A stretch of 64,000 bases of DNA. Origin: a virus. Its lineage: Duplodnaviria; Caudoviricetes. Below, in pieces: positions 1 to 64,000 of this stretch. Under the pieces are notes generated by a model. It was not told where the DNA came from. It made no database searches and saw only the letters and a program-made list of their open reading frames with translations. The stretch is from positions 1,161 to 65,160 of IMG/VR virus record IMGVR_UViG_2821042281_000001; one strand, written 5' to 3'. The position numbers and the translations under genes are program-made. Position 1 is the stretch's first letter, and every line of letters starts with the position of its first letter.

Positions 1-2
1 AA

Positions 3-476
3 GGCGAAGCGGATAGCGGGGTAACGAATATCCGAAACCTCACCTCGCCTCATTGGCGACGCTGGCAAGGCGTTGAAAGCCGGTGCGTCGTTCCTGCAAC
101 CTCCTTTTCCGAATATGGGCAGGAACCGGACCCGAAGACCAAGCGCAAGCCGCTGCACTGGTTCGCTCTGAACGAGGAAAAGCCGCTATTTGCTTTCGCC
201 GGAATATGGACAAGTTGGAAGGGTGTAAGGAAGAAAAAGGAAGGGCCGGTCGAGGTCGATATCTTCGCGTTCCTGACCACCGAGCCGAATGCCGTGGTGA
301 AGCCGATCCACCCAAAGGCAATGCCAGTTCTTCTCCGCACCACAGAGGAAATCGACACATGGCTGCGGGCTCCCTGGAACGAAGCCAAGGAAATGCAAAA
401 GCCCCCGCCCGACGCTGATCTTATCGACCTCACGCCGAGTAATGACAACGAGAAAGCGCAGCCGAGTTTGTTTTAA
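3..476 (+). CDS. SOS response-associated peptidase (SRAP/HMCES family), 5'-truncated by the window
   Basis: Frame open from base 3: VTNIRN..RCVVPATSFSEY..FAFAGIW..FLTTEPN..IHPKAMPV. Confidence 0.9.
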   Translation, partial: GEADSGVTNIRNLTSPHWRRWQGVESRCVVPATSFSEYGQEPDPKTKRKPLHWFALNEEKPLFAFAGIWTSWKGVRKKKEGPVEVDIFAFLTTEPNAVVKPIHPKAMPVLLRTTEEIDTWLRAPWNEAKEMQKPPPDADLIDLTPSNDNEKAQPSLF

Positions 477-655
477 AATCGACGCTATTGAAGCACCGGC
501 TTTTTTAATTAATTTGCAACCACTTATACTCTAATGATTAAGCATAGAATTCGGTCATCGGTTGTTTACCATTGGTTTTAATTCGGCTGCAACGAATGCG
601 AGGATAGGTTGCGCCCAGTTCAGCAACGAACGGGCCAACTTGAAGGGGCAAAGAC

Positions 656-838
656 ATGACGAATATTTTCTCGCGTTTCCGTAAAAACGAATCTGGCGCA
701 ACTGCAATTGAGTACGGCCTGATCGCCGCTTTGATGGCGGTTATTGTGATCGCAGCCTTTACCGGTCTCGGCACCGCATTGAAGAACAAGTTCACAGAGA
801 TTGGCACCACGATCTCGACCGGCGAAGCGCCGAAATAA
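656..838 (+). CDS. flp: Flp/type IVb pilin
   Basis: ESG|ATAIEYGLIAAL prepilin motif with hydrophobic helix. Confidence 0.93.
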   Translation: MTNIFSRFRKNESGATAIEYGLIAALMAVIVIAAFTGLGTALKNKFTEIGTTISTGEAPK

Positions 839-886
839 CCTTCAGTTCTGAGAGGAGGCTTCGGTTGCTCCTGAGCCTCCAAACTA

Positions 887-920
887 GGCCGCCTGTCGAA
901 AGATGGGCGGCCCTTTTTTT
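887..920 (+). terminator. Intrinsic terminator after pilin
   Basis: GGCCGCC..GGCGGCC hairpin followed by a T-tract. Confidence 0.7.
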
Positions 921-979
921 GCTCCATCCAGCTACCCGCTTGTCTTACCCGCCCTACCTTCGTCAAAAAATGAGGAAGG

Positions 980-1198
980 GTGCTTATGGCGAGTTCAAAG
1001 AAAATCTCCGGTCCGAAAAGCGACGGAAAATATCCTGACCGTAATATTGACTGTCAGACAGCAATCGCGTTCCGCGTCGTTGAACTGATTGAAGAAGCTG
1101 AAAACTCCGGCTGGACAGCCATCGAAGCCGCGAAAGCTATCCAAGAAGTGTCACGCGGACTATTTGTAGGACACGCCGGCAAGGATCGAAACGAATGA
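980..1198 (+). CDS. Small hypothetical protein (rhizobial type, YPDRxIDCQ motif)
   Basis: SD GAGGAAG; plausible helical product. Confidence 0.6.
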   Translation: MLMASSKKISGPKSDGKYPDRNIDCQTAIAFRVVELIEEAENSGWTAIEAAKAIQEVSRGLFVGHAGKDRNE

Positions 1199-1201
1199 TT
1201 G

Positions 1202-1226
1202 GGAACAACCTGGACGCTGCCTGGTT
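1202..1226 (+). promoter_or_regulatory. sigmaEcfG (general stress)-type promoter
   Basis: GGAAC-N17-GTT. Confidence 0.55.
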
Positions 1227-1231
1227 CTAAA

Positions 1232-1318
1232 ACTTCTCCTTAAACAAATTCGCGTCGTTGAGAGCCTGCACTGACCCCACCCCGCCATTTCATGAATAGG
1301 CGGGGTTCTTTTTTTTTC
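1232..1318 (+). ncRNA. Candidate stress-induced sRNA
   Basis: Lies between the EcfG-type promoter and a CCCGCC/GGCGGG hairpin with a long T-tract; no convincing ORF; contains CTTCTCCT. Confidence 0.35.
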
Positions 1319-1418
1319 TGCGTCCGGGGTTTTGTGATTTGTATTAAAAGCTTTGGTCGCCCATTCTTATTGGATTGTTGTGGGGGTTTCTACTAGCGAA
1401 AGCTAAAGGGAGACCAAA

Positions 1419-1733
1419 ATGCCGTTTTTTAGCGAAGCGAGCCGCATATATAATCCCATCGAAGTGAATTTCATGCGAAGCTGCTTCAGTCACGCTTCAA
1501 CCATACTTGAAGAAAGCGACCAAGATTACTCCGCTGCCGACCTGGCATCGTGCACTATCATGCTTTACCATAGTGGGCTCAGAGATCACGCTTATCTTAG
1601 TGAGCTATCAGCAAGGTTGGCTCACCAACGGTTCGAGAGACGCCACGAAATCGAACAATGTCCAGCTGCCAACAGCAACGGCCCAAAGCGGATGGCTCGT
1701 GCGCAATCCGTCGAATACGATCCACTCGCCTAA
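1419..1733 (+). CDS. Hypothetical protein
   Basis: SD GGGAG; 104-aa ORF. Confidence 0.6.
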   Translation: MPFFSEASRIYNPIEVNFMRSCFSHASTILEESDQDYSAADLASCTIMLYHSGLRDHAYLSELSARLAHQRFERRHEIEQCPAANSNGPKRMARAQSVEYDPLA

Positions 1734-1736
1734 GCG

Positions 1737-1761
1737 GGAACAAAAGATCGAAGGTAGAGTT
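1737..1761 (+). promoter_or_regulatory. sigmaEcfG-type promoter upstream of the DUF982 gene
   Basis: GGAAC-N17-GTT. Confidence 0.55.
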
Positions 1762-1885
1762 TCACACGAGGCAGTCTAACCAATTGCCTTAGCGCCAGCA
1801 CAGCACAACCCTGCGCCAGAACCGTCGCTGACGCGGCCCTGCCGTTGCTCGTCCCTCGGCAGGGCAAGTTCTTCGGGAGGGGAAT

Positions 1886-2134
1886 ATGCCTTGGGGAAAG
1901 CCAGTAGACGTCCAGCTTTACGGTATCGGAAAATATCGCGTGGTACCGGACACGGCGACAGCCGCTCGATGCCTGCTTGAGGATTGGCCGGAAGACGCTC
2001 ACGGTAAGGAATATGAGGAAGCCTTGCAGGCTTGCCTGGCCGACCTCGAAGGGCTTCCGAACACCGCCAGAAAATCGTTTGTCAAAGCAGCCAAGGCGGC
2101 CGGACTGACAATCCGGCCCTGCCAGTGGCACTGA
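1886..2134 (+). CDS. DUF982 family protein
   Basis: W..PV.V..AARCLLEDWP..AR..FV.AA.AAGL pattern. Confidence 0.85.
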   Translation: MPWGKPVDVQLYGIGKYRVVPDTATAARCLLEDWPEDAHGKEYEEALQACLADLEGLPNTARKSFVKAAKAAGLTIRPCQWH

Positions 2135-2270
2135 GATCGTTCAGGCTATCCGAGACGCTCTGAACGATAGCGCCAGGCTGGGTTAGGCCCCCTGTGCCAA
2201 GCGCGGCCCGACAGGTCGGTAGATCTGTCGGGCGTATTTTTGAAATACATATTCCAATATCTTTTTGTGC

Positions 2271-2295
2271 GGAACAAAACCGCCACTTTCCTGTT
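2271..2295 (+). promoter_or_regulatory. sigmaEcfG-type promoter upstream of the NepR-like gene
   Basis: GGAAC-N17-GTT. Confidence 0.6.
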
Positions 2296-2322
2296 AAGCC
2301 GAAACCCAAAAAGGCCTAGGCT

Positions 2323-2517
2323 ATGACAGAACCCAAAAACCATCATAATAATGCACGGCGAGCATCTGGCGAGATACCAAGAGCTCACCAGTCTGCAGAG
2401 GCAATAGCCCAATCTTTAAAAGCGCGCTTGATAAAGGCCTTTTCAACTGAGAACGAGGATCAGTTTTCTGAGCTACTTGCACGGCTAGAGCAGGCTGAGA
2501 AGGGTCGCCACCATTGA
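2323..2517 (+). CDS. NepR-like anti-sigma factor
   Basis: IAQSLKARL..F..E..DQFSELLARLEQAE resembles the two-helix NepR core; EcfG-type promoter. Confidence 0.55.
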   Translation: MTEPKNHHNNARRASGEIPRAHQSAEAIAQSLKARLIKAFSTENEDQFSELLARLEQAEKGRHH

Positions 2518-2913
2518 GCGGCTCTTTACGGGGTGCATCTGAGACTTCCCTATTCCCCCGCGCGCTCTTCGTCCCGGGACTTTTCTAGATCCGAAACTAA
2601 ACTCCGCAGTCAAATTGACATCTAATGTTTGAAGGGCAAACCCTTTAATCTAAAATCGAAATCATTATTTCCCTGTAAAAACAACGGAAATATTAAATTG
2701 GGTAAGTATTTTTATCATTCAATTTAACCATATCGAATTAATAATTTGACACAATCACTTAACATCGCTAAAAGACGGCATCGATATTTTCTTGCTGAGC
2801 TTTGCTTGCTGCACGATTAGCGCCGTGCGATGAACGAAAACTCCCTTTTAAAAATCGTTTCGTCTCTGCGTTTTTTAAACGCGTCTATCAATATTACTTT
2901 GAAAGGGGTTCCT

Positions 2914-3123
2914 ATGAACACCGGCACAGTTAAATGGTTTAACGCAGCAAAAGGCTTTGGCTTCATTCAGCCTGAAAACGGCGGTTTGGATGCGTTTGTT
3001 CACATCTCCGCTGTTGAGCGAGCAGGTATGCATACGCTCAGTGAAGGCCAGAAACTGACTTATGATCTTGAACAGGATCGCAAGTCTGGAAAAATGTCCG
3101 TTTGTAATTTGCAGGCGGCTTGA
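2914..3123 (+). CDS. cspA: Cold-shock protein (CspA family)
   Basis: GTVKWFNAAKGFGFI, AFVHISAV; long AT-rich leader. Confidence 0.97.
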   Translation: MNTGTVKWFNAAKGFGFIQPENGGLDAFVHISAVERAGMHTLSEGQKLTYDLEQDRKSGKMSVCNLQAA

Positions 3124-3186
3124 ATGAAGTTTCTTCTTTCTAGTGACCACGGATGTACTGGCACAACTGAAAGAAGTTGACTTTAG

Positions 3187-3215
3187 GGTCGGGCTAATGC
3201 CCGACCTTTTTTTTG
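3187..3215 (+). terminator. Intrinsic terminator after csp
   Basis: GGTCGGGC-taat-GCCCGACC followed by a T-tract. Confidence 0.85.
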
Positions 3216-3467
3216 CCCGGCAAGTGAGCCAACACGAAAGAGAAATTAAAATGAATAACCATGAAGAGAATATAGGCCTTGCCATTCCGAACACTAACTT
3301 TAGCGTGGTGAAACATGCTGTTGCTACGCAGCGCGATATTGAAGACGCGCACAAACAGATGTCATCCCCCTCAGAAGATTGGACAAAGCTTTCCAATATA
3401 CTTAGGCGGTCATGCGGGGGCTCATCGCGAAAACGTTCTCTTCGTAGATAAGCACTTAGGATGCGCG

Positions 3468-3818
3468 CTACTGGCTACGTTTTCTTCTCGTTTCCAACGC
3501 CTTAAGTCTTTCAGCGAAATAGATGATCTTATTCAGATCATACATTCGACTGGCCGCGTCTTTCTCTCCGAACCGATAGCAAGCCTTGAAGATATTGCCG
3601 AGCGCGAATGACATGCCTTTGTGCTCGATCAGGTCGTTTAGCTCGGTCGCATGGGGAGGCAGCTCGTAATAGCTCGTGCTGCCGCCGTCGGAGGTGACAG
3701 GAGGCGCGGATGCGCGAAGCCCCAGGTCTGTTAAGTGAATCGGCTTTGGCATGGGCTGCTTGCCAGAACCTGGTTCACCTCGAGCAATCTCACGGTCAAT
3801 TCGTGCGTCTGGAACCAT
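3468..3818 (-). CDS. DUF3310-like phage protein (T7 gp1.7-related family)
   Basis: DGGSTSYY..FALGNIFKACYRFGEK..DLNKIIYFAE. Confidence 0.6.
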   Translation of the reverse strand: MVPDARIDREIARGEPGSGKQPMPKPIHLTDLGLRASAPPVTSDGGSTSYYELPPHATELNDLIEHKGMSFALGNIFKACYRFGEKDAASRMYDLNKIIYFAERLKALETRRKRSQ

Positions 3819-4150
3819 TAGACTTCCTCCCTCACCTTACGCTTCGGCTCTTCGAACTTCTCAGTCACAGGACCGCCTGCGAGCAAACCGCGCAGCGACG
3901 ACAGCTTATCGCGAACAAGTGGACGAAACCGACGCGCCGCAAACGGCGGATTGTCATAACCGAACTGCGGGCAGACGCCCCGATCGACGCCTTTTAGGCG
4001 CACTCCAATGTAGCTGCCCTGCGTGTAATGCTCGAACGGTCCGATCCAGGCGATTTCATAAATCTCGCCTTCCTTGATCTCGATGAACTGTTCGAAGCCG
4101 ACTTTGGCGTCGATGCAGACGATTTGTTCGCCGACTTGGAAGTTGGTCAT
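3818..4150 (-). CDS. Phage hypothetical protein (SH3-like N-terminus)
   Basis: FQVGEQIVCIDA; overlaps both neighbours. Confidence 0.7.
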   Translation of the reverse strand: MTNFQVGEQIVCIDAKVGFEQFIEIKEGEIYEIAWIGPFEHYTQGSYIGVRLKGVDRGVCPQFGYDNPPFAARRFRPLVRDKLSSLRGLLAGGPVTEKFEEPKRKVREEV

Positions 4151-4356
4151 GCCGCTTCTCCTGCGAGGATGGCTGCGTAAATCGTTGCTCCAGCGGCACG
4201 TTGAGCACAGGTGTATTCAATTCCTTGGAAGTGTTGGATAGCCACATCCGCGCAACGCTGACGCTCTGCAAGGATGGCTGCGTTCACACGCTCTTCAATA
4301 TGCTCTTCGAGGTTCATTGCCGCGATATCATCGTCAATCACGCCGCGTCCCTCCAT
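4147..4356 (-). CDS. Phage hypothetical protein
   Basis: Coupled stop/start; AILAERQRCA. Confidence 0.55.
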   Translation of the reverse strand: MEGRGVIDDDIAAMNLEEHIEERVNAAILAERQRCADVAIQHFQGIEYTCAQRAAGATIYAAILAGEAA

Positions 4357-4817
4357 GCCCTTAACCGCCGATACTCAACCGGAACGCCATGGCTACGCGC
4401 TCGCGCCGTTCCTTCCGCCATTCCATGGCTTATACCCAGATCGTCATAGACAACGCATTTCTCCGCCACGCGATACCATGCGAGACCAGCCTCGATGCCG
4501 AGTTCACGTTCATCAGGCCGCAAGTCGTCCAGCACCTGCGTATGCAGCAAGTGGCTTGCAATCGGCGCTTCACCCCGGCGCAAACTGTCCAGCAGGCACG
4601 CTCGCGCGTATTCGCTGTTGCGCGCCACGTCGCCGCTGTAAGGGCTTTCGATGATGACGAGCGGCCCGCGGCTGTCGTTATAAGGTTTTGGCGAACCACT
4701 TATAACCTTTCCGCCTACCCTCGCCTGCCATCCTTCAACAGCCGCTCGCGCAGCGCGGTCTTCTTCCTGCCATTCGTCGCCCGGCTGATGTACGTCGTAA
4801 AGCTGGTGTAGCTCCAT
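4338..4817 (-). CDS. Nucleoside 2-deoxyribosyltransferase-like (DUF4406/DUF7768-type) protein
   Basis: LVIIESPYSGD..EAPIASHL..CVVYDDLGISHGM. Confidence 0.65.
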   Translation of the reverse strand: MELHQLYDVHQPGDEWQEEDRAARAAVEGWQARVGGKVISGSPKPYNDSRGPLVIIESPYSGDVARNSEYARACLLDSLRRGEAPIASHLLHTQVLDDLRPDERELGIEAGLAWYRVAEKCVVYDDLGISHGMAEGTARARSHGVPVEYRRLRAWRDAA

Positions 4818-4872
4818 ATTTCTCTCCTCATGTTGGTGGTGAAAGCGCCGCTTGGTGGGCGGCGCGGGTTGG

Positions 4873-5178
4873 TTATTCTTCGTACTCATAATAGTAATCA
4901 TCAGCACGGCCAGTATCTCTGTCCGGAATTATGCGGCTGCGGATGTGCTTACTCGAGGCGGCTGCTGCAATAATCTCTTCTTCCGTCAAATGTAGCCGAG
5001 CAACAAGATGGGTTGTAGTTCTTCGCCCTCGGCTGCCGGGAACGTCCTTTGCATCCTTGAGATACTTTTCTAGCTTGCGCCTATTCGACCGACTTTTGAT
5101 TTTTTTCTTTGCAGCCAATATCACAGTTAGTATTACCGCCAAAATTCCGGCGATTGCCCCCAAATCTCCAATACTTGC
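4873..5178 (-). CDS. Membrane-anchored moron protein
   Basis: N-terminal TM, AT-rich codons. Confidence 0.55.
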   Translation of the reverse strand, partial: ASIGDLGAIAGILAVILTVILAAKKKIKSRSNRRKLEKYLKDAKDVPGSRGRRTTTHLVARLHLTEEEIIAAAASSKHIRSRIIPDRDTGRADDYYYEYEE

Positions 5179-5222
5179 CATACTACCCCTCCCCACCGCA
5201 CTAACAGCGTAGTTTCGCTATA

Positions 5223-6515
5223 CTAGGCCACCCTCCTCTCGCTCGCCACATTATCATTCGCGGCCACGGGCACACGCGCAGCGCCCTTGACCATCGCCGG
5301 CGTCATCCTGTCCCTGGCAACTTCGCCGTATTCTTTGTGATACGTAATACGCTTGGCTGACCTGCCGGACAGCCAGCCGCCGCTTGCGGCATAGTCATCC
5401 TTGGCGGCAAGCGTTTCGTGGCGCTCGACATACATCAGGTTTGTCTTGATGCCTTCGTCGGAATGCTTATGGCCAATGTGGCAGTAGGCCGACAAACTCA
5501 GGCCGTATTCTTTGCGGAACAGGCCAGCCATCGTCACGTCGACGTTGTTGATAGTCCGCTTGTCGCCGTGATGGTAAAACAGCGCTGTCTTGCCCCACGA
5601 GTAGACGTGGTAGTGCATCGGTGAGTTGTCAACGCTTATGCGAGGCTCGTGCTCGTACATGGCCGCGAGCATCTCACGCAGCCATGCCGACGATGCCGGA
5701 TCATGATTGCCGGACGCCATAATAACGTGAACATGCTGGTGCTTCTGCAGAAGCATGTCGATGATGCGCCGGACTGTGCGGATGACGACGCGAATAACCT
5801 TCTGCAAGCGGCTATCCGCGTCTAGGACGTGCCTATGAGCAGGCGTAACGCTTTCGAGGCTATCATGATGCATCAGATCACCCAACTGGGCCAGCACAGC
5901 CGTGTGCGCTTGCGGGGCGGCGGCTACGGCTGCAGCGAACCAGTCCAGTAGCAACTGCTCTGCAATGCGAAGATCGTAATCATCTCCCGTTTCTTCACGC
6001 CATGCCAGCATACCGAAGTGACTGTCTGTCACGACGAACTGGTTAAGTAGTTCGGACGCAACATGCGCAGGAGGAGGCGTAATCGTGACGCGCGGTAGGC
6101 TTTCGGACAGCGCTGCAACAGTTGCATCCAGAATGGCGCGCTGCTGTTGTACATCAGCCCGCTCCATAATGTGCTGAGTAATCACCCGGCCTTCGGCATT
6201 CACGAGCGTCGTCTTGCCTTTGACAGCAAGGCCTGCAGTCGGCTCATAAACTGGACCAGCCTCTTTCGTCTGGCGCACGTAAGTGCCGTTCGGCGTCTCG
6301 GTCAGGCTTTTGATCGCATAGCCGGGCAATGTCGGTGACGGACCCAGCAGCCCAATCTCAGCGGCCCGCTTAATGCTGTCGTGAAATGCCGACTTCTTTA
6401 TGCCAAGCGCCGCCGCAGCCTTAACCAGCGTGCCGTGCTCGCGGTAAGCCTCCGCTCGGCGCAGGAGTTCTTCGTGTGAAAGGCGCGCACCCGCGCCCTG
6501 TCTGTCATGGGACAT
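5223..6515 (-). CDS. Calcineurin-like metallophosphoesterase with N-terminal HTH
   Basis: TDSHFG, LGDLMH, SGNHD, HHGD, IGHKH motifs; AAAALGIKKS HTH. Confidence 0.85.
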   Translation of the reverse strand: MSHDRQGAGARLSHEELLRRAEAYREHGTLVKAAAALGIKKSAFHDSIKRAAEIGLLGPSPTLPGYAIKSLTETPNGTYVRQTKEAGPVYEPTAGLAVKGKTTLVNAEGRVITQHIMERADVQQQRAILDATVAALSESLPRVTITPPPAHVASELLNQFVVTDSHFGMLAWREETGDDYDLRIAEQLLLDWFAAAVAAAPQAHTAVLAQLGDLMHHDSLESVTPAHRHVLDADSRLQKVIRVVIRTVRRIIDMLLQKHQHVHVIMASGNHDPASSAWLREMLAAMYEHEPRISVDNSPMHYHVYSWGKTALFYHHGDKRTINNVDVTMAGLFRKEYGLSLSAYCHIGHKHSDEGIKTNLMYVERHETLAAKDDYAASGGWLSGRSAKRITYHKEYGEVARDRMTPAMVKGAARVPVAANDNVASERRVA

Positions 6516-6693
6516 ACAGTCTCCTCGTGTTTGGTTTGGTAGCCGACTCGCGGCGCGGATTGGTCGTCCGATAGTGAAAAGAAAATGAGCCTCGAGATGA
6601 GATGTCAAGCGGGAATAAGAAAGACGCCGCGTAACCTTCAGGCAAGGTTCATCTCCCAGCTTCTGTTTTGAGGATCTGGAAAAGGAGTAACCA

Positions 6694-6873
6694 ATGAACG
6701 AAGACCGGAGGCGTGAGCGCCGTGGGCGCCCTAAAAATCCGATTGAAAAGCTGAGTATTTCCATTCGGTTGGAAGCGGAATTGGTGCGCCGGATACAAGC
6801 AACTGATCCCAACTGGCGTGAGAATATCGCCGATCTGGTCAGGCGGGAATTTCAGTTAGAAGATACGAAATGA
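6694..6873 (+). CDS. Orphan BrnA-antitoxin-like RHH protein (59 aa, not in ORF track)
   Basis: AAGGAG SD; RGRPKNPIEKLSISIRLEAELVRRIQATDPNWRENI. Confidence 0.7.
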   Translation: MNEDRRRERRGRPKNPIEKLSISIRLEAELVRRIQATDPNWRENIADLVRREFQLEDTK

Positions 6874-7075
6874 TCGGCGCCGTCCTGGTAACCGTGGTGA
6901 GCGGCGCAAAAGGAAGGATGGAATGTCTCGATAAATGTGGTGTTAATGGCCCATGAAAGATTGATTTCAGTAATAAATATTCACGTAAGAAACGATTTCC
7001 TAATTAAAATTTGGGCTGGAGTACGGCCGCCGACTCACCATAAATACTTAAAAATAAAACCACACGGGTGTTAAT

Positions 7076-7447
7076 ATGCGTGCGATTTTGGCCCTAGGCG
7101 CGTTACTTGTATCCAGTATTTATGTGGGCGCGGCAGAAAAACCCATCGAGTCGTACTACGCTCGATTAAGCGCCGAAGATCATTTCAATTCAGCGGGTGA
7201 GCGCCTAACTACAGCTGCAGCGATTATTCGGCAGGATCGAGCAAACTTCCATGTTTATGGGAAGCGCGATCGTGAAGATGATTCGGATTATACGTTTTCT
7301 GACAAAGCTAACCGCGCCCGACTCGAACGAATGATCGCCAACGGCCATTACCTCGGTGGTGCCGAAAGCGCGGTGCTGAACGGAACGCCGCTGATATATG
7401 TCGAAATTTACGAAGATTACGTCACGGTCTCAGTCCGGGACGATTGA
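7076..7447 (+). CDS. Exported protein moron
   Basis: Signal peptide; AT-rich upstream region. Confidence 0.75.
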   Translation: MRAILALGALLVSSIYVGAAEKPIESYYARLSAEDHFNSAGERLTTAAAIIRQDRANFHVYGKRDREDDSDYTFSDKANRARLERMIANGHYLGGAESAVLNGTPLIYVEIYEDYVTVSVRDD

Positions 7448-7602
7448 AAATCCGACATCGTACGGAAAGCGTTACTTGTGGCCCCACCGCCGCATTTATG
7501 ACGCCAGAATAAAAACAGTGGCCCGATAGCTGTCATATTTTTTTTGCCTGCTATCAACAACCACAATATTGCCGACGCCCTGCCTACCAGCTACAAGCGC
7601 GC

Positions 7603-7794
7603 ATGATTTCATTTCCTTGGTGGGTTGCCGTCCTCGTCTATATGTCAATCTATTGGCCGATTACCGTGATGATAGCGGCGGCCATAGTCATGACGGCATT
7701 CTTGGGAACGAAGAGCGTGGGCTGGCGCGCTTTCTGGAGTGTTCTGGCATTCCTGATCGTGGCGCCGGTTATCTGGTTCTACACGCTGGCATAA
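7603..7794 (+). CDS. Small membrane protein moron
   Basis: Highly hydrophobic 63 aa. Confidence 0.55.
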   Translation: MISFPWWVAVLVYMSIYWPITVMIAAAIVMTAFLGTKSVGWRAFWSVLAFLIVAPVIWFYTLA

Positions 7795-7855
7795 AGGACA
7801 TCCCTCCTAAGCGGGTCTTCATACCCAAGGCCGGAGGCGGCGGCCGGAATGCCGC

Positions 7856-8191
7856 CTATGCTCTCGTCCGCGTCGTCCTCGTCGCCATGATGTTATCAAT
7901 CCGCTCAGTAAGCCCGTCGATGCGATGCGCCACACTTTCGATGGCCCGCATAATCTGCGACGTCTGTTCCTGCATGCCTGCCTTCGTGGCGAAAGTTTCA
8001 GCTGCCCGCAGCTTGTAGTCGGAAAGTTCCTGCCGCGTCAGGCTGGCAAGTGCGGTCGCAGCGTCCGCTTTCGCCGCATTGCGGGCCTCAGCTTTCGCGA
8101 TCTGGCTTTCAACATACTTCCATAGCCCGAACAAAAAGCCCATCAGCATCACGATAAAGCCGACGACGGCCATGATTTCAGCGCCGGTCAT
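7856..8191 (-). CDS. Lysis-cassette membrane protein (holin candidate)
   Basis: Single N-terminal TM plus coiled coil; follows the spanins. Confidence 0.6.
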   Translation of the reverse strand: MTGAEIMAVVGFIVMLMGFLFGLWKYVESQIAKAEARNAAKADAATALASLTRQELSDYKLRAAETFATKAGMQEQTSQIMRAIESVAHRIDGLTERIDNIMATRTTRTRA

Positions 8192-8511
8192 TGCACACTC
8201 TCGGAAGTTATGTTGCAATGGTCTGATCTAAAGGGGTGGGGCAGATGTTTGAAAACCAGACAATCGGGGTGACATGCCCTAACTGCGGAAATCAGATCGA
8301 GCAAACTATCGGTTGGCTTAAATCTAACGACAAAGTCACCTGTCCCGGTTGCAGCTCTGACTTGGCCATCAATAGCGAAAAGCTCTTCGCCGGAATTGAG
8401 AAGGCCGAGGAGGCGTTCTCGAAACTCGGGAACTCTGTTGGCCACATCGGAAAGCGCAAATAGAGTTTGTCGGACGCTACCCAAATCCAAGCGCAATATC
8501 GGGATGTTCAC
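8188..8511 (-). CDS. Hypothetical ORF antisense to the zinc-ribbon gene
   Basis: GTGA overlap with o-spanin stop and ATGA overlap with next start. Confidence 0.45.
   Translation of the reverse strand: MNIPILRLDLGSVRQTLFALSDVANRVPEFRERLLGLLNSGEELFAIDGQVRAATGTGDFVVRFKPTDSLLDLISAVRACHPDCLVFKHLPHPFRSDHCNITSESVQ
8245..8463 (+). CDS. Small zinc-ribbon protein
   Basis: CPNC..CPGC; SD GGGGTG. Confidence 0.7.
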   Translation: MFENQTIGVTCPNCGNQIEQTIGWLKSNDKVTCPGCSSDLAINSEKLFAGIEKAEEAFSKLGNSVGHIGKRK

Positions 8512-8699
8512 GGTCGCACCCCGCACAACTCTTCCAGTTTGGTATTCTCCACGAGGATCTGACGCTTCGTGCCATCGGTCAGGCTGTCCTCGACGCTCGG
8601 GCGGACGGGCCGGGCTACGTCGCAGTAGCTACCGGCTGTCACGCATCCACCGAGACAAAGCAGCGTCAACATCACCGCCGCCAAGCTTGCTCGTTTCAT
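8508..8699 (-). CDS. o-spanin (Rz1-like) lipoprotein
   Basis: Lipobox LGGC; overlaps 3' end of i-spanin. Confidence 0.75.
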   Translation of the reverse strand: MKRASLAAVMLTLLCLGGCVTAGSYCDVARPVRPSVEDSLTDGTKRQILVENTKLEELCGVRP

Positions 8700-8865
8700 C
8701 TTCGATCTTCCTTGCTTTGTTGGCGGCTTTAAGCCGGTCGGCGGTTGCGCTCGTTGCGTTGTCCGCCCTGCCCTTGAGGTAAGCGCCTGCCAGAATCGCA
8801 AGGGCCGCAGCGATTGCCACGGCCCAGCCTGTGATTTTGGAGTGCAGGGATAAGAGCCAGGTCAT
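8629..8865 (-). CDS. i-spanin (Rz-like)
   Basis: N-terminal TM plus helical periplasmic tail, downstream of endolysin. Confidence 0.75.
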   Translation of the reverse strand: MTWLLSLHSKITGWAVAIAAALAILAGAYLKGRADNATSATADRLKAANKARKIEDETSKLGGGDVDAALSRWMRDSR

Positions 8866-9053
8866 GTCGGCACTCCCGTCAAAATAAGCATGCGCTGCTG
8901 CCCTGTGAGCGGCAGCAGGTAGCCGTCACGCGTTTCGGTGACATCGCAGACTGTGAGCTTGGCGCTGCCCCAATGCTGCGAGCCGTTATCGATCCGCACT
9001 GTGGCCGTTCCAGCCTCGTCGTCGTACTCGATCGCAATCCTTGTGAGGCTCAC
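8862..9053 (-). CDS. Small hypothetical protein in lysis cassette
   Basis: GTGA and ATGA coupling at both ends. Confidence 0.55.
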   Translation of the reverse strand: MSLTRIAIEYDDEAGTATVRIDNGSQHWGSAKLTVCDVTETRDGYLLPLTGQQRMLILTGVPT

Positions 9054-9913
9054 CCCGCCACCCTCTTCAGCTCGAGCCGGCCGCTCTTCCAAAGCCAGAA
9101 CCCCGCGCCTGCTGCGATCAGCAGAAGCGCGACAGTTGCGAACGCCCATGGGTTCGACACCGCGCCAATAAGGCCAGTGACGAGCGTGCCGCCCGTGCCT
9201 GCGACGATCGTCTGGACGGTCTTATCCTGTAGCAGCGGCACGTCGTCAGGCTTGGCGTCTTCCGCCTTGGTAGGTTTCATTTCGCGAGCTGCCACGAGGC
9301 TGTCGAGGAAGTTGCGGTAGTAACCGGCAATGAGGCTGGCCTTATCGCTGCCGTTGACGATAGCGCGGGCGCCTACAGGGTCTTCCTTGCCGCCGTCGAA
9401 AAAGTCAGCCAGCCTCTTGCCAGTGAACTTGCCGTTGATCATCCCGTCGAACAGGATGCGAATAGCCGTGGCCATCTCCAGCGCGGCGTCGGGGTTATCG
9501 CCAAGGCCGTATTTCTTGTAATTGTCGCGACCGGTGATCATCGCCAAGCCACGACCGCGGTACCGCCAGCCGTCGTTGGCGCCGATGTTGCCCATCCTTC
9601 CGCCATAGACCTTGTTGGCGAGGCCCTGCGGGTTACGCACATAAGGCTGGGCGGCAGCAATAGACGAAAACCGGCTAGGCCACGTCTTCTTTATCTGGGC
9701 GGCGGTCGTGTAATTGAGGTTTTCCTCGATCGGCTGCATCTTGCCGCCAGTCTCATGAAATGCCGTCGCGAGCAGATAAGCCGTCTGCTCGTCCAGCAGG
9801 CCTCGGCGCTCTGCCTCGGCCAGAATTGCCGACGTGCCGTCGACCTGCGCTTGGCTCAAGCGCCCGCCAAAAGGCGCGCGCCTCGCATACGCGAAAAACG
9901 TTGTCTTGTTCAT
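9050..9913 (-). CDS. Endolysin, glycoside hydrolase family 19, with C-terminal hydrophobic segments
   Basis: AFHETGG..EENLNY..YRGRGLAMITGRDNY..IVNG. Confidence 0.92.
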   Translation of the reverse strand: MNKTTFFAYARRAPFGGRLSQAQVDGTSAILAEAERRGLLDEQTAYLLATAFHETGGKMQPIEENLNYTTAAQIKKTWPSRFSSIAAAQPYVRNPQGLANKVYGGRMGNIGANDGWRYRGRGLAMITGRDNYKKYGLGDNPDAALEMATAIRILFDGMINGKFTGKRLADFFDGGKEDPVGARAIVNGSDKASLIAGYYRNFLDSLVAAREMKPTKAEDAKPDDVPLLQDKTVQTIVAGTGGTLVTGLIGAVSNPWAFATVALLLIAAGAGFWLWKSGRLELKRVAG

Positions 9914-10178
9914 GTGGATGTCCTGTGGAGAATAATGGTGCCAGATCCGGCACGGCGGCGCTCACGCCGACGTGTCTTTTCTTTGCCGCTTTTGCGCGGT
10001 ATCAGCCCGGCGCGCTCTCAATGTCGATCTACCCAATCGTTTGACGCGCGGCCCCGGTATGGTCCGTCCAGCCGGGGTTTTTCGTTTCCAGTCTGAAAGA
10101 AAAGCCGCCCCCAAGGACGGCGCTTGCCATGATCGGCCCGTTTGAATTAATTAGCCTGATCTCGAAGGCGGGGGCCAC

Positions 10179-10274
10179 ATGGTTTGGTTTAATGTTTTTC
10201 TGTTTGTGGTAGCGAGCGGCGTTGCCTTGGTGGGCGTCTTGGCGTTCCTCATATCGAAATCGAGCAGGCGATAA
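10179..10274 (+). CDS. 31-aa single-TM peptide (not in ORF track)
   Basis: MVWFNVFLFVVASGVALVGVLAFLISKSSRR, followed by TAA TAG TGA. Confidence 0.5.
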   Translation: MVWFNVFLFVVASGVALVGVLAFLISKSSRR

Positions 10275-10554
10275 TAGTGACTTGGCCGTACAGCAGGCGG
10301 TAGACTTCTCTAGGGAAATGCTTGGTGAAATGGCTGCGGTTCGTGATGAGTATCAGGACATACTAAACTGATATAAAGGCGGAGGCGTTGAAACTAAAAG
10401 CTAGGGCCCGTCCCATTCTTGACGTATCGGCGCCTATTGGCGCAGGCTTTAATAAGCAGTAGCATCCACCCGCACAGCCCGCGTAACAAGGCCTTGACGA
10501 AGAGAGCCCGCTCAATAAGCGGAGCGCTTCCTCTTAACTGGCTCCATATACCAC

Positions 10555-11304
10555 TCACTCAACCACAGCTTCGTGAGACGCCACAGCTTTCGTATAAGCG
10601 ATCAAATCTGCATCGTCATACTCAAACTCGTAACCGTAATATTGAAGCTTTGATTGAATTTCTGAGAGTTCTTTGTTTGACATAAGCATGCTCTCCGCAA
10701 AAATTACCTCAGGATGAAATTTGTCCAAGTCCATGGCGGATAGTATCGTATAGTCATGCCCCTCGCAGTCACTTAAATATACATCGTAATCCTCGCAATG
10801 GGATTCCCTTACAAATTTATTCACTTCTACTACAGAAACACTTCTTTCAATAGTTTTTTCTTGTATCTTAAGAAAATTATCTTCTGATATTAATATTCCG
10901 TCTATCGCGTTTCGATTGCGCTCCAAGGTAGATATTCCCACTGCCCACTCTGGTACGGTTTTATTCAAGATTGCCTCAGGGTCGACCAATCGAATATTGG
11001 ATATTCCATTGTGATCTGAAATCGCCACATTGAAAAATCTAGCCCCCGGGATATGCTGATAGTTTTTTACGAGCAAATCAAAGTATTCAACGATTGGCTC
11101 TACAAAAACCCCAGACACGCCTTTGTGAGTAGAAATAAACCTGAATAACGGGTCGAACCTTTTCCCATCGCACGCTCCGACCTGAAGAACGCGCACAGAT
11201 TGATTTCTTGACTCATACAGCCGTTCTATGCATTGAAGAAGGCGGGCAGTTGATGGTCGCAACTCGGTGGGCAAAATAGCTCTCCGTTGTTCTGGAATTG
11301 TCAA
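10555..11304 (-). CDS. FkbM family methyltransferase
   Basis: LQVGACDG, VFVEP, NVAISD, SDCEGHDY. Confidence 0.85.
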   Translation of the reverse strand: MTIPEQRRAILPTELRPSTARLLQCIERLYESRNQSVRVLQVGACDGKRFDPLFRFISTHKGVSGVFVEPIVEYFDLLVKNYQHIPGARFFNVAISDHNGISNIRLVDPEAILNKTVPEWAVGISTLERNRNAIDGILISEDNFLKIQEKTIERSVSVVEVNKFVRESHCEDYDVYLSDCEGHDYTILSAMDLDKFHPEVIFAESMLMSNKELSEIQSKLQYYGYEFEYDDADLIAYTKAVASHEAVVE

Positions 11305-12977
11305 TCTTGGTTGTTATTGGGCTGGGGATACCAGAATTGTCTATTTTAAAGGCGATTATCAAGCGCTACGCGAAGCGGATTGATAGCGAATCATCGCAAC
11401 AGCAGCAGAGCCATTTCGGCACGCCAGATATAACCACTCCACAACCTTACCATACCTCGGAAGCCGTAGTCTTTCAGCAAACGCATTCCGGTTTCGAAAT
11501 CGATGGGCAACTTTACAAATTTAGTGTTCGCCCCTCGGAGAGTGTTAATGTTGAAGTTAGCTCGTTTTTAGTTGGTGATTTCGAGATGGTTGCCGACCCA
11601 TCACGAGCGGCCCTCGCAGCATTTCGTTTTGTCGATACCGAAGGCAATACTGTATTCCCTCTCGATAGCACCCCTATCAGCCCCGCGGTAGGGCCTTATA
11701 TTTATCTCTCTGGCGACAGCGGCACTCCTAAAACAACTCAAGTGGTTCTCCAAGTCCCCCCTAACGCTAACAGTCTCGAAATTACGTTGAAAAAATGGCG
11801 GAAAGAATTAATCGCTTACGCCAGCCACCCACCTATTGTTTCAATTTTGGAAGGCGCAACTCACGATTCTCAAATTGACCACGTTAGCTCCGCGTTGTCC
11901 GCGCTGGGTGCAGATGACAATCTAACCGTGATCTACAGTACCTCCCCCCTGATGTCGCACCCCTCATTAGGATTACGTCCGAACCGCCTGGCTCGGGAGA
12001 TGGAGAGACGCGGACATACCGTCTTCTTCCTGCCTTTCGGGCGCGTCGCTAATAGCGAAATCCGATACTCAGAGAAGATTTGGCAGTTCCCAAGGGATAT
12101 CCTGCCAGAGATTTTTGACGCGATCGCTGCTTCGAAGCACGGTAACGTCACATTTATTTGCAGTTCGTTTCCAGATATTCAAGCTGTTTGCGCAATTGAT
12201 TTAGCGAATACCTATGGCTGGCGTACGCTGTACGAAGTACGCGACGATATGGAAGAGTTTAACCGCGTCGGTTACTCCAAATGGTACCGGGCGAGACTGG
12301 AAAATTATGTTTGTCGCAAAGCAAAGTACATTACCACAGTCAGCCCTCGATTAGCTACAAAGATGATCGAGAACGGGGCGGAGCCGCAGAAGGTAATGGT
12401 AATACCTAACGGGGTTGAGGCAGGTTTTGTTCAGTCGACAGAAAAGCTGAGATCATTAGACACGCTTAACAGTCGCCGATCGTCTTCCATAATCGGTTAC
12501 ATCGGCCACCTGACCCCATCTTGGTTCGATTGGAGCCTGATAATAAGCACTGCGGTTCATAGGCCGGAATGGACATTTGAGATCATCGGTCACGGCGCTC
12601 CAGGTAATCTCGACCTACCCCAGAATGTCATTCTTCTGGGGCCAAAGACCCACGAGGAATTCATTGAAATTAGCCGGAGATGGCGGATCGGTATGATACC
12701 GTTTAAACCATCGAAGCTTACTTACGGTGTCGATCCTAACAAGCTCTACGAGTATCTCGCCGTCGGATTGCCGGTGATTAGCGCGCCTATGGGCAGCGTA
12801 GATGCAAGCCCTTTAACGTTCGTTTATCAATCGAGATCAGAATTTTCCCAAGGAATTGAGTATCTGTTTAACCAACGGTACGATCACGGCACCGCTCGAG
12901 ATTTGAATCAATATATTGATAATAGTAAATGGGTGTCTCGCCTTGATGCAACTTTGAAATTCATTCAGGTGGCATAG
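11298..12977 (+). CDS. GT-B glycosyltransferase (GT4-like) with extra N-terminal domain; start uncertain
   Basis: VIPNGV, IGYIGHL, PNKLYEYLAVGLPVIS. Confidence 0.85.
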   Translation: MSILVVIGLGIPELSILKAIIKRYAKRIDSESSQQQQSHFGTPDITTPQPYHTSEAVVFQQTHSGFEIDGQLYKFSVRPSESVNVEVSSFLVGDFEMVADPSRAALAAFRFVDTEGNTVFPLDSTPISPAVGPYIYLSGDSGTPKTTQVVLQVPPNANSLEITLKKWRKELIAYASHPPIVSILEGATHDSQIDHVSSALSALGADDNLTVIYSTSPLMSHPSLGLRPNRLAREMERRGHTVFFLPFGRVANSEIRYSEKIWQFPRDILPEIFDAIAASKHGNVTFICSSFPDIQAVCAIDLANTYGWRTLYEVRDDMEEFNRVGYSKWYRARLENYVCRKAKYITTVSPRLATKMIENGAEPQKVMVIPNGVEAGFVQSTEKLRSLDTLNSRRSSSIIGYIGHLTPSWFDWSLIISTAVHRPEWTFEIIGHGAPGNLDLPQNVILLGPKTHEEFIEISRRWRIGMIPFKPSKLTYGVDPNKLYEYLAVGLPVISAPMGSVDASPLTFVYQSRSEFSQGIEYLFNQRYDHGTARDLNQYIDNSKWVSRLDATLKFIQVA

Positions 12978-12982
12978 AATAA

Positions 12983-13960
12983 ATGTCTAAGATACTATCG
13001 ATCTATGTAAATTGCAGTCGCGGTGGAATGGGGACAGTGTATCTCAACCGCGCACTGAATAATCCTGGCGAACACCACACTCTAATTTTCGTTAGTGACA
13101 GGGGTGGATACCATCTGTTCACTGGTTATACAAATATCGATGTGCGCATCATCAGGAAAGACAGGTTGAAATCCTACATCGCATATCTTACGGTCAATTT
13201 TCCATTTGATGAGATCAGGATCACCTCTCTTCCAGAAGTAGTTGAACCTATTTCAAAGCGATTCAATCCTAAAATTGTTTACGAATTTCATACGTCTGTC
13301 CCCGAGATTGTATCTTCCGAACTGACTAAGTTTGACATTGCAAACATTAACTCGATATACGTCCCCAGCGAATTTTCGAGGCAAATGCTGCTTGAGCAAC
13401 TTCCACCAGAAGTAAACAGCCTAGTAGAAGTGCGGGCGAATCAACTCAATACCAACAACATTGACTACCAACCAAGAGATAATTTTCTGTTTTCCAACCA
13501 GATTCCGATACTATGGATCGGTAGATTTGATGCTGGGAAGAATGCTCGGGATTTCCTGAGAATTCTGTCGCAACTGCCAGAGTTATACATCGGTATTGTT
13601 GTGGTAAGCTTGGAGAGCGATCCGAGCAGGCTTGATGATTTTTTGTCGGATGCGTTCGCTTACGGGGTCGAAGACCGAGTCAAAGTGTATTTGAATTTGT
13701 CCCATGAACAAGTTTTCAGTTTATATAACTCAGTCGCTCGCCATAATGGTTATTATTGCAGTACATCATTAAATGAATCGTTCGGCTTCACAGTAGTGGA
13801 GGCCGCAACGCATGGACTTCGGGTGGTCGGATATGATGTTGGTGCTCTGAGTGAGCATCAGAGCAATCTGATTACTCTGTTTCCAGTAGGAGATAATCAA
13901 TCTATCGTGAACCATATACTGGAAACATCTGGCCAAACGCGCGAACCGCTATACGCTTGA
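12983..13960 (+). CDS. GT4 family glycosyltransferase
   Basis: LWIGRFDAGKN, NESFGFTVVEAATHGLRVVGYDVG. Confidence 0.9.
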   Translation: MSKILSIYVNCSRGGMGTVYLNRALNNPGEHHTLIFVSDRGGYHLFTGYTNIDVRIIRKDRLKSYIAYLTVNFPFDEIRITSLPEVVEPISKRFNPKIVYEFHTSVPEIVSSELTKFDIANINSIYVPSEFSRQMLLEQLPPEVNSLVEVRANQLNTNNIDYQPRDNFLFSNQIPILWIGRFDAGKNARDFLRILSQLPELYIGIVVVSLESDPSRLDDFLSDAFAYGVEDRVKVYLNLSHEQVFSLYNSVARHNGYYCSTSLNESFGFTVVEAATHGLRVVGYDVGALSEHQSNLITLFPVGDNQSIVNHILETSGQTREPLYA

Positions 13961-14014
13961 GTCTCTGAGAGAGGCACATTCCATGTGCCTTAGTATTATG
14001 TTCAGCTATCGCGT

Positions 14015-14398
14015 TCAAGCGAACGCCGCGTCGATCTGCTCGACGGTGGTTATGGTGCCGGCCTCGATGTCGGCTTGCACCTGCGCTTCGAGAGCGAAGC
14101 AAGCCGAGACATGGGCCAGAACGGCATTGCTGATCGCGATGACGGCCGGCGCGTCGATTGTGACGAACACGCCGCCGGATTTCCATCGCGTAGTGAAGCC
14201 GGGATCGGCTTCCGCCGCCAAGCGCGCGCCCGAAATCATCATCTTGGACCGATCATCCGTGGCGACGGTCAAGCCATTTATCTCGATCCCGCCGACTTCC
14301 TTTTCCCAGCGCTTCTGCGCGACGTGGGCGACCAAAGCCGCCTTCGCCTCGGCCTGTCGCATTTCAGACGTGATCATCAGGGCTTTATTGAGCGGCAT
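14015..14398 (-). CDS. DUF4376-type tail fibre assembly protein
   Basis: KRWEKEVGGI..TDDRSK..WK..HVSACFALE. Confidence 0.75.
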   Translation of the reverse strand: MPLNKALMITSEMRQAEAKAALVAHVAQKRWEKEVGGIEINGLTVATDDRSKMMISGARLAAEADPGFTTRWKSGGVFVTIDAPAVIAISNAVLAHVSACFALEAQVQADIEAGTITTVEQIDAAFA

Positions 14399-14753
14399 CG
14401 TCTTCACCTTCTGCGATGGGGTCTGCTTCGGGCATCGGCAATTCTTCGGGCGGCGGTGGATAGCGGCCCTCTGGCAGCGCAATCGGCCCGTCGCTTGTTA
14501 CCGTGATCGGTTCCGGCGTCACAAATTCGCCAGCAAGATCATACGGCAATGCCACGGTTATCCGTATCTCATCGCCTTTCCGACTGACACCACCGAACAC
14601 GGCATCGATCTCCAACGCCTCGGGCGGATACGCGCCACCATCCGGCAAATCGGTAAAATCCAGCTCATCGCCATTGATGATCAGAACGTCGCCCCGCTTT
14701 TCGATCGCGAGATCGACAGGGGAGATATGGGGAAGAAAGGAAATCTTGAACAT
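14385..14753 (-). CDS. Tail-fibre-associated protein
   Basis: GDVLIINGDELDFTDLPDGG; coupled to fibre gene. Confidence 0.7.
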   Translation of the reverse strand: MFKISFLPHISPVDLAIEKRGDVLIINGDELDFTDLPDGGAYPPEALEIDAVFGGVSRKGDEIRITVALPYDLAGEFVTPEPITVTSDGPIALPEGRYPPPPEELPMPEADPIAEGEDDAAQ

Positions 14754-15880
14754 CAGTACCACCTACCTTGCGCGACTAGTCGGCAGGTCAAAGAACCGGA
14801 GAATGAGAACGGGAGGAAAAACGCGATGTTGCCAGTTGTGGCAGTGCCAGTCCCCACAGCGGACCAAGCATTATTGGCGTTCGTCGCTCCATCGACATAA
14901 GGCGCTTCCGAGAACGCCGCCGGATAGAGCCAGTCAATCTGGGCGCTTTTGTAGACGGAACCTATTGCGGCAAAGCCGGAGGCGGCAACGCCCGCCCGAT
15001 AACAGAGTTGTGTGCCATCAGGTAGCCGAATGTAGAATCCATTGACATTCGAGCCGTAGGTGGGCGTCAGAAGCCGCCATGGACCCCATATACCCGCACC
15101 AGACCGTACCCGCATATAGATAATAGGGTCCTGACTGCCGGCAATCGGATACTGCGTTGCGATCTGCCGCAGGCCAGCGGATGATCCGGTGTACATACGC
15201 TGTGTCTCTACCCACCACAGACCGGAACCGGGGAAATTCGACCCACCATTATTTGCGTACAGGCCTCGTGTCCCTGGCGTCAGCGTGTTCAGATCGACGG
15301 CACCCGTCGAGTAAGCGCCAAAGCTGTCTTGCAGCATGTCCGCAATAGCGTTTCCGGTCAGCCCCAGCGTGCCAAGCATCGTAGCAGCGTCGTTATCATC
15401 CAGCAATGAGCGGGCAAATGCGGTCAAACCAGTCGCCGCCATACCATTGACGCCCGTAAAATACGGCATGGTATTTGCTGCACCGGCAACTGCATCCATA
15501 CTGCCAGCGCCGGTAAAGTACGGTAGCGTCTTGGTCGCCCCCGCCAATCCCGCCAACGCTTGGAGATTACCATTTCCGAGTAATTCAATGAGTGTCGTCG
15601 TCTGGGCGGTCACACGCGCACCATCCGGCATGAAGCGCATGCGATATGCAAACGTTCCAGACGGCCCCGGCCAAGGTTCGGTGAAAGTGCCAGCCGTATT
15701 AGAGGCAATACGAGGGTCCGCAGCCGAAGCAGCGGCGATGATCGCCGTGTATCCTTTCAGTTGCACAGTATCGCCCTCGCGGAACTGCGCAGTTCTCCAA
15801 AGAGTATTTGTGCCAGTGAAGTTCACTGAATTTTGGGTAACAGTGATCGTTCCCGACGTGTAGTCGGACAAAGTGGCCAT
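14753..15880 (-). CDS. Tail fibre / receptor-binding protein
   Basis: PYFTG repeats, WGPW, SNVNGFYIRLPDGTQLC..VAQGRWY end. Confidence 0.85.
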   Translation of the reverse strand: MATLSDYTSGTITVTQNSVNFTGTNTLWRTAQFREGDTVQLKGYTAIIAAASAADPRIASNTAGTFTEPWPGPSGTFAYRMRFMPDGARVTAQTTTLIELLGNGNLQALAGLAGATKTLPYFTGAGSMDAVAGAANTMPYFTGVNGMAATGLTAFARSLLDDNDAATMLGTLGLTGNAIADMLQDSFGAYSTGAVDLNTLTPGTRGLYANNGGSNFPGSGLWWVETQRMYTGSSAGLRQIATQYPIAGSQDPIIYMRVRSGAGIWGPWRLLTPTYGSNVNGFYIRLPDGTQLCYRAGVAASGFAAIGSVYKSAQIDWLYPAAFSEAPYVDGATNANNAWSAVGTGTATTGNIAFFLPFSFSGSLTCRLVAQGRWY

Positions 15881-15898
15881 AGATTTTCTCCTGGAAAC

Positions 15899-17491
15899 TT
15901 AAAGCGTCGTGGCGCTGAGAATGTAGTAACGGACGCCTACCGGGTCTGGCAGATTGTACATAAAGCTACCCGTTGAGGTGTCGATGGTCGTCGGAGCGCC
16001 GGGACTGATGTGAATGACAATCCGATTGGTTTCGACAACTGTCACACATGATTGGTTTGTCGGTCGCCAAGCGTTGGTTCCCGGCAGACGCACATACTGG
16101 TGAAAACCCTGTGTGATCCGTTCCGGCCAGTTACACATCACCTTGGGAAAGATGAACTGTCCCGAGCCGTCGAAGTTCACGATTGCCGCGTGTGACCCAT
16201 ACTGACTATCGACCACGTTGGCGGTCGAAAACGCTTCGATAGGTAACCAGTCTTCCTTCATCACCCGCATTGAGGGAAAGCGGGTATCGACAAGGATGTC
16301 ATTGCCAGTCGGGTTCGCGTCGCTCGATCCTGGCCTCTTGATCTGGACGCCACCGTTATCCAGCCTGCGCAAGGTGCTGCCACCGCCGGAAGAAAAACCG
16401 TCGGTGCTGGTCGCATAAACCATGTAACGGACATATACGGCATAATCGCCTTCGACACTGAAGGTTATGCCGTTCGGGTCGATCTTGTAGAAGACCTTCA
16501 TCTGCCGCCCGGTCTTGTTGGCCGTTCGATCCACAGCCGGGATGGTAAAATCCAACCCCTGCAATGCCACGATTGTGTCAACGAACATTGTTTCGTGCAG
16601 AGGAAAGTCGGTCGTGCGCGGCACGTAAACCGAAGTGTTTGCCGCTATAAGGGCGGTTTGCCCCATCATGACGCACATATTCGGAACGCGGGTGCTGGTG
16701 AATATGCACTGCCGAGCGGTAGCGGTATCGACCGTAAATCCCCGTCGTGTGAGAATTGCGACCGATGGATTGATCCGAAGCATATCCTGTCCGGCAACTG
16801 GCGTTGCATCCGGTGCGGGGATAGCGGCGTTGTTTGCGGGCAAGTCCCATTGGCAGGTCAATGCCCGGTAATAGCCGCCACTATCGGAATTGCTCAGTGC
16901 GCAAATATATGGTCCCTCGTTATTGGTGATGCGCCCGACCCAGCCCGTATAGCCAAGGTCGGGATGAATGCTTCTGAACCCTCGGATATTGTTACCTCCC
17001 GGCCCGGTTGCGCCAGGGGTCGCGTAGCAGATGTCAGAATTATAGGCGCGAACCGTTTGAACGCGGTCCTTATTGCCCGATGGGCTATCGATGTGACCAA
17101 CACGCACTCGCCCAAAGGTGTCCATCAGCTTCGCCTCATAAATCGGTACGATTGGCATGTCCGGAAAGCGGGGGAATATCTCGTAAGACAGAAAGTAATC
17201 GCTGCCGCTCACTGTCTGATTTACTAACGCCCGCCTTGCCTGCGAAGCAGACGCGCCTTCAATCACATAGAGATTGCCGTTTACACCAGTAGAACCGGGG
17301 TAAACACCCGGATTGAAACCCGTCGAAAAATAGAACTTGTCCCAGATATAGGACAGGTTCTGTGTCTCGGAGTTGAAATAGAAGCGATTGTAAGCCGAGT
17401 TTGCGAGTGTCAGCGGATCGTCCGTATCGTACTTGAGGATTTTCAGGACCGATCCGACGCCCGGTTTCCATCCCATAAAAAACAAGCCCAT
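15899..17491 (-). CDS. Minor tail protein
   Basis: Between central fibre and side fibre; beta-rich. Confidence 0.7.
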   Translation of the reverse strand: MGLFFMGWKPGVGSVLKILKYDTDDPLTLANSAYNRFYFNSETQNLSYIWDKFYFSTGFNPGVYPGSTGVNGNLYVIEGASASQARRALVNQTVSGSDYFLSYEIFPRFPDMPIVPIYEAKLMDTFGRVRVGHIDSPSGNKDRVQTVRAYNSDICYATPGATGPGGNNIRGFRSIHPDLGYTGWVGRITNNEGPYICALSNSDSGGYYRALTCQWDLPANNAAIPAPDATPVAGQDMLRINPSVAILTRRGFTVDTATARQCIFTSTRVPNMCVMMGQTALIAANTSVYVPRTTDFPLHETMFVDTIVALQGLDFTIPAVDRTANKTGRQMKVFYKIDPNGITFSVEGDYAVYVRYMVYATSTDGFSSGGGSTLRRLDNGGVQIKRPGSSDANPTGNDILVDTRFPSMRVMKEDWLPIEAFSTANVVDSQYGSHAAIVNFDGSGQFIFPKVMCNWPERITQGFHQYVRLPGTNAWRPTNQSCVTVVETNRIVIHISPGAPTTIDTSTGSFMYNLPDPVGVRYYILSATTL

Positions 17492-20088
17492 CAGAACACA
17501 ATCCTTATGTCTGCGAAGTTGTCATAACCGCGCAAGACCATCTTCCCGTTATTGGCTTGAAGGATGTCGAACTTGAGAGTGCCCAAGCGCGCATTCTGGA
17601 TGTAGACCTCCCCATTCTGGACAACGAACGGATAGGTAAGGCTCCCGTCATTGTTGGGATCGGCAATCGCGAACTGATTGGCCAGTACAACAAACTGACT
17701 GCCCGTTGGAGTGATGTTCACAAACCAGCCCGCCTCGCGCCACGCGCTGCCGGTGCTAAGCCTGCCATAAGCCGCAATCTTCACGGAACCAGATGTTCCC
17801 GCAGTGGCGGTCATTCTCCATGTAGCATTGGCGCTGACATCGTTGACCGACGCATTCACATCTGTGAGTGCGTTTGATACCGCCGTTATCTGGCCGTCGA
17901 CATTGTCCACGCGGCTTTGAAGCAGACTGACAGTGCTCGCATCTGCCTTCTGGCCAAGGCTTACATTGATCTGTGTCAGCTGTTGGCCGATGGCGCTATT
18001 CGGCCCCGTGGCGGCAAATATGTCTTCCGTCCACTGAGCCTGCGCCGTGCCGAAGGTGCTGGTCAGTTCACGGCGGATAGCTTGCCGATCAGCGTAGTTG
18101 CTGTTGTGGTTGTCCGATGTCGTGGTTGCAAGTTCCTGCGCCTGCCGCTTCAACTCGCGTAGGTCATCAGTCATGTAATTGATGAGACCGCGGACATCTT
18201 CATCAAGACGCTCATAATCGACCGGGCTGTCATCGCCGGTGGCATCGAGTGTAGTGAACGGTTTTGCCGCCGACCAAGCCACCGACCGGCCATTGTCCAC
18301 TCGTAACCGCGTCCGAACGAACCAGTCGGTCAGCGAAGTCAGGCCTTCGGTAATCACAACATTTGTCACATCCCACGTGACGAAGTCCCGGAACACCTGC
18401 GACGGGTCATTCGCTGGCCAATATTCGATGTCCACGCCCACGACCGAGATATCGTCAATCGGGTTCCAGATCAGTCTGACGCCAGGAATTTCCCCCTTTC
18501 CATCTGCAACGACCTTGAAGGGGATGACATCAAAGCCTTGCACCTCGGCCAGATACTGTGGCGGCGGCACAACGATGATGTTCGGCGGATTGGTCTCGTA
18601 GGCGGTCGGATCGAACACGCCATTGCTGATCTGCTGCAGCGCAATTGAGATATCGCGAGCACCGTCCGTATTGATCCCGCCAAGCTGGCGCGTCAGCACC
18701 TGATATGTCCGGTCGCCATATTTGGCGCTGTTCCAGCGAACCCACCGGCCTTCCTTGATCGTATCGAGAAATTTCGGGTGAACGACGATTTCCGCCGATG
18801 CCTGATAACGAGCGCCACGGATGGCGATATCTGCAAGCCTGTCCACCTGCCGCACATCGGTGACGGCAGCGTAAGGAATGGCACTGGCAAGCGTTTCCCG
18901 ATCTTCGGCCAGCGCTCCTTCATCGATACGGGTTGCCGCGTCCTTGGTTTCGTAGAAGTCATCCGGCGAAACATAAGAGGCCGCAACGGTATTGATGAGT
19001 TCGGTACGCTTGCGCTTGGCACTGAAACGAAGCGGTGCTCCACGCTTGATATCGTCGTCGGTGATGGTTGCAACGATGGCTTGCGGAGCGCCAGCAATCG
19101 GAAACTCGCCGTCAACACGTTCCACCCACGAGCCGCACATTGCTTCAAGGATCGGCGTCAGATTTGCGTCGTGGTTCGCGCCGGGACCGTCCTTGGCAAT
19201 TGCGTGTGCACGATAGCGCTTCGAACCGTCCGACATGATTTCGTCGCAGATGTTCGCAGCCTGGGTGTATTCTGCCAACGGCAGACGGCTTGCACGAACA
19301 GCCTTGCCGACCATGCGCTGAGTGCCGTTGAAAAAACCGCGCTCCAGATTGTAGATCTGCACGACCGGATTATCGGAATATTCCCACGTGCTCTGATCGT
19401 TCCAGCGATGCGCGCCTGATCCGCCCATCGTGCTGTCTTTGCGCCAGTCGTAAAGCGGCGCGCCGACGACTTCGAATAACAGCTTTGCCGGAGAGGTCAG
19501 GCCGTCGCCGTTCTTGCGAAGCTCCGAAAACACTACGGCATAGGCAACGCCAGCGCCACGATGGTTTGCAGTCCAGCGGCCAGCCGGACGGGCATTGCTG
19601 ATTAGCGTCGGCTCTGCCTGCTGATCCATCGTGCCGTAGAAGAACTTGACGCGGACGTTATCGTGATCGTCGCCACTGGTTCCTTCATTCGGCACAAGCC
19701 AGTAGCCGTTGGCGTCCTGCTGGCTCAAAATGCGCCATTGGCCATTGTATCGAACACGGGGAACAGCCGTGATGCGGAAACTCGACAGGACGAACACGTC
19801 CTGAATGAGCCGACCGCCGCTGCCGTAGCTATTGCGATAGATATGATGGCCTTCAGTCGCGCAGGTACCGAGAATGACCGAGCGCGGGATATTGGCGCCG
19901 TACTGGGTTTCAAGTTCCGATGCGCGGCTCTGCGTCTTTGGAGGGAACAGCGCATTGACGGCATATTTGAGTGCAATGCCGAAGGCTGTCTGCGCGATAC
20001 CGGCGAGGATCGGGCTTGCAGCAGCCCATGCGGCCACGCTAGACACAAGACCGCCAATCGCGGTGAAGATAGGCGCTAAAAATGGCAT
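17491..20088 (-). CDS. Tail tip / host-specificity protein (gpJ-like)
   Basis: 865 aa; WEYSDNP, ANQFAIADP..PFVVQNGEVYI. Confidence 0.85.
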   Translation of the reverse strand: MPFLAPIFTAIGGLVSSVAAWAAASPILAGIAQTAFGIALKYAVNALFPPKTQSRASELETQYGANIPRSVILGTCATEGHHIYRNSYGSGGRLIQDVFVLSSFRITAVPRVRYNGQWRILSQQDANGYWLVPNEGTSGDDHDNVRVKFFYGTMDQQAEPTLISNARPAGRWTANHRGAGVAYAVVFSELRKNGDGLTSPAKLLFEVVGAPLYDWRKDSTMGGSGAHRWNDQSTWEYSDNPVVQIYNLERGFFNGTQRMVGKAVRASRLPLAEYTQAANICDEIMSDGSKRYRAHAIAKDGPGANHDANLTPILEAMCGSWVERVDGEFPIAGAPQAIVATITDDDIKRGAPLRFSAKRKRTELINTVAASYVSPDDFYETKDAATRIDEGALAEDRETLASAIPYAAVTDVRQVDRLADIAIRGARYQASAEIVVHPKFLDTIKEGRWVRWNSAKYGDRTYQVLTRQLGGINTDGARDISIALQQISNGVFDPTAYETNPPNIIVVPPPQYLAEVQGFDVIPFKVVADGKGEIPGVRLIWNPIDDISVVGVDIEYWPANDPSQVFRDFVTWDVTNVVITEGLTSLTDWFVRTRLRVDNGRSVAWSAAKPFTTLDATGDDSPVDYERLDEDVRGLINYMTDDLRELKRQAQELATTTSDNHNSNYADRQAIRRELTSTFGTAQAQWTEDIFAATGPNSAIGQQLTQINVSLGQKADASTVSLLQSRVDNVDGQITAVSNALTDVNASVNDVSANATWRMTATAGTSGSVKIAAYGRLSTGSAWREAGWFVNITPTGSQFVVLANQFAIADPNNDGSLTYPFVVQNGEVYIQNARLGTLKFDILQANNGKMVLRGYDNFADIRIVF

Positions 20089-20163
20089 GCGACAGCCTCA
20101 ATCGGGCGCAACAAAAAAGGCCCGCTGCTCACGGACCTTCAAAGGCGCAAATTGTCGTGGTGG

Positions 20164-20601
20164 TTACAGGCCGACCTTGTAGGCCTGTTCGATATCGGTC
20201 ACGGACAAGAACGCGAGCCCATGCGGCTGTTTCACCGCGAAGCCGGAGCCACAAATGAAACCGGCCACGTATTCGTCATTGATGCGGATAACGCCCACAT
20301 CACCCCGGCGGGCAGAGAGACGATTGACCGGCTCAAGCTGGAGATAGGTTTCGAATACGTCCTTGACGTTCTCACAGCCATTTGCGCGCATCTTGCGAGC
20401 CGCACCGGCTTCGGTCTTGTACTTACCCCGAAACTCAGCAAGCGGGTCTTCGCCGGTTACGGCCTTGATGGCATCGGCGGCAGTCATCAGACAGTCTGAA
20501 ACGCCCCATTCCGGCGTGATCGATACATGAGCCGTCGCAAGGTCTTCCAACGCCCGATCCCAACCGGGAACCCTAGCCGAATTTGATTTTGAAGAACTCA
20601 T
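20164..20601 (-). CDS. NlpC/P60-like tail protein (DUF6950-type)
   Basis: WGVSDCL..GEDP..ARRGDVG. Confidence 0.75.
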   Translation of the reverse strand: MSSSKSNSARVPGWDRALEDLATAHVSITPEWGVSDCLMTAADAIKAVTGEDPLAEFRGKYKTEAGAARKMRANGCENVKDVFETYLQLEPVNRLSARRGDVGVIRINDEYVAGFICGSGFAVKQPHGLAFLSVTDIEQAYKVGL

Positions 20602-21139
20602 TCTTGATCCTCGCGGCATATTCGAAAAGCATGTCACCGGGCGACACAAGCTGCTGGTCCTCATGCGAGGCGTAGCGGTAGCCCTCGCGGAAGTTGTCGA
20701 CCGCGCCCGTTTCAATGTGGCCTTCTAACCAGACCTCGTCGCTTTCTTCGCGGTGGTCGATGTAGTCGACATAGCCGTACCAGGTCGGCTCGGCATGAAG
20801 GAAAGCGTTGTTGTCAGGGTCGAAATAGAAGTCGTAGAACGTAACAGGCCGATTTTTGTAATCTTCCTGCTCGATCAGCCCGAGCTTATCCGGCGTCAGG
20901 CCGAAATCGGCGGCAGCGGGCAGGCGCATGGTGACAGGCTGTGCCGCCGTGCCGAGCGCATACATTGGCTCATCAATGTCGATGATGGTGTTACCGTGAT
21001 AGGTCAGGCCACCATAATCGACGATGCCCTTGCCTGAGAAAAAACCATAGGTGCCGGTGCCGAACTCGAACTTTACGGCAGATGCGATCTTGCCCCTGCC
21101 CTCGTTGAGCAGTTGCTGTAGACGTGCAGGAAAGGCCAT
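20573..21139 (-). CDS. Minor tail protein
   Basis: Synteny; SHEDQQLVSPGD. Confidence 0.75.
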   Translation of the reverse strand: MAFPARLQQLLNEGRGKIASAVKFEFGTGTYGFFSGKGIVDYGGLTYHGNTIIDIDEPMYALGTAAQPVTMRLPAAADFGLTPDKLGLIEQEDYKNRPVTFYDFYFDPDNNAFLHAEPTWYGYVDYIDHREESDEVWLEGHIETGAVDNFREGYRYASHEDQQLVSPGDMLFEYAARIKNEFFKIKFG

Positions 21140-21200
21140 GAGTTACCGCCAAGCCATTGAAAGGGTGGATTCAACCGCGCCCAGCTGATATCTGGCCGGC

Positions 21201-21434
21201 ATGATTAGAAGCGTTTGCATGTTGATTGTCGGTTTTGGCGCCTTGATCCAAGGAGTTCTTCGCCTTGGAAATCCTGCCCAGGCCGTTGAAAAAACGGGCT
21301 GGCTGTATCAACAGTTCGGTGACCAAGGCATTGCCATCGGCATGATCGCCATGGGTGCCGTCGCATTGGTCATAGGGGCCATTATGTTCAACAACACATG
21401 GATCCGGGCTATTCGCGCTCGGCGACAGCGGTAG
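21201..21434 (+). CDS. Two-TM membrane moron, opposite strand to the tail operon
   Basis: Two hydrophobic segments, basic tail. Confidence 0.6.
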   Translation: MIRSVCMLIVGFGALIQGVLRLGNPAQAVEKTGWLYQQFGDQGIAIGMIAMGAVALVIGAIMFNNTWIRAIRARRQR

Positions 21435-21440
21435 CCATGG

Positions 21441-22052
21441 CTACCTCGGCACCTCAATGAGCTGAAAAGACGCATCGGGAAACTTGCCTTCGCCAATTTC
21501 CCATGTCCGCGGCATGAGCCGCATATTCATAACAGGGTCTTTGAATCGCACCGTCGCGCCGACAGTGATGTAGGAAGGCAGAAAGGGCTCAACCTTCACC
21601 TGCACGCTCGTGCTAGCCGCCGTAGCGTCGGCAACGATGCGAGCGATGAAATTGTAGTCGCCAATCGTGAAGCCTACCAAGTCGCCGTTCGTCAGCTTCA
21701 GCCCCACTGCGACCCCATTTAACGTAAGTGTATTGCCGTTGATCGCGTCCAAAGTTGCCGTACCGGTAATCGCCGAGTTGTTTGCGTCGCCCCAATAGGC
21801 TTGCGGAATGCAAACATGCTTCGGCGTATAATGCACCGTAACCTGCCCGCCGCGGCACCGATCGATGAACGCCTCGAGCCTCTGGCGGTGCGCGTTCGTC
21901 ATCGCTTTTATTTTCGCCGTCCACGTCCAGAACGGATCGCCGTTCTCAATGGCAGAAATCGCCCGATCCCCGTACTGAGACATTGAGACCGGGCGATTCA
22001 GGACCGGGAAAGTCGGCTGATATCGAAGGCCAGTCGGAAGTAGTTCAGCCAT
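21441..22052 (-). CDS. Distal tail protein candidate
   Basis: Directly follows tape measure. Confidence 0.7.
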   Translation of the reverse strand: MAELLPTGLRYQPTFPVLNRPVSMSQYGDRAISAIENGDPFWTWTAKIKAMTNAHRQRLEAFIDRCRGGQVTVHYTPKHVCIPQAYWGDANNSAITGTATLDAINGNTLTLNGVAVGLKLTNGDLVGFTIGDYNFIARIVADATAASTSVQVKVEPFLPSYITVGATVRFKDPVMNMRLMPRTWEIGEGKFPDASFQLIEVPR

Positions 22053-24469
22053 TACTTTGCCAACCCTCTTGAGTTTACCTGCCGCAGATCACGCGCGGTC
22101 CGGACGGCACCCGACTTATCGTAGGAAGCCAGCCCCTGTTTGACGTTGCGCTGTGAGATGCGTTCGACCTCGGCCTGCCAGTTGCCGTCGCGATCCACAA
22201 AGACACGCACGTCGGCAATGCCGGATTGCGCTTGCTGCGTCGCAGCAGATGAGCGCAGGATCGGCATGGATGGCGCGCGTAAAGGTGAGCCGCCGTCCTT
22301 CAGTCCGATAACACGCCCGCTATTGATGGCTTCGAGCAGTGCACGATTGCGCTTTGTCGCTGCCGCATTGACGACGAATTCCTCGTCGCTAAGCATCGCC
22401 GGGATTTTGTCGCCACGTGGACCGCCAGGACCGCGAACGATACCACCGCCAGCACGCTTTACCGGCCCACCGTTCTTGCGGAAGATGCCACCCAGAGCGC
22501 CGAATAAATTGAAGCCGCCCTTGTCGGTATCGAAGATGTTGGCAAGGCCGATTTCAATCAGTTTATCGGCAATCCTCCCGAGTGCGTTGGCAAAGGTTTC
22601 CGCAGCGCTGGCGCCGTTGATAAAATCGTTAGCAATCCCGCCGACCAGATCCTTTTGGAATGCCGCCATATCTTCAGCGGTTTCCCGAATGCGGTTTTGC
22701 GCCTCGGCAAGCTTGTTAGCCTCTGCGCTGGCAAGGGCCCACTGATCTGCTGTGGCGGCAATTTGTGCTCGCAGTTCCGGAGTGAGTGCAACACCGGCCT
22801 TTTGCGCCGCATTGAGCAGTTCCTGCTCAGTACGCGCCTTCTCCATGGCATAGCCATAGTCGTTGATCAGCGGGTTGATCTGGCGCTGTGCTTCGGTCTC
22901 TGCGACAAGGGCGGCTGTGCGGTCGGCGATACGTTGAATGTCGCTGTCGAAACGCTCGGCGGGAGTTTTCTTCGATCGACCCTTCTTCTTATCGTCGGGT
23001 GTCGTGGCGATACCGCCGCCGTAACCCGATGGGGTTGAGGCGAGGATTTGCTGAGCCTTTTTCTGCTGGTCCTCTAACTTGCCAACAGCCAACCCGAGGG
23101 CGTCTGCGTTTGCCAGTGCCTGATCGGCGGCATATTCCAGCGGTTCAAACTTGAGCCCGGTTAACTTCCGAAACCCCTGAGCTCGCGCATTAGCCGCCGA
23201 GAAGTCCGCATCAGCCTGTGCGTAAGCCGCTTTGGCGGCCTCGAGCTGCAGACTGATCTGCTTGACCAGTTCAGTCTGATACTGACGAGAAGCAGAAGCA
23301 GCGCTCTCTAGCGCAACCTTGTTTCCGTCGACGGCTTCGCTGAATGATTTAGCCGCATGGTCGCCCGACGACATATTGTTGTAGAGCAGGTAAACCGCCC
23401 CAGCAGCTGCACCTGCAAGAAGGCCAATCGGCCCCAGAGAAGCACTAAATGCAGCAACAACACTGGTTCCGGTGCGCAGTGCGGTCAGAAAAGAACCCAA
23501 TGCGACGACAGCCTGACCAATCCCAACTACGACGCCAGCAATCGCCCGTCCAGTGAAGGCGGTAATCAGTACTGTTGCAAACGCTGCGACGACGCCGGCA
23601 ATTTCCTTGAAATTGTCGGCCACGTACTGCAGCGCCTGAACCAACTGCGCACTAGCGCCAGCCGACTTGTCAGCGTTTCCGATGTAGGCCGTGAATTCAT
23701 TGTTCAGCTGTGTGAATGCGTCAGCAATCGTTGCATTAGTCGCTTTGAACTGCGCTTCAATAGGTTTCTGAGCATTCAGGATAGCCTTGAAAACACGATC
23801 GGACGTCAGCTTCCCATCGGCGCCAAGCTGCTTCAAACCTGCGATCGTCGTCTTAAACTCGTCCGCAATCGCCTTCGCGATCACTGGCGCGTTTTCACGC
23901 AGGGATCGCAGTTCGTCACCTTGCAGCACGCCCGATCCAAGCGCCTGACCAAGCTGGAGGATGCCAGCAGCTTGTTCCTGTGCCGATGCCCCACCTGCCT
24001 TAAAGGCTTTCGAGACAAGCGACGTCGCCAAAGCAATCTCGTCTTCAGACTTGGCTACTGCGGCGGCCGATCTGATCAGCCGAGCATACAGGTCAGTATA
24101 GGCTTCAAGACTGGTGCGTGCCTCGTTCGCCCCGTCCTTCAATTCATTCAACGACCGAGCACCAACGCCCGCAGCAGTCGCGGACGCGCGGATAAGGTTC
24201 CCCGCCTGTGTCCAGGCATCTGCGTACTGCATCAACTCTCGCGTACCCAACGCGGCAGTAATGCCGGTCAAAGGGGCCGCTAGGTCTCGCATTGTGCCCT
24301 TGCCGATATTGCCAAGCGCCGCGTTGATACGCTGTACGCTGACATCTGCAGACTTCTCCATCTGGCGCATCTGCCGCGTGAACTGCCCACGCTGCCGATT
24401 GATGGCGTTTTCCAATCGCTTGAAATCGGCTGAAAATTGAACGACAAGAGATTCAAGGTTGGTTGCCAT
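22052..24469 (-). CDS. Tape measure protein
   Basis: 805 aa, Ala-rich; QLGQALGSGVLQGDELRSLREN. Confidence 0.95.
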   Translation of the reverse strand: MATNLESLVVQFSADFKRLENAINRQRGQFTRQMRQMEKSADVSVQRINAALGNIGKGTMRDLAAPLTGITAALGTRELMQYADAWTQAGNLIRASATAAGVGARSLNELKDGANEARTSLEAYTDLYARLIRSAAAVAKSEDEIALATSLVSKAFKAGGASAQEQAAGILQLGQALGSGVLQGDELRSLRENAPVIAKAIADEFKTTIAGLKQLGADGKLTSDRVFKAILNAQKPIEAQFKATNATIADAFTQLNNEFTAYIGNADKSAGASAQLVQALQYVADNFKEIAGVVAAFATVLITAFTGRAIAGVVVGIGQAVVALGSFLTALRTGTSVVAAFSASLGPIGLLAGAAAGAVYLLYNNMSSGDHAAKSFSEAVDGNKVALESAASASRQYQTELVKQISLQLEAAKAAYAQADADFSAANARAQGFRKLTGLKFEPLEYAADQALANADALGLAVGKLEDQQKKAQQILASTPSGYGGGIATTPDDKKKGRSKKTPAERFDSDIQRIADRTAALVAETEAQRQINPLINDYGYAMEKARTEQELLNAAQKAGVALTPELRAQIAATADQWALASAEANKLAEAQNRIRETAEDMAAFQKDLVGGIANDFINGASAAETFANALGRIADKLIEIGLANIFDTDKGGFNLFGALGGIFRKNGGPVKRAGGGIVRGPGGPRGDKIPAMLSDEEFVVNAAATKRNRALLEAINSGRVIGLKDGGSPLRAPSMPILRSSAATQQAQSGIADVRVFVDRDGNWQAEVERISQRNVKQGLASYDKSGAVRTARDLRQVNSRGLAK

Positions 24470-24483
24470 GGCAGGGAGGCTCC

Positions 24484-24828
24484 ATGAGAGTATGTTTTTT
24501 GGTGATTGCTGCCGCCGCTATGGCAATTCCCGCGCAGGCTAATGAGCAGAACGATGCGTTCGCGCGGGCCGCTCTGGAGTGCTGGAACCCGCCTGCTTCT
24601 ATGAAAATGGCAAGCAAGATTGTTCTCTCTGTCGAACTGGATAAAGATGGGGATTTGTCGGATGTGACTGCCAAAGAGTTCCCGAAAGACGGGATTGGAA
24701 AGGCTGGCGTGGAATCGCTCAACCGGGCCTTACAACGATGTGCGCCTTACAAGTTGCCGGGTGGCACATATACTTTGACCATCGATCCGAAGGCCAAAGG
24801 CGCAAAGTCGCTGGATCCGTTTAAGTAG
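24484..24828 (+). CDS. Secreted stand-alone TolA/TonB C-terminal-domain-like protein
   Basis: Signal peptide AQA; CWNPP..VELDKDGDL..RALQRCAPYKLP. Confidence 0.65.
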   Translation: MRVCFLVIAAAAMAIPAQANEQNDAFARAALECWNPPASMKMASKIVLSVELDKDGDLSDVTAKEFPKDGIGKAGVESLNRALQRCAPYKLPGGTYTLTIDPKAKGAKSLDPFK

Positions 24829-24893
24829 ATTTGCGGGGTCACTTTACCAATCATGCCGACACGAGCCATACTCCTTTGCGAGGAGGAAGGTCT

Positions 24894-25082
24894 ATGAAAG
24901 CGATAACTACAGTTTGCGTAGCAATGTTGACTTTGTCCGGTTGCGCCAGCAATCAGGCATCGGACACGGCGAACAAAGAACTAAGATGCCAACAACTGCT
25001 TAGCCGGGCCAACTATGCTGGAATACTGGAAGCTGAACGCGCTCAGGCGCAGGCTGAAGCGACACAGTTGGGTTGCTACTAG
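24894..25082 (+). CDS. Small lipoprotein moron
   Basis: AGGAGG SD; lipobox LSGC. Confidence 0.75.
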   Translation: MKAITTVCVAMLTLSGCASNQASDTANKELRCQQLLSRANYAGILEAERAQAQAEATQLGCY

Positions 25083-25091
25083 AAAGCAACC

Positions 25092-25337
25092 CTATCCCTC
25101 GCTCACCCACTCCCAAAGCTCGTCTTTTTCCGCCTGGCTCAGCGCGCCATCGTCGGTCGAGTTGGCTTTGACGTAACCATCGACGGCAGCCATGAACTGC
25201 CACATGGACATTTGCCTTACTTCTTGCGGCGTGAAGCCGAGCGCCGCGCCGTTGCCGTAGACCGCGGCAAATCTGACTTTACCGTTGGGGAGACTGTCAA
25301 GCTGTTCTCCGTCTGATTTGCCGCTGCTTGCTCCCCC
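25092..25337 (-). CDS. Tail assembly chaperone frameshift extension (gpGT-like)
   Basis: -1 frame ORF GFTPQEVRQMSMWQF; G5 run at 25333-25337. Confidence 0.65.
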   Translation of the reverse strand, partial: GGASSGKSDGEQLDSLPNGKVRFAAVYGNGAALGFTPQEVRQMSMWQFMAAVDGYVKANSTDDGALSQAEKDELWEWVSEG

Positions 25338-25657
25338 ACAGGCTCCTCCGGAACGCCTTGAATGCCAGCCTGCAGGATGATGGTCGCGAAAACGATATTC
25401 TCGGCAGGCGGGCGCTTTTCGATGTAGGTTCGCACGAGTTTCGTGGCGGCCGTCGGCTCCAAGCCTCCACCAATCAGACCCTGCCGGATAACATGAGCAA
25501 TATCGCCGACGCGGCACTGTTTGGTGAATAGCCGCTCCAGTATGACCCAAGGACCTGCATCGCACGCTTCCTGCAATGCTTCCAGTTCGCCCCACCCCAG
25601 GCGGAAGGTATAAGTACCATCCGCCCAGTCGAGCTCAACTTTCGCGTCCCGGCTCAT
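25217..25657 (-). CDS. Tail assembly chaperone (gpG-like)
   Basis: Follows tail tube; FRLGWGELEALQE. Confidence 0.85.
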   Translation of the reverse strand: MSRDAKVELDWADGTYTFRLGWGELEALQEACDAGPWVILERLFTKQCRVGDIAHVIRQGLIGGGLEPTAATKLVRTYIEKRPPAENIVFATIILQAGIQGVPEEPVGEQAAANQTENSLTVSPTVKSDLPRSTATARRSASRRKK

Positions 25658-26112
25658 TACGGAGCCGTCGGCGCAGACGTGCGAACCATTTCGCCGTCAG
25701 ACTGCATCGAAACGTTGTTGGTGGCGCGCTCGCCATTGTTGCCGCCGATTTCAAGGCTTTCGACGTGCATTCTGCCCGTGTAAGTGTACGTCGTGGCGGG
25801 AAACTCGAGATCAAGCTGGACAGGGACGCTATCAATCGATTCCGCAGCATCAAGCCAATCTTCGACTGACTCCGCAGCCAAAACGCCTTCGCCGTTTACC
25901 CCCATAGACAGCGAGACCGCGTCGCGTCCAACCCAGTCGACCTTATCGGGATCTTCGCAATCTGGGATCGGAACTTCGTTCAGGTTTTTGCTAAGGCTAA
26001 TCGATCTTTGAGTAAAACCACAGGGTGCAGCGTAGGTGATTACGCCTCCCACACCCACTTTACCGATCTTAACGCGGACCTTGCCGCCCTTGATCGTAGT
26101 TGCTTGAGCCAT
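25657..26112 (-). CDS. Major tail tube protein
   Basis: APCGFT..GEGVLA..SMQSDG. Confidence 0.88.
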   Translation of the reverse strand: MAQATTIKGGKVRVKIGKVGVGGVITYAAPCGFTQRSISLSKNLNEVPIPDCEDPDKVDWVGRDAVSLSMGVNGEGVLAAESVEDWLDAAESIDSVPVQLDLEFPATTYTYTGRMHVESLEIGGNNGERATNNVSMQSDGEMVRTSAPTAP

Positions 26113-26187
26113 TGCGGCCTCCATACGGAAAAGGCCACCGAAAGGGCGGCCTATAAACAGATTTTCGGGGTGATCGGCGCGGAGGCC

Positions 26188-26604
26188 TTATGGCTGCTCG
26201 ATGATCGCCGTGTAACGGATCGACGCATGATTGATCGCGCCGTCCTGTATGTAGTCAGTTCGCCAGTAGTCGAACGTCACGAGAGCATTAGATGCCAAAG
26301 CAGGCTCCCACCCTCGTGTTGCGAGACGCACCGCGTTTGCGATGTCGCGCATCTGCTTTTTGGCTGGCTCAATCGACCAGACATCCAGTTGGAAAATGAT
26401 ATCGTCAGCGAAAATGCAGTCGGCGTTTGCCTGTTGAGCGCTCGACGCGCCGATGCTGACATACGGGAAGATCGAGGGTGAGACTTGACCTTGGTCATTC
26501 GTCGGCGGGTTATCGTAGCTGCGCTGACCAATCAGCGAGACAAGCGCGGGAAAGCTGCGCAATCGCTGAATAATTGCGCCCTGTAGTTCTAAAACCGGGT
26601 CCAT
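26188..26604 (-). CDS. Tail terminator (DUF3168-type)
   Basis: ELQGAI..FPYVSIG..QLDVWS. Confidence 0.85.
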   Translation of the reverse strand: MDPVLELQGAIIQRLRSFPALVSLIGQRSYDNPPTNDQGQVSPSIFPYVSIGASSAQQANADCIFADDIIFQLDVWSIEPAKKQMRDIANAVRLATRGWEPALASNALVTFDYWRTDYIQDGAINHASIRYTAIIEQP

Positions 26605-27068
26605 TAGCGGTCCGCCGCGATCTGTTTGGCTGCCTTGGTGATTGCGCGCGACACTCGGGCCCGCGCGCTTCGGCGTTTGGCTCGCCATGAGACGTAAAAG
26701 AAAGGTTGCGCCTTGGCCCCAGGGTTGAATGTTCCGGGATACATGCCGCCGTTCACGTGTGGCGCGCTGCCGAATTCGACCAAATGTGCGTAACGCACCT
26801 TGGAATTGCCGGCGTAGATCGTGATTGTCAGCTTGCCGTCATTCGACTTAACACTGCCAATGCGCTGGCTGTACTTGGGCGCTTGGCCCCACGTCCACCC
26901 AATGCTTTCCATCAATTCACCGTCATCGACGGGAACCAGGTTTTGCATCATGTTGACGATGTCCTGCGCGCCTTGCTCCATTGCGGCTTTGACAAGTGTT
27001 TCAGCAACTTCTGGGAATTTCTTCAGCTTTATCTGCAGGCGGTCCAGACCTTTTATCTTAACCGCCAT
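26604..27068 (-). CDS. HK97 gp10 family protein
   Basis: PVDDGELMESI..YAHLVEFGS..AQPFF. Confidence 0.9.
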   Translation of the reverse strand: MAVKIKGLDRLQIKLKKFPEVAETLVKAAMEQGAQDIVNMMQNLVPVDDGELMESIGWTWGQAPKYSQRIGSVKSNDGKLTITIYAGNSKVRYAHLVEFGSAPHVNGGMYPGTFNPGAKAQPFFYVSWRAKRRSARARVSRAITKAAKQIAADR

Positions 27069-27445
27069 CAGTTTTCCTCGCCTTCAATCGCTAGCATCTC
27101 AACGTACTGCCCGCGCTCGTCGGGATTAACGACAGTCTTGATACCGAAAACCCGGTTAGGCTTGTCCCCAGTCTTACCCGCCCGAGCGTCGTAAGCCCGC
27201 CACGATGCCGTTACCTGCCTTGCCGCGGTGCTGCCGCGAATGGTCAGATTGTACGGCTGCATGGACTGCATTCGTGCGGCCATAAGGCTTTCGGAATTGC
27301 TGCCGTAACGTGGTTCCAGCCTTCCCGGGACGGTGAACTGGTCAACCCACTCGCCGCGTGTGCCGCCAAAGCCATCGTCTACGTCCTGCCTGACCTGAAA
27401 CGTCAAACGGCAGTTCAGGCTGCCGGCACCTGCGCGTTTCGCCAT
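27068..27445 (-). CDS. Head closure / head-tail adaptor
   Basis: AGSLNCRLTFQ..DDGFGG. Confidence 0.88.
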   Translation of the reverse strand: MAKRAGAGSLNCRLTFQVRQDVDDGFGGTRGEWVDQFTVPGRLEPRYGSNSESLMAARMQSMQPYNLTIRGSTAARQVTASWRAYDARAGKTGDKPNRVFGIKTVVNPDERGQYVEMLAIEGEEN

Positions 27446-27615
27446 GCTTCAGCCTCGTCTTTTGTGGGAGTGGGTAGTCGCTCGGCCTTACCTGCGGCGA
27501 TAGCGCGGTTAGCGCAAGGCGTAGTCACGAGCCCTACGTACCCCGCCGGATAGCGGATGGTCACTGCAGGTTTTGGAATGAAGTCGTAGGTGGCCGTGAA
27601 GTGGAGCCAGGGCAT
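27415..27615 (-). CDS. Small head-region hypothetical protein
   Basis: Synteny; AIAAGKAE. Confidence 0.65.
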   Translation of the reverse strand: MPWLHFTATYDFIPKPAVTIRYPAGYVGLVTTPCANRAIAAGKAERLPTPTKDEAEAWRNAQVPAA

Positions 27616-27656
27616 TTGATCAGTCCGTAAGAAAAGGGCGCCGTAGCGCCCTAAAA

Positions 27657-27980
27657 TCAGTACCCTCTTCTGATGTAATACCCACCGCGATAGTGGTGCC
27701 GATGGTGATTACGCCAGCCGTCATGTCGGTAATAGCGGTGTGAATGCCACCGTGGTCCACGGTAATGTCGGTGGTGCGAGCGCCAATGATGGCGCTTGTA
27801 GTAATGCCGCTTCTTCCAGTGTTTCCGCGAATGATGTCCACGATGATCCCGGACCTGCTCAACATTGGAGCTAATGTCCGGCTTTGCAACGTTGATTGTT
27901 GGTGCAGCTTGCGCAGCACCTGCCCCGATCAGCAGCCCGACGCCCAGAACCCCAGCAATAAGTCCCTTAACAAGCTTCAT
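27657..27980 (-). CDS. Secreted His/Arg/Tyr-rich protein moron
   Basis: AAGGAG SD; signal peptide AQA; H/R-rich tail; hairpin at 27636-27651. Confidence 0.75.
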   Translation of the reverse strand: MKLVKGLIAGVLGVGLLIGAGAAQAAPTINVAKPDISSNVEQVRDHRGHHSRKHWKKRHYYKRHHWRSHHRHYRGPRWHSHRYYRHDGWRNHHRHHYRGGYYIRRGY

Positions 27981-28051
27981 TCTGCATACTCCTTTCAAGA
28001 CGCATCCTGAAGGATTATGCATGAACTTGCGATGAACAGGAAAGCCGAACG

Positions 28052-28384
28052 CTACTCTTCCACCGACAACGTGCGCCACACCCGATATGGCGCCAGCAGC
28101 GCCCGAACGTGACGCGGCAGAACGGCATTGCCTTCGGCCTTCATGTCTGGCTCACGGTTCTCGTACAGATCAGCCGCAACCAACAAGATCGCTGCCGTGA
28201 TGGGCGGCGTAACAATAATGCCATCCGGCAAGGTAGGCGTCGCGCCAGTAGCCACGATTTCCCTGTCGACATATTCGACGACGATCGTTTCCGCTGCAGC
28301 CAGATAAACTTCCAGCTCGGCATCTTCGTCGTCATGAAACATGCGAAGGTGTTTCTTCAGTAATTCCAGGTCAACCAGTGCCAT
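28052..28384 (-). CDS. Head-tail connector (gp6-like)
   Basis: LKKHLR..AILLVAADLYENRE. Confidence 0.92.
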   Translation of the reverse strand: MALVDLELLKKHLRMFHDDEDAELEVYLAAAETIVVEYVDREIVATGATPTLPDGIIVTPPITAAILLVAADLYENREPDMKAEGNAVLPRHVRALLAPYRVWRTLSVEE

Positions 28385-28505
28385 CGCCACCACCCTCCGG
28401 CGGCGTTTCAGGCTCAGGTTCTGGCTCGGGAGCCGGATTTGGATCGACGATTCCCGCCCCGATGTAGCTCGCCACCCGGCGCTTGCGTGTCTTCGTGTCG
28501 GCCAT
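28371..28505 (-). CDS. 44-aa peptide with PE repeats (not in ORF track)
   Basis: GGAGG SD; MADTKTRKRRVASYIG..PEPEPEPE. Confidence 0.45.
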   Translation of the reverse strand: MADTKTRKRRVASYIGAGIVDPNPAPEPEPEPETPPEGGGDGTG

Positions 28506-28641
28506 CGCCAACCTCCGTAAACTTCTCGACATAACCAAGCGCCAGAAGCGGTCCCGCTTGCCAGTTTGGCAGATCGGCGACCATGCCTTCGTCCAATCGG
28601 CCGTAATTGCCGACCAAGGTTTTCAGCGCTTTGATTTTCAT
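28414..28641 (-). CDS. Small capsid-adjacent protein
   Basis: AGGA SD; MKIKALKT..LLALGYVE. Confidence 0.6.
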   Translation of the reverse strand: MKIKALKTLVGNYGRLDEGMVADLPNWQAGPLLALGYVEKFTEVGDGRHEDTQAPGGELHRGGNRRSKSGSRART

Positions 28642-28683
28642 GATTTCCTGGTGAAAAGGGGCGCCGAAGCGCCCCATCAGCAA

Positions 28684-29901
28684 TTAAGGAGTTACAGGCG
28701 GATTGACGTCGCCAGTCGCGAAGGCTTCTGGGCGGTAGACCGCCAGCGCAAGGCGCTCTTCGATACGGATCGTGAACATGTTGTTCTCGAAGTCCTTATC
28801 GTTTTCGCTGGACAGCAGCACTTCGACGCCCATTCGGTCGAAGATCTGCGCACCGAGATTGAACGCGCCGGTCAGGAACTTGCCCGCAGAGATTGCCTGG
28901 GTCTGGACGACCGGCAGATTCCACAGCGAAGGACCGATCGGGGACTGGGCATTACCGACGATGTAGTTGCCGCCAAGATCTTTGGTCAGCTCAATCTTGG
29001 TCCAGTCCGTCGGATGCAGAACGAAACCGCTCGCCGGGTACTCGGCCAAAATGACCTGCAGGATTGCCAGTCGGAGGCGGTCGATCGCAGTTTCGTTCTC
29101 CGGAGTGAATGCCGGAGCGAAGGCCGATGCCTGCGGAAGAATGCCGTGCAGGTTCTGGCCAGTACCGTCGCCGTTCAGAAGCTGGCCTTCTTCAACGAAC
29201 TTGAGCCCGTACGTGCCGCGAGCGTTGATATAGCTTGCAAGGCCCGGAGCGTCGTCGAGGATCTGACGGCTTGCCTTGAAGATATGGGCCAGCGTGCGAA
29301 CAGGCGTGGTTTCCATATCGAAGGTCAGGTCAGACTTGGGCTTCTGAGTGCCTTCTGCGACCGGCGCAGCGCTGTTCGTGAAGCCGGTTTCCTTGACAAA
29401 CTCGACGCTTGCGGCTGAGGTCTGGCCGGGAGCAATCAGGTCGCGGATCGTCAGCTGGCGATTAGGCGGGGCAATGATGCCTGGCACGCGCTGTCCCGGT
29501 ACCAGCGAGGTTCCAGCCGAACGACCGGCGCCGACAGTGGTATTGCCGGAGGTAATGTCAGCGCGTTCCATGCCAACACGGATCGAACCGCGCCATGCGC
29601 CGGACACGTCGGTCGACTTGAACTTTTCGGACGCCACGACGATATCGCCGACGTCCTGCGGACCATGCGCGACGTCTTCACGTTCACGAGCGGCGCGCTT
29701 TTCCAGCTCACTGATGCGGGTCGTGGTGTCGCCGAGCTCAGACAGCGCCTTGTCGACCTTGCCGGTCAGCTCGGTGGAAACAGTTCCGTGCTGCTGAAGC
29801 TGCGTGGTGAAATCGGTCGCGAGATTGCCGACCTTTTCCTTGATAGAAGCCAAAGACTGGCCAAGCTCGCCGATCTTCTCGGCAAGAGAAACTTCGGACA
29901 T
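28684..29901 (-). CDS. Major capsid protein (HK97 fold)
   Basis: Delta-domain coil; VAEG..KP.S, RIEERLALAVYRPEAF. Confidence 0.97.
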   Translation of the reverse strand: MSEVSLAEKIGELGQSLASIKEKVGNLATDFTTQLQQHGTVSTELTGKVDKALSELGDTTTRISELEKRAAREREDVAHGPQDVGDIVVASEKFKSTDVSGAWRGSIRVGMERADITSGNTTVGAGRSAGTSLVPGQRVPGIIAPPNRQLTIRDLIAPGQTSAASVEFVKETGFTNSAAPVAEGTQKPKSDLTFDMETTPVRTLAHIFKASRQILDDAPGLASYINARGTYGLKFVEEGQLLNGDGTGQNLHGILPQASAFAPAFTPENETAIDRLRLAILQVILAEYPASGFVLHPTDWTKIELTKDLGGNYIVGNAQSPIGPSLWNLPVVQTQAISAGKFLTGAFNLGAQIFDRMGVEVLLSSENDKDFENNMFTIRIEERLALAVYRPEAFATGDVNPPVTP

Positions 29902-29915
29902 ACGTCCTCCTGATA

Positions 29916-31034
29916 CTAAATGATGAAAGTGCGTGTTTCGGCTAAAAGCCGTTCGAGGGCCGCCGAAACAGCGGCGTTTTCCGCATCAGCATCAGGTTCC
30001 CCCTGATGTTCCTTGAAGTAGAGCGATGCGGCTCGCTCCGCTTCCGAGTTCGACAAGCCGATCAGTCCCCTGATCCCGTTCTCGAATTCGCGTTTTGTGA
30101 TTTCTTCGCCGGAGGCCATCTTGCTGGCCAACAATTGCGCAGCTTCTGCCTTTGCGGCGTTGGACGCTTTTACGCGGCGTACGTATTCCGGCTCGGTGTT
30201 CGCACCCAATCGAGCCAAGGTCTCGTCGAGCGTGGCAATACGGTCAGCCATGCCCCGGTCGATCAGCGCCTCAGAGTAAAACACCCTCCCCTGACCAAAT
30301 CCGTCTTCGACTTTGGATTTCGTGACGCCACGCCCATCGGCAACGCTCTGCAAAAATCGGCCATAGGAGCGATTTACGCTGTCCTGAATGTAGGCCAGCG
30401 TGTCCTTTCCGAGCGGTTCGGTTTCATTGCCTTCGACCTTGTGCTTGCCCGCTGAAATGTAGGTGCGCTTGACACCAGCCTTTTCCAACGCGGCAGAGAT
30501 ATCATCGTGTGCCGTATAGACACCGATAGATCCCGCACGCCCGGACGGGGTAACGACGATTTCGTCGGCAGACGACGCGATCCAGTAGGCAGCGCTCGCA
30601 GCCAGCGAGTTGACTTGCGCTATGATCGGCTTTTCACCGCCGCGCAGTTTGCGGATTTCCGTTGCGAGTTCGTCCGTGCCCGGTACCGAGCCGCCAGGAC
30701 TATCAATATCAAGAACAACGGCCTTCACATCCTCATTGGATAGTGCCTTGTGCAACTGGCGTTTGATGCCGGCATAAGAAGTGCCGCCACTCATAGCGGA
30801 GAACAGGTCCATTCGGTCGGCTAATACGCCATAAACCGGGATCACTGCGACCTTGCCGTCAGTTTCAGCAATTTCCTTTGCACGAGCGTCGGAAACAGCT
30901 GCCGCAAACTCAGGTGTGACGAGCTTATCGCCCGCCACACGTGCCGCAAGCACATCAGCCAAAACGGCCAGTTTTTCGCGCTGAATCGCCCACGGTTCGG
31001 CCCCGAAGGCCGTCAAAATGTGTTCGAATTTCAT
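29916..31034 (-). CDS. S49 family prohead protease
   Basis: LDIDSPGG, AASAAYWIAS, GSIGV. Confidence 0.95.
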   Translation of the reverse strand: MKFEHILTAFGAEPWAIQREKLAVLADVLAARVAGDKLVTPEFAAAVSDARAKEIAETDGKVAVIPVYGVLADRMDLFSAMSGGTSYAGIKRQLHKALSNEDVKAVVLDIDSPGGSVPGTDELATEIRKLRGGEKPIIAQVNSLAASAAYWIASSADEIVVTPSGRAGSIGVYTAHDDISAALEKAGVKRTYISAGKHKVEGNETEPLGKDTLAYIQDSVNRSYGRFLQSVADGRGVTKSKVEDGFGQGRVFYSEALIDRGMADRIATLDETLARLGANTEPEYVRRVKASNAAKAEAAQLLASKMASGEEITKREFENGIRGLIGLSNSEAERAASLYFKEHQGEPDADAENAAVSAALERLLAETRTFII

Positions 31035-31043
31035 GATTTTCCC

Positions 31044-32282
31044 TTATCCAGCGCTTGGCTGTGCATCATCCAGCGGAGGCCCGCCGTTGTGTCCGACCAT
31101 GGACAGAGGCTGCATGGTGCCGTTGACGATCAATTCGTCGCCGCCATCCATCTTTTGCTTATTCTCGTAAGCTCTGGCCTCGTTCGGCGTATAAATGCCG
31201 TTCTGGACCATCTTCTGCAGGAACTCCGCCCTCGCCTGACTATCGCCACGCAGCAGACCTTCCATATTGAACTTCACGACAGTCGTTTTGCGGGTCTTTG
31301 CATCAAGCAAGTCGCGGTAGATCGCGGATTCAATGCTTTTCAGCAGTGGCGCCAGACAGGTCTTGGTGAACTGCAGGATCAATTGCTCGATCCCGCTTCC
31401 CCAAGTCGTCGTTCCGTTCGCGGCATGTCCGATCATGACCGGCGGAACCCCGAAGATGCGGCAGATCTGCTCGACGCTGTACTGGCGCGTCTCAAGCATC
31501 TGCGCGTCTTTGGGGTTGATGGTGATCTGCGACGGGGTGAGACCCGCCTCCAGCACCGCAATCCCTCCTGCCTTGTCGGCACCGGCAAATGCCTGCAACG
31601 ATTCCGCAATCTGCTTGCGCTGATCGGGCTTCAGAACCTGGTCCGATGACAAGACGACCGAAGCCATCATGCCGTTTTTGAACATACGGCCAGACGTTTT
31701 TTCGCCAGCCATGGCGTTGCCGATCACATTGCGCTGCGCGGCAATAGGCGAAAGGCCACGATCACAGCCAGGCATGACCAATCCGCGGACATGAAGCATG
31801 TCTTCTTCGCGGATTTTACGGACACCACCCTTCTTGCCGTTTTTGTACTGCTCGGTGACCTCGTAATAGCGGTTGTTCCGATCATCGCGCTTTACATCAA
31901 CGCAAAGCGGGTTGAACGGGTTCAACGCTACCAGCCGGCCGCCATTTTTCTTCTTCTCCGCGAAGAAATTGCCATCAAGGCAGAGGCAAAGGGCAGCCAT
32001 ACCCCAGAAATCTGACGCACTATCGTCCAAGTTCGGCAAGTCGTGCAGCAGTTCGTACAGCGGATTCTCATAATCGACTTCAACACCATCGCCCTTGTAG
32101 ACATTGCAGGGCAGCGTCTTCACGGCGTTGGAAATCAGGTTCACACACGCCCAGACAGCATCAAGCTGCATGGCGTGCTCATAAGTGACCGTCTCGCCGC
32201 TTGTCGTCGACATTCCAAAGAATGCGCGCCATGGGCCGGAAAGAAGCCCGAAAGGCTTCCCGACCCAAGTCAAAAGGCCCAT
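31044..32282 (-). CDS. Portal protein (HK97 family)
   Basis: AVWACVNLIS, ICRIFGVPP, TPNEAR. Confidence 0.96.
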   Translation of the reverse strand: MGLLTWVGKPFGLLSGPWRAFFGMSTTSGETVTYEHAMQLDAVWACVNLISNAVKTLPCNVYKGDGVEVDYENPLYELLHDLPNLDDSASDFWGMAALCLCLDGNFFAEKKKNGGRLVALNPFNPLCVDVKRDDRNNRYYEVTEQYKNGKKGGVRKIREEDMLHVRGLVMPGCDRGLSPIAAQRNVIGNAMAGEKTSGRMFKNGMMASVVLSSDQVLKPDQRKQIAESLQAFAGADKAGGIAVLEAGLTPSQITINPKDAQMLETRQYSVEQICRIFGVPPVMIGHAANGTTTWGSGIEQLILQFTKTCLAPLLKSIESAIYRDLLDAKTRKTTVVKFNMEGLLRGDSQARAEFLQKMVQNGIYTPNEARAYENKQKMDGGDELIVNGTMQPLSMVGHNGGPPLDDAQPSAG

Positions 32283-32290
32283 GGGCACTC

Positions 32291-34144
32291 CTACCAGGTT
32301 ATAGTGATCATGTTGTTGACGAAGTCGTCGAGGTCGGCTGGCTCGATCGGTGTATCCATCGCTACACCAACCGCCATTGCCAAAGCGACAGCAGCGTCGA
32401 TGCGCACTGACGCCTTCGTCTTCACGAACCATCGGTTGTCTTGTGGGTCATGATCGAAGGTGGCGCCCATCAGGGCGGTCATAAGTACCGGATTGCGCCG
32501 CATGCGAATGCGACCGTCGATAATCATGTCTTCGAGCGCCAGAACCGAGCCCGGCATCCACAAGCCTTGCGGCGGTGGCAGGCCAGCAGCTTTTGCCGCT
32601 TCTACCTTTGCAGGCTCAGGCCGAGCCCGAACCTTGCCGCCCTGTGGGTGTGCGACATGTTCAATGTCCAACCCGAGCGCTTCGACTTCCTCGCGGAACT
32701 TGTCGTAGGCGTAGCGGTCATACGCGATGGCTTGAATGTCAAAGGCTTGATGGATTTGCTGCACCCGAGAGGCTACGAAGTCATATCGAATTCGTTTACC
32801 GGGCGGGGCATTCAACCAGCCCTGTTTCACCCAAAGCGCATATGGCGCCTTGTCAGCCTGTTCTCGTGCTTCCAGCGTATCGGCAGGTGTCCACGCCTCA
32901 ACCCACGCATCGAACGTAGGCAGATTGACGGTAGATCCGTCCTCCCGCTCCATTTCCTTGAAGCCAGTAGGCACGACGCATGCAAGAACCGTCATGTCCT
33001 TGCTGCCGGACAGGTCGACGCCCATGAAAACCGGCTTGTCTGCGTGTTCGACTTCAGGATCGAAATCGTCCATTACGCTTTCGACGGTCTCGCGTGGCAT
33101 CCATGCCTTGTCAGCATCGGTCCAGCAGCAGAAATGTAGGCGCAGAATGCCGTTCAGCTTGCCCGGCATTTGCTTTGCCTGCGCGACAACACCGGCCAGA
33201 TATTCCTGCGTCAGGATTACGCCCAGAAGCGGGTTAGCCTTCTTCCAGCAGGTTTCGTCCTTGAGCGGATCGTCACCCTTGTCCAGCGCGCAGACATAGG
33301 AAAATGTCGTGTCGTCGATCACCTCGCCGACATAGGTAAAATCCTCATCCGGCGTCTGTGTCCCTGCTGCAACCTTGACGGCATGCTCGTGCTCTTCCCA
33401 GCAAATGCTGTTTCGGTCGCTGCCCGAGTTCGTAATCATCAACAGCAGAGGCTGGCGACGAAACTTGAAGCCGCGCTCAAGCATTTCCATCGTCGAGCGG
33501 TCTGGGTGTTCGTGGACTTCGTCGCAAAGCGCGAAGTGCGGTCGCGGACCAGAGCCAGACTTGCCGGAATCCTTCGAGATCGGACGAAAAAACGATTGCG
33601 ACTTGTGATGCGCGATATTGAACTCGCGCCCGATACCGCCGCTGAATTTCAACCGCTCGACCAATGCAGGAGCAGCGCGCACCATTTTCACGGCATCCTG
33701 AAAAAGAATTCCAGCCTGTTCTTTCTTGGCAGCAGCGGCATAGATCTGCGCGCCGGCTTCCTTGTCGGCAATCAGACCGTATAGACCGACACCGCCAGCA
33801 AACGGCGATTTGCCGTTGCCCTTGCCTTCCTCGATATAGGCGCGCCGAAAGCGGCGCGAACCGTCAGCACGTTTCCAGCCGAACAGCGAACCCAGCTTGA
33901 ACGCCTGTGAGGCATGCAATTTGAATGGCTTGCCTTCGAACTGGCCTTCAGAAAGCTTGAGCCGACCTTCAAAGAACCTAAACACGCGATCGGCGGCGTC
34001 GTCATCCCAATACAGCCCGCGCTCGTGCCCGTGTTCGAGATCGTCGAAATGGCGGCGGCAGGCATTACGAACGTGAGGGCCGGCAACTTCTCTGCCATCA
34101 ATGACGGCTTGCGCATAAGCGCTCACACGCTCAAGCGCCGGCAT
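32291..34144 (-). CDS. terL: Terminase large subunit
   Basis: GKGNGKS Walker A, LCDEVHEH, GVDLS, RIDAAVALAMA. Confidence 0.97.
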   Translation of the reverse strand: MPALERVSAYAQAVIDGREVAGPHVRNACRRHFDDLEHGHERGLYWDDDAADRVFRFFEGRLKLSEGQFEGKPFKLHASQAFKLGSLFGWKRADGSRRFRRAYIEEGKGNGKSPFAGGVGLYGLIADKEAGAQIYAAAAKKEQAGILFQDAVKMVRAAPALVERLKFSGGIGREFNIAHHKSQSFFRPISKDSGKSGSGPRPHFALCDEVHEHPDRSTMEMLERGFKFRRQPLLLMITNSGSDRNSICWEEHEHAVKVAAGTQTPDEDFTYVGEVIDDTTFSYVCALDKGDDPLKDETCWKKANPLLGVILTQEYLAGVVAQAKQMPGKLNGILRLHFCCWTDADKAWMPRETVESVMDDFDPEVEHADKPVFMGVDLSGSKDMTVLACVVPTGFKEMEREDGSTVNLPTFDAWVEAWTPADTLEAREQADKAPYALWVKQGWLNAPPGKRIRYDFVASRVQQIHQAFDIQAIAYDRYAYDKFREEVEALGLDIEHVAHPQGGKVRARPEPAKVEAAKAAGLPPPQGLWMPGSVLALEDMIIDGRIRMRRNPVLMTALMGATFDHDPQDNRWFVKTKASVRIDAAVALAMAVGVAMDTPIEPADLDDFVNNMITITW

Positions 34145-34145
34145 A

Positions 34146-34532
34146 TCAGTCAAGCAGATCATCCTTTTCCTCGCCCTCGTCAGGCGTCGCCACCTTGGAG
34201 GCATCGGCAGGCGTAGCGCCCATCTGGCCAAGCATCTGGCGAAGCAAATTCATCGCCTGCACGCCTACCTCCTGCCCGGCCATGATGCGTCCCTGAATAG
34301 TCGAGGCCATTCCGACCAGTGTACGATGCGATTCATTCAGCCACGGCAGCTCTTTGGCGAAAAGCTTCCAGGCTGACTTCGCTTTGATCTCAGCGCTGTC
34401 CTTCAACCAAACGGGAGGAGCCCCAAGAGGGCCGTTTGCGGCCGGTTCGGCGCGGTTTTTGTACCGACCGGCATTGATTTTGTCGCGACCCTCGACCTTT
34501 GCTTTGCCGAGGGGATTTCTCGGCTTTGCCAT
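34146..34532 (-). CDS. terS: Terminase small subunit
   Basis: APPVWL..MGATPADASKV; upstream of TerL. Confidence 0.85.
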   Translation of the reverse strand: MAKPRNPLGKAKVEGRDKINAGRYKNRAEPAANGPLGAPPVWLKDSAEIKAKSAWKLFAKELPWLNESHRTLVGMASTIQGRIMAGQEVGVQAMNLLRQMLGQMGATPADASKVATPDEGEEKDDLLD

Positions 34533-34753
34533 GGAATGAAATCCTTATGGGGTCATGTTTTGAATTGCAGATGCGTGCGCTGTCGGTCCCCGCCGGTCCG
34601 GGGCTGCCGCGCCTTGGGACTTTTTGATGCCCCCCTCGATGGGGTTCAGAGGGTGACCCTCCATGATATCACATCGCTCGAGGGCCGTCGAACAGAAATT
34701 TCGAAAAAAGTGATATTTTTCAAAATTTTTTCGGCTTTTCTTGATGTATCACT
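34533..34753. other. Probable cos/packaging initiation region
   Basis: Intergenic gap between HNH and TerS as in HK97-like phages; exact site not identified. Confidence 0.45.
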
Positions 34754-35065
34754 TCAACTGACCGGCCATCCGTCTGGTCCGAACCGAACGACGTCCTGCC
34801 CGAGCTCTTCACGACGCTTGATGCGGTCATGGCAGGGGGCGCAAAGGCTTTGGAGATTGTCTGGATCGAAGAACAGCGCCTCGTCACCCCTATGTGGTCG
34901 CACATGGTCACATACCGTGGCAGGCGTGACTTCCTCTTGCTGCAAGCAGTAAGCACACAGAGGATGTGCAGTCAGTTGCCGCTCACGTAAGCGTTGCCAT
35001 CGTGCGGTCTTGTAGAGCTTGCGGTAAGCACTGGCTTCTGTGCTGCGCTGATCACGTCTGGTCAC
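34754..35065 (-). CDS. HNH endonuclease (terminase-associated)
   Basis: CAYC..DHVRPH..NLQSLCAPCH. Confidence 0.92.
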   Translation of the reverse strand: MTRRDQRSTEASAYRKLYKTARWQRLRERQLTAHPLCAYCLQQEEVTPATVCDHVRPHRGDEALFFDPDNLQSLCAPCHDRIKRREELGQDVVRFGPDGWPVS

Positions 35066-35108
35066 GCTTACCTTCGCACAGCTGATTAAGAGTCAGCTGC
35101 TCTTTAAT

Positions 35109-35184
35109 TGGTTGCGGGCATCGGGATCGAACCGATCATATCCGGCTTATGAGACCGGCGAGCACACCAGCGCTCTCGCCCGCT
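35109..35184 (-). tRNA. tRNA-Met (CAT), initiator-like but atypical
   Basis: 76-nt cloverleaf: D arm GAGC/GCTC, anticodon loop CTCATAA, T loop TTCGATC, encoded CCA. Confidence 0.88.
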
Positions 35185-35194
35185 GAAATTGAAT

Positions 35195-35220
35195 GGAACA
35201 ATTAATCGATGACGCCCGTT
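35195..35220 (+). promoter_or_regulatory. sigmaEcfG-type promoter
   Basis: GGAAC-N17-CGTT, full consensus. Confidence 0.7.
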
Positions 35221-35249
35221 CTCTCCTCGTAATCGAAAAGGAGAATGAA

Positions 35250-35549
35250 ATGGCACAGACCACCGAAGGCATGCTTTCCGAACAAATCGACGCATTGCGC
35301 AAGGAAATCAGCAGCCTATCGTCCCGATTGTCAGATCATCTCGGGAATCTATCCGGCGCAACCGACAACGCCCTCGCGTCCACGAAGGACGCGGTGAATG
35401 TGCTCGCCGAAGGGGCACGTGAACATGGTCAGCGTGCTGTGCAATACGCACGCGAAAATCCCGGAACCGCATCGGCGTGGGCATCCGTCGGACTGGTCGC
35501 CTTGGTTGCATGCATGCTCATGAAGGGCCGCGGCAGTCGTTACCGGTAG
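35250..35549 (+). CDS. ElaB/YqjD/DUF883-like stress membrane protein moron
   Basis: Coiled coil then YARENP plus C-terminal TM; AAGGAG SD. Confidence 0.78.
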   Translation: MAQTTEGMLSEQIDALRKEISSLSSRLSDHLGNLSGATDNALASTKDAVNVLAEGAREHGQRAVQYARENPGTASAWASVGLVALVACMLMKGRGSRYR

Positions 35550-35578
35550 ATTCCGTTGAGCCAGCCAGTTGAAACAGA

Positions 35579-35968
35579 CTATCGCGGACCTGGCCGCCAG
35601 TCGGTATCGATCCTTCCTTCCTCAGCTTTATGGAAATACTGGGAGCAGACCAACCAACCTTTAATTGGTCTCAACAACAGAACACATGCAATCACGATGA
35701 TCGGCAGGGTCGTGATTGCATGAACCCAGATCGGTGGATCAAAAACTGATTGCAACCAGATACCGAATAGCAGCGCAGGCACCGCGGCGATCGACATCGA
35801 AAAGAATGCGGGGCCGTCAGCGGGATCGGCGAACGAATAGTCCAGACCGCAAACCTCGCACTGCTTGGCTAGTGTTAGATAGCCCTTGAACAGGTGTCCT
35901 TGTTGGCACCTCGGGCATAGCCCTCGGACACCGGTACGAAACGGACTCTTCGTTGCGGAATACGTCAT
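35579..35968 (-). CDS. DUF983 family membrane protein
   Basis: CPRCQQGHLFKGYL..CEVCG..PADGPAFF. Confidence 0.88.
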   Translation of the reverse strand: MTYSATKSPFRTGVRGLCPRCQQGHLFKGYLTLAKQCEVCGLDYSFADPADGPAFFSMSIAAVPALLFGIWLQSVFDPPIWVHAITTLPIIVIACVLLLRPIKGWLVCSQYFHKAEEGRIDTDWRPGPR

Positions 35969-36219
35969 ATCTGGCTCCTCAAACTATCAATTAGGAGAGC
36001 CCAACAATCAATCAAGCCAATCGTGCCGGCGGGGAGCCTACCGCAATAGGCTCAACCCGCCGAACCAGCAGCCGGAGGAGAAACGGCGCTGGAATAGTGA
36101 CCCCACCGGCGAAGCCAGCAGGGGCGGCTCTTGTAACCGCACTGAAACGAGAAAGGCCGCGCATGGCGGCCTTGATGTAGTCTTCCCCTCATTGGGGAGT
36201 TGAAGCGGATCTGGGTGCA

Positions 36220-37017
36220 CTACGCAGGTTGTGCGATATTCCAAATGTTTCGATACGCCAGGGGATGAAGCTCCAGATCGTCCATAGCGCCCCGCACCGC
36301 AGCTAGCCCGCGGAAAACAAGAGACCTCCCCGCCGCAGTTGCCTGCTTGTGCTTGAACCCGTCTTTCTCGCCTATTTCAGCCAGCGTCTGCCCACCTAGC
36401 ACCGCATCCTCGAATGGCTCGATGAGCGGCCCAAGCCTTGACCGCAGATAAGCAAGGATCGGTCTTGTGTCGATTTTCTCGAGCAGCAAATCGTCGGTGA
36501 ATTTCAAACTGAGGCTCGGCGTCTTACCGGTCTTGGGTATTGGAACCGTGCCGTCGTCGTTCTCGAAGTAGGCATCGACTTTGACGTTCACCTTGCGCAT
36601 GGCAGGAAGGGCATAAGCTCCCTTGCTTCTGCGGAGCTTACCGGAATATTCAATTTCTCCGCCTTTCACACCACCTTCCCAGTTCCGCGCTGCGGCAGCC
36701 TCAACCTCTTCAGTGCCTTTCAAGCGTTTGCTTTCTTGAGCAGCGTGCAGGCCAGCATCATATCCATAGTCTTGGCCCTTAAGTGGCTCGGCGTCGGCGA
36801 CGGCGACAAGCCGACGATATTGCATAACCAGTTCGATGTAGCCGTGCAGCTTGTCTCGGCGCAAAACCGCCAGCAGTGGAAAATCCTCGTTATCATTCGC
36901 AGGGACAGCAGGATCACCGATCGACTGGCGCTGTTTGATGCGTCGCAATTGCGTGGCCATTGCCTTAGCCTCCTGTTTGGTCCGTGCGGCACGGTCGAGA
37001 TAGATCACATTTCCCAT
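36220..37017 (-). CDS. Putative late-gene regulator with C-terminal HTH
   Basis: Q-like position; AVLGGQTLAEIG. Confidence 0.6.
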   Translation of the reverse strand: MGNVIYLDRAARTKQEAKAMATQLRRIKQRQSIGDPAVPANDNEDFPLLAVLRRDKLHGYIELVMQYRRLVAVADAEPLKGQDYGYDAGLHAAQESKRLKGTEEVEAAAARNWEGGVKGGEIEYSGKLRRSKGAYALPAMRKVNVKVDAYFENDDGTVPIPKTGKTPSLSLKFTDDLLLEKIDTRPILAYLRSRLGPLIEPFEDAVLGGQTLAEIGEKDGFKHKQATAAGRSLVFRGLAAVRGAMDDLELHPLAYRNIWNIAQPA

Positions 37018-37220
37018 CAAGCTGCCTCCTCATTCAGAAGATCCGACAGGTACACGCCGTCGACTGCATAGAACTCGAACTCTTCCCGGCGCTTAATTGC
37101 CGCCGTCTGCCAGCCTCTTAGTCCCAGGTCTCGTGCATATGGAGATGATGAATGCTGGTCTTCATCGATCGGGCAGTTGTCATTCGCGGCGAAATATTTG
37201 TCTTTCAGTTTCTGCTTCAT
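37017..37220 (-). CDS. Small hypothetical protein
   Basis: Coupled at both ends; AANDN..EEAA. Confidence 0.6.
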   Translation of the reverse strand: MKQKLKDKYFAANDNCPIDEDQHSSSPYARDLGLRGWQTAAIKRREEFEFYAVDGVYLSDLLNEEAA

Positions 37221-37726
37221 GCTGCTTTCCCCTTCTCTTTTGACAGCCACCCGAGAACAGCCGTAACGGCCTTCTCAGCGGCTTCTGTCGTCGTCGTGGC
37301 CCGAATGACCAGAACCCGGTAGCCAAGCCTCTCAAGCGCTGCATGGCGGTCTTTCTGGGCCGGCGACAGGCGTCCCTGCCCGACCTTGTTCTCGATCATC
37401 AGCAGACGCCCGTATTCGCCATAGATGCGAAGGTCCGGTTCGCCGCTGGTCATTCCTGTTGCGATTGCCTGAGCCTGGGCTCTTGGCCCGCGCTTGCTGG
37501 CGTTCATGTCACCCGCCAGCAGGAACTGGCGTTGGTACTGTGGCAGTCGGCGCAGGCTGGCAACTTGTGCCGCCTGTAATTCCCATTCGAGCGGCGGGGC
37601 TGGCTTGGTCGTCACCTTCCCGGCCTTTGTGGTGATCTTGACGCGAGCGCCGTTGATGCGGACGGTTTGTGTTTTGGTGGCGGTCGTGGTCGTAGATGAA
37701 GGCGCGCGTGTGCGGCTGCGTGCCAT
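37217..37726 (-). CDS. VRR-NUC domain nuclease
   Basis: GEPDL..IENK..GRLSPAQ..LERLGY. Confidence 0.88.
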   Translation of the reverse strand: MARSRTRAPSSTTTTATKTQTVRINGARVKITTKAGKVTTKPAPPLEWELQAAQVASLRRLPQYQRQFLLAGDMNASKRGPRAQAQAIATGMTSGEPDLRIYGEYGRLLMIENKVGQGRLSPAQKDRHAALERLGYRVLVIRATTTTEAAEKAVTAVLGWLSKEKGKAA

Positions 37727-37975
37727 GTGAGCTCCTCGTGTTTATTGCGGTATGCCGTTGGTAGCGGCGTGAATCGGATGGTAGTCCGATATAAAGATGG
37801 AATGAGTCTCGAACGAATGTGTCAAGCAGAAAGTGGTAGAGACGATGCGAGTGTGCAGTGTCACAATAAATGTGGTGTTAATGGACATGCAGGAAATGAG
37901 ATGCCGAAAAACGGCGGTCGCATTAATTGTCCATTCTGCAACCCCTTTATATACAGACCCCATGAATCTATCTAA

Positions 37976-38165
37976 AAAGGTACTTAGTATATAATACGTG
38001 GATGAATGGATTTTATTATATATATAGAGATCAATCCATTGATTTCATTCATCTTTTTGACCTGATTTTTATCCATCCAGAACCGATTAAAATCCGGGAC
38101 AGAATTAGCCGGTCGAATTTAATCCATGGACAGAATTGCTGCGGTGGATGGCTTTTAATCGGTCA
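37976..38165. other. Candidate replication origin (AT-rich, repeats)
   Basis: ATCCAT repeats, direct repeat GGACAGAATT x2, inverted ACCGATTAAAA; beside primase. Confidence 0.45.
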
Positions 38166-38167
38166 AC

Positions 38168-38198
38168 CAAAAACAAAAAAACGGGGCCGAAGCCCCGT
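38168..38198 (-). terminator. Terminator after primase
   Basis: ACGGGGC-ttcg-GCCCCGT plus T-tract on minus strand. Confidence 0.8.
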
Positions 38199-38202
38199 CA
38201 TG

Positions 38203-40566
38203 TCAGTCCATCCAGACAAGACGATTTGCCGGTCGCCCCCGCTTGGATTTCGCCTCCTGTTTTATCACCTTCCCAGTGTGAAAGAGTTCCTTCAATATCT
38301 CTTCCCGGCGGCGCCCCTCGATTGCTTTGCAACGATCGAACAAACGGCTTTCCGTGATGCCTTTGGTGCCCGCCTTGCGGATCAACCCCACAATGCGCTT
38401 GTAGTTTGCCTCACGATCATTGTCGGCCAATCGCTCTGTCACTTCGGCGATCATCGTAGCCGCGCACGTCCAGGCTACACATGAAGCCCACTCGAAATCT
38501 GTTTCAGTTATGACCGGTTCCGTTGGGTCTTTGCCGATAGCAACAATCAGCGCAAGTTTGATTGCGTTTTCAATGATGCGTCGTGCAAACGGTCGAGCTT
38601 CTGACGCCAGCAGCTTTTCTCGAGCGTCAATCGAATCCTTGACCGACCTGAAAAGAGCGGTCGCGTCTGGTGTCCATTGAACGATGTACGGCTTGTTTTC
38701 ACCATGCGCCGGCACTTGAATATTCATCGCAGACAGATTGCCACGTTTGGCGGCCACGTTAATGCCAGCCACCGATGCCATACGCTCCATCAGAAGATAC
38801 GGCACCTCGCGAACATCACGGGACGGCTTTACGGATTCAGGCTTCTCTCCTGTGACATGAAACAGGATAAGGCGTGGCAGCAATCCATCCTCGGCGCTTG
38901 CGCTACTGAGGGCGGCCCAAAATTGCTCTGGAGTGGAAGTTCCGTGAATGCAAAGCGTGGGGTTATAAATTCTCTTCGGAGGAACACCGCGATAGGCCGC
39001 GCCTTCGAAGAAAGTTGACGACGCCGAATAATAGTCTCGCAGATCAGTGGAAATTGCCCGCTGGTGACTACCTGCCTTTCGGTCTGTGATATCGCGTATG
39101 AATCCACCGAATTCATCGATCTGACAGTTGACCGAAGGATGCTTCTCCAGCACCTCACGCAATGCCGACGCCGACATTATCCGCGCGGGGCCGCTATAAG
39201 CATCGAATATGCCTTGATCGGCCATGAGTATACGCTTGATCTGTGATCGGGCGTGCTCCTTACCGAAGCCCGATTCTGCGAGCGCTACCGTGTACAGATT
39301 TGGACGGGTATCACGAGAGCCTGTCGAATATCGAGCGCCAGCCAATGACGCCAGCAATGGCAACACAGCGGCCATGGCAAGCGTGCGTGATGGCTGTTCC
39401 GCGCTCGATACGATCCAGTCAATCATGTCTTCAACCAAACCGCCCGGATATGTCAGGCTTTCCAGATCGGCAACGGCTTCCAACTGGTATTCTGGAACAT
39501 CGTCATCGTCGCTCTCTGGAACCGCTTCGTCTGCATCCACTAGATGGTCGCTATCAGCTACATCGTCGTCGTGACGATTGCGATATTTCTCAATAAGGCC
39601 GGTCACGCTAACCGGTGGGGTGCTGTCATCATCGTAGAATGATCGTTCAGGAATTTGTCGTGGTTGGCGCATGCCAGCAGACAGACCGTTTTCGATCGTC
39701 TTGCAGCACTTAACCCAGTCTCGGCCCCACCCACGCGCAACATCCTGCAACAATTGACGCGCCTCATGTTCTGGCAAAGCGCCAGCGCCGACAAGAGTGC
39801 CCAGTGAAAACGCTGCTGCGTTCAAACGATTATTGCGCCCAGCGCCCATGGGCACAGACGCAGTTTCTTCTAGCTCCAGTTGAATTGCGCGATCGATATA
39901 GGCGTCGTTGCTTCCGCGGTCATAGGTATAATCCGCACCGGTCGATGTTGGCGCCTTTGGCAAAACGAGGTCCAGAAGCCATTGCGGGGCGTCAGTCAAC
40001 GGCGGTAGCCCAGGACCAGAATAGTCGACCCATTTGTAGGTGCGGCCGTCTTCCAGCATGCTACCGGGCGCGATAACATACCCGCCCGACCCACGCACAT
40101 CTAGACCGGCGCCAAGTCGGCCCCGGTTACGAACGCCCGGCACATATTTGAAATAACGATGCTCTCCGCCGCCAGCAGTGCGAGCGGTCGCTGTTCTAGG
40201 GAGCGGGCCGAACTTATCTTCAAGGACGGCGAGCGTCTCGAACCCGTCGATAATCTCGCCGTTCTCATCCTTATGCACATCGACGTCGAGCACCCACGCG
40301 CCCAACTGTTCGCCGGTCGGGATGCCAACCATAGCACCCGGATTGCGATCCCAAAGAATATTCGTCACGCGGAGGTTTTTCGTGGCGCCCTTAAACCCAT
40401 TGCTCAAAAGAGGTGTTTTGGCTTTCAGAACAACAATTTCACCGGTTTCCTCGTCAAATTCGTTGGTTTCCTCGTCTTTCGCCCGGCATGGAAAAACCGG
40501 GATATCGGCCGCGATATAAGCAAGCGCGAGGTCGCGTGACGGATCAGATGCGGTGGACATGTTCAT
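38203..40566 (-). CDS. Bifunctional primase/polymerase (Prim-Pol) with DUF3987-like helicase domain
   Basis: VLDVD, TAGGGEHRYF, DVRGSGGYVIAP; ESGFGKE, QIDEFG. Confidence 0.9.
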   Translation of the reverse strand: MNMSTASDPSRDLALAYIAADIPVFPCRAKDEETNEFDEETGEIVVLKAKTPLLSNGFKGATKNLRVTNILWDRNPGAMVGIPTGEQLGAWVLDVDVHKDENGEIIDGFETLAVLEDKFGPLPRTATARTAGGGEHRYFKYVPGVRNRGRLGAGLDVRGSGGYVIAPGSMLEDGRTYKWVDYSGPGLPPLTDAPQWLLDLVLPKAPTSTGADYTYDRGSNDAYIDRAIQLELEETASVPMGAGRNNRLNAAAFSLGTLVGAGALPEHEARQLLQDVARGWGRDWVKCCKTIENGLSAGMRQPRQIPERSFYDDDSTPPVSVTGLIEKYRNRHDDDVADSDHLVDADEAVPESDDDDVPEYQLEAVADLESLTYPGGLVEDMIDWIVSSAEQPSRTLAMAAVLPLLASLAGARYSTGSRDTRPNLYTVALAESGFGKEHARSQIKRILMADQGIFDAYSGPARIMSASALREVLEKHPSVNCQIDEFGGFIRDITDRKAGSHQRAISTDLRDYYSASSTFFEGAAYRGVPPKRIYNPTLCIHGTSTPEQFWAALSSASAEDGLLPRLILFHVTGEKPESVKPSRDVREVPYLLMERMASVAGINVAAKRGNLSAMNIQVPAHGENKPYIVQWTPDATALFRSVKDSIDAREKLLASEARPFARRIIENAIKLALIVAIGKDPTEPVITETDFEWASCVAWTCAATMIAEVTERLADNDREANYKRIVGLIRKAGTKGITESRLFDRCKAIEGRRREEILKELFHTGKVIKQEAKSKRGRPANRLVWMD

Positions 40567-41132
40567 GCTGCCCTCTTCTGTTCGGCTTTGAGACGCGCGC
40601 GATCAAGTGCGCGGCTGACGACCTGCGATGTGGATACAGCGGGTTCATCGATTATCCATTGCGTGCCGCAACCAGCCTTTCGCCATGCGTCCGTTACGAA
40701 CGCTGCATCTCCGACCGTGAGCGCGTCCTGCATGTCGTCAAACGAGTATTCTGCCTTGCGTGGTGGAACAGCTTGGATGCCAATTGGCAAAACTGCGCCC
40801 TTCATTTCCAAGGGAGCCATGCCAAGTAAAAGAACCTGGTACTTTGATGCGTGGGCCAGTGCTTTGTCGTAAGAAGATAGCTGGGCAACATCGGCGTTGC
40901 CTCTATTTACAGTGTCAACGTAGGCTGTCAGATCGACCGGCTTGACCTCGACCAGAACAGTCGTCAGGGGCGTTCTTAGCAAGAAATCCGGCGCCCATCC
41001 TTCAAGGTCGAACGGTTCGTAATCCCATTTCAACCCGACGAGATCGAAGAATGCCGCCCAACGAGCTTCGGTGCGTGAACGAAACTTCACGCCAGCGTAT
41101 TCTGTTGGGATTGCTTTGATGATATATTCCAT
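40563..41132 (-). CDS. PD-(D/E)XK-like nuclease
   Basis: FRSRTEARWA..PDFLL..VEVKP. Confidence 0.75.
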   Translation of the reverse strand: MEYIIKAIPTEYAGVKFRSRTEARWAAFFDLVGLKWDYEPFDLEGWAPDFLLRTPLTTVLVEVKPVDLTAYVDTVNRGNADVAQLSSYDKALAHASKYQVLLLGMAPLEMKGAVLPIGIQAVPPRKAEYSFDDMQDALTVGDAAFVTDAWRKAGCGTQWIIDEPAVSTSQVVSRALDRARLKAEQKRAA

Positions 41133-41160
41133 GAAATTCCTTTGGATGGAGAAAACAGCC

Positions 41161-41349
41161 ATGGCAGAAGCTCGGTACGACACATTGGAAATGTACGACG
41201 GCGTATGGGCTGTAATTGATGTTTGGACGGGCGACGCTGCGGAAGTGAACGGCATCAGGCAAATTGGACTGGGCGAGGAGCAAGCCGACGATCTGGCCGA
41301 CTTGCTGAATTATCTTCAAGCACAGCGTGAGGCTGCCACACTGCAGTGA
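41161..41349 (+). CDS. Small conserved-looking moron protein
   Basis: GGAG SD; WAVIDVWTG..EQADDLADLLN. Confidence 0.6.
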   Translation: MAEARYDTLEMYDGVWAVIDVWTGDAAEVNGIRQIGLGEEQADDLADLLNYLQAQREAATLQ

Positions 41350-42365
41350 TTGTCGTTGGCGGCCACTATCTCGGTTTCTAGGTACGCTTCGATGAACGCT
41401 TGCGCTGCGGGCGCAACGATTGCATTGCCGTAACCGCGCAGTCGTCCCACTCGGGCGGCAGCCCCATGAGCCAGCGGGAATGTGATGGGTTCAACAGGCC
41501 GCCACTTTCCATCCCGGCAAAAGAGCCAGTCAGCATCTCGCCAGAAGCCGCTAGTCGGGCTGGACCGTCCGACAATGCTGCTGCGTGGTTCAGCGTGATG
41601 TTCGGAGTTGTGAAATCCGGAGATGGATGGCGCAGAGCATCCGTCGTCGTTGTTGTCGGCCACCCCGCCAAATTCGCTTGCCTCGGCAACTGGTCGAACC
41701 GATCCTTGCCCGTGTCCGAACGTGGACGAATGTCCGCCCCGCTGTCCTTCCAGTCCCGTGAAGCGGGCGTCACCCACGATGCCAAAGCCGCATCCGATGT
41801 CAGCGCGCCACCCGCTTGGTTCGGCCCGCTGTTCGTCCCGTCGCTCGCGCGTGGTGTGTTCCACCCTTTTTCCAACCCAGTAGAGCCGTTGTCGGATATG
41901 CGGCGCGCCGAAGCCCGCAGCGCAGGTATCGACCGCCCCGCTGGCGTAGCCCGATCCTTCCAGGTCAGCTTGTACAAGGTCGAGCCAGCCAAGTCCGTCC
42001 TTGCTCGCAACCTGCTCGCCAAAAACGACTGGAGGGCGGCAGTTTTCAATAAGCCAGTGGAAGTGCGGCCATAGGTGCCGCTCGTCAGTAAACCCTGCTC
42101 CTTTGCCTGCCGCGCTGAAAGGCTGACATGGGCAGGAACCGGTCCAGACCGGCCGGTCGTCTGGCCATCCTGCTCGGCGGAGTGCGTAGGACCAGACGCC
42201 GATCCCGGCGAAGAAGTGGCATTGTGTGTATCCGATAAGGTCGGAAGGTCGAATATCGACAATTGAACGTTCATCAACATCTCCCGGTGCGATGTGGCCA
42301 GCCCCGATTAGCTCGCGCAACCAAGCGGCCGCTTTCGGGTCAAACTCGTTGTAATAGGCTGTCAT
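41316..42365 (-). CDS. DNA (cytosine-5) methyltransferase, alpha polypeptide
   Basis: FFAGIG (I), SCPCQPFS (IV), GEQV (VI), PHIRQR (VIII), YGNAIV (X). Confidence 0.9.
41378..42280 (-). CDS. Nested alternative-frame polypeptide of the C5 methyltransferase (beta-like); start uncertain
   Basis: 300 open codons; three WxT(P) repeats; [16 protein letters not shown] resembles motif IX. Confidence 0.65.
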
Positions 42366-42372
42366 GGCGACC

Positions 42373-42684
42373 TCAGAATGGAGCTTCACTTAGAGCCGAC
42401 CGCATCCCCCGCCCGCAACCTTCCCACGCGGCTTTCACCAGCATGCGTGCTTCGAGCTCGTCCATTTCCTTAAGGTCGGTTTTCTGTATGGACTGCAAGT
42501 ACTCCCCGACCGCCTCGACGCCGGTATCAAGCGCTTTTAACTCGTAAGGGTCGAGCCTCTTGCGGTGCCGGATATGCTCGGCAATGTCGGCGCATTCCTT
42601 GCATAGCCATCGGATCGGCTCGCGGTCTGCTTGCACGCCGAGGCCTACGGCGTGGCGGGCGCAGACGTGGCAGATGTCGGTCAT
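42373..42684 (-). CDS. Zinc-binding phage protein (DUF6511-type)
   Basis: CHVC..CKEC; AVGEYL. Confidence 0.7.
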   Translation of the reverse strand: MTDICHVCARHAVGLGVQADREPIRWLCKECADIAEHIRHRKRLDPYELKALDTGVEAVGEYLQSIQKTDLKEMDELEARMLVKAAWEGCGRGMRSALSEAPF

Positions 42685-43256
42685 GATGCCACCCTCCCCA
42701 GCAAATCCTGATTGTCGTTTGCGGCCACATACTTGCCCGCCTCATTCCCCCAAGCCGACCAACCCGGCCACGCTTGGCGCGCGAATAGTTCAAGATACGG
42801 GCCATCGACAAGCCGCTCGATGCGCTCATATTGCTCATCAGGCTTGCGACTATGCTCGCGGCGGGGTGCCTTGATCAGCGAACGCACGCCTTTGCTAAGA
42901 CGACGCGGCTTGCCACGTTTGAACAGATGGCAGATTTCAACTTCCTGTCGGGTCCAATAGCCCATTCCCATGCGCCCCTTGTCCCAGACAAAAGCCACGC
43001 TGACAGGACGGAATCCCCACGATGCAGCAACGTCGAAAGCTTCACGCTGCAGGTGTGAAACGGTCCACATGAACAGCAAACAGTCGCGGGCGCATACCTG
43101 TTCAACAGGTAGCGCCTGGATATCATCTAGCGACATCACGCTGTAAGGCTGGCGACCTCTAGCCGGCGCGACATTCTTTTTGCTGTAGGTTCTAAATGCC
43201 CATGGCGGGTCCGCAAGGACGCAGCCGAAAGGCCCGCTCGGTAGCGGTTCATTCAT
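42681..43256 (-). CDS. MT-A70 family adenine methyltransferase
   Basis: ADPPW, HSRKP, LELFAR, WGNE. Confidence 0.93.
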   Translation of the reverse strand: MNEPLPSGPFGCVLADPPWAFRTYSKKNVAPARGRQPYSVMSLDDIQALPVEQVCARDCLLFMWTVSHLQREAFDVAASWGFRPVSVAFVWDKGRMGMGYWTRQEVEICHLFKRGKPRRLSKGVRSLIKAPRREHSRKPDEQYERIERLVDGPYLELFARQAWPGWSAWGNEAGKYVAANDNQDLLGRVAS

Positions 43257-43315
43257 CCTCATCTCCTCGTGTATCGTGGTGGTAACCCACCAGTTGGTGG
43301 CTGGCGGGGTGTTGG

Positions 43316-43546
43316 TTATTGGCTGGATGCGCCGCCTTGCTGCACGGCAGCAATCGGGCGGGTTAGGTCGGGAAACCAGTCGTCGTAGGTGGCGACATTC
43401 ATCCTTCCATCGGCCGCCGAGTTATAGCCGCAAGGGCATTCGTACTCGTCGCTGATGTAAAGACCCACGCCAACGTCGACGCATTCCGCTTCTGCCGTGC
43501 CGCCACACTCAGGGCACTTCATGAATTGGTCGCCGTAGTTGCTCAC
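43316..43546 (-). CDS. Small zinc-ribbon protein
   Basis: CPECG..VDVGVG..CPCG. Confidence 0.65.
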   Translation of the reverse strand: MSNYGDQFMKCPECGGTAEAECVDVGVGLYISDEYECPCGYNSAADGRMNVATYDDWFPDLTRPIAAVQQGGASSQ

Positions 43547-43725
43547 AACACCTTCTCCATACAGGCGCGCATAACCCCGCGCAGTTCATAGAAGTTGCGT
43601 GCTTCGTCGATGGCATTCAGAAGGTACTCGCGGTCCACCTGCTTCCTTGCCTCGTCCAGCCCCATCCCTTGCTCCCGCAAGCGTTTGATGCACGGCACGT
43701 AATCCGCGGGATCTAGCTTCGCCAT
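43543..43725 (-). CDS. Small hypothetical protein
   Basis: Coupled start/stop. Confidence 0.6.
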   Translation of the reverse strand: MAKLDPADYVPCIKRLREQGMGLDEARKQVDREYLLNAIDEARNFYELRGVMRACMEKVL

Positions 43726-44258
43726 CACGCCGCCCTCACCGTAACGCTCGGCTGGCCTTCCCGCAGCACTGCACCCGGCACATCTTCCCCAGCATCCAGC
43801 GCCGCCTTTATCGCCGTCTTGTCTGGCTCGCGCTTCAGCTTCACAACGTTCTCGGGCAGCAGGCTTTCGTCCACATTCTCAACCCCGGCGCGCCCTTTGC
43901 TGACCGACAGAGTTGCTTCCGGCAGACTAACCTTGTTCAGGTTGGCGGCCTTCAACAGACGCAGCAACAAGGCCCGCATGGCGTCCTTGCGTCTGGCGTA
44001 TCGATCTTTGCGCGCGGCCAATTCCTTGGCGCGTTCGCCGATGGCCAGTACCATGCTGTTTGCATCGCGCTCAATTGCTACGATCTTGCCGAGCACGCGA
44101 TAGGCGTCTGTCTCGCCTTCGATTGTGTCGGTGCGCAGTTCCTCATCTTCGGCCAATTCTGGGTATGCCGCAACCAAGTCGGCGAATTCCCGTTCCAGAA
44201 CGGTGACATCATAGGCCAGATAGTTCTGTACTTTCGTGTTGTCGGCTTTGTCCGTCAT
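43725..44258 (-). CDS. Siphovirus Gp157-like protein
   Basis: DTIEGET..PDKTAIKAALDAGEDVPGA. Confidence 0.85.
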   Translation of the reverse strand: MTDKADNTKVQNYLAYDVTVLEREFADLVAAYPELAEDEELRTDTIEGETDAYRVLGKIVAIERDANSMVLAIGERAKELAARKDRYARRKDAMRALLLRLLKAANLNKVSLPEATLSVSKGRAGVENVDESLLPENVVKLKREPDKTAIKAALDAGEDVPGAVLREGQPSVTVRAA

Positions 44259-44422
44259 CATTGCTCCTCGTGTTTCGGTGCTTGGTTTTGGTAAGTTAAC
44301 ATGCCTCGCGGCGCATCCCGTTAATGGATTGGTTTATTTTGATAAACTTAATCCTACTGTTTTAGTGTAATTAATACTGGATTTAACTGTTGCATGCGAC
44401 GGTTGTTTATGTATATTCGCCC

Positions 44423-44486
44423 CACTCTTGGGAGGGAGTTAGACCGCCCAGGCGCGCACCGTCCGCTGCCGGGCGGTTTTTATTTT
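44423..44486 (+). ncRNA. Candidate ~65-nt sRNA with GGGAGGGAG
   Basis: TTGCAT-N16-TATATT at 44390-44417; terminator ACCGCCC/GGGCGGT plus T-tract; no ORF. Confidence 0.4.
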
Positions 44487-44515
44487 CCCTGCATATCAGC
44501 TATGCAGTTTCTGCC

Positions 44516-44544
44516 CTTGCAACGCATGAGTGGGCCGCCTATTT
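44516..44544 (+). promoter_or_regulatory. sigma70-type promoter of the cuckoo-type sRNA
   Basis: CTTGCA-N17-CTATTT, close to rhizobial CTTGAC-N17-CTATAT. Confidence 0.6.
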
Positions 44545-44550
44545 ACGCCT

Positions 44551-44668
44551 CGTCCGGTTTTACTCCTCCTCCCAGAAACCGGACCCTAAGCGCGGTACTC
44601 CTCCTCCCAACCGCGCTTTTCAGATCGGCCCGCTTCGCTCCTCCTCCCAATCGCGAAGCGGGCTTTTC
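44551..44668 (+). ncRNA. alpha-r14/'cuckoo'-type sRNA with three CUCCUCCC-loop hairpins
   Basis: Three perfect stems (9, 9, 11 bp), each with a TCCTCCTCCCA loop; last followed by Ts. Confidence 0.88.
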
Positions 44669-44826
44669 TATTTCATGCAGTTGCGGTGCCTATTGTTGGC
44701 AACCGTTACATTCTGTTATTTCACCATTCGCTACTATGCCCATATTCTGGTGCCGCAAACCTTCTCTGGAATGCATCCGCATCGCATGAACCAGAGCCCC
44801 CGCCCCAACATGCGATGCGGAACTCC

Positions 44827-46551
44827 CTAGAACGGAATATCGTCATCCATTGCGTCAGCCAGCCCGGCAGATACTCGGCCATAGTTTGCCGTAGGCACAT
44901 TGTCGTTGCTCGCCTCCGGCACGTTGTCATTCGCAGCGCCCGGCACAGCGTCAACGACTTCCCAATATTTGCCGTTCGGCTTGACCACGATCTCGGCGGT
45001 CGGTAGCAGCTCGTTCTGGCGCTCCATGAATTCCAGCACGGTTTTCGGGAACGGTGCCTGACCGCCGTGCTTTCGCCACCACCTGTCTGACTTCGACTTG
45101 AAGAAGCCTGTATGGGCGGGTCCGAGCCATTCGTTGATTGGCGACATGCCAACCCAGTAGGACACCTTCACACTGTCCTGCTTACCGGCCTTGCCTTCGT
45201 GGTATGCGAAGGTGCGGCGCTCCACCTGGCGGGTGCTGGCGTTGTCCTTCGACAACATCGGCACGTCTTCGGCCTGCGCTGATATCTTCGGAGTTTCGTC
45301 GACCGGGAATTCGTATCCGCAGTCTGGACAGGTATGCAGCGAAGCATGGATCAGCGAACCGCAGCCTACTAAACCACGATCGTCAGGCTCTTGCGGACAT
45401 TGCTTCACAGGCGCCTCGCCGTCGCCTTTTGTCATCCCCGGAGGCGTGACCGCGTCTATAGGGCCGTGCTTGCGAACGACGCCAGCGAAGTCCAGAAACA
45501 GGCAGTTTTCCTTGCCGGGATAGAGGCGCAGACCGCGCCCCGCCATCTGGACATAAAGGCCCGCTGATAAGGTTGGGCGACAGAACGCGACCAGATCGAT
45601 GATCGGCAGGTTCGTGCCGGTTGTCAGTACCGAGTTATTCGTCAAGGCGCGGATCTTGCCAGCCTTAAAATCAGCCAGAATGCGGTCACGTTCACCAGTT
45701 GGAGTGTCTCCGGTCACTGTTTCGCAGCTAAATCCACGGCTGCGTATTTCATCCCGCATATGCCGGGCATGTTCGACGCCACTGCAAAAGCACAGCCAAG
45801 CCTTGCGCTCTGCACCGGACGCCGTACCATACGTGACGATCTCATCGACCACGGAAGCCGTGATATCGTCTTTATCGATAGCCGCCTGCAGAGCGTTCTG
45901 CTTGTAGTCGCCGCCCTGCTTGCCAACGCCGGACAGGTCGAAGGCAGTCGCCATGCCCTTTGAGATAGGACGGCAGAGATAGCCTTCCTCGATCATCTCG
46001 CCAATCGGCTTTTCAAAGCAGATGTCGTCAAAAAGCGCGCCGTCACCTTCCGTCAAAAGCCCCTCGCCCAAACGATAAGGCGTGGCCGTGAGGCCGACCA
46101 GCTTCAGGTCTGGATTGATGGCGCGCAGGCCTTCGATCAGCTTGCCATACTGCGTTTCGGAGTTGCGCGGCATCAGATGGGCTTCATCGACCAGAACGAC
46201 GTCTATGTGACCAATTTGGGCTGTTTTGCTAGCAATGGTCTGCACACCGCCGAAAACGATCTGCGCCTTCGCATCGCGCCGACCTACGCCAGCCGAGAAA
46301 ATACCCGCAGGCGCGAAGGGCCAGATGTTAAGAAGCTCCTGATAGTTCGATAGGATCAATTCGCGTACATGTGTCACCACGAGCACGCGCATGTCGGGCC
46401 AACGTTCGATCAATTCCTTGCAGATCGTACCCAACACGAGGCTCTTGCCGCCGCCCGTAGGAAGCACGATAAGAGGGGAGCCGGGTTGCTCGCGCCAGTA
46501 GTCATACAGGCCGTCAACTGCGGAGCGTTGATAATCGCGTAAGGTTAGCAT
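44827..46551 (-). CDS. SF2 DEAD/DEAH helicase with zinc finger
   Basis: PTGGGKS, DEAH, LTATP, QMAGRGLR; DDDIPF tail. Confidence 0.95.
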   Translation of the reverse strand: MLTLRDYQRSAVDGLYDYWREQPGSPLIVLPTGGGKSLVLGTICKELIERWPDMRVLVVTHVRELILSNYQELLNIWPFAPAGIFSAGVGRRDAKAQIVFGGVQTIASKTAQIGHIDVVLVDEAHLMPRNSETQYGKLIEGLRAINPDLKLVGLTATPYRLGEGLLTEGDGALFDDICFEKPIGEMIEEGYLCRPISKGMATAFDLSGVGKQGGDYKQNALQAAIDKDDITASVVDEIVTYGTASGAERKAWLCFCSGVEHARHMRDEIRSRGFSCETVTGDTPTGERDRILADFKAGKIRALTNNSVLTTGTNLPIIDLVAFCRPTLSAGLYVQMAGRGLRLYPGKENCLFLDFAGVVRKHGPIDAVTPPGMTKGDGEAPVKQCPQEPDDRGLVGCGSLIHASLHTCPDCGYEFPVDETPKISAQAEDVPMLSKDNASTRQVERRTFAYHEGKAGKQDSVKVSYWVGMSPINEWLGPAHTGFFKSKSDRWWRKHGGQAPFPKTVLEFMERQNELLPTAEIVVKPNGKYWEVVDAVPGAANDNVPEASNDNVPTANYGRVSAGLADAMDDDIPF

Positions 46552-46554
46552 TGA

Positions 46555-47109
46555 ATGGACCTCAAACTTCAACCGAGTGATTATATTGCTGGTGTTTCTG
46601 CCATCGGAGCCGCTTTAGCGGCGTGCTTCGCGTGGATGTCCGCAAAGCAATCAAAGCGACAGGCAGACGCAGTATTGGGCGACGTGGAGCCAAGTTTTGG
46701 CGCGTATCAGAACCCGCCAGATGAGTATTCAGAGCAAGCTTCATTGAGCATTGAGATTGTCAATCACAATAAGAGGCCACTGCTCATTGAAGAGCTCTCA
46801 TTCGAATACCCTCCGTCGGTGATCATCTTCTCCGATTCAGAGACGTTACGAGGTGTCATTGAGTCTATTTTTGATGCCATGAAGGACGGTCCGCGCATCA
46901 AACGATTTGAAATTCCACTTCGCTTAAGAGGACGTGGGACAAATGAGCAATCGAGCTTACTAACGATACCGATGCGATGTAGCTGGAAGATCGGCGAAGA
47001 ACGGGCACCGATCAACTTCTACGTCAGAGTTCGATACCGGCAGGAAGGCGATCGCGATACGGAAGATGCATACATTGGCGTGCAAATACTGCCTCCGAAA
47101 ATCATTTAA
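46555..47109 (+). CDS. Membrane-anchored moron inserted antisense between exonuclease and helicase
   Basis: N-terminal TM; AT-richer codons. Confidence 0.65.
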   Translation: MDLKLQPSDYIAGVSAIGAALAACFAWMSAKQSKRQADAVLGDVEPSFGAYQNPPDEYSEQASLSIEIVNHNKRPLLIEELSFEYPPSVIIFSDSETLRGVIESIFDAMKDGPRIKRFEIPLRLRGRGTNEQSSLLTIPMRCSWKIGEERAPINFYVRVRYRQEGDRDTEDAYIGVQILPPKII

Positions 47110-48044
47110 CCACCCGCCTCTCCCCTCACTCCATCCACCCAAATCTCACCCGTCGCTAGTCGATAAGTAACGGTCTCCGCAACCTCATCGGCATCGATCT
47201 GCTCGCCATTTATCAGCCCCGGCAGATAGAGGTGAGCCGGGCAGCCGTCTCGCTGCTCGTCGATCGACAATGGCTTGTTCCAGCGAGCGCATGACATGTG
47301 GCAATCGCCACCATGCTCTGGTTGAACATGAAGGCAAGTGCGGCAGTTAACGCGCGGCTGCACGCCTTCATGGCAAACGCCGCGGTGTTTGCAGAACATG
47401 CAGCCGAAGAACTCGGGATCTTCGCTGATACGGCTGGGCGGTTCGTCCGAAAACACGATGCGTTCGCAGCGTGCCAGCAGCCGAAGGCAGAATTCGACGT
47501 CGTATTCGATGCGCTCGGCATAAAGCGTGTCGGTGTTCTTGCACGACGCCAGATACAGGCAGCGCGTCAGGCCGAAAGCCTGCATCCCGAGCTGGCACTG
47601 GGCGTAGTGCAAGGGCTTGGCCTTTTGGCAGCCGTGTTTTTGCAGTTCCTTAATGCCCTTCTCGTTACTCGACTTGAATTCCAGCAGGTGTTCGGTCTTC
47701 GGCGCTTCGGGTACGCCCATTGCCTTGCCGTCGCACTTGCCACGCACGAACCCTGAAACCAGCCGGATTTTGTCCTGCTGCCCGTAGACGTCGACGCCGA
47801 TGCGTTCGAGGTCGGCCACCAAACGATCTTCCTCGATATTGCCAGTGGCGAACAGTCGAAGCTGGCGACCCGAATGAACCTCGTGCGCTGAGACCCAGCG
47901 GAAGCCGTACCACAAGGCGCGATCGCATTCGGTGCCGGCCTCACCCACACTGATACCCCACGAGTCCCAGGACTTAGCCTGGGCCTCGTAAGCAGCGTAG
48001 ATGGCGCGGACGGTGCTGGATTCGGCTTTTGGGAGGGGTGCCAT
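47106..48044 (-). CDS. Cas4-like PD-(D/E)XK exonuclease
   Basis: ECDRALWY, GKCDG, LEFKS, CMFC..C. Confidence 0.88.
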   Translation of the reverse strand: MAPLPKAESSTVRAIYAAYEAQAKSWDSWGISVGEAGTECDRALWYGFRWVSAHEVHSGRQLRLFATGNIEEDRLVADLERIGVDVYGQQDKIRLVSGFVRGKCDGKAMGVPEAPKTEHLLEFKSSNEKGIKELQKHGCQKAKPLHYAQCQLGMQAFGLTRCLYLASCKNTDTLYAERIEYDVEFCLRLLARCERIVFSDEPPSRISEDPEFFGCMFCKHRGVCHEGVQPRVNCRTCLHVQPEHGGDCHMSCARWNKPLSIDEQRDGCPAHLYLPGLINGEQIDADEVAETVTYRLATGEIWVDGVRGEAGG

Positions 48045-48223
48045 TATATTGCGCTCCCTTCCTGCAAATGCTCCACCCACTGTTGCGCCGCTTCCTGCGT
48101 GCTAAACGCACCAGATACGATACGTGAACGCATTCCTTCCGAAGTCGGATATGTCTCGATGACGCGGTATGGCCGTGCGGTGTCCGGCGATACCTGCTTC
48201 ATGACCATGAAGATGCTGTTCAT
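48044..48223 (-). CDS. Small hypothetical protein (59 aa)
   Basis: GGAGG SD; coupled at both ends. Confidence 0.5.
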   Translation of the reverse strand: MNSIFMVMKQVSPDTARPYRVIETYPTSEGMRSRIVSGAFSTQEAAQQWVEHLQEGSAI

Positions 48224-48435
48224 GCTGGGTAGTCCTCCACGGTATGGCCGAGGTGCTCCAGAATGTGCCGGTACACGTCATCTTCTTGGTAAGACACACC
48301 ATCGTAACAGTGGGCGCTTGGCTGCAAATCCAGTACAAGCAGCCCATCGATATAGACGCGCGCGCCTTCAGCCCAAGACGGGCCGCAGGTTTCGCAATCG
48401 TGAGTGTCGCCAAGCCACTCGATGCTGATTTTCAC
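48220..48435 (-). CDS. Small Cys-containing protein
   Basis: DCETCG..AHC; GTGA coupling. Confidence 0.6.
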   Translation of the reverse strand: MKISIEWLGDTHDCETCGPSWAEGARVYIDGLLVLDLQPSAHCYDGVSYQEDDVYRHILEHLGHTVEDYPA

Positions 48436-48611
48436 GTAATCACCTCCAACTCGCGCAACAGACATTTGACGAACGGCATCAGGTTGGACGCCTCGTGGAT
48501 TTCGACTTCGTATTCGCCATCTTCTGAAAACGCGATTTCGGTCACACCTTCATGGCGCAGCGCATATTCAATGGCGTTGAAGATTGCGGTTTCGGGGATT
48601 GTCGCTGCCAT
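48432..48611 (-). CDS. Small hypothetical protein
   Basis: In operon with SD. Confidence 0.55.
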   Translation of the reverse strand: MAATIPETAIFNAIEYALRHEGVTEIAFSEDGEYEVEIHEASNLMPFVKCLLRELEVIT

Positions 48612-48613
48612 GC

Positions 48614-49651
48614 TTAGACCCTCATCGGCATCAGCACGCCAGTCCACTCGCCCTCACCTTTGATGACAGCCGGAGAACCTGCATCGCCGAGAGCAAAGCG
48701 CACATTTGGTTCATCCAACGCGCCAAGCATGTCGTTGACGTAGCGGGCGTTAAAGCCGATTTCCAAAGGCTCGCCTTCAAACTCAATCGAAACTTCGTCG
48801 CTGGCCTTGTCAGCCAGTATCAGCCGCAGCACATCGCCGACGGCGAATTTCACGGCGCGCGATTTGTCGTCCGCTACAGCGGCGACACGTTCGACCGCCT
48901 TCATAAGCGCCTGCCGGTCGACGGTAAGCACATTGCTATTACCGGATGGAATGACGCGCACATAATCAGGGAAAGTGCCGTCGATCAGCTTTGATGTAAT
49001 AACCGTTGAGCCAGACGTGACGCGCACCTTGTTTTGGGAGAGTTCAACCGTAACAGCGCCCTTCGGCAGCAACCCGACCAGCTTGCGCGGCAGGATCACG
49101 CCGTATTCTATGGTGCCTTCCGGCCCTGTGTTGCGCATCAGCCGGTGCCCGTCGGTTGCGACCGCAACCAAACGACCGTCGACAACATGCAGATAGACGC
49201 CATTGAGATAATAGCGGGTTTCTTCCGTCGAAATGCAGTGCACACACGGCGCCACAAGCGCAGCCAGATCGAGCTCGAGCGTCGTGTCGAACTTCCCGGC
49301 GCTGAACGATGGAAAGTCTTCGGCGGGCAAGACATCGAGCTTGTAACGGCTGCGACCAGACGCGACCGTAAGGCGGCCTTCATCCAAGGCAAGAGTAACG
49401 TCACCCGTTGCGCGCTTTGCAATGTCCGCAAGCATCTTGCCGGGCACTGTTACGCTACCCGGCTGGCAGTCGAGCACCGGTAGACTGGTCGTTATCTCCA
49501 CGTCCAGATCGGTCCCGGTCAGGCGCAGTTGGCCGTCCTCAACAGCCAAGAGTACGTTGGTGAGAATGGGGATTGTGTTTCGGCTTTCGATGGCACGGTT
49601 GACGGTAGCCAAGGCGTGCGCGAGCTGTGAGCGGTCAATGCTGACTCTCAT
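48614..49651 (-). CDS. dnaN: Phage-encoded DNA polymerase III beta sliding clamp
   Basis: TIPILTNVLL, GTDLD, ATDGHRL, DGTFPDY, VLMPMRV. Confidence 0.95.
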   Translation of the reverse strand: MRVSIDRSQLAHALATVNRAIESRNTIPILTNVLLAVEDGQLRLTGTDLDVEITTSLPVLDCQPGSVTVPGKMLADIAKRATGDVTLALDEGRLTVASGRSRYKLDVLPAEDFPSFSAGKFDTTLELDLAALVAPCVHCISTEETRYYLNGVYLHVVDGRLVAVATDGHRLMRNTGPEGTIEYGVILPRKLVGLLPKGAVTVELSQNKVRVTSGSTVITSKLIDGTFPDYVRVIPSGNSNVLTVDRQALMKAVERVAAVADDKSRAVKFAVGDVLRLILADKASDEVSIEFEGEPLEIGFNARYVNDMLGALDEPNVRFALGDAGSPAVIKGEGEWTGVLMPMRV

Positions 49652-49676
49652 CAAAGTCTCCTCGTGTGAAGGTTGG

Positions 49677-50093
49677 TTAGTGGCGGTTCTTGGTGAGTCC
49701 GCCAGCGTCGCCACGAAAATCCACGTCTGGCAATATCGACTGCGGCTTGAAGATAACGCGATAGTGGTAGGCGCTCACGTCGGCGCTTTCCAACTGCTCG
49801 ACGAACGCGCTCGTGTTGTCGGACAGCACGAGCGTATGACGCTTGTACGCGCTCGGGCCGGTTTTGCAGATCACATTGAATGCCGTGCCGCCAGAATTCA
49901 GGTCCATGGAGCAGCGGCCTTCTATCGTCAGCATGTAGCTGTCGGTGATACCGTTATAGAAAACCACACGACGGCTGATTTCGAAGTTATCAGCGGCTCG
50001 CTTGATGTTTTCATTGGCCACATTCGCGTCGCTGTTGCAGCCGGCCAGCAAGGCAAGGGCGAGTGCGCCCGCAAGCATCTTCAGCTTGTTCAT
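49677..50093 (-). CDS. Phage lipoprotein
   Basis: Lipobox LAGC; RRVVFYNGITD..IEGRCS. Confidence 0.85.
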   Translation of the reverse strand: MNKLKMLAGALALALLAGCNSDANVANENIKRAADNFEISRRVVFYNGITDSYMLTIEGRCSMDLNSGGTAFNVICKTGPSAYKRHTLVLSDNTSAFVEQLESADVSAYHYRVIFKPQSILPDVDFRGDAGGLTKNRH

Positions 50094-50150
50094 CAAAGTC
50101 TCCTCGTGTTCGGTGGTAGAAGGCGCGGTTGGTGGCCCCGCCTGTTGGGT

Positions 50151-50336
50151 TTAGGCGGCCTTCCGGGCCTTAATCGCTTCATCAGCGAGCAGGCACAGCG
50201 CCATCGCCATATCGGTGTTCATCTGTACTTTGGACCGTTCATATTGACGTGCAACGTCAGTCAATCCGATGACTTCCCCTAGCCCGCCAGTTTCCAGATA
50301 TGCCGTTGCTTCCGCCACATCGTATTCATAAGCCAT
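50151..50336 (-). CDS. Small hypothetical protein
   Basis: ACACGAGGAG leader; ends KAA. Confidence 0.6.
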   Translation of the reverse strand: MAYEYDVAEATAYLETGGLGEVIGLTDVARQYERSKVQMNTDMAMALCLLADEAIKARKAA

Positions 50337-50405
50337 GCGCATCTCCTCGTGTTTGGTTCGGTACGGTGGTTGCTACCGGCGCTTTCGCGCCAGTAGCGGG
50401 TTGGC

Positions 50406-50963
50406 TTAGCCCCAAGGGCGCTTCTTTTGCCCGCCTGCCGCAGCAGCCGCCGGTGCCGGCTTGTTGCTGTTAGCCGCGGCCGGTCGGTTGTCATTGGCCG
50501 GACGGGCCTGCGCTGCAGGCTGGTTGGCGTCGATTGAAGGCTGGGGGACGTTGCCCTCATCGGGGAAGTAGTACTTCTTGATCTCGGCGCGAGCCGGGTA
50601 TTGGCCGTCCTTGGAAGGCTTTCCGAGACCAATCTTTGCCGTAAACGCCTTGAAGTGCAGTTCTTCGGAATCCTCGACTTCCGAGACGCCGATCGCTCGG
50701 CAAAGGCTCGCGAACTGACGCTGGCCGATCTCTTGCGCCTGCGCGTTCTTGTGTTCCAGATTGTAGAAATTGAAGACCTTGCGGCCCTTGTATTCCTCGG
50801 GGCGAAGAACCGTCATCGTTGTCTTGAGGCCGGTTCCGTTCGCGCCTTCCTTGACCTCCGACGCCTCGATTTCCAGTTCATAGTCGCCGTTCGGCAGCTC
50901 TTCGTAGTCCCGCTGCTCCGTATCGTGAGCAGTCGCATCAAATCTGCTGGCTAGTTTTGCCAT
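50406..50963 (-). CDS. DUF669-type ssDNA-binding protein
   Basis: LPNGDYELEI..YKGRKVF; disordered tail ending PWG. Confidence 0.85.
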   Translation of the reverse strand: MAKLASRFDATAHDTEQRDYEELPNGDYELEIEASEVKEGANGTGLKTTMTVLRPEEYKGRKVFNFYNLEHKNAQAQEIGQRQFASLCRAIGVSEVEDSEELHFKAFTAKIGLGKPSKDGQYPARAEIKKYYFPDEGNVPQPSIDANQPAAQARPANDNRPAAANSNKPAPAAAAAGGQKKRPWG

Positions 50964-51006
50964 TTGTCATTTCCTCGTGTTGTTGGTGGTGTGGTAACGG
51001 CGAGGT

Positions 51007-51249
51007 TTAAGCCTTCGCCCGATGGATAGCCGGGCGGAAGAACCCGCCGATGAAACCGAGCGAAGCGCCGATCTGCCACATCGCAAGGCCTGCCGCGTTG
51101 ATGCCAACCGCAGCAAGGAACGCATGGATCGTTTCTGCGAAAAACAGGCCCACGACCCAGCCGACGAACGCGCCACCGAGAACGCCGATGAGCGGTGCGA
51201 AGAAGAGGATGGCTGCGGCAGTGACGATGATAGTAGATAATTTTTCCAT
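51007..51249 (-). CDS. Small membrane protein
   Basis: Hydrophobic; GASLGFIGGFF. Confidence 0.7.
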   Translation of the reverse strand: MEKLSTIIVTAAAILFFAPLIGVLGGAFVGWVVGLFFAETIHAFLAAVGINAAGLAMWQIGASLGFIGGFFRPAIHRAKA

Positions 51250-52034
51250 CAAGCCGCCTCCCTCTGGTCATTGTCGTTCGCAACCGGCCAGAACTTGGCA
51301 ATGTCGGCAAACCCCTGCCCTTTGCGGTAAACGACACTGTCGGGCATCGAATAACGGTTCTTGGCGTTGAACCCCGCCGCCTCGTTGAAGTGCACCTGGC
51401 GCTCCTTCCCGCCCTCGGCGTGGCTAACCTTCGTCTGGCGCGCCACTTCCTTTTCCTTGATGGAGATGCGGTAATTCATGAACGCAACAACATCGGACTT
51501 CTCACGCACCAGGGCATTGGCCCGCTTGTGCAGCTTGGGCTGGTATCGACTGTATGGATCTGTCGTCGGGCTGTCGAAGCGCACGATCTCGGGGTGGGCC
51601 AGCATGACGACATACATGCCCGCTCGGGATAGCGCCGACACGGCGGCCATCAGTTCGTTCCATTCGGTATCAGCTTCCACGTAGCCTTTGCCGAACCCAG
51701 CATCCTCGATGCCATTGATGCCAAGGCGGGCAGCGGTCGCACGCCAAACAAGCGGTTCCAGCCCATCGAGGCTGTCGATAATCACGGTGCGCCGGTCGTG
51801 CTCTTCGGTCAGCAGTTCGCCGATGACGTTTAGCAGATCGTCGAAGGATTCAATCGTGCCAGGAGTTGCCATTTCGATATCAGACGGCGGGCGCTCACCT
51901 TCGGTTGCTAGATAGATCGGGTCCGGGAATTCTGCCGCGAGCGACGTCTTGCCGATGCCGTCGACGCCGTAGAGAAGGATCACAGGCGGATCGTTTCTCT
52001 TGGTCGACTTGAGGCTTGAAAGAGATAGAGCCAT
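51249..52034 (-). CDS. AAA_24/Sak4-like recombination ATPase
   Basis: GVDGIGKT, IIDSLD, AKNRY. Confidence 0.9.
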   Translation of the reverse strand: MALSLSSLKSTKRNDPPVILLYGVDGIGKTSLAAEFPDPIYLATEGERPPSDIEMATPGTIESFDDLLNVIGELLTEEHDRRTVIIDSLDGLEPLVWRATAARLGINGIEDAGFGKGYVEADTEWNELMAAVSALSRAGMYVVMLAHPEIVRFDSPTTDPYSRYQPKLHKRANALVREKSDVVAFMNYRISIKEKEVARQTKVSHAEGGKERQVHFNEAAGFNAKNRYSMPDSVVYRKGQGFADIAKFWPVANDNDQREAA

Positions 52035-52048
52035 AGGTCTCCTCGTGT

Positions 52049-52544
52049 TCAGTAGGTGTGGTGGGTAACGGCGATTGCGGTGATGACGGCCGCAAGAATG
52101 AGCCAGCCTACAAGCCATGCAGGCGGGCTTGTGAGGGCGGCTGCGCAGTTGTCGCGCGGCGGTCTGAGTGGCATCAGTGCGCACCCCACAGATACAGCAG
52201 CCCGTAGAACGGCAGCAGCAGGTTCCAGAACAGGAAAGCTGCAATTGTCGTGGCGATTGCCAGCGCGAACGCTGCAAGCGCCAAGGATTGCCCGATGCGA
52301 CCGACACCGGGCTTTCGCCCGGGATCAATGTGCGGCATGCCAGCCGTGGCTTTTGTGGCGAATGAGATCATGCCAGCACCCATGCGTAGAAGCCGACCGT
52401 CAAGGCGAGCGCAGCTACCACTGCCAAGCCCCAGAGAAAGCGGTCGCCAAGGCCGAGCGTGGTTTCCGGCTCATAGAACGAGTCGCCGTCCACGTAGTCT
52501 TTGGGCGCATAGTTGCGCGTGTGGCTGTACGTGGTGGAGGTCAT
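52049..52544 (-). CDS. Three tandem small single-TM proteins (52368-52544, 52174-52371, 52049-52174)
   Basis: Each has a C-terminal hydrophobic segment and coupled start/stop. Confidence 0.5.
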
Positions 52545-53332
52545 GCGGCCCTCCGAATAACCACATCGGCAATGCGCGAGTCAGCGAGAACGAACACACC
52601 AAACTTCTGGCCCAGATATTTGACGGCAAGTCGTTCAGCCTCGTCGGTGGCGGACTCTTCGCTTATATGAACCTTCGGCTTTTCCGACGGTTTGGGCTGG
52701 CCGTTTTCGATCAGAGCGACGATGGCGGGTTTGGTCGCAGGCGCATTGTCATTGCTGGCTGGATCGTCGACCCATTCGGCGATGAGGTCTCTTTCTGATG
52801 GATTGCCGCCGATATCGAACGCTCCGTCAACTGCCCATGCAGCGTCGGTTTCATCAACAAAGCAGAACTTGCCCAATCGCGGTCGCACCCACCGCATCGG
52901 CCCAACCTTGCGCCCATCGCGGGTACGATAGAATTTGCCGGTCTCGATGGTGAGGGCAGGCGCAAGCTCAAGGTTATCCCAACGCACATACCAGGTATGA
53001 TCGCCTATACGCTCTGTTTCAAACTTCACGTAGCAATCTCGATCGCGCGCATTAACGTCCTCGACAGTGCCGATCTCGTCGGCCCTTGCCCATGGGAGAT
53101 AATCCGAAAGCACTCGCACCCGATCACCCACTTTGAAGTCAGGCTTGCCGGTTGTTTCCGCAGCGGGCACAAATTCGTCTTCATCGCGCGATCTCTCGTC
53201 GCCATCGTTGTCGATGAATTCAACGTACGCGCCATCGATCCCGGTTACCGTGAAAATATCGCCGACGCGATATCCGCCAAGCGGGTCGCGCTGCAGGATC
53301 TTTACCCGATCCCCCACTTTAAACTTAGCCAT
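52541..53332 (-). CDS. Mosaic protein with two FKVGDRV (SH3/KOW-like) repeats
   Basis: Internal repeat; GKFYRTRDGRKVGP. Confidence 0.75.
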   Translation of the reverse strand: MAKFKVGDRVKILQRDPLGGYRVGDIFTVTGIDGAYVEFIDNDGDERSRDEDEFVPAAETTGKPDFKVGDRVRVLSDYLPWARADEIGTVEDVNARDRDCYVKFETERIGDHTWYVRWDNLELAPALTIETGKFYRTRDGRKVGPMRWVRPRLGKFCFVDETDAAWAVDGAFDIGGNPSERDLIAEWVDDPASNDNAPATKPAIVALIENGQPKPSEKPKVHISEESATDEAERLAVKYLGQKFGVFVLADSRIADVVIRRAA

Positions 53333-53634
53333 CACGCTACTCCCCTCGTCTTGGTGTTTTTCGTAAGCTTCACCTTCTTGGTGAAATCGACCGGAATGAC
53401 GTTGTCCTCTTCAGGCTTGTCAGCCTCGACACCGCCGTCATCCTCTTCAAAATCTGGCTCCACTTCGAAGCGCGAGACTTCAAGTTGCACAAGGCCGGTG
53501 CCGGGGATCATGAAACGCACAGTCAGCCAGCGAAAGCTGTCGCGCTCCTCGACAATGATGCCCTTCCATTTCCACAGCTTGTGGACGACGATCTCGCCCG
53601 GAAGATCCCAGCATTCGCCGCAATCGCATGTCAT
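53332..53634 (-). CDS. Hypothetical protein
   Basis: Coupled; DNVIPVDF. Confidence 0.7.
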   Translation of the reverse strand: MTCDCGECWDLPGEIVVHKLWKWKGIIVEERDSFRWLTVRFMIPGTGLVQLEVSRFEVEPDFEEDDGGVEADKPEEDNVIPVDFTKKVKLTKNTKTRGVA

Positions 53635-53765
53635 GCGGCACCTCTTTTCGGTGCGCGGTGGTAAGTGACTGGCGCGCTGGAAACGTAGCGCCCATCGACA
53701 AGACGTGCCGAAGCACGCGCCTCTGCTTTTTGCGCAGCCGTCCGGTAAGGCTTGCGGTTTGTCAT
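53631..53765 (-). CDS. 44-aa basic peptide (not in ORF track)
   Basis: MTNRKPYRTAAQKAEARASARL..KRGAA; ATGA coupling. Confidence 0.5.
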   Translation of the reverse strand: MTNRKPYRTAAQKAEARASARLVDGRYVSSAPVTYHRAPKRGAA

Positions 53766-53868
53766 GTCCCGCTCGCCCGTTCGTGTATATTTCGTTTTCA
53801 AGATTGCCTCCTCGTCGGGAGGTTAATCGTCGGCCCCGTCATCCTCGCGGTCGGCCCGCCTCGCAAGG

Positions 53869-54153
53869 CTAGTGGACTGTGCCTGTATATGGACCGTCCA
53901 GAATGGTTATGCGGGGCAGCGAGACATAGATGTCCATGCAACCTCCCGAATAACCGCCGTTATAAGTTGTGCGGCGCACAACGGTCTTCTCTGTTGGCTC
54001 TGGCGCCGGGAGCGTGGGCGATCTTTCCGAAAGCAGCGACCAGGCGTGCCCTCTTGTGATCCCCATCAATTCCGCGATCTGCCCAAATGACGCGCCCTTC
54101 TTACGGTGCGCGGCGGCAGTTGCCTGCAGTTCGTGCCTTGATGAATGCTGCAT
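53869..54153 (-). CDS. HTH DNA-binding protein
   Basis: GASFGQIAELMGITRG. Confidence 0.75.
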   Translation of the reverse strand: MQHSSRHELQATAAAHRKKGASFGQIAELMGITRGHAWSLLSERSPTLPAPEPTEKTVVRRTTYNGGYSGGCMDIYVSLPRITILDGPYTGTVH

Positions 54154-54336
54154 GTCTCCTCGTGTGTGGTTGGTGGTGGTTGACAAGTGCCGTGTCTAAC
54201 GGCATCTGTCTGGTCGCGCGGGGTGGTACCTGCGAAGGAAATCGCGGCGTAGAAGCGGCTTCGGCCCTCCTCGTGTTAACCGCGACGTACGGGCAGGCTG
54301 GGGTAACGGGTGGTGCCGACCCATAACAGCCTGCTT

Positions 54337-55179
54337 TTAATTGGCCGTCTTATACTGCGACCAGATAATCGCGGCGAATTCCTGCCGATCAGTTTCGTCT
54401 AGCGCGGCCCATGCATCCCAGAACGCTTGACGCTTTCTGTCTTTGTTTGATGCCACTGCTTTTGCGGCGCCCTCGGCAATAATCTCAAGTGCCTTATCGG
54501 CGGTTATTGGCTTGGGCTCCGGCGCTGGGCGTGCGCTGACCTTTTCGCCCCGCTCTGCTCGGCTGATAAGGTTTTCGCGTTCTTCGTCAGGCAGACCAAT
54601 GAGCGCATCCATTTCGACGCCCTTGTCTAGGCTAGTGCCCACGATGCGTTGAATGTCATGGCCGAGTTTTTCGGCGCGAGATATTTTTTGGGCTATTTGT
54701 GATTTGCCATTTCCTGTCAAAGAAGCAATCTCACGCGCAAAGTCACCCGTTTTTGGGCGCCCCATACTTTTGTCCGAATTCCGGACAAAAGTCTCTCTGC
54801 GCATTTCTTCCCAAATAGGCTTCCGCCGAGCAATGTGCGATGCCTCTTCGGCTGGCGACAGTTCCGAACGGGCCAGATTCTCGTCGATTTCCATGAGCTC
54901 GGCATGAAGATCGTCAACGTCATGAACGACGCATTCTACATATTCTTCGCCGTTCATTTTGAGTGCCGCTAAGCGGTGACGGCCATAAATCAAAACCGCC
55001 ACCCCATCGCATAACTCTCCGTCATCCATGACGATTTCGTCACGGATACAGACCGCCGGCGGGTTCATTAGTCCGACTTCGGCAATGCTCTTCGCAATCT
55101 CTGCAACTTTAGCTCCATCAGCATTACGATGGCGATTGCCGATAAATATGTCGTCAATGAATAACCGCCGACGTTCCAT
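54337..55179 (-). CDS. ParB/Srx N-terminal domain protein
   Basis: SIAEVGLMNP..YGRHRLAA..EIDENLARSELS. Confidence 0.88.
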   Translation of the reverse strand: MERRRLFIDDIFIGNRHRNADGAKVAEIAKSIAEVGLMNPPAVCIRDEIVMDDGELCDGVAVLIYGRHRLAALKMNGEEYVECVVHDVDDLHAELMEIDENLARSELSPAEEASHIARRKPIWEEMRRETFVRNSDKSMGRPKTGDFAREIASLTGNGKSQIAQKISRAEKLGHDIQRIVGTSLDKGVEMDALIGLPDEERENLISRAERGEKVSARPAPEPKPITADKALEIIAEGAAKAVASNKDRKRQAFWDAWAALDETDRQEFAAIIWSQYKTAN

Positions 55180-55181
55180 AG

Positions 55182-56285
55182 TCAGATCACCTCAGGCAAA
55201 GATGCGGGGGATGTGGCAACGGCCAGGGATCGGCCTGCGCGCCAGATCAGGAAGTGATGCACGATCCCACGTGTCCACTGCTGGCGTGTCCACTTGACTG
55301 TCTTTTCGCGCAAAGCCTCGCGAAGCGTATAAATTGGGTTACGACGCTTTAGCATCTCACCAGTGCGGAAGGCGGTGAAGAAATGACGGATATCATCTTC
55401 ATTAGCGCCCAAGGAAAGAAGGTGGAGCGCGGCGACACCTGGTGCAGCAGACCCAAGTCCCTTCTGTGGATTTCCGATAAGGGAATTGGCAAGAACGATG
55501 TGCTCTTGGTTCTCGAAATAATAGTCCTGCGCTTCTGCAGGTGTAGCCGAGCGACCATTGTACATCTCGAACGCAAGGTTTGAGATAGCGGACATATGCA
55601 CAGCGTTAGGAATGCTTGCGATATTCAACCGATCAACGCCGGTGCGCTTGCGACCGATATTAACGGTGCGCATCGATTCCTTGGTGACGCCGTACGAGAC
55701 GACCGATTCAATTGGCTGGCCAGTCAGCAAGACGCCGAAAGTGCGATGCTGACCATCGTTCACCGTGCCGTCCTGACATACAACGATTGACTCGCCGTTT
55801 AGATCAAAGCGATGGGTTGCGATATCTCGCATAATAGCGGCAAGGTTGGCGGCATTAACGCGGCGGTTGCCGATGTTGTGCATGAGTAGGATCTGCGCTC
55901 GTTCTGGCGAAATGATATGCACATTGGCGCGAGCATCGCCATCGCGAACAAGGCGCTGATGCCATTCCGATGCCTTGGTGAATTCTGGCGATTTGCCATA
56001 GATGAAGAAACCAGTTACCTGCCCCACGTTGATCAGGCGAGCAGCAAGGCGGGCAGCGTCTTCAAACTTTCCTTCACGTACCAGGCGGAACACCTTGTCG
56101 TGTTCGGTTTCTTCAACCGCAACGAGACGTGTTGCAGCTACCTTAGGCGCATCTTCAAGAATACGCGGTTTGGCAACCGCTGCAGGTTTATGAAACAGCG
56201 CTTCCGCACGAGCCCGTTCTGGCGTGTATCTCTTGCTGCGGGTCGTTACAGGGATTTCTCGGCCTCTGGCCTGTACAATCTGCAT
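55182..56285 (-). CDS. ParB-like DGQHR-motif protein
   Basis: NRRV..NGESIV..DGQHR. Confidence 0.8.
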   Translation of the reverse strand: MQIVQARGREIPVTTRSKRYTPERARAEALFHKPAAVAKPRILEDAPKVAATRLVAVEETEHDKVFRLVREGKFEDAARLAARLINVGQVTGFFIYGKSPEFTKASEWHQRLVRDGDARANVHIISPERAQILLMHNIGNRRVNAANLAAIMRDIATHRFDLNGESIVVCQDGTVNDGQHRTFGVLLTGQPIESVVSYGVTKESMRTVNIGRKRTGVDRLNIASIPNAVHMSAISNLAFEMYNGRSATPAEAQDYYFENQEHIVLANSLIGNPQKGLGSAAPGVAALHLLSLGANEDDIRHFFTAFRTGEMLKRRNPIYTLREALREKTVKWTRQQWTRGIVHHFLIWRAGRSLAVATSPASLPEVI

Positions 56286-56318
56286 GTCATTCTCCTCATG
56301 GTTGTGTTTCAATTTTCA

Positions 56319-56623
56319 GCATGCTTATGTGTAGACGTCGGTGGGGAGCAAATAGCCACTCTGCAGCTTCGGCTGTTCTCATGTAGGGCAAGCGGCGCGT
56401 TACTGCGTTCGCTGAGAGGCGGCTTTAACCGTCAGAGCGTGGAGGTATTGGCTTATGCTGAAACCTAAGTTGGTCGCAGTTCGTGCTTATGTGCGTCTGC
56501 GATTTGGCCGCCTTGAGCATGTGTGTGCTCATTGGCGGTCGTGGCCGGGACAACTGGCCTTCGATTTCTAGGCTGGCATTACAAACCAGCTCAATCCCCA
56601 CCGACGCCTGCTAATAAGCATGC
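56319..56623. repeat. 29-bp imperfect inverted repeat (56319-56347 / 56595-56623) enclosing a small ORF
   Basis: GCATGCTTAT..CGTCGGTGGGGA vs TCCCCACCGACG..ATAAGCATGC. Confidence 0.85.
56455..56571 (+). CDS. 38-aa basic peptide ending QLAFDF (not in ORF track)
   Basis: GGAGGT SD; MLKPKLVAVRAYVRLRFGRLEHVCAHWRSWPGQLAFDF. Confidence 0.65.
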   Translation: MLKPKLVAVRAYVRLRFGRLEHVCAHWRSWPGQLAFDF

Positions 56624-56668
56624 GTCGCGCGCCACTAGCCATCTCAGGCTAGCAGCGTCCCTATTGTC

Positions 56669-56710
56669 CTACGGCGGTCGGTTGTCATTGTCTGCGGGTC
56701 TGGGGGCCAT
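56669..56710 (-). CDS. 13-aa mini-ORF MAPRPADNDNRPP, first ORF after the leftward promoter
   Basis: ACACGAGGAG at 56717-56726, 6 nt from ATG. Confidence 0.45.
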   Translation of the reverse strand: MAPRPADNDNRPP

Positions 56711-56847
56711 CTTCATCTCCTCGTGTTTTCTGGTCGGTCAGCCTTGGGTTGGTACTATCTGTCCGGTCGCGGAAGCTCCGGCTTCTCTTTGTGCAACTCA
56801 TTCTCCTTTTCTGTGCTCCGGTCTTCTTTGGGCCGGTTGATGGTTGG

Positions 56848-56944
56848 AATATATTGGGATTTATCCCATCTGTCAATGTGATTTTTCCCATTTTTGCAAA
56901 TAGGTACAAAAAATGCCGCAAACGCGGCATTGTGATTTATCACT
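56848..56944 (-). promoter_or_regulatory. Leftward promoter with three operators
   Basis: TTGACA-N17-TATATT (56876-56848); TGGGATTTATCCCA 56855, TGTGATTTTTCCCA 56877, TGTGATTTATCACT 56931. Confidence 0.85.
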
Positions 56945-56953
56945 ATAGAAGTG

Positions 56954-57568
56954 TCAGATCCGTATCCGTCGAGCCTGTCGAGGCGGCACGATAGATTCAA
57001 TGTCAGCAGCCCAAATGACCTCTTGATCGCGCATGGTTGGGCCATTCAGTGATTCCAGATCATAAAGACCTGGTCGAGACCCGCGCGTCAGCCGCTTCAA
57101 CAGCGCTCGACCATCGCTTAGCCCCACGACGACCATATCGCCAAGCATTTCGTCGGACGGGGCCAGCTTCTGATCACTATAAAAAATCAACGCCCCGTCT
57201 ACAAAAGTCCCCATGGAGTAACCCTGCACTTCGACGGCTACCGACTCTGGCCCTGCGCCGGGCGGGATAATGACATCCCCGAATCCACCGTCGCCATTTC
57301 CATAGATTATTTCACCGCTCGTATCAGCCCCGACCCGTCCTACCACTGAAGTTACTCCCGGTTCTTCCCCGATAAGATACCCGACAGTGGTATTCAGAAT
57401 GTTAGCGACCGACTTCAGAGAGTCGATTTTGGGAACGGCACCGCGATCCAAGATGTCGCGTACGAAAGTCTCGCCCATGCCGGCCTCCAGCGACAGGGCC
57501 TTCATACTCCAGCCGCCTTTTTTCATCGCGGCCCGAAATCGATCTTTGTCTATAGTGACCTGCTTCAT
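56954..57568 (-). CDS. cI: CI-like repressor (HTH plus S24 peptidase)
   Basis: Cro/CI HTH; VQGYSM, LLKRL; flanked by operators. Confidence 0.92.
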   Translation of the reverse strand: MKQVTIDKDRFRAAMKKGGWSMKALSLEAGMGETFVRDILDRGAVPKIDSLKSVANILNTTVGYLIGEEPGVTSVVGRVGADTSGEIIYGNGDGGFGDVIIPPGAGPESVAVEVQGYSMGTFVDGALIFYSDQKLAPSDEMLGDMVVVGLSDGRALLKRLTRGSRPGLYDLESLNGPTMRDQEVIWAADIESIVPPRQARRIRI

Positions 57569-57571
57569 AAA

Positions 57572-57647
57572 TGGGTTTTACCCCATCTCGTATTTTTCGT
57601 CACTTGGGAAATTTCCCATTGACTAATGTGATTTATCCCATTACATT
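57572..57647 (+). promoter_or_regulatory. Rightward promoter with three operators
   Basis: TTGACT-N17-TACATT (57619-57647); TGGGTTTTACCCCA 57572, TGGGAAATTTCCCA 57605, TGTGATTTATCCCA 57627. Confidence 0.85.
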
Positions 57648-57719
57648 TTGCACAACAGCACGAAGAAGCGACCGACGCCGATCTGCTGACCACCGACCAA
57701 AACACGAGGAGAAACCCAC

Positions 57720-57983
57720 ATGACCGCAAAAGCACCGAGAAGAAGCCCCAAAGCCCGTCCGAATGAAATCATCGGCGGCGGATTCTTTGTATTCCGCCGC
57801 GGCAAGAAGACTGGCCGCGTTGGCGTCTTCACCACCATGCCATACGAACACGGCTCGTTTGAGCAGGCCGTCGCAGAAGCTACCCGCTTAGCTGCCCTGT
57901 GCCCCGGCGAGATGTTCGAAGTTTTTCAGACGAGCGGCGCCGTAGCCTGCTGCACGCCGGTAGATCTGGCGGAGGCTGCGTAA
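57720..57983 (+). CDS. Early hypothetical protein
   Basis: ACACGAGGAG leader; EH.S...A..EA.RLA. Confidence 0.75.
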   Translation: MTAKAPRRSPKARPNEIIGGGFFVFRRGKKTGRVGVFTTMPYEHGSFEQAVAEATRLAALCPGEMFEVFQTSGAVACCTPVDLAEAA

Positions 57984-57984
57984 A

Positions 57985-58329
57985 ATGGAGCGGAACCCCA
58001 CCACCGAACTTGAGAATGCGCCTCTGTCGCGCGGACAAAAGAATATCGTCGATGCGCTGGCTGCTATTTATCCGCGCCGCATTTACATCAACGACCTCGT
58101 CGACAACGTCTATGCGTTCGATCCGAATGGCGGGCCAGACAACGCACATAATACAGTGCGAGTGCAAATCAGTCGCCTCCGCAAGCTCCTGCCCTCGTTT
58201 GGCTGGACCATCCCGATGAACCATCGGGGCGCGGGCAATCACGGGTTTTATCGCCTCGAGCCAGTAGCCGCCAACGACAACCGACCGGTAGCGGATCGGG
58301 CGGCACCAGACCGGAGGGCTGCAGCATGA
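57985..58329 (+). CDS. Stand-alone OmpR/PhoB-type winged-helix protein
   Basis: NTVRVQISRLRKLL..GFYRL. Confidence 0.8.
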   Translation: MERNPTTELENAPLSRGQKNIVDALAAIYPRRIYINDLVDNVYAFDPNGGPDNAHNTVRVQISRLRKLLPSFGWTIPMNHRGAGNHGFYRLEPVAANDNRPVADRAAPDRRAAA

Positions 58330-59258
58330 TCTCAAACAACGAAAGGGAGTTGCGGGCTGCCTTAAACCGTTCACTTTCCGATCAAGCTATGACGGCATTC
58401 CTTGCGATGCCTGATGATGAAAAGGCGCAGTTCGCCAACCGCTTCAATAATTTTTTCAGCAAAGTTTGCCGCGCTCAGTGGCGCATCGAAAGGGCTGCAG
58501 CATGAACCGCGCTTTGCTTGAACTGCTCGCCGACGACGAGTTCGAAACGGAAACCGACACACCGAAGGCCGGCAATGTCGAGCCTATGCGCCGACCTGAC
58601 TACAAGGCCAGGAAACATGGTCGCCCACAGCCGTGGCTACGTTATGCCGCCCGCGAAGCGGTCGAGATGACCGTCGTTGTAGCCTTTTGCGTTGCCGCGT
58701 GCAGCGTTGGGTTGGGGTTCTCCGCATGAGGCACGAAAGATAGCGACGGGGCGGTTAAGCCCCCGATCCTCCAAGAATGACAGCCCTTGCGCATCTAGCG
58801 CCACGGCTTTTTGCACCCACCAAAACACGAGGAGACCCTATGTCCAGATGCATCACACACGCCGTTATGGCGCCCATCCTGAACGCCGCCGAATTCCAGC
58901 AGCAAGGCACGACCGCTGCGCAGGTCCTGTCTATTTCAAAGGCAGTGCGCGCTCTTGGCTATCACTCCAAAGCTGAGACGCTACGCAACACCGCTTTCGA
59001 ACTGGCGCGCATTACTGGCGTTCGGTTCCGCTATGGGGCTCCGCGCCAGCGTCGCAATCCAGCCAATGACAACCGCCGTCGGCTGCGCGCAGCATGACTA
59101 CCGCCACCACCCGCCGCATTGACGCGGCATATCTCAACGCGCTGCGGCTTGGCCCGCAGCGTATCGGATATCCAGGCATCCCTTTGCCTGTTGCCTGTCG
59201 TCTGGCGGCAACCGGTAAGGCGCGAGTGCTTGGCAATGTCGTCGAGGTGCGCCCATGA
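58326..59258 (+). CDS. Four small early ORFs (58326-58505, 58502-58729, 58840-59097, 59094-59258)
   Basis: ATGA coupling; ACACGAGGAG leader at 58825. Confidence 0.6.
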
Positions 59259-60130
59259 CCATCATCATTTCTGACCAGGCCGTGAATATCGCCCTGAATA
59301 CTTGGTTCGGTGGTATTCCTGCGTGGCGCAACGATGCCACGGAGCGTCTCAGAACAGAGATGCGCGCCGCCCTCACCGCAGCCGCCCCTCACCTAGCAGC
59401 GGTGCGGGTGAAGAAGCTGGAGTGGGGTAATGCGCGCATAACAGAGGATGGGCGCGAAGCGGAAGACGCAGAAAGCCCAGTTGGTCGATATATCGCGACT
59501 GATACAGGCTGGTTCCTTCTCGGGCAAACAGGATACAAAGTTGAGCGCGGCTTATACCAAGCCAAAGCCGCCGCACAGGCCGACTATTCCGCTCGCATCC
59601 TCTCCGCGCTTGAGCCTTCCGGCTGCAAGACTTGCAACGGGCACGGAATTATCGGCGGCATGTACCGTGTTGGCGACGGCGATGTAGACGGATGGGAAAA
59701 ACCTTGCCCAGATTGTGAGCCATCGCCGCAAGCACAATCGTCAGAGCTAAGCCGCAGGCTAGAAGAATTCCTCAAGGAAAATGAGGATTGCTTTTTCGAC
59801 TGCGAAATTCAGACAGTCAAGGACGCCATTAGCGCCCTCGCGTCCCATCCAGTAGCGGATAAGCCCGACGAAGCGGGGGCGCAGGGGGAAGTGAAAGAGC
59901 GCATCGAGTTTCAGCGTGGATACGTTCTGGCCTGCGCAAACATCGTAAACCTGCATGGCCCTGACGTGAACGTGGCCGAAGGTTTCGCGCAACTCAACAT
60001 ATCAAGGGACGATCTGAAGCGCCTCGACTTATGCGATTACGATCAGAACGCCATCCACGCTCTTGAGGATTTCTGGGGCTTGGAAAAGCTGTATGTCCCC
60101 TCTGCACCAGCTTCGGAGGGCGCGGAATGA
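59255..60130 (+). CDS. Mosaic early protein with CxxC zinc motif
   Basis: VKKLEW..AKAAAQADY; CKTCNG..CPDC. Confidence 0.7.
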   Translation: MTIIISDQAVNIALNTWFGGIPAWRNDATERLRTEMRAALTAAAPHLAAVRVKKLEWGNARITEDGREAEDAESPVGRYIATDTGWFLLGQTGYKVERGLYQAKAAAQADYSARILSALEPSGCKTCNGHGIIGGMYRVGDGDVDGWEKPCPDCEPSPQAQSSELSRRLEEFLKENEDCFFDCEIQTVKDAISALASHPVADKPDEAGAQGEVKERIEFQRGYVLACANIVNLHGPDVNVAEGFAQLNISRDDLKRLDLCDYDQNAIHALEDFWGLEKLYVPSAPASEGAE

Positions 60131-60519
60131 GCAAGCACCTCTGGGAAGTAAATCACCCGTATTACATGTCGGAAGGGAATTATTTCTCGAACGACTGCCA
60201 TACCGAATTCAAATCGTGGGCTGAATTCCTCGATGAGTTTGGCGATAGCGATCTGGATTACAACTGGTTCGTTCGGTGGGATTGGCTTGAAGGCGAAGAT
60301 TGGGGCGCTGGAGCCTACAACGGCGACGACTATTACCGTCACGCTCGCTTCATGCTGCAATTGATCGGACAGCGCAAAGCGAAGCTGCTCTCGTTTGAAG
60401 TGGCCGTTTGCCGTGCCGATGAACCCGCCATCCTCGAATTTCTCAAACCGCGTTGGGAGTACATGCAAACCATGTGGCTGCCGCTTTCCCACCCATCAGG
60501 AGGCGACCGTCATGGCTGA
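60127..60519 (+). CDS. Hypothetical protein
   Basis: HLWEVNHPYY..VRWDW. Confidence 0.72.
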   Translation: MSKHLWEVNHPYYMSEGNYFSNDCHTEFKSWAEFLDEFGDSDLDYNWFVRWDWLEGEDWGAGAYNGDDYYRHARFMLQLIGQRKAKLLSFEVAVCRADEPAILEFLKPRWEYMQTMWLPLSHPSGGDRHG

Positions 60520-60742
60520 TCACTATGGATGGCGTGCGCAGGGCGCAATCGGTGACTATCACCTTCCGCCACGCCCATTTCTATATCGCGTCCCTGTCAT
60601 CAAGCATTTCAAATATGCCTACGACATGTGGAAACTTGATCGATGGTATTCCGCCGTCCCAGGCATTCGTACCGGATATGACGAATGGTGCCTTTACGGC
60701 TGGTGGTATGGCCTGACCATGGAGGACCGTCATGGCGAGTGA
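60512..60742 (+). CDS. Small aromatic-rich protein
   Basis: GGAGG SD; overlaps neighbours. Confidence 0.55.
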   Translation: MADHYGWRAQGAIGDYHLPPRPFLYRVPVIKHFKYAYDMWKLDRWYSAVPGIRTGYDEWCLYGWWYGLTMEDRHGE

Positions 60743-61457
60743 ACTACTGCCGTGCCCCTTCTGCGGTGGCACTGACCTTTCGTCCGGTGGCGATGATAAA
60801 TTCGTCGGTTACTTCTGCAAGACCTGTCAGGCAACAGGCCCGAACCATTACGGTTCCCGCGATTGGAACACCCGCCCCGCGCCTGCCGCTACAGATACGG
60901 GACTGAAAACAATCGGGTTTGTCCCGCCGATGTTCGTTGAAGGCAAAGGTGCGGATTACAACGACATATTCCGTAGTGTCAGCATTGCCGAAAACTACAC
61001 TGCTCTCGTCACCCGCTCGCAGGCTGTGGAGCTATTGGCGGGGCGCGATACCGTAATCGAAATGCAGGCCGACAGCATCGATAAGCTGGAAAGGAAAGTT
61101 CGGCACTGGCAGGAGCGCGACGAGAAGGCTGAGGAGCTATTGGCGGCGAAGGAAGCCGAGCGCGCCGAACAATGGCGTTTGCGCCGCGAGATGGAAGCTG
61201 ACCGCGACACACAGAAGGCCATAGCTACCAGCCTCGAAACCGAATTGGCGGCGGAACAGGCGGAGAAGGAGAAGATTGCAGCTGCGGTGAAAAAATTGGA
61301 AGCCGCATGGCGTGACCACTCACAAAAGGTTGCTACTCTCGAAGCCAAGCTCGCGGCGGCTGAAAAGGCGCTGGCGGAAGCTGATGAAGCGTTGCAGGCA
61401 GACGCCATTGCATCCGCCCATGCAGCTATCCGCGCCGTGCTGGGAGGGAAGCCATGA
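60732..61457 (+). CDS. Lar-like zinc ribbon plus coiled-coil protein
   Basis: ELLPCPFCGG..CKTC..WNTR. Confidence 0.7.
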   Translation: MASELLPCPFCGGTDLSSGGDDKFVGYFCKTCQATGPNHYGSRDWNTRPAPAATDTGLKTIGFVPPMFVEGKGADYNDIFRSVSIAENYTALVTRSQAVELLAGRDTVIEMQADSIDKLERKVRHWQERDEKAEELLAAKEAERAEQWRLRREMEADRDTQKAIATSLETELAAEQAEKEKIAAAVKKLEAAWRDHSQKVATLEAKLAAAEKALAEADEALQADAIASAHAAIRAVLGGKP

Positions 61458-62676
61458 TCGATCCAACTGAGCGCATAGTTGCTGCTGCCGTCTATCACGG
61501 TGCAACGATCAGCCTGCCTCCGCCAGCTCGTCATGACACGATCCTCAAGTCCATGCTCTTCGTCATGGGATTTGAAGACGCTCTTGTCCCTCACGACAAG
61601 CAGGGCTTCCTGACTTCAACGGGACGGTTCGTCAATCGGGTTGAAGGGTATCACATCGCCTATCGAGCCAAGCAGCTGATCGCAAATACAGCCGGACGTC
61701 CAGAGCTTTATTCGGAGGATTTGTGGTGACCCACGATGAACTCATCGAGAAGGTGGCTAAGGCGATAAACGGTCCCTTCCGTTCTCTACCGGAAGGATCG
61801 CCGCACACGTTGGAGCAACTTCGTGATATCCGTTGGACGCAGATCAATGGCATGGAGCGAAATCTGTGCTTGGCAAGCGCAAAAGCCGCCATCTCCAACA
61901 TCTACGCCGCTCTACAGGAGCCGACAGAGGCGATGAAAGAGGCTTGGGACTTGGATACGGGGCGGTGGATTTCCGAAGAAATAGAAGACCCATACCACCC
62001 TTGGCGCGTCATGCTCGCCGCATCCTGCCTGTCGCCAAGCCCTGAAAGGCGGTGAGTGAGATGAAGCTGGATCGTGAATGGAGACTTGTTTGGAAGCCCA
62101 TGAATGAGATCATGGACAGCGTTACGATCAAGGCTGGCGTCCGCTTGAACGCCAGCTTGAAAGATCGCGTCGACTGGCTGATATCCAAAGCCGAGATAAA
62201 TCCTGAAATGGAACTTCAGTATTTCGAAGCAGGCCGCGCCGCACTGCGGGAAAGGGAGTGAGGATGTCAGCGCGAGACTACAAGCGAGTATTTATCGTCA
62301 TCGCGACGCTCGTAGCCATATACCTCGCCTACCAGCAGATTCCGCACATTCACATCGGAGAGCGTGCGCAAGGCAGCTACGAGGGCGGCATCGCATCTGA
62401 CGAGGATGTTTCAAAATCGGTTCGAGAGGCGCAGGAAGCCGCGGATAAGGCAAGCCGTGCCGGCCCGGCAGAAAGCAGCAAGTAATGGCGTCATACACCT
62501 TTGCTGACACCGAACGATGGTTGGACGCCATAGCCGGTGTGATTGCCTGCTTTCCGGAAACAGAGCAGAATCTCCTGCCACTTTATGAGCGCGTGGAACG
62601 AATGCAGCGCAGTCTGGCTGCAAACGATAATATTCGCGACCGCATCAAATCACGGCTGCGTCGAACGGCAGCGTGA
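61454..62676 (+). CDS. Five small early ORFs (61454-61729, 61726-62055, 62052-62261, 62264-62485, 62485-62676)
   Basis: Chain of coupled ORFs converging on the integrase. Confidence 0.65.
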
Positions 62677-64000
62677 ATTTTTCCATCTGTTCTTTTCGCC
62701 ATTCCAGAGAACCGCCCGTACCATATCGTGGGCGGTCAACTGTATGTCCCATCAACATTCGGCGCAGTTCATCGTCCAGGCCCGCCTCCTTCATGCGGTC
62801 CTCGAATGAATGGCGAAGCGAATATACGGTATAGCCCGCGCCCTTCGGAAAAAGCTCGTTGTCTTTGAAATACTTATTCAGCGTCGCCGATAGCGTGTCT
62901 TCCTTGTTTTTGTAACGAGGGAAGCCATTCCGATGTTTCTTAAAAACCTCATGCGATATGCCGACCAACGGCAGCTTGCGAACAGACGAAGCGGTTTTAA
63001 TCTCACGCGGATCTGCAGCGTCTTTTCGAGGCGCAATCAGGATATGCGGAACCTTGTCGGCAAGAAATATGTGCTCGGCCGTAATGTTGCAAAGTTCACT
63101 TGGTCGACAGCCCGTTTCAATCATCGCTAGGACGATGCCGCGAGCTTCATCATTCAGACTGGCGAGTGGTCCGTAGGTTAGGAACTTCTCCCGGATTATT
63201 GTGGTCGGGATCGGCGGCCTCGACTTTTCGACCTTCTCTGCAAAGCTCAAATCGCGGAAAGGGTTCGGCCGATCCCTATCTCCCATGTGCTTGAAATACT
63301 CAGCAAAAAGAACTCGCATCCCGCCCATCATGCGGTTGCCCATGCTGGCCGATATCGGCTGCTTCCCTTTGGCTGGCTTCGTTATCATTTGCAGCCAAAC
63401 CTTATAAAATTTCTGCGCGTCCTCGCGCGTAATCTCCGCAATAGCCTTATCTGAAACGATCTTCACAAAATGGTCGATCGCCCGCTGCTTGTGTGCGCGC
63501 CACCGCTTTTTCTGAATTTCGCTCTTACCCGTCAATTCGTCGGGAGTGATTTCGTCAAAGTAGATTTTCAGGGCTTGCGTCACAGACACTGACGGGATGC
63601 TTGCGGCGCCCACTGCGGCCGCGTCTTCTACTGGATTGCCAGTTATTAGGTTTAGTCGGGCCGCTAGAGCGTCATCTGGCATCGCAAGCAGCTTATCGGC
63701 TGGCACATATGATATACCGATGGCTTCCGCGCGCTTAATGGCAGCATCATAAAGTGCGCGAGCCTTATCGCCATCCGCTCCAGCCTTCAGCATTGACCAA
63801 AGTGCATCGTCAGCAGATTCGTACTCGTTTCGCTTTGTCATCGCCCGAGCGAGATCGGTGGTTTTTAGGCTTATGCGGACGATAGGAGCGCGACTATCCT
63901 TGTCTGCCACAGACTTGGGAACACGGCGAACGTACTGATAAACGCCGTCGCGATCTTTCAAATAACGATGAGGGTCTGATTTAATGCGATAGCCAGCCAT
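62645..64000 (-). CDS. int: Tyrosine integrase with N-terminal arm-binding (DUF6538-type) domain
   Basis: TGCRPSE, KT, YSLRH, MGH, Y catalytic motifs; YQYVRRVP. Confidence 0.95.
   Translation of the reverse strand: MAGYRIKSDPHRYLKDRDGVYQYVRRVPKSVADKDSRAPIVRISLKTTDLARAMTKRNEYESADDALWSMLKAGADGDKARALYDAAIKRAEAIGISYVPADKLLAMPDDALAARLNLITGNPVEDAAAVGAASIPSVSVTQALKIYFDEITPDELTGKSEIQKKRWRAHKQRAIDHFVKIVSDKAIAEITREDAQKFYKVWLQMITKPAKGKQPISASMGNRMMGGMRVLFAEYFKHMGDRDRPNPFRDLSFAEKVEKSRPPIPTTIIREKFLTYGPLASLNDEARGIVLAMIETGCRPSELCNITAEHIFLADKVPHILIAPRKDAADPREIKTASSVRKLPLVGISHEVFKKHRNGFPRYKNKEDTLSATLNKYFKDNELFPKGAGYTVYSLRHSFEDRMKEAGLDDELRRMLMGHTVDRPRYGTGGSLEWRKEQMEKFTLPFDAAVI

Follow-up and report, generated by a model that had tools for sequence, protein, structure and literature searches.

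Stop-codon-pausing regulatory leader peptides are known from a few bacterial operons. TnaC (24 aa, tna operon) and the 14-aa PepNL (pepN) are described as upstream ORFs on which the ribosome arrests at the stop codon and which regulate downstream genes (PMC11890864). The last residue of TnaC is a proline, and its stalled ribosome is reported to cover the RNA just past the stop codon, excluding Rho (PMC11890864, PMC5021804). Proline-dependent stalls are described as altering both Rho-dependent and intrinsic termination (PMC5021804). In E. coli, a C-terminal Pro-Pro was reported to block termination 'in all genetic contexts tested'; the stop codon is then cleaved and the chain receives an ssrA tag. 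A truncation 12 nt past the A-site codon corresponds to the ribosome edge, and stable downstream structures suppress the stop-codon cleavage (PMC3834316). In a survey of 1,582 bacterial genomes, PP-stop and GP-stop rank with the most strongly depleted protein ends; either release factor is slow to release a chain after Pro or Gly, and the strength of Pro-stop pausing differs between bacterial groups (PMC7246954). It may not transfer to the host of the phage studied here. For mgtL and for the trp, his and pheL attenuators, the speed at which the leader ORF is translated at particular codons is described as setting operon transcription (PMC5021804; PMC3082878). A stop-codon-pausing leader heading the early operon of a temperate phage was not found in full-text searches, whose coverage of subscription journals is small. 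A term search of the Ochrobactrum phage paper gave nothing on such a leader peptide, and the literature on tmRNA and prophage induction provided nothing usable.

The window analysed here is a stretch of 64,000 nucleotides taken from a 65,160-bp phage record, and the features under discussion are collected in Table 1. The initial annotation had singled out a 13-aa frame preceded by an exact ACACGAGGAG leader and devoid of a terminal Ala-Ala. Both observations were verified: the frame, called mini-ORF 2 below, is present and its product closes with Pro-Pro, not Ala-Ala. Contrary to what had been proposed, another 13-codon frame, mini-ORF 1, comes ahead of it in the leftward operon. Mini-ORF 2 is located ~130 nt past the predicted transcript start and 384 nt ahead of the first long gene. 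As expected for an upstream ORF that arrests at termination, it is served by a separate ribosome-binding site within the 5' leader, where GGAG is followed after a 6-nt gap by ATG. An ATG preceded at a distance of 4-10 nt by GGAG or GAGG opens 11 ORFs of 10-20 aa in the whole record, and mini-ORF 2 is the only one of them that ends with Pro. Read-through of its stop codon was considered and rejected, the extensions differing between families when compared by eye.

Table 1. Coordinates of the leader features and of the neighbouring genes in the window.
Feature	Position	Strand	Remarks
CI/LexA-like repressor gene, 204 aa	56954..57568	-	upstream of, and co-oriented with, the leftward operon
Intrinsic terminator after the repressor gene	56912..56931	-	8-bp stem, then T run
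Leftward promoter with two operator-like palindromes	56848..56891	-	TTGACA 56876-71, TATATT 56853-48; palindromes 56854-69 and 56876-91, overlapping the promoter
5'-proximal hairpin of the leader transcript	56818..56836	-	both arms vary in the 14-leader alignment (by eye)
Mini-ORF 1	56755..56796	-	TTG start 56796, 13 codons, AGA-TAG 56760-56755
10-mer ACACGAGGAG	56717..56726	-	holds the Shine-Dalgarno sequence of mini-ORF 2; followed by a 6-nt gap
Mini-ORF 2	56669..56710	-	encodes MAPRPADNDNRPP; ATG 56710-56708, 13 codons; AGA is codon 4 (56701-56699); Pro-Pro-TAG end, TAG 56671-56669
Purine-rich spacer, 11 nt	56658..56668	-	between the mini-ORF 2 stop and hairpin 1
Hairpin 1	56630..56657	-	11-bp stem, 6-nt loop
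Hairpin 2	56602..56627	-	from minimum-free-energy folds; only in the window-type downstream module
Convergent gene, 38 aa, inside the long leader	56455..56571	+	context, outside the mini-ORF module
First long gene of the leftward operon, 367 aa	55182..56285	-	ATG after GAGGAG; phrog match
ParB-like gene	54337-55179		next after the first long gene in the leftward operon

The leftward promoter (TTGACA-17-TATATT, 56876-56848) matches at 11 of 12 positions. An identical palindrome pair, with the same 22 bp spacing, was found at the rightward promoter (57604-19 and 57626-41), together with an additional site at 57571-86. The window contains 8 matches to the operator-like palindrome versus 2.06 expected, a number that none of 100 shuffles reached. 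Since the operator-like pair is enriched and common to both promoters, we infer that the repressor binds and controls the leftward promoter. Of the repressor-controlled promoter put forward initially, the promoter itself was thus located upstream of the mini-ORFs, and its control is suggested by the shared palindromes. The repressor showed HTH_3 and Peptidase_S24 matches, both slightly below the Pfam cut-offs, and a match to the transcriptional repressor family phrog_4 (E 1e-12). By tblastn it found only relatives at about 30% identity; identity is about 33% to CI-like repressors annotated in other phages of alphaproteobacteria. A search by blastn with 55000-58500 against named phages gave no match. 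A 20-nt stretch over the first arm of the terminator is identical in the window and in 13/13 same-immunity relatives, which were themselves retrieved or anchored by that stretch. Further downstream, the 38-aa convergent gene (phrog_21154, E 1.9e-9) displays ~11 synonymous versus 3 non-synonymous differences among four relatives by an eye count, and the first long gene and the ParB-like gene match phrog_5931 and phrog_3264, respectively.

The 10-mer in front of mini-ORF 2 is present in 13 exact copies, and in 15 when up to one mismatch is accepted, versus 3.18 expected, and none of 100 shuffles gave as many as 15. A start codon follows within 0-8 nt in 12 of the 13 exact copies, and one copy (54276-54267) has no start codon behind it. 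ACACGAGGAG is a start-associated sequence, defined as an over-represented oriented repeat with a Shine-Dalgarno core near starts. In Cluster K mycobacteriophages, such a phage-specific repeat with a Shine-Dalgarno core is described in one orientation, 3-7 bp before the starts of non-structural genes (PMC3203893). The repeat of the window likewise contains the Shine-Dalgarno sequence and precedes starts, but its sequence and the phylum of its host are different. Moreover, the full 10-mer precedes mini-ORF 2 in some relatives only, the rest having GAGGAG alone.

The initial annotation had suggested that conservation be checked in related prophages. The comparison set comprised the window and 46 loci of phages and prophages related to it, of which many are duplicate cuts; together they yielded 20 distinct coding sequences and 18 peptides. 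When generic criteria were applied (Shine-Dalgarno sequence and ATG, 10-22 aa, Pro as last residue, TAG, then a hairpin of at least 8 bp), exactly one ORF was found in 47 of 55 sources, i.e. in the window and the 46 loci. None was found in the remaining 8, of which 6 are unrelated loci and 2 show no more than a distant match to the repressor. In all 20 distinct sequences mini-ORF 2 is kept as a frame of 12-17 codons, which terminates with TAG after a Pro encoded by CCG, CCA or CCT. As the search itself required TAG and a terminal Pro, the evidence that they are invariant comes first from 14 leaders located by synteny alone and from L042-L054. For comparison, 18 members of a crude background set of 71 long phage ORFs have TAG and 5 end with Pro. 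The last two residues are Pro-Pro in 14 peptides, Gly-Pro in three and Ser-Pro in one. Each distinct sequence (20/20) also contains exactly one AGA codon, 10-12 codons ahead of the stop; AGA is rare in the phage (87 of 1,323 Arg codons). These counts are small and are drawn from related, non-independent sequences.

Upstream of mini-ORF 2, an ORF ended by AGA-TAG was detected for all 20 distinct sequences. In the window, the start of this mini-ORF 1 is preceded by GGAG and a 6-nt gap, and some relatives have ATG and a strong Shine-Dalgarno sequence instead. Its coding signal is weak, the variable sites being distributed 7:3:10 by codon position. A third small ORF (56568-56642, minus strand) was rejected, its frame being disrupted by a 1-nt deletion in one relative (L028).

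As judged by eye, the module was found behind at least five promoter/operator types, and of 44 genomes available for the host genus, 11 match the leader DNA of the window. A family-wide pattern search gave an anchor in a single genome (G001; 1/401), and a degenerate leader pattern had no match in viral contigs. Four of nine metagenome matches (L020, L022, L025 and L026) had unrelated flanks and were dropped as chance. By sequence comparison, mini-ORF 2, mini-ORF 1 and hairpin 1 form a kept module that heads the early leftward operon of temperate Ochrobactrum-type phages.

Downstream of mini-ORF 2, a hairpin with a 10-11 bp stem is present in 20/20 distinct versions. The spacer between stop codon and hairpin measures 11-13 nt in 19 of them and 17 nt in one, which is the Ser-Pro family. 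When six versions of hairpin 1 were compared, 100% of cells pair and 6/10 pairs are changed on both sides; its covariation score was reached by 0 of 500 shuffles, and slid controls pair in 27-58% of cells. As hairpin 1 uses G-U pairs, it folds in the operon-strand RNA. It is not a canonical terminator, the terminator scan showing no T-run site there, and downstream of it C exceeds G to a modest degree (1.2-1.9 in 75-nt windows). For nine leaders, minimum-free-energy folds revealed no common alternative fold that mini-ORF 2 could switch. RNAalifold on 14 leaders returned two hairpins only and no shared switch. The Rfam search on the leader gave no family match, only three sub-threshold ones, two of them on the repressor terminator. 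Hairpin 2 is conserved in two relatives (L028 and L009).

The distribution of variable sites over the three codon positions was then considered inside each of four sequence groups. It amounts to 5:2:12 for the last 8 codons (binomial P = 0.0074), where 10 sites are synonymous and 9 non-synonymous. The N-terminal part gave 8:8:8, with 2 synonymous and 22 non-synonymous sites and no stop created. Between the window and L028, the last ten codons differ by 3 synonymous and 0 non-synonymous changes. Among the distinct versions, the last Pro codon differs at its third position only. The constraint on the last eight residues within families would suit a free peptide with a partner equally well.

RNA-library contigs cover mini-ORF 2 in 3 of 4 runs (2 of 3 studies), and a single 590-nt contig spans 56826-56238; such contigs carry no strand or end information. 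Positions 55900-56237 and 56876-57607 have no contig in all 4 runs, and contigs are unable to show absence. In two studies contigs end at 56826 and 56830, and again in two studies at 56664 and 56667; an adapter is found at 56600. At most, these ends are weak hints of a transcript start and of cuts in the spacer and after hairpin 2. The contig depths, 35.6 versus 11.9, give no basis for ranking the parts of the leader.

We propose that mini-ORF 2 is a translated, cis-acting leader peptide that pauses the ribosome at termination, and that it belongs to a conserved early-left leader module. From the sequence comparisons, we would give this reading a probability of about 0.5. The module would consist of the 5' hairpin, mini-ORF 1 with its AGA-UAG end, mini-ORF 2 with its Pro-UAG end, and hairpin 1. 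Upon derepression, the leader would be transcribed and both mini-ORFs translated. The mini-ORF 2 peptide may be released slowly, because its chain ends with Pro, mostly Pro-Pro, before UAG, a stop codon read by RF1 only. The waiting ribosome would cover the 11-13 nt spacer and its front edge would meet the base of hairpin 1. One ribosome length behind, a second ribosome may be slowed or queued by the rare AGA codon. The lifetime of this complex would set how much of the transcript continues into, or survives as, downstream mRNA. One possible route is that the single-stranded spacer is shielded from endonuclease or Rho. In addition, hairpin 1 could block 3' exonucleases; in E. coli, these must reach the paused ribosome before stop-codon cleavage and tmRNA recruitment. 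Through the lifetime of the complex, early-left expression would thus be linked to the host translation state (RF1, EF-P, tRNA-Arg(UCU), tRNA-Pro and ribosome rescue).

The Pro-TAG end, the AGA codon and the hairpin distance, which do not vary (apart from the one 17-nt spacer), belong to the message and the ribosome, not to a free peptide. Among the initial suggestions, the best fit is a leader peptide tied to the inverted-repeat RNA next to it, because the ORF is accompanied by the covarying hairpin behind each of the different promoter/operator types. The part of that suggestion which involved control of RNA folding found no support, as no alternative fold was seen.

With TnaC and PepNL, mini-ORF 2 shares the short upstream ORF, and with TnaC also the terminal Pro. 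Unlike them, it has no sequence likeness to either and no known inducer, its arrest is a proposal, a stable hairpin at the front edge of the ribosome takes the place of the Rho-loading site, and it is one of a tandem pair of mini-ORFs inside a phage early operon. The YbeL-PP model of E. coli likewise has Pro-Pro before the stop codon, as do 14 of the 18 peptides here, and its ribosome edge, 12 nt past the A-site codon (PMC3834316), matches the 11-13 nt spacer. Hairpin 1 would start at about the front edge of the terminating ribosome. However, the E. coli stall is regarded as an accident dealt with by quality control, whereas mini-ORF 2 is conserved at the head of an operon; the Gly-Pro and Ser-Pro peptides depart from the model, and the effect was measured in E. 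coli, whereas the present host is an alphaproteobacterium. In contrast to mgtL, trp, his and pheL, mini-ORF 2 contains a single AGA and one or two Pro codons, not a series of regulatory codons, and it has neither an overlapping terminator/antiterminator pair nor a T-run terminator behind it. Tandem codons, and alternative hairpins with a T-run terminator, as in attenuators of the trp/his/pheL/pyrBI type, were not found. As hairpin 1 begins outside the terminating ribosome, which would abut it and not melt it, the geometry is not that of classic attenuation.

Hairpin 1 is the best-supported element of the leader, and the region might act as RNA only, i.e. as a processing or stability element or as an antitermination site around this hairpin, the frames being by-products. 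The lack of codon bias in the evolution of the N-terminal halves of the ORFs, the weak coding signal of mini-ORF 1 and the coverage of the leader by RNA-library contigs are compatible with such an element. It is nevertheless unlikely to be the whole explanation: the Shine-Dalgarno sequence, start codon, open frame and Pro-TAG end are kept in 20/20 distinct sequences despite 22 non-synonymous variable sites and length changes. Further arguments against it are the excess of third-position changes over the last 8 codons, the restriction of changes in the final Pro codon to its third position, and the lack of an Rfam family match.

The mini-ORFs could instead be directed against the host in trans, tying up tRNA-Pro, tRNA-Arg(UCU), RF1 or tmRNA-SspB-ClpXP and thereby altering host translation or proteolysis. 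Strong expression from the early promoter would be followed by slow termination or peptidyl-tRNA drop-off, and the stalled peptide would receive a real ssrA tag. Both ORFs end with slow-termination features, namely Pro-stop and a rare AGA before the stop. An AGA directly before the stop reportedly provokes tagging, according to a 2002 paper. The fixed place of the hairpin at the ribosome edge is left unexplained in such a scheme, which we consider improbable. Precedents are described: over-expressed TnaC depletes tRNA-Pro and inhibits growth (PMC11890864), the ssrA tag is added to Pro-Pro-stop chains (PMC3834316), and tRNA becomes trapped as peptidyl-tRNA on minigenes and at AGA codons early in a frame, lambda bar being the phage case (PMC2490762). 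The mini-ORFs resemble the bar minigenes as tiny ORFs of a phage early transcript, and the early AGA 'hungry' codons in having a rare AGA near a start. However, the published effects concern toxic minigenes of 2-8 codons (2 for bar) in hydrolase-deficient cells (PMC2490762), whereas mini-ORF 2 has 12-17 codons and a conserved downstream structure.

An extended form of the termination-pause reading, equally improbable, would make the paired mini-ORFs and the hairpin a phage sensor and effector of host ribosome release and rescue. At induction, the rate at which the two pauses are cleared by RF1, EF-P and tmRNA would decide early-left expression, and stalled peptides tagged by ssrA would load SspB-ClpXP, timing the lifetime of the ANDN-tailed phage proteins. 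If true, hard-coded ssrA-like tails and programmed stall sites would be joined in one circuit.

A free micropeptide with a phage-specific partner, i.e. a variable phage or host protein forming with it a specificity pair unrelated to SspB, would account for the amino acids of the C-terminal half being kept through synonymous change within families and for the strong differences between families. The repressor is 97-98% identical among phages carrying five different peptide families and is therefore not this partner. The peptides have no signal sequence for export, and what is invariant (Pro-TAG, AGA, the length of the spacer) characterises a message. Such a micropeptide seems very improbable.

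According to the initial annotation, mini-ORF 2 may be an SspB decoy made at induction. In this reading a free 13-aa peptide, made in bulk, would bind SspB through its ANDN-like motif and spare the ANDN-tailed proteins from ClpXP. The idea is conceivable, since the host has SspB and a tmRNA tag that reads ANDNKAQGYALAA. The SspB of alphaproteobacteria reads the head of the tag. The window encodes NDN 17 times, 15 of them after Ala or Ser and mostly near protein ends. A resembling motif is indeed present in mini-ORF 2, but its letters are A-D-N-D-N, whereas the phage protein tails have A-N-D-N. Compared with the tag head A-A-N-D-N-K of the host, A-D-N-D-N-R differs by one position and a Lys/Arg swap, and the exact motif and the Ala-Ala end of an ssrA tag are missing. 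A-D-N-D-N occurs again in L054, A-V-N-D-K is found in the largest family, and the motif region is under purifying selection inside its own family. Fifteen nucleotides of mini-ORF 2 (the N-D-N-R-P codons) are identical to ANDN-tail coding at about 50495.

An SspB mimic should carry the A-A-N-D-N head of the host tag and keep it wherever the ORF and ANDN tails occur together, and this is not what was observed. Exact ANDN is present in 0 of 20 distinct versions of mini-ORF 2 and A-x-N-D in 7 of 20, and 9 of the 20 sequences (eight peptides) have nothing ANDN-like in their C-terminal stretch. ANDN-tailed proteins were found in 19/19 relative loci examined, in every peptide family; the motif-free relatives still have 1-5 each in the 4-14 kb fetched, and the decoy is therefore poorly supported. 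A 13-mer made once per transcript would moreover have to compete with the cellular substrates of the adaptor, and the invariant Pro-TAG, the AGA codon and the fixed hairpin distance would be left without explanation. This role is thus highly improbable, and the ANDN-like letters of the window are best explained as a family-specific variant of a constrained C-terminal stretch, not as a conserved feature. Finally, the remnant of a longer gene, also evoked initially, or a chance ORF behind a stray copy of the 10-mer can practically be dismissed: a copy without a start codon shows that stray copies exist and the 15 shared nucleotides hint at sequence capture, but no relative has a longer gene at the locus, and in all of them the ORF has 12-17 codons and keeps its end and its neighbours.

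The preferred reading, a termination-pause leader, concerns invariants that are easily mutated: the Pro-UAG end, a single AGA one ribosome length upstream, a hairpin 11-13 nt past the stop codon and a partner ORF ended by AGA-UAG. Given this strict conservation, the module would be worth knowing even if it had no function. If the reading is true, the module could supply portable pause-based control parts for alphaproteobacteria, and it would represent a compact natural model of a phage that reads the translation state of its host on lytic commitment.

The virus record holding the 64-kb window is a single contig of 65,160 bp with 55% G+C. On the minus strand, a repressor gene is followed by a terminator, a promoter and the leader carrying the mini-ORF (Table). 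The HTH_3 and Peptidase_S24 matches of the repressor both fell slightly below the Pfam cut-offs, and its identity to the repressors of the nearest named phages was only ~30%. Five operator-like palindromes were found, as identical pairs plus one at the repressor gene start; one pair overlaps the leftward promoter and the same pair, 22 bp apart, lies over the rightward promoter. The pattern was matched 8 times in the window versus 2.06 expected, and at least 8 matches occurred in 0/100 shuffles. Since palindrome pairs overlap both promoters, beyond the shuffled expectation, it can fairly be inferred that the leftward promoter is under repressor control.

Features of the locus and related sites in the window
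Feature	Position	Strand	Remark
CI/LexA-like repressor gene	57568-56954	-	phrog_4 match, E 1e-12
Terminator after repressor gene	56931-56912	-	predicted
Leftward promoter TTGACA-17-TATATT	56876-56848	-	11/12 positions match
Operator-like palindromes	56854-56891; 57571-57641		five
Mini-ORF 1 (13 codons)	56796-56755	-	AGA 56760-56758
ACACGAGGAG before mini-ORF 2	56726-56717	-
Mini-ORF 2 (13 codons)	56710-56669	-	ATG 56710; AGA 56701-56699; TAG 56671-56669
Hairpin 1	56657-56630	-
Hairpin 2	56627-56602	-
Convergent 38-aa gene	56455-56571	+
Start-less ACACGAGGAG copy	54276-54267	-
NDN-encoding sites	5258, 41357, 42719, 51278, 58273, 59065, 62623 and others

The layout of the mini-ORF (mini-ORF 2) was as initially annotated: ACACGAGGAG, six bases, the ATG, MAPRPADNDNRPP and the TAG. 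The 10-mer ACACGAGGAG is a phage-wide start-associated repeat, with 13 exact copies in the window (15 with one mismatch allowed) against 3.18 expected; 12 of the 13 stand 0-8 nt 5' of a start codon, and ORFs of 61-430 aa begin behind 11 of these. One copy lacks a following start codon; it recurs at the same place in nine related loci (L001, L004-L008, L010, L042, L043), within a conserved ~200-nt non-coding stretch, the next gene having its own repeat copy. Across the entire record, 11 short ORFs have a ribosome-binding site, and of these the mini-ORF alone ends in Pro.

Relatives were collected in several ways. The repressor protein search gave 7 viral contigs and 3 genomes (Brucella pseudintermedia, a Rhizobiales bacterium and an Ochrobactrum species), and a 20-nt anchor gave 9 metagenome contigs, comprising five true relatives (two duplicates) and four chance matches, which were rejected. 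Searching with the hairpin sequence added two phages whose immunity region is different. The leader DNA was matched in 11/44 host-genus genomes, and a six-frame repressor search found 12/44 at E 1e-10 or better, three close and nine distant.

After 14 distinct leaders obtained by synteny had been examined, sequence-free criteria were applied: Shine-Dalgarno and ATG, 10-22 aa, last residue Pro, and a TAG stop followed 8-23 nt later by a hairpin of 8 bp or more. Exactly one qualifying ORF was present in 47 of 55 sources; the eight sources without one were six unrelated loci and two with a distant repressor match only. The versions comprised 20 distinct coding sequences and 18 peptides of 12-17 residues, in about seven sequence families. 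By eye, at least five promoter/operator sequences could be distinguished ahead of the module. On sequence comparison, mini-ORF 2 is conserved among the relatives; its peptide sequence is not.

The last residue was Pro (CCG, CCA or CCT) and the stop TAG in 20/20 sequences, both being also search criteria; the 18 peptides ended in PP (14), GP (3) or SP (1). A crude collection of 71 long phage ORFs had TAG stops in 18 and Pro ends in 5. All 20 versions contained exactly one AGA codon, 10-12 codons 5' of the stop, which was never replaced by AGG or CGN, and in all 20 the upstream mini-ORF 1 had AGA as its last codon before TAG; AGA is rare in the crude set (87/1,323 Arg codons, 6.6%). The distance from the stop to hairpin 1 was 11-13 nt in 19/20 sequences and 17 nt in one.

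Across six versions of hairpin 1, 60/60 cells were paired, with both-sided changes in 6/10 pairs; the covariation score was equalled in 0/500 shuffles, and slid controls were paired in 27-58% of cells. Because G-U pairs are frequent, the predicted fold is assigned to the operon-strand RNA. The terminator scan found no T run at hairpin 1, and the comparison with Rfam gave no match.

Signs of translation were sought by counting variable sites inside four groups of similar sequences, which are related, so that the events are not independent. The last eight codons of mini-ORF 2 gave 5:2:12 variable sites by codon position (10 synonymous, 9 non-synonymous; binomial P=0.0074 for at least 12/19 at third positions, in related sequences), and the N-terminal part gave 8:8:8 (2 synonymous, 22 non-synonymous) with no stop created. 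Between the window and the related locus L028, the last ten codons differed by three synonymous changes and no replacement. The signal was weaker for mini-ORF 1 (7:3:10), which has ATG and a strong Shine-Dalgarno in some relatives. RNA-library contigs, which give no strand, ends or levels, crossed mini-ORF 2 in 3/4 runs (2/3 studies), one spanning 56826-56238. Contigs from different studies ended at 56600, 56664-56667 and 56826-56830, one end with adapter; these positions would be consistent with a transcript start and with cleavage in the post-stop spacer and after hairpin 2, although contigs cannot prove ends.

The mini-ORF and the first long gene are 384 nt apart, and a 38-aa gene convergent with the leader lies between them. 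It matches phrog_21154 (unknown function, E 1.9e-9); four relatives differ in it by ~11 synonymous versus 3 non-synonymous changes, and it is missing from relatives of the other module type. Compared with L001, L004-L008 and L010, the region 54337-56660 is mosaic: in the window, L002, L009 and L028 alone, hairpin 1 is separated from the start-less repeat copy by an extra module. This contains a conserved ~330-nt stretch, in which the convergent gene lies, and a gene for 367 aa; the window's module also has a ParB-like gene.

We put at about 0.5 the probability that mini-ORF 2 is a cis-acting translated leader, the remainder being shared among the rival readings. The peptide had initially been read as a possible SspB decoy. 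The host does have SspB and a tmRNA tag ANDNKAQGYALAA, and ANDN tails are numerous among the phage's proteins: the window contains 17 NDN-coding sites, of which 15 have Ala or Ser directly before NDN and mostly lie 9-30 residues ahead of the protein end, and ANDN-like tails were present in 19/19 relative loci examined. In the host genome (G001, contig 1, ~1,690,081-1,693,354), the tmRNA gene and sspB are ~2.4 kb apart. However, exact ANDN occurred in 0/20 versions and A-x-N-D in 7/20; the A-D-N-D-N of the window is common to one relative, and the largest family has A-V-N-D-K. Nine of the 20 sequences (eight peptides) contain nothing ANDN-like, yet their phages encode ANDN-tailed proteins, and a decoy leaves Pro-TAG, AGA and hairpin distance without explanation. 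As the motif is missing in many versions, the decoy is a minor possibility, restricted to a sub-family. A 15-nt part of the motif's coding sequence also occurs unchanged in that of another ANDN tail, so sequence capture is a possible origin. The suggestion of a truncated gene remnant fails, as none of the relatives carries a longer gene there.

Published work bears on the mechanism of the proposed cis-acting leader. In E. coli, a C-terminal Pro-Pro causes stalling at termination whichever context is tested, with the edge of the paused ribosome 12 nt beyond the A-site codon; the cleavage of the stop codon that leads to tmRNA tagging is suppressed when the RNA downstream is stably structured (PMC3834316). 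Protein ends strongly avoid PP-stop and GP-stop, release being slow after Pro or Gly (PMC7246954); Pro stalls change Rho-dependent and intrinsic termination (PMC5021804); and tRNA is sequestered by minigenes and rare AGA codons (PMC2490762). A leader peptide pausing at termination is of a known kind, TnaC and PepNL being upstream ORFs that arrest at their own stop and regulate downstream genes (PMC11890864); the mini-ORF/hairpin arrangement in a phage immunity region was not found in the literature searched, mainly open full text.

In mini-ORF 2, Pro-UAG is followed by a spacer that matches the downstream reach of the ribosome in length and then by a stable hairpin, with a slow AGA codon one ribosome length behind the stop. 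This geometry fits a programmed pause whose duration would control the transcript beyond. The ribosome would pause at Pro-UAG, and the length of the pause would set the fate of the RNA beyond; the candidate controlled steps are Rho loading on the downstream RNA, which is mildly C-rich, endonuclease access to the spacer, and tmRNA rescue.
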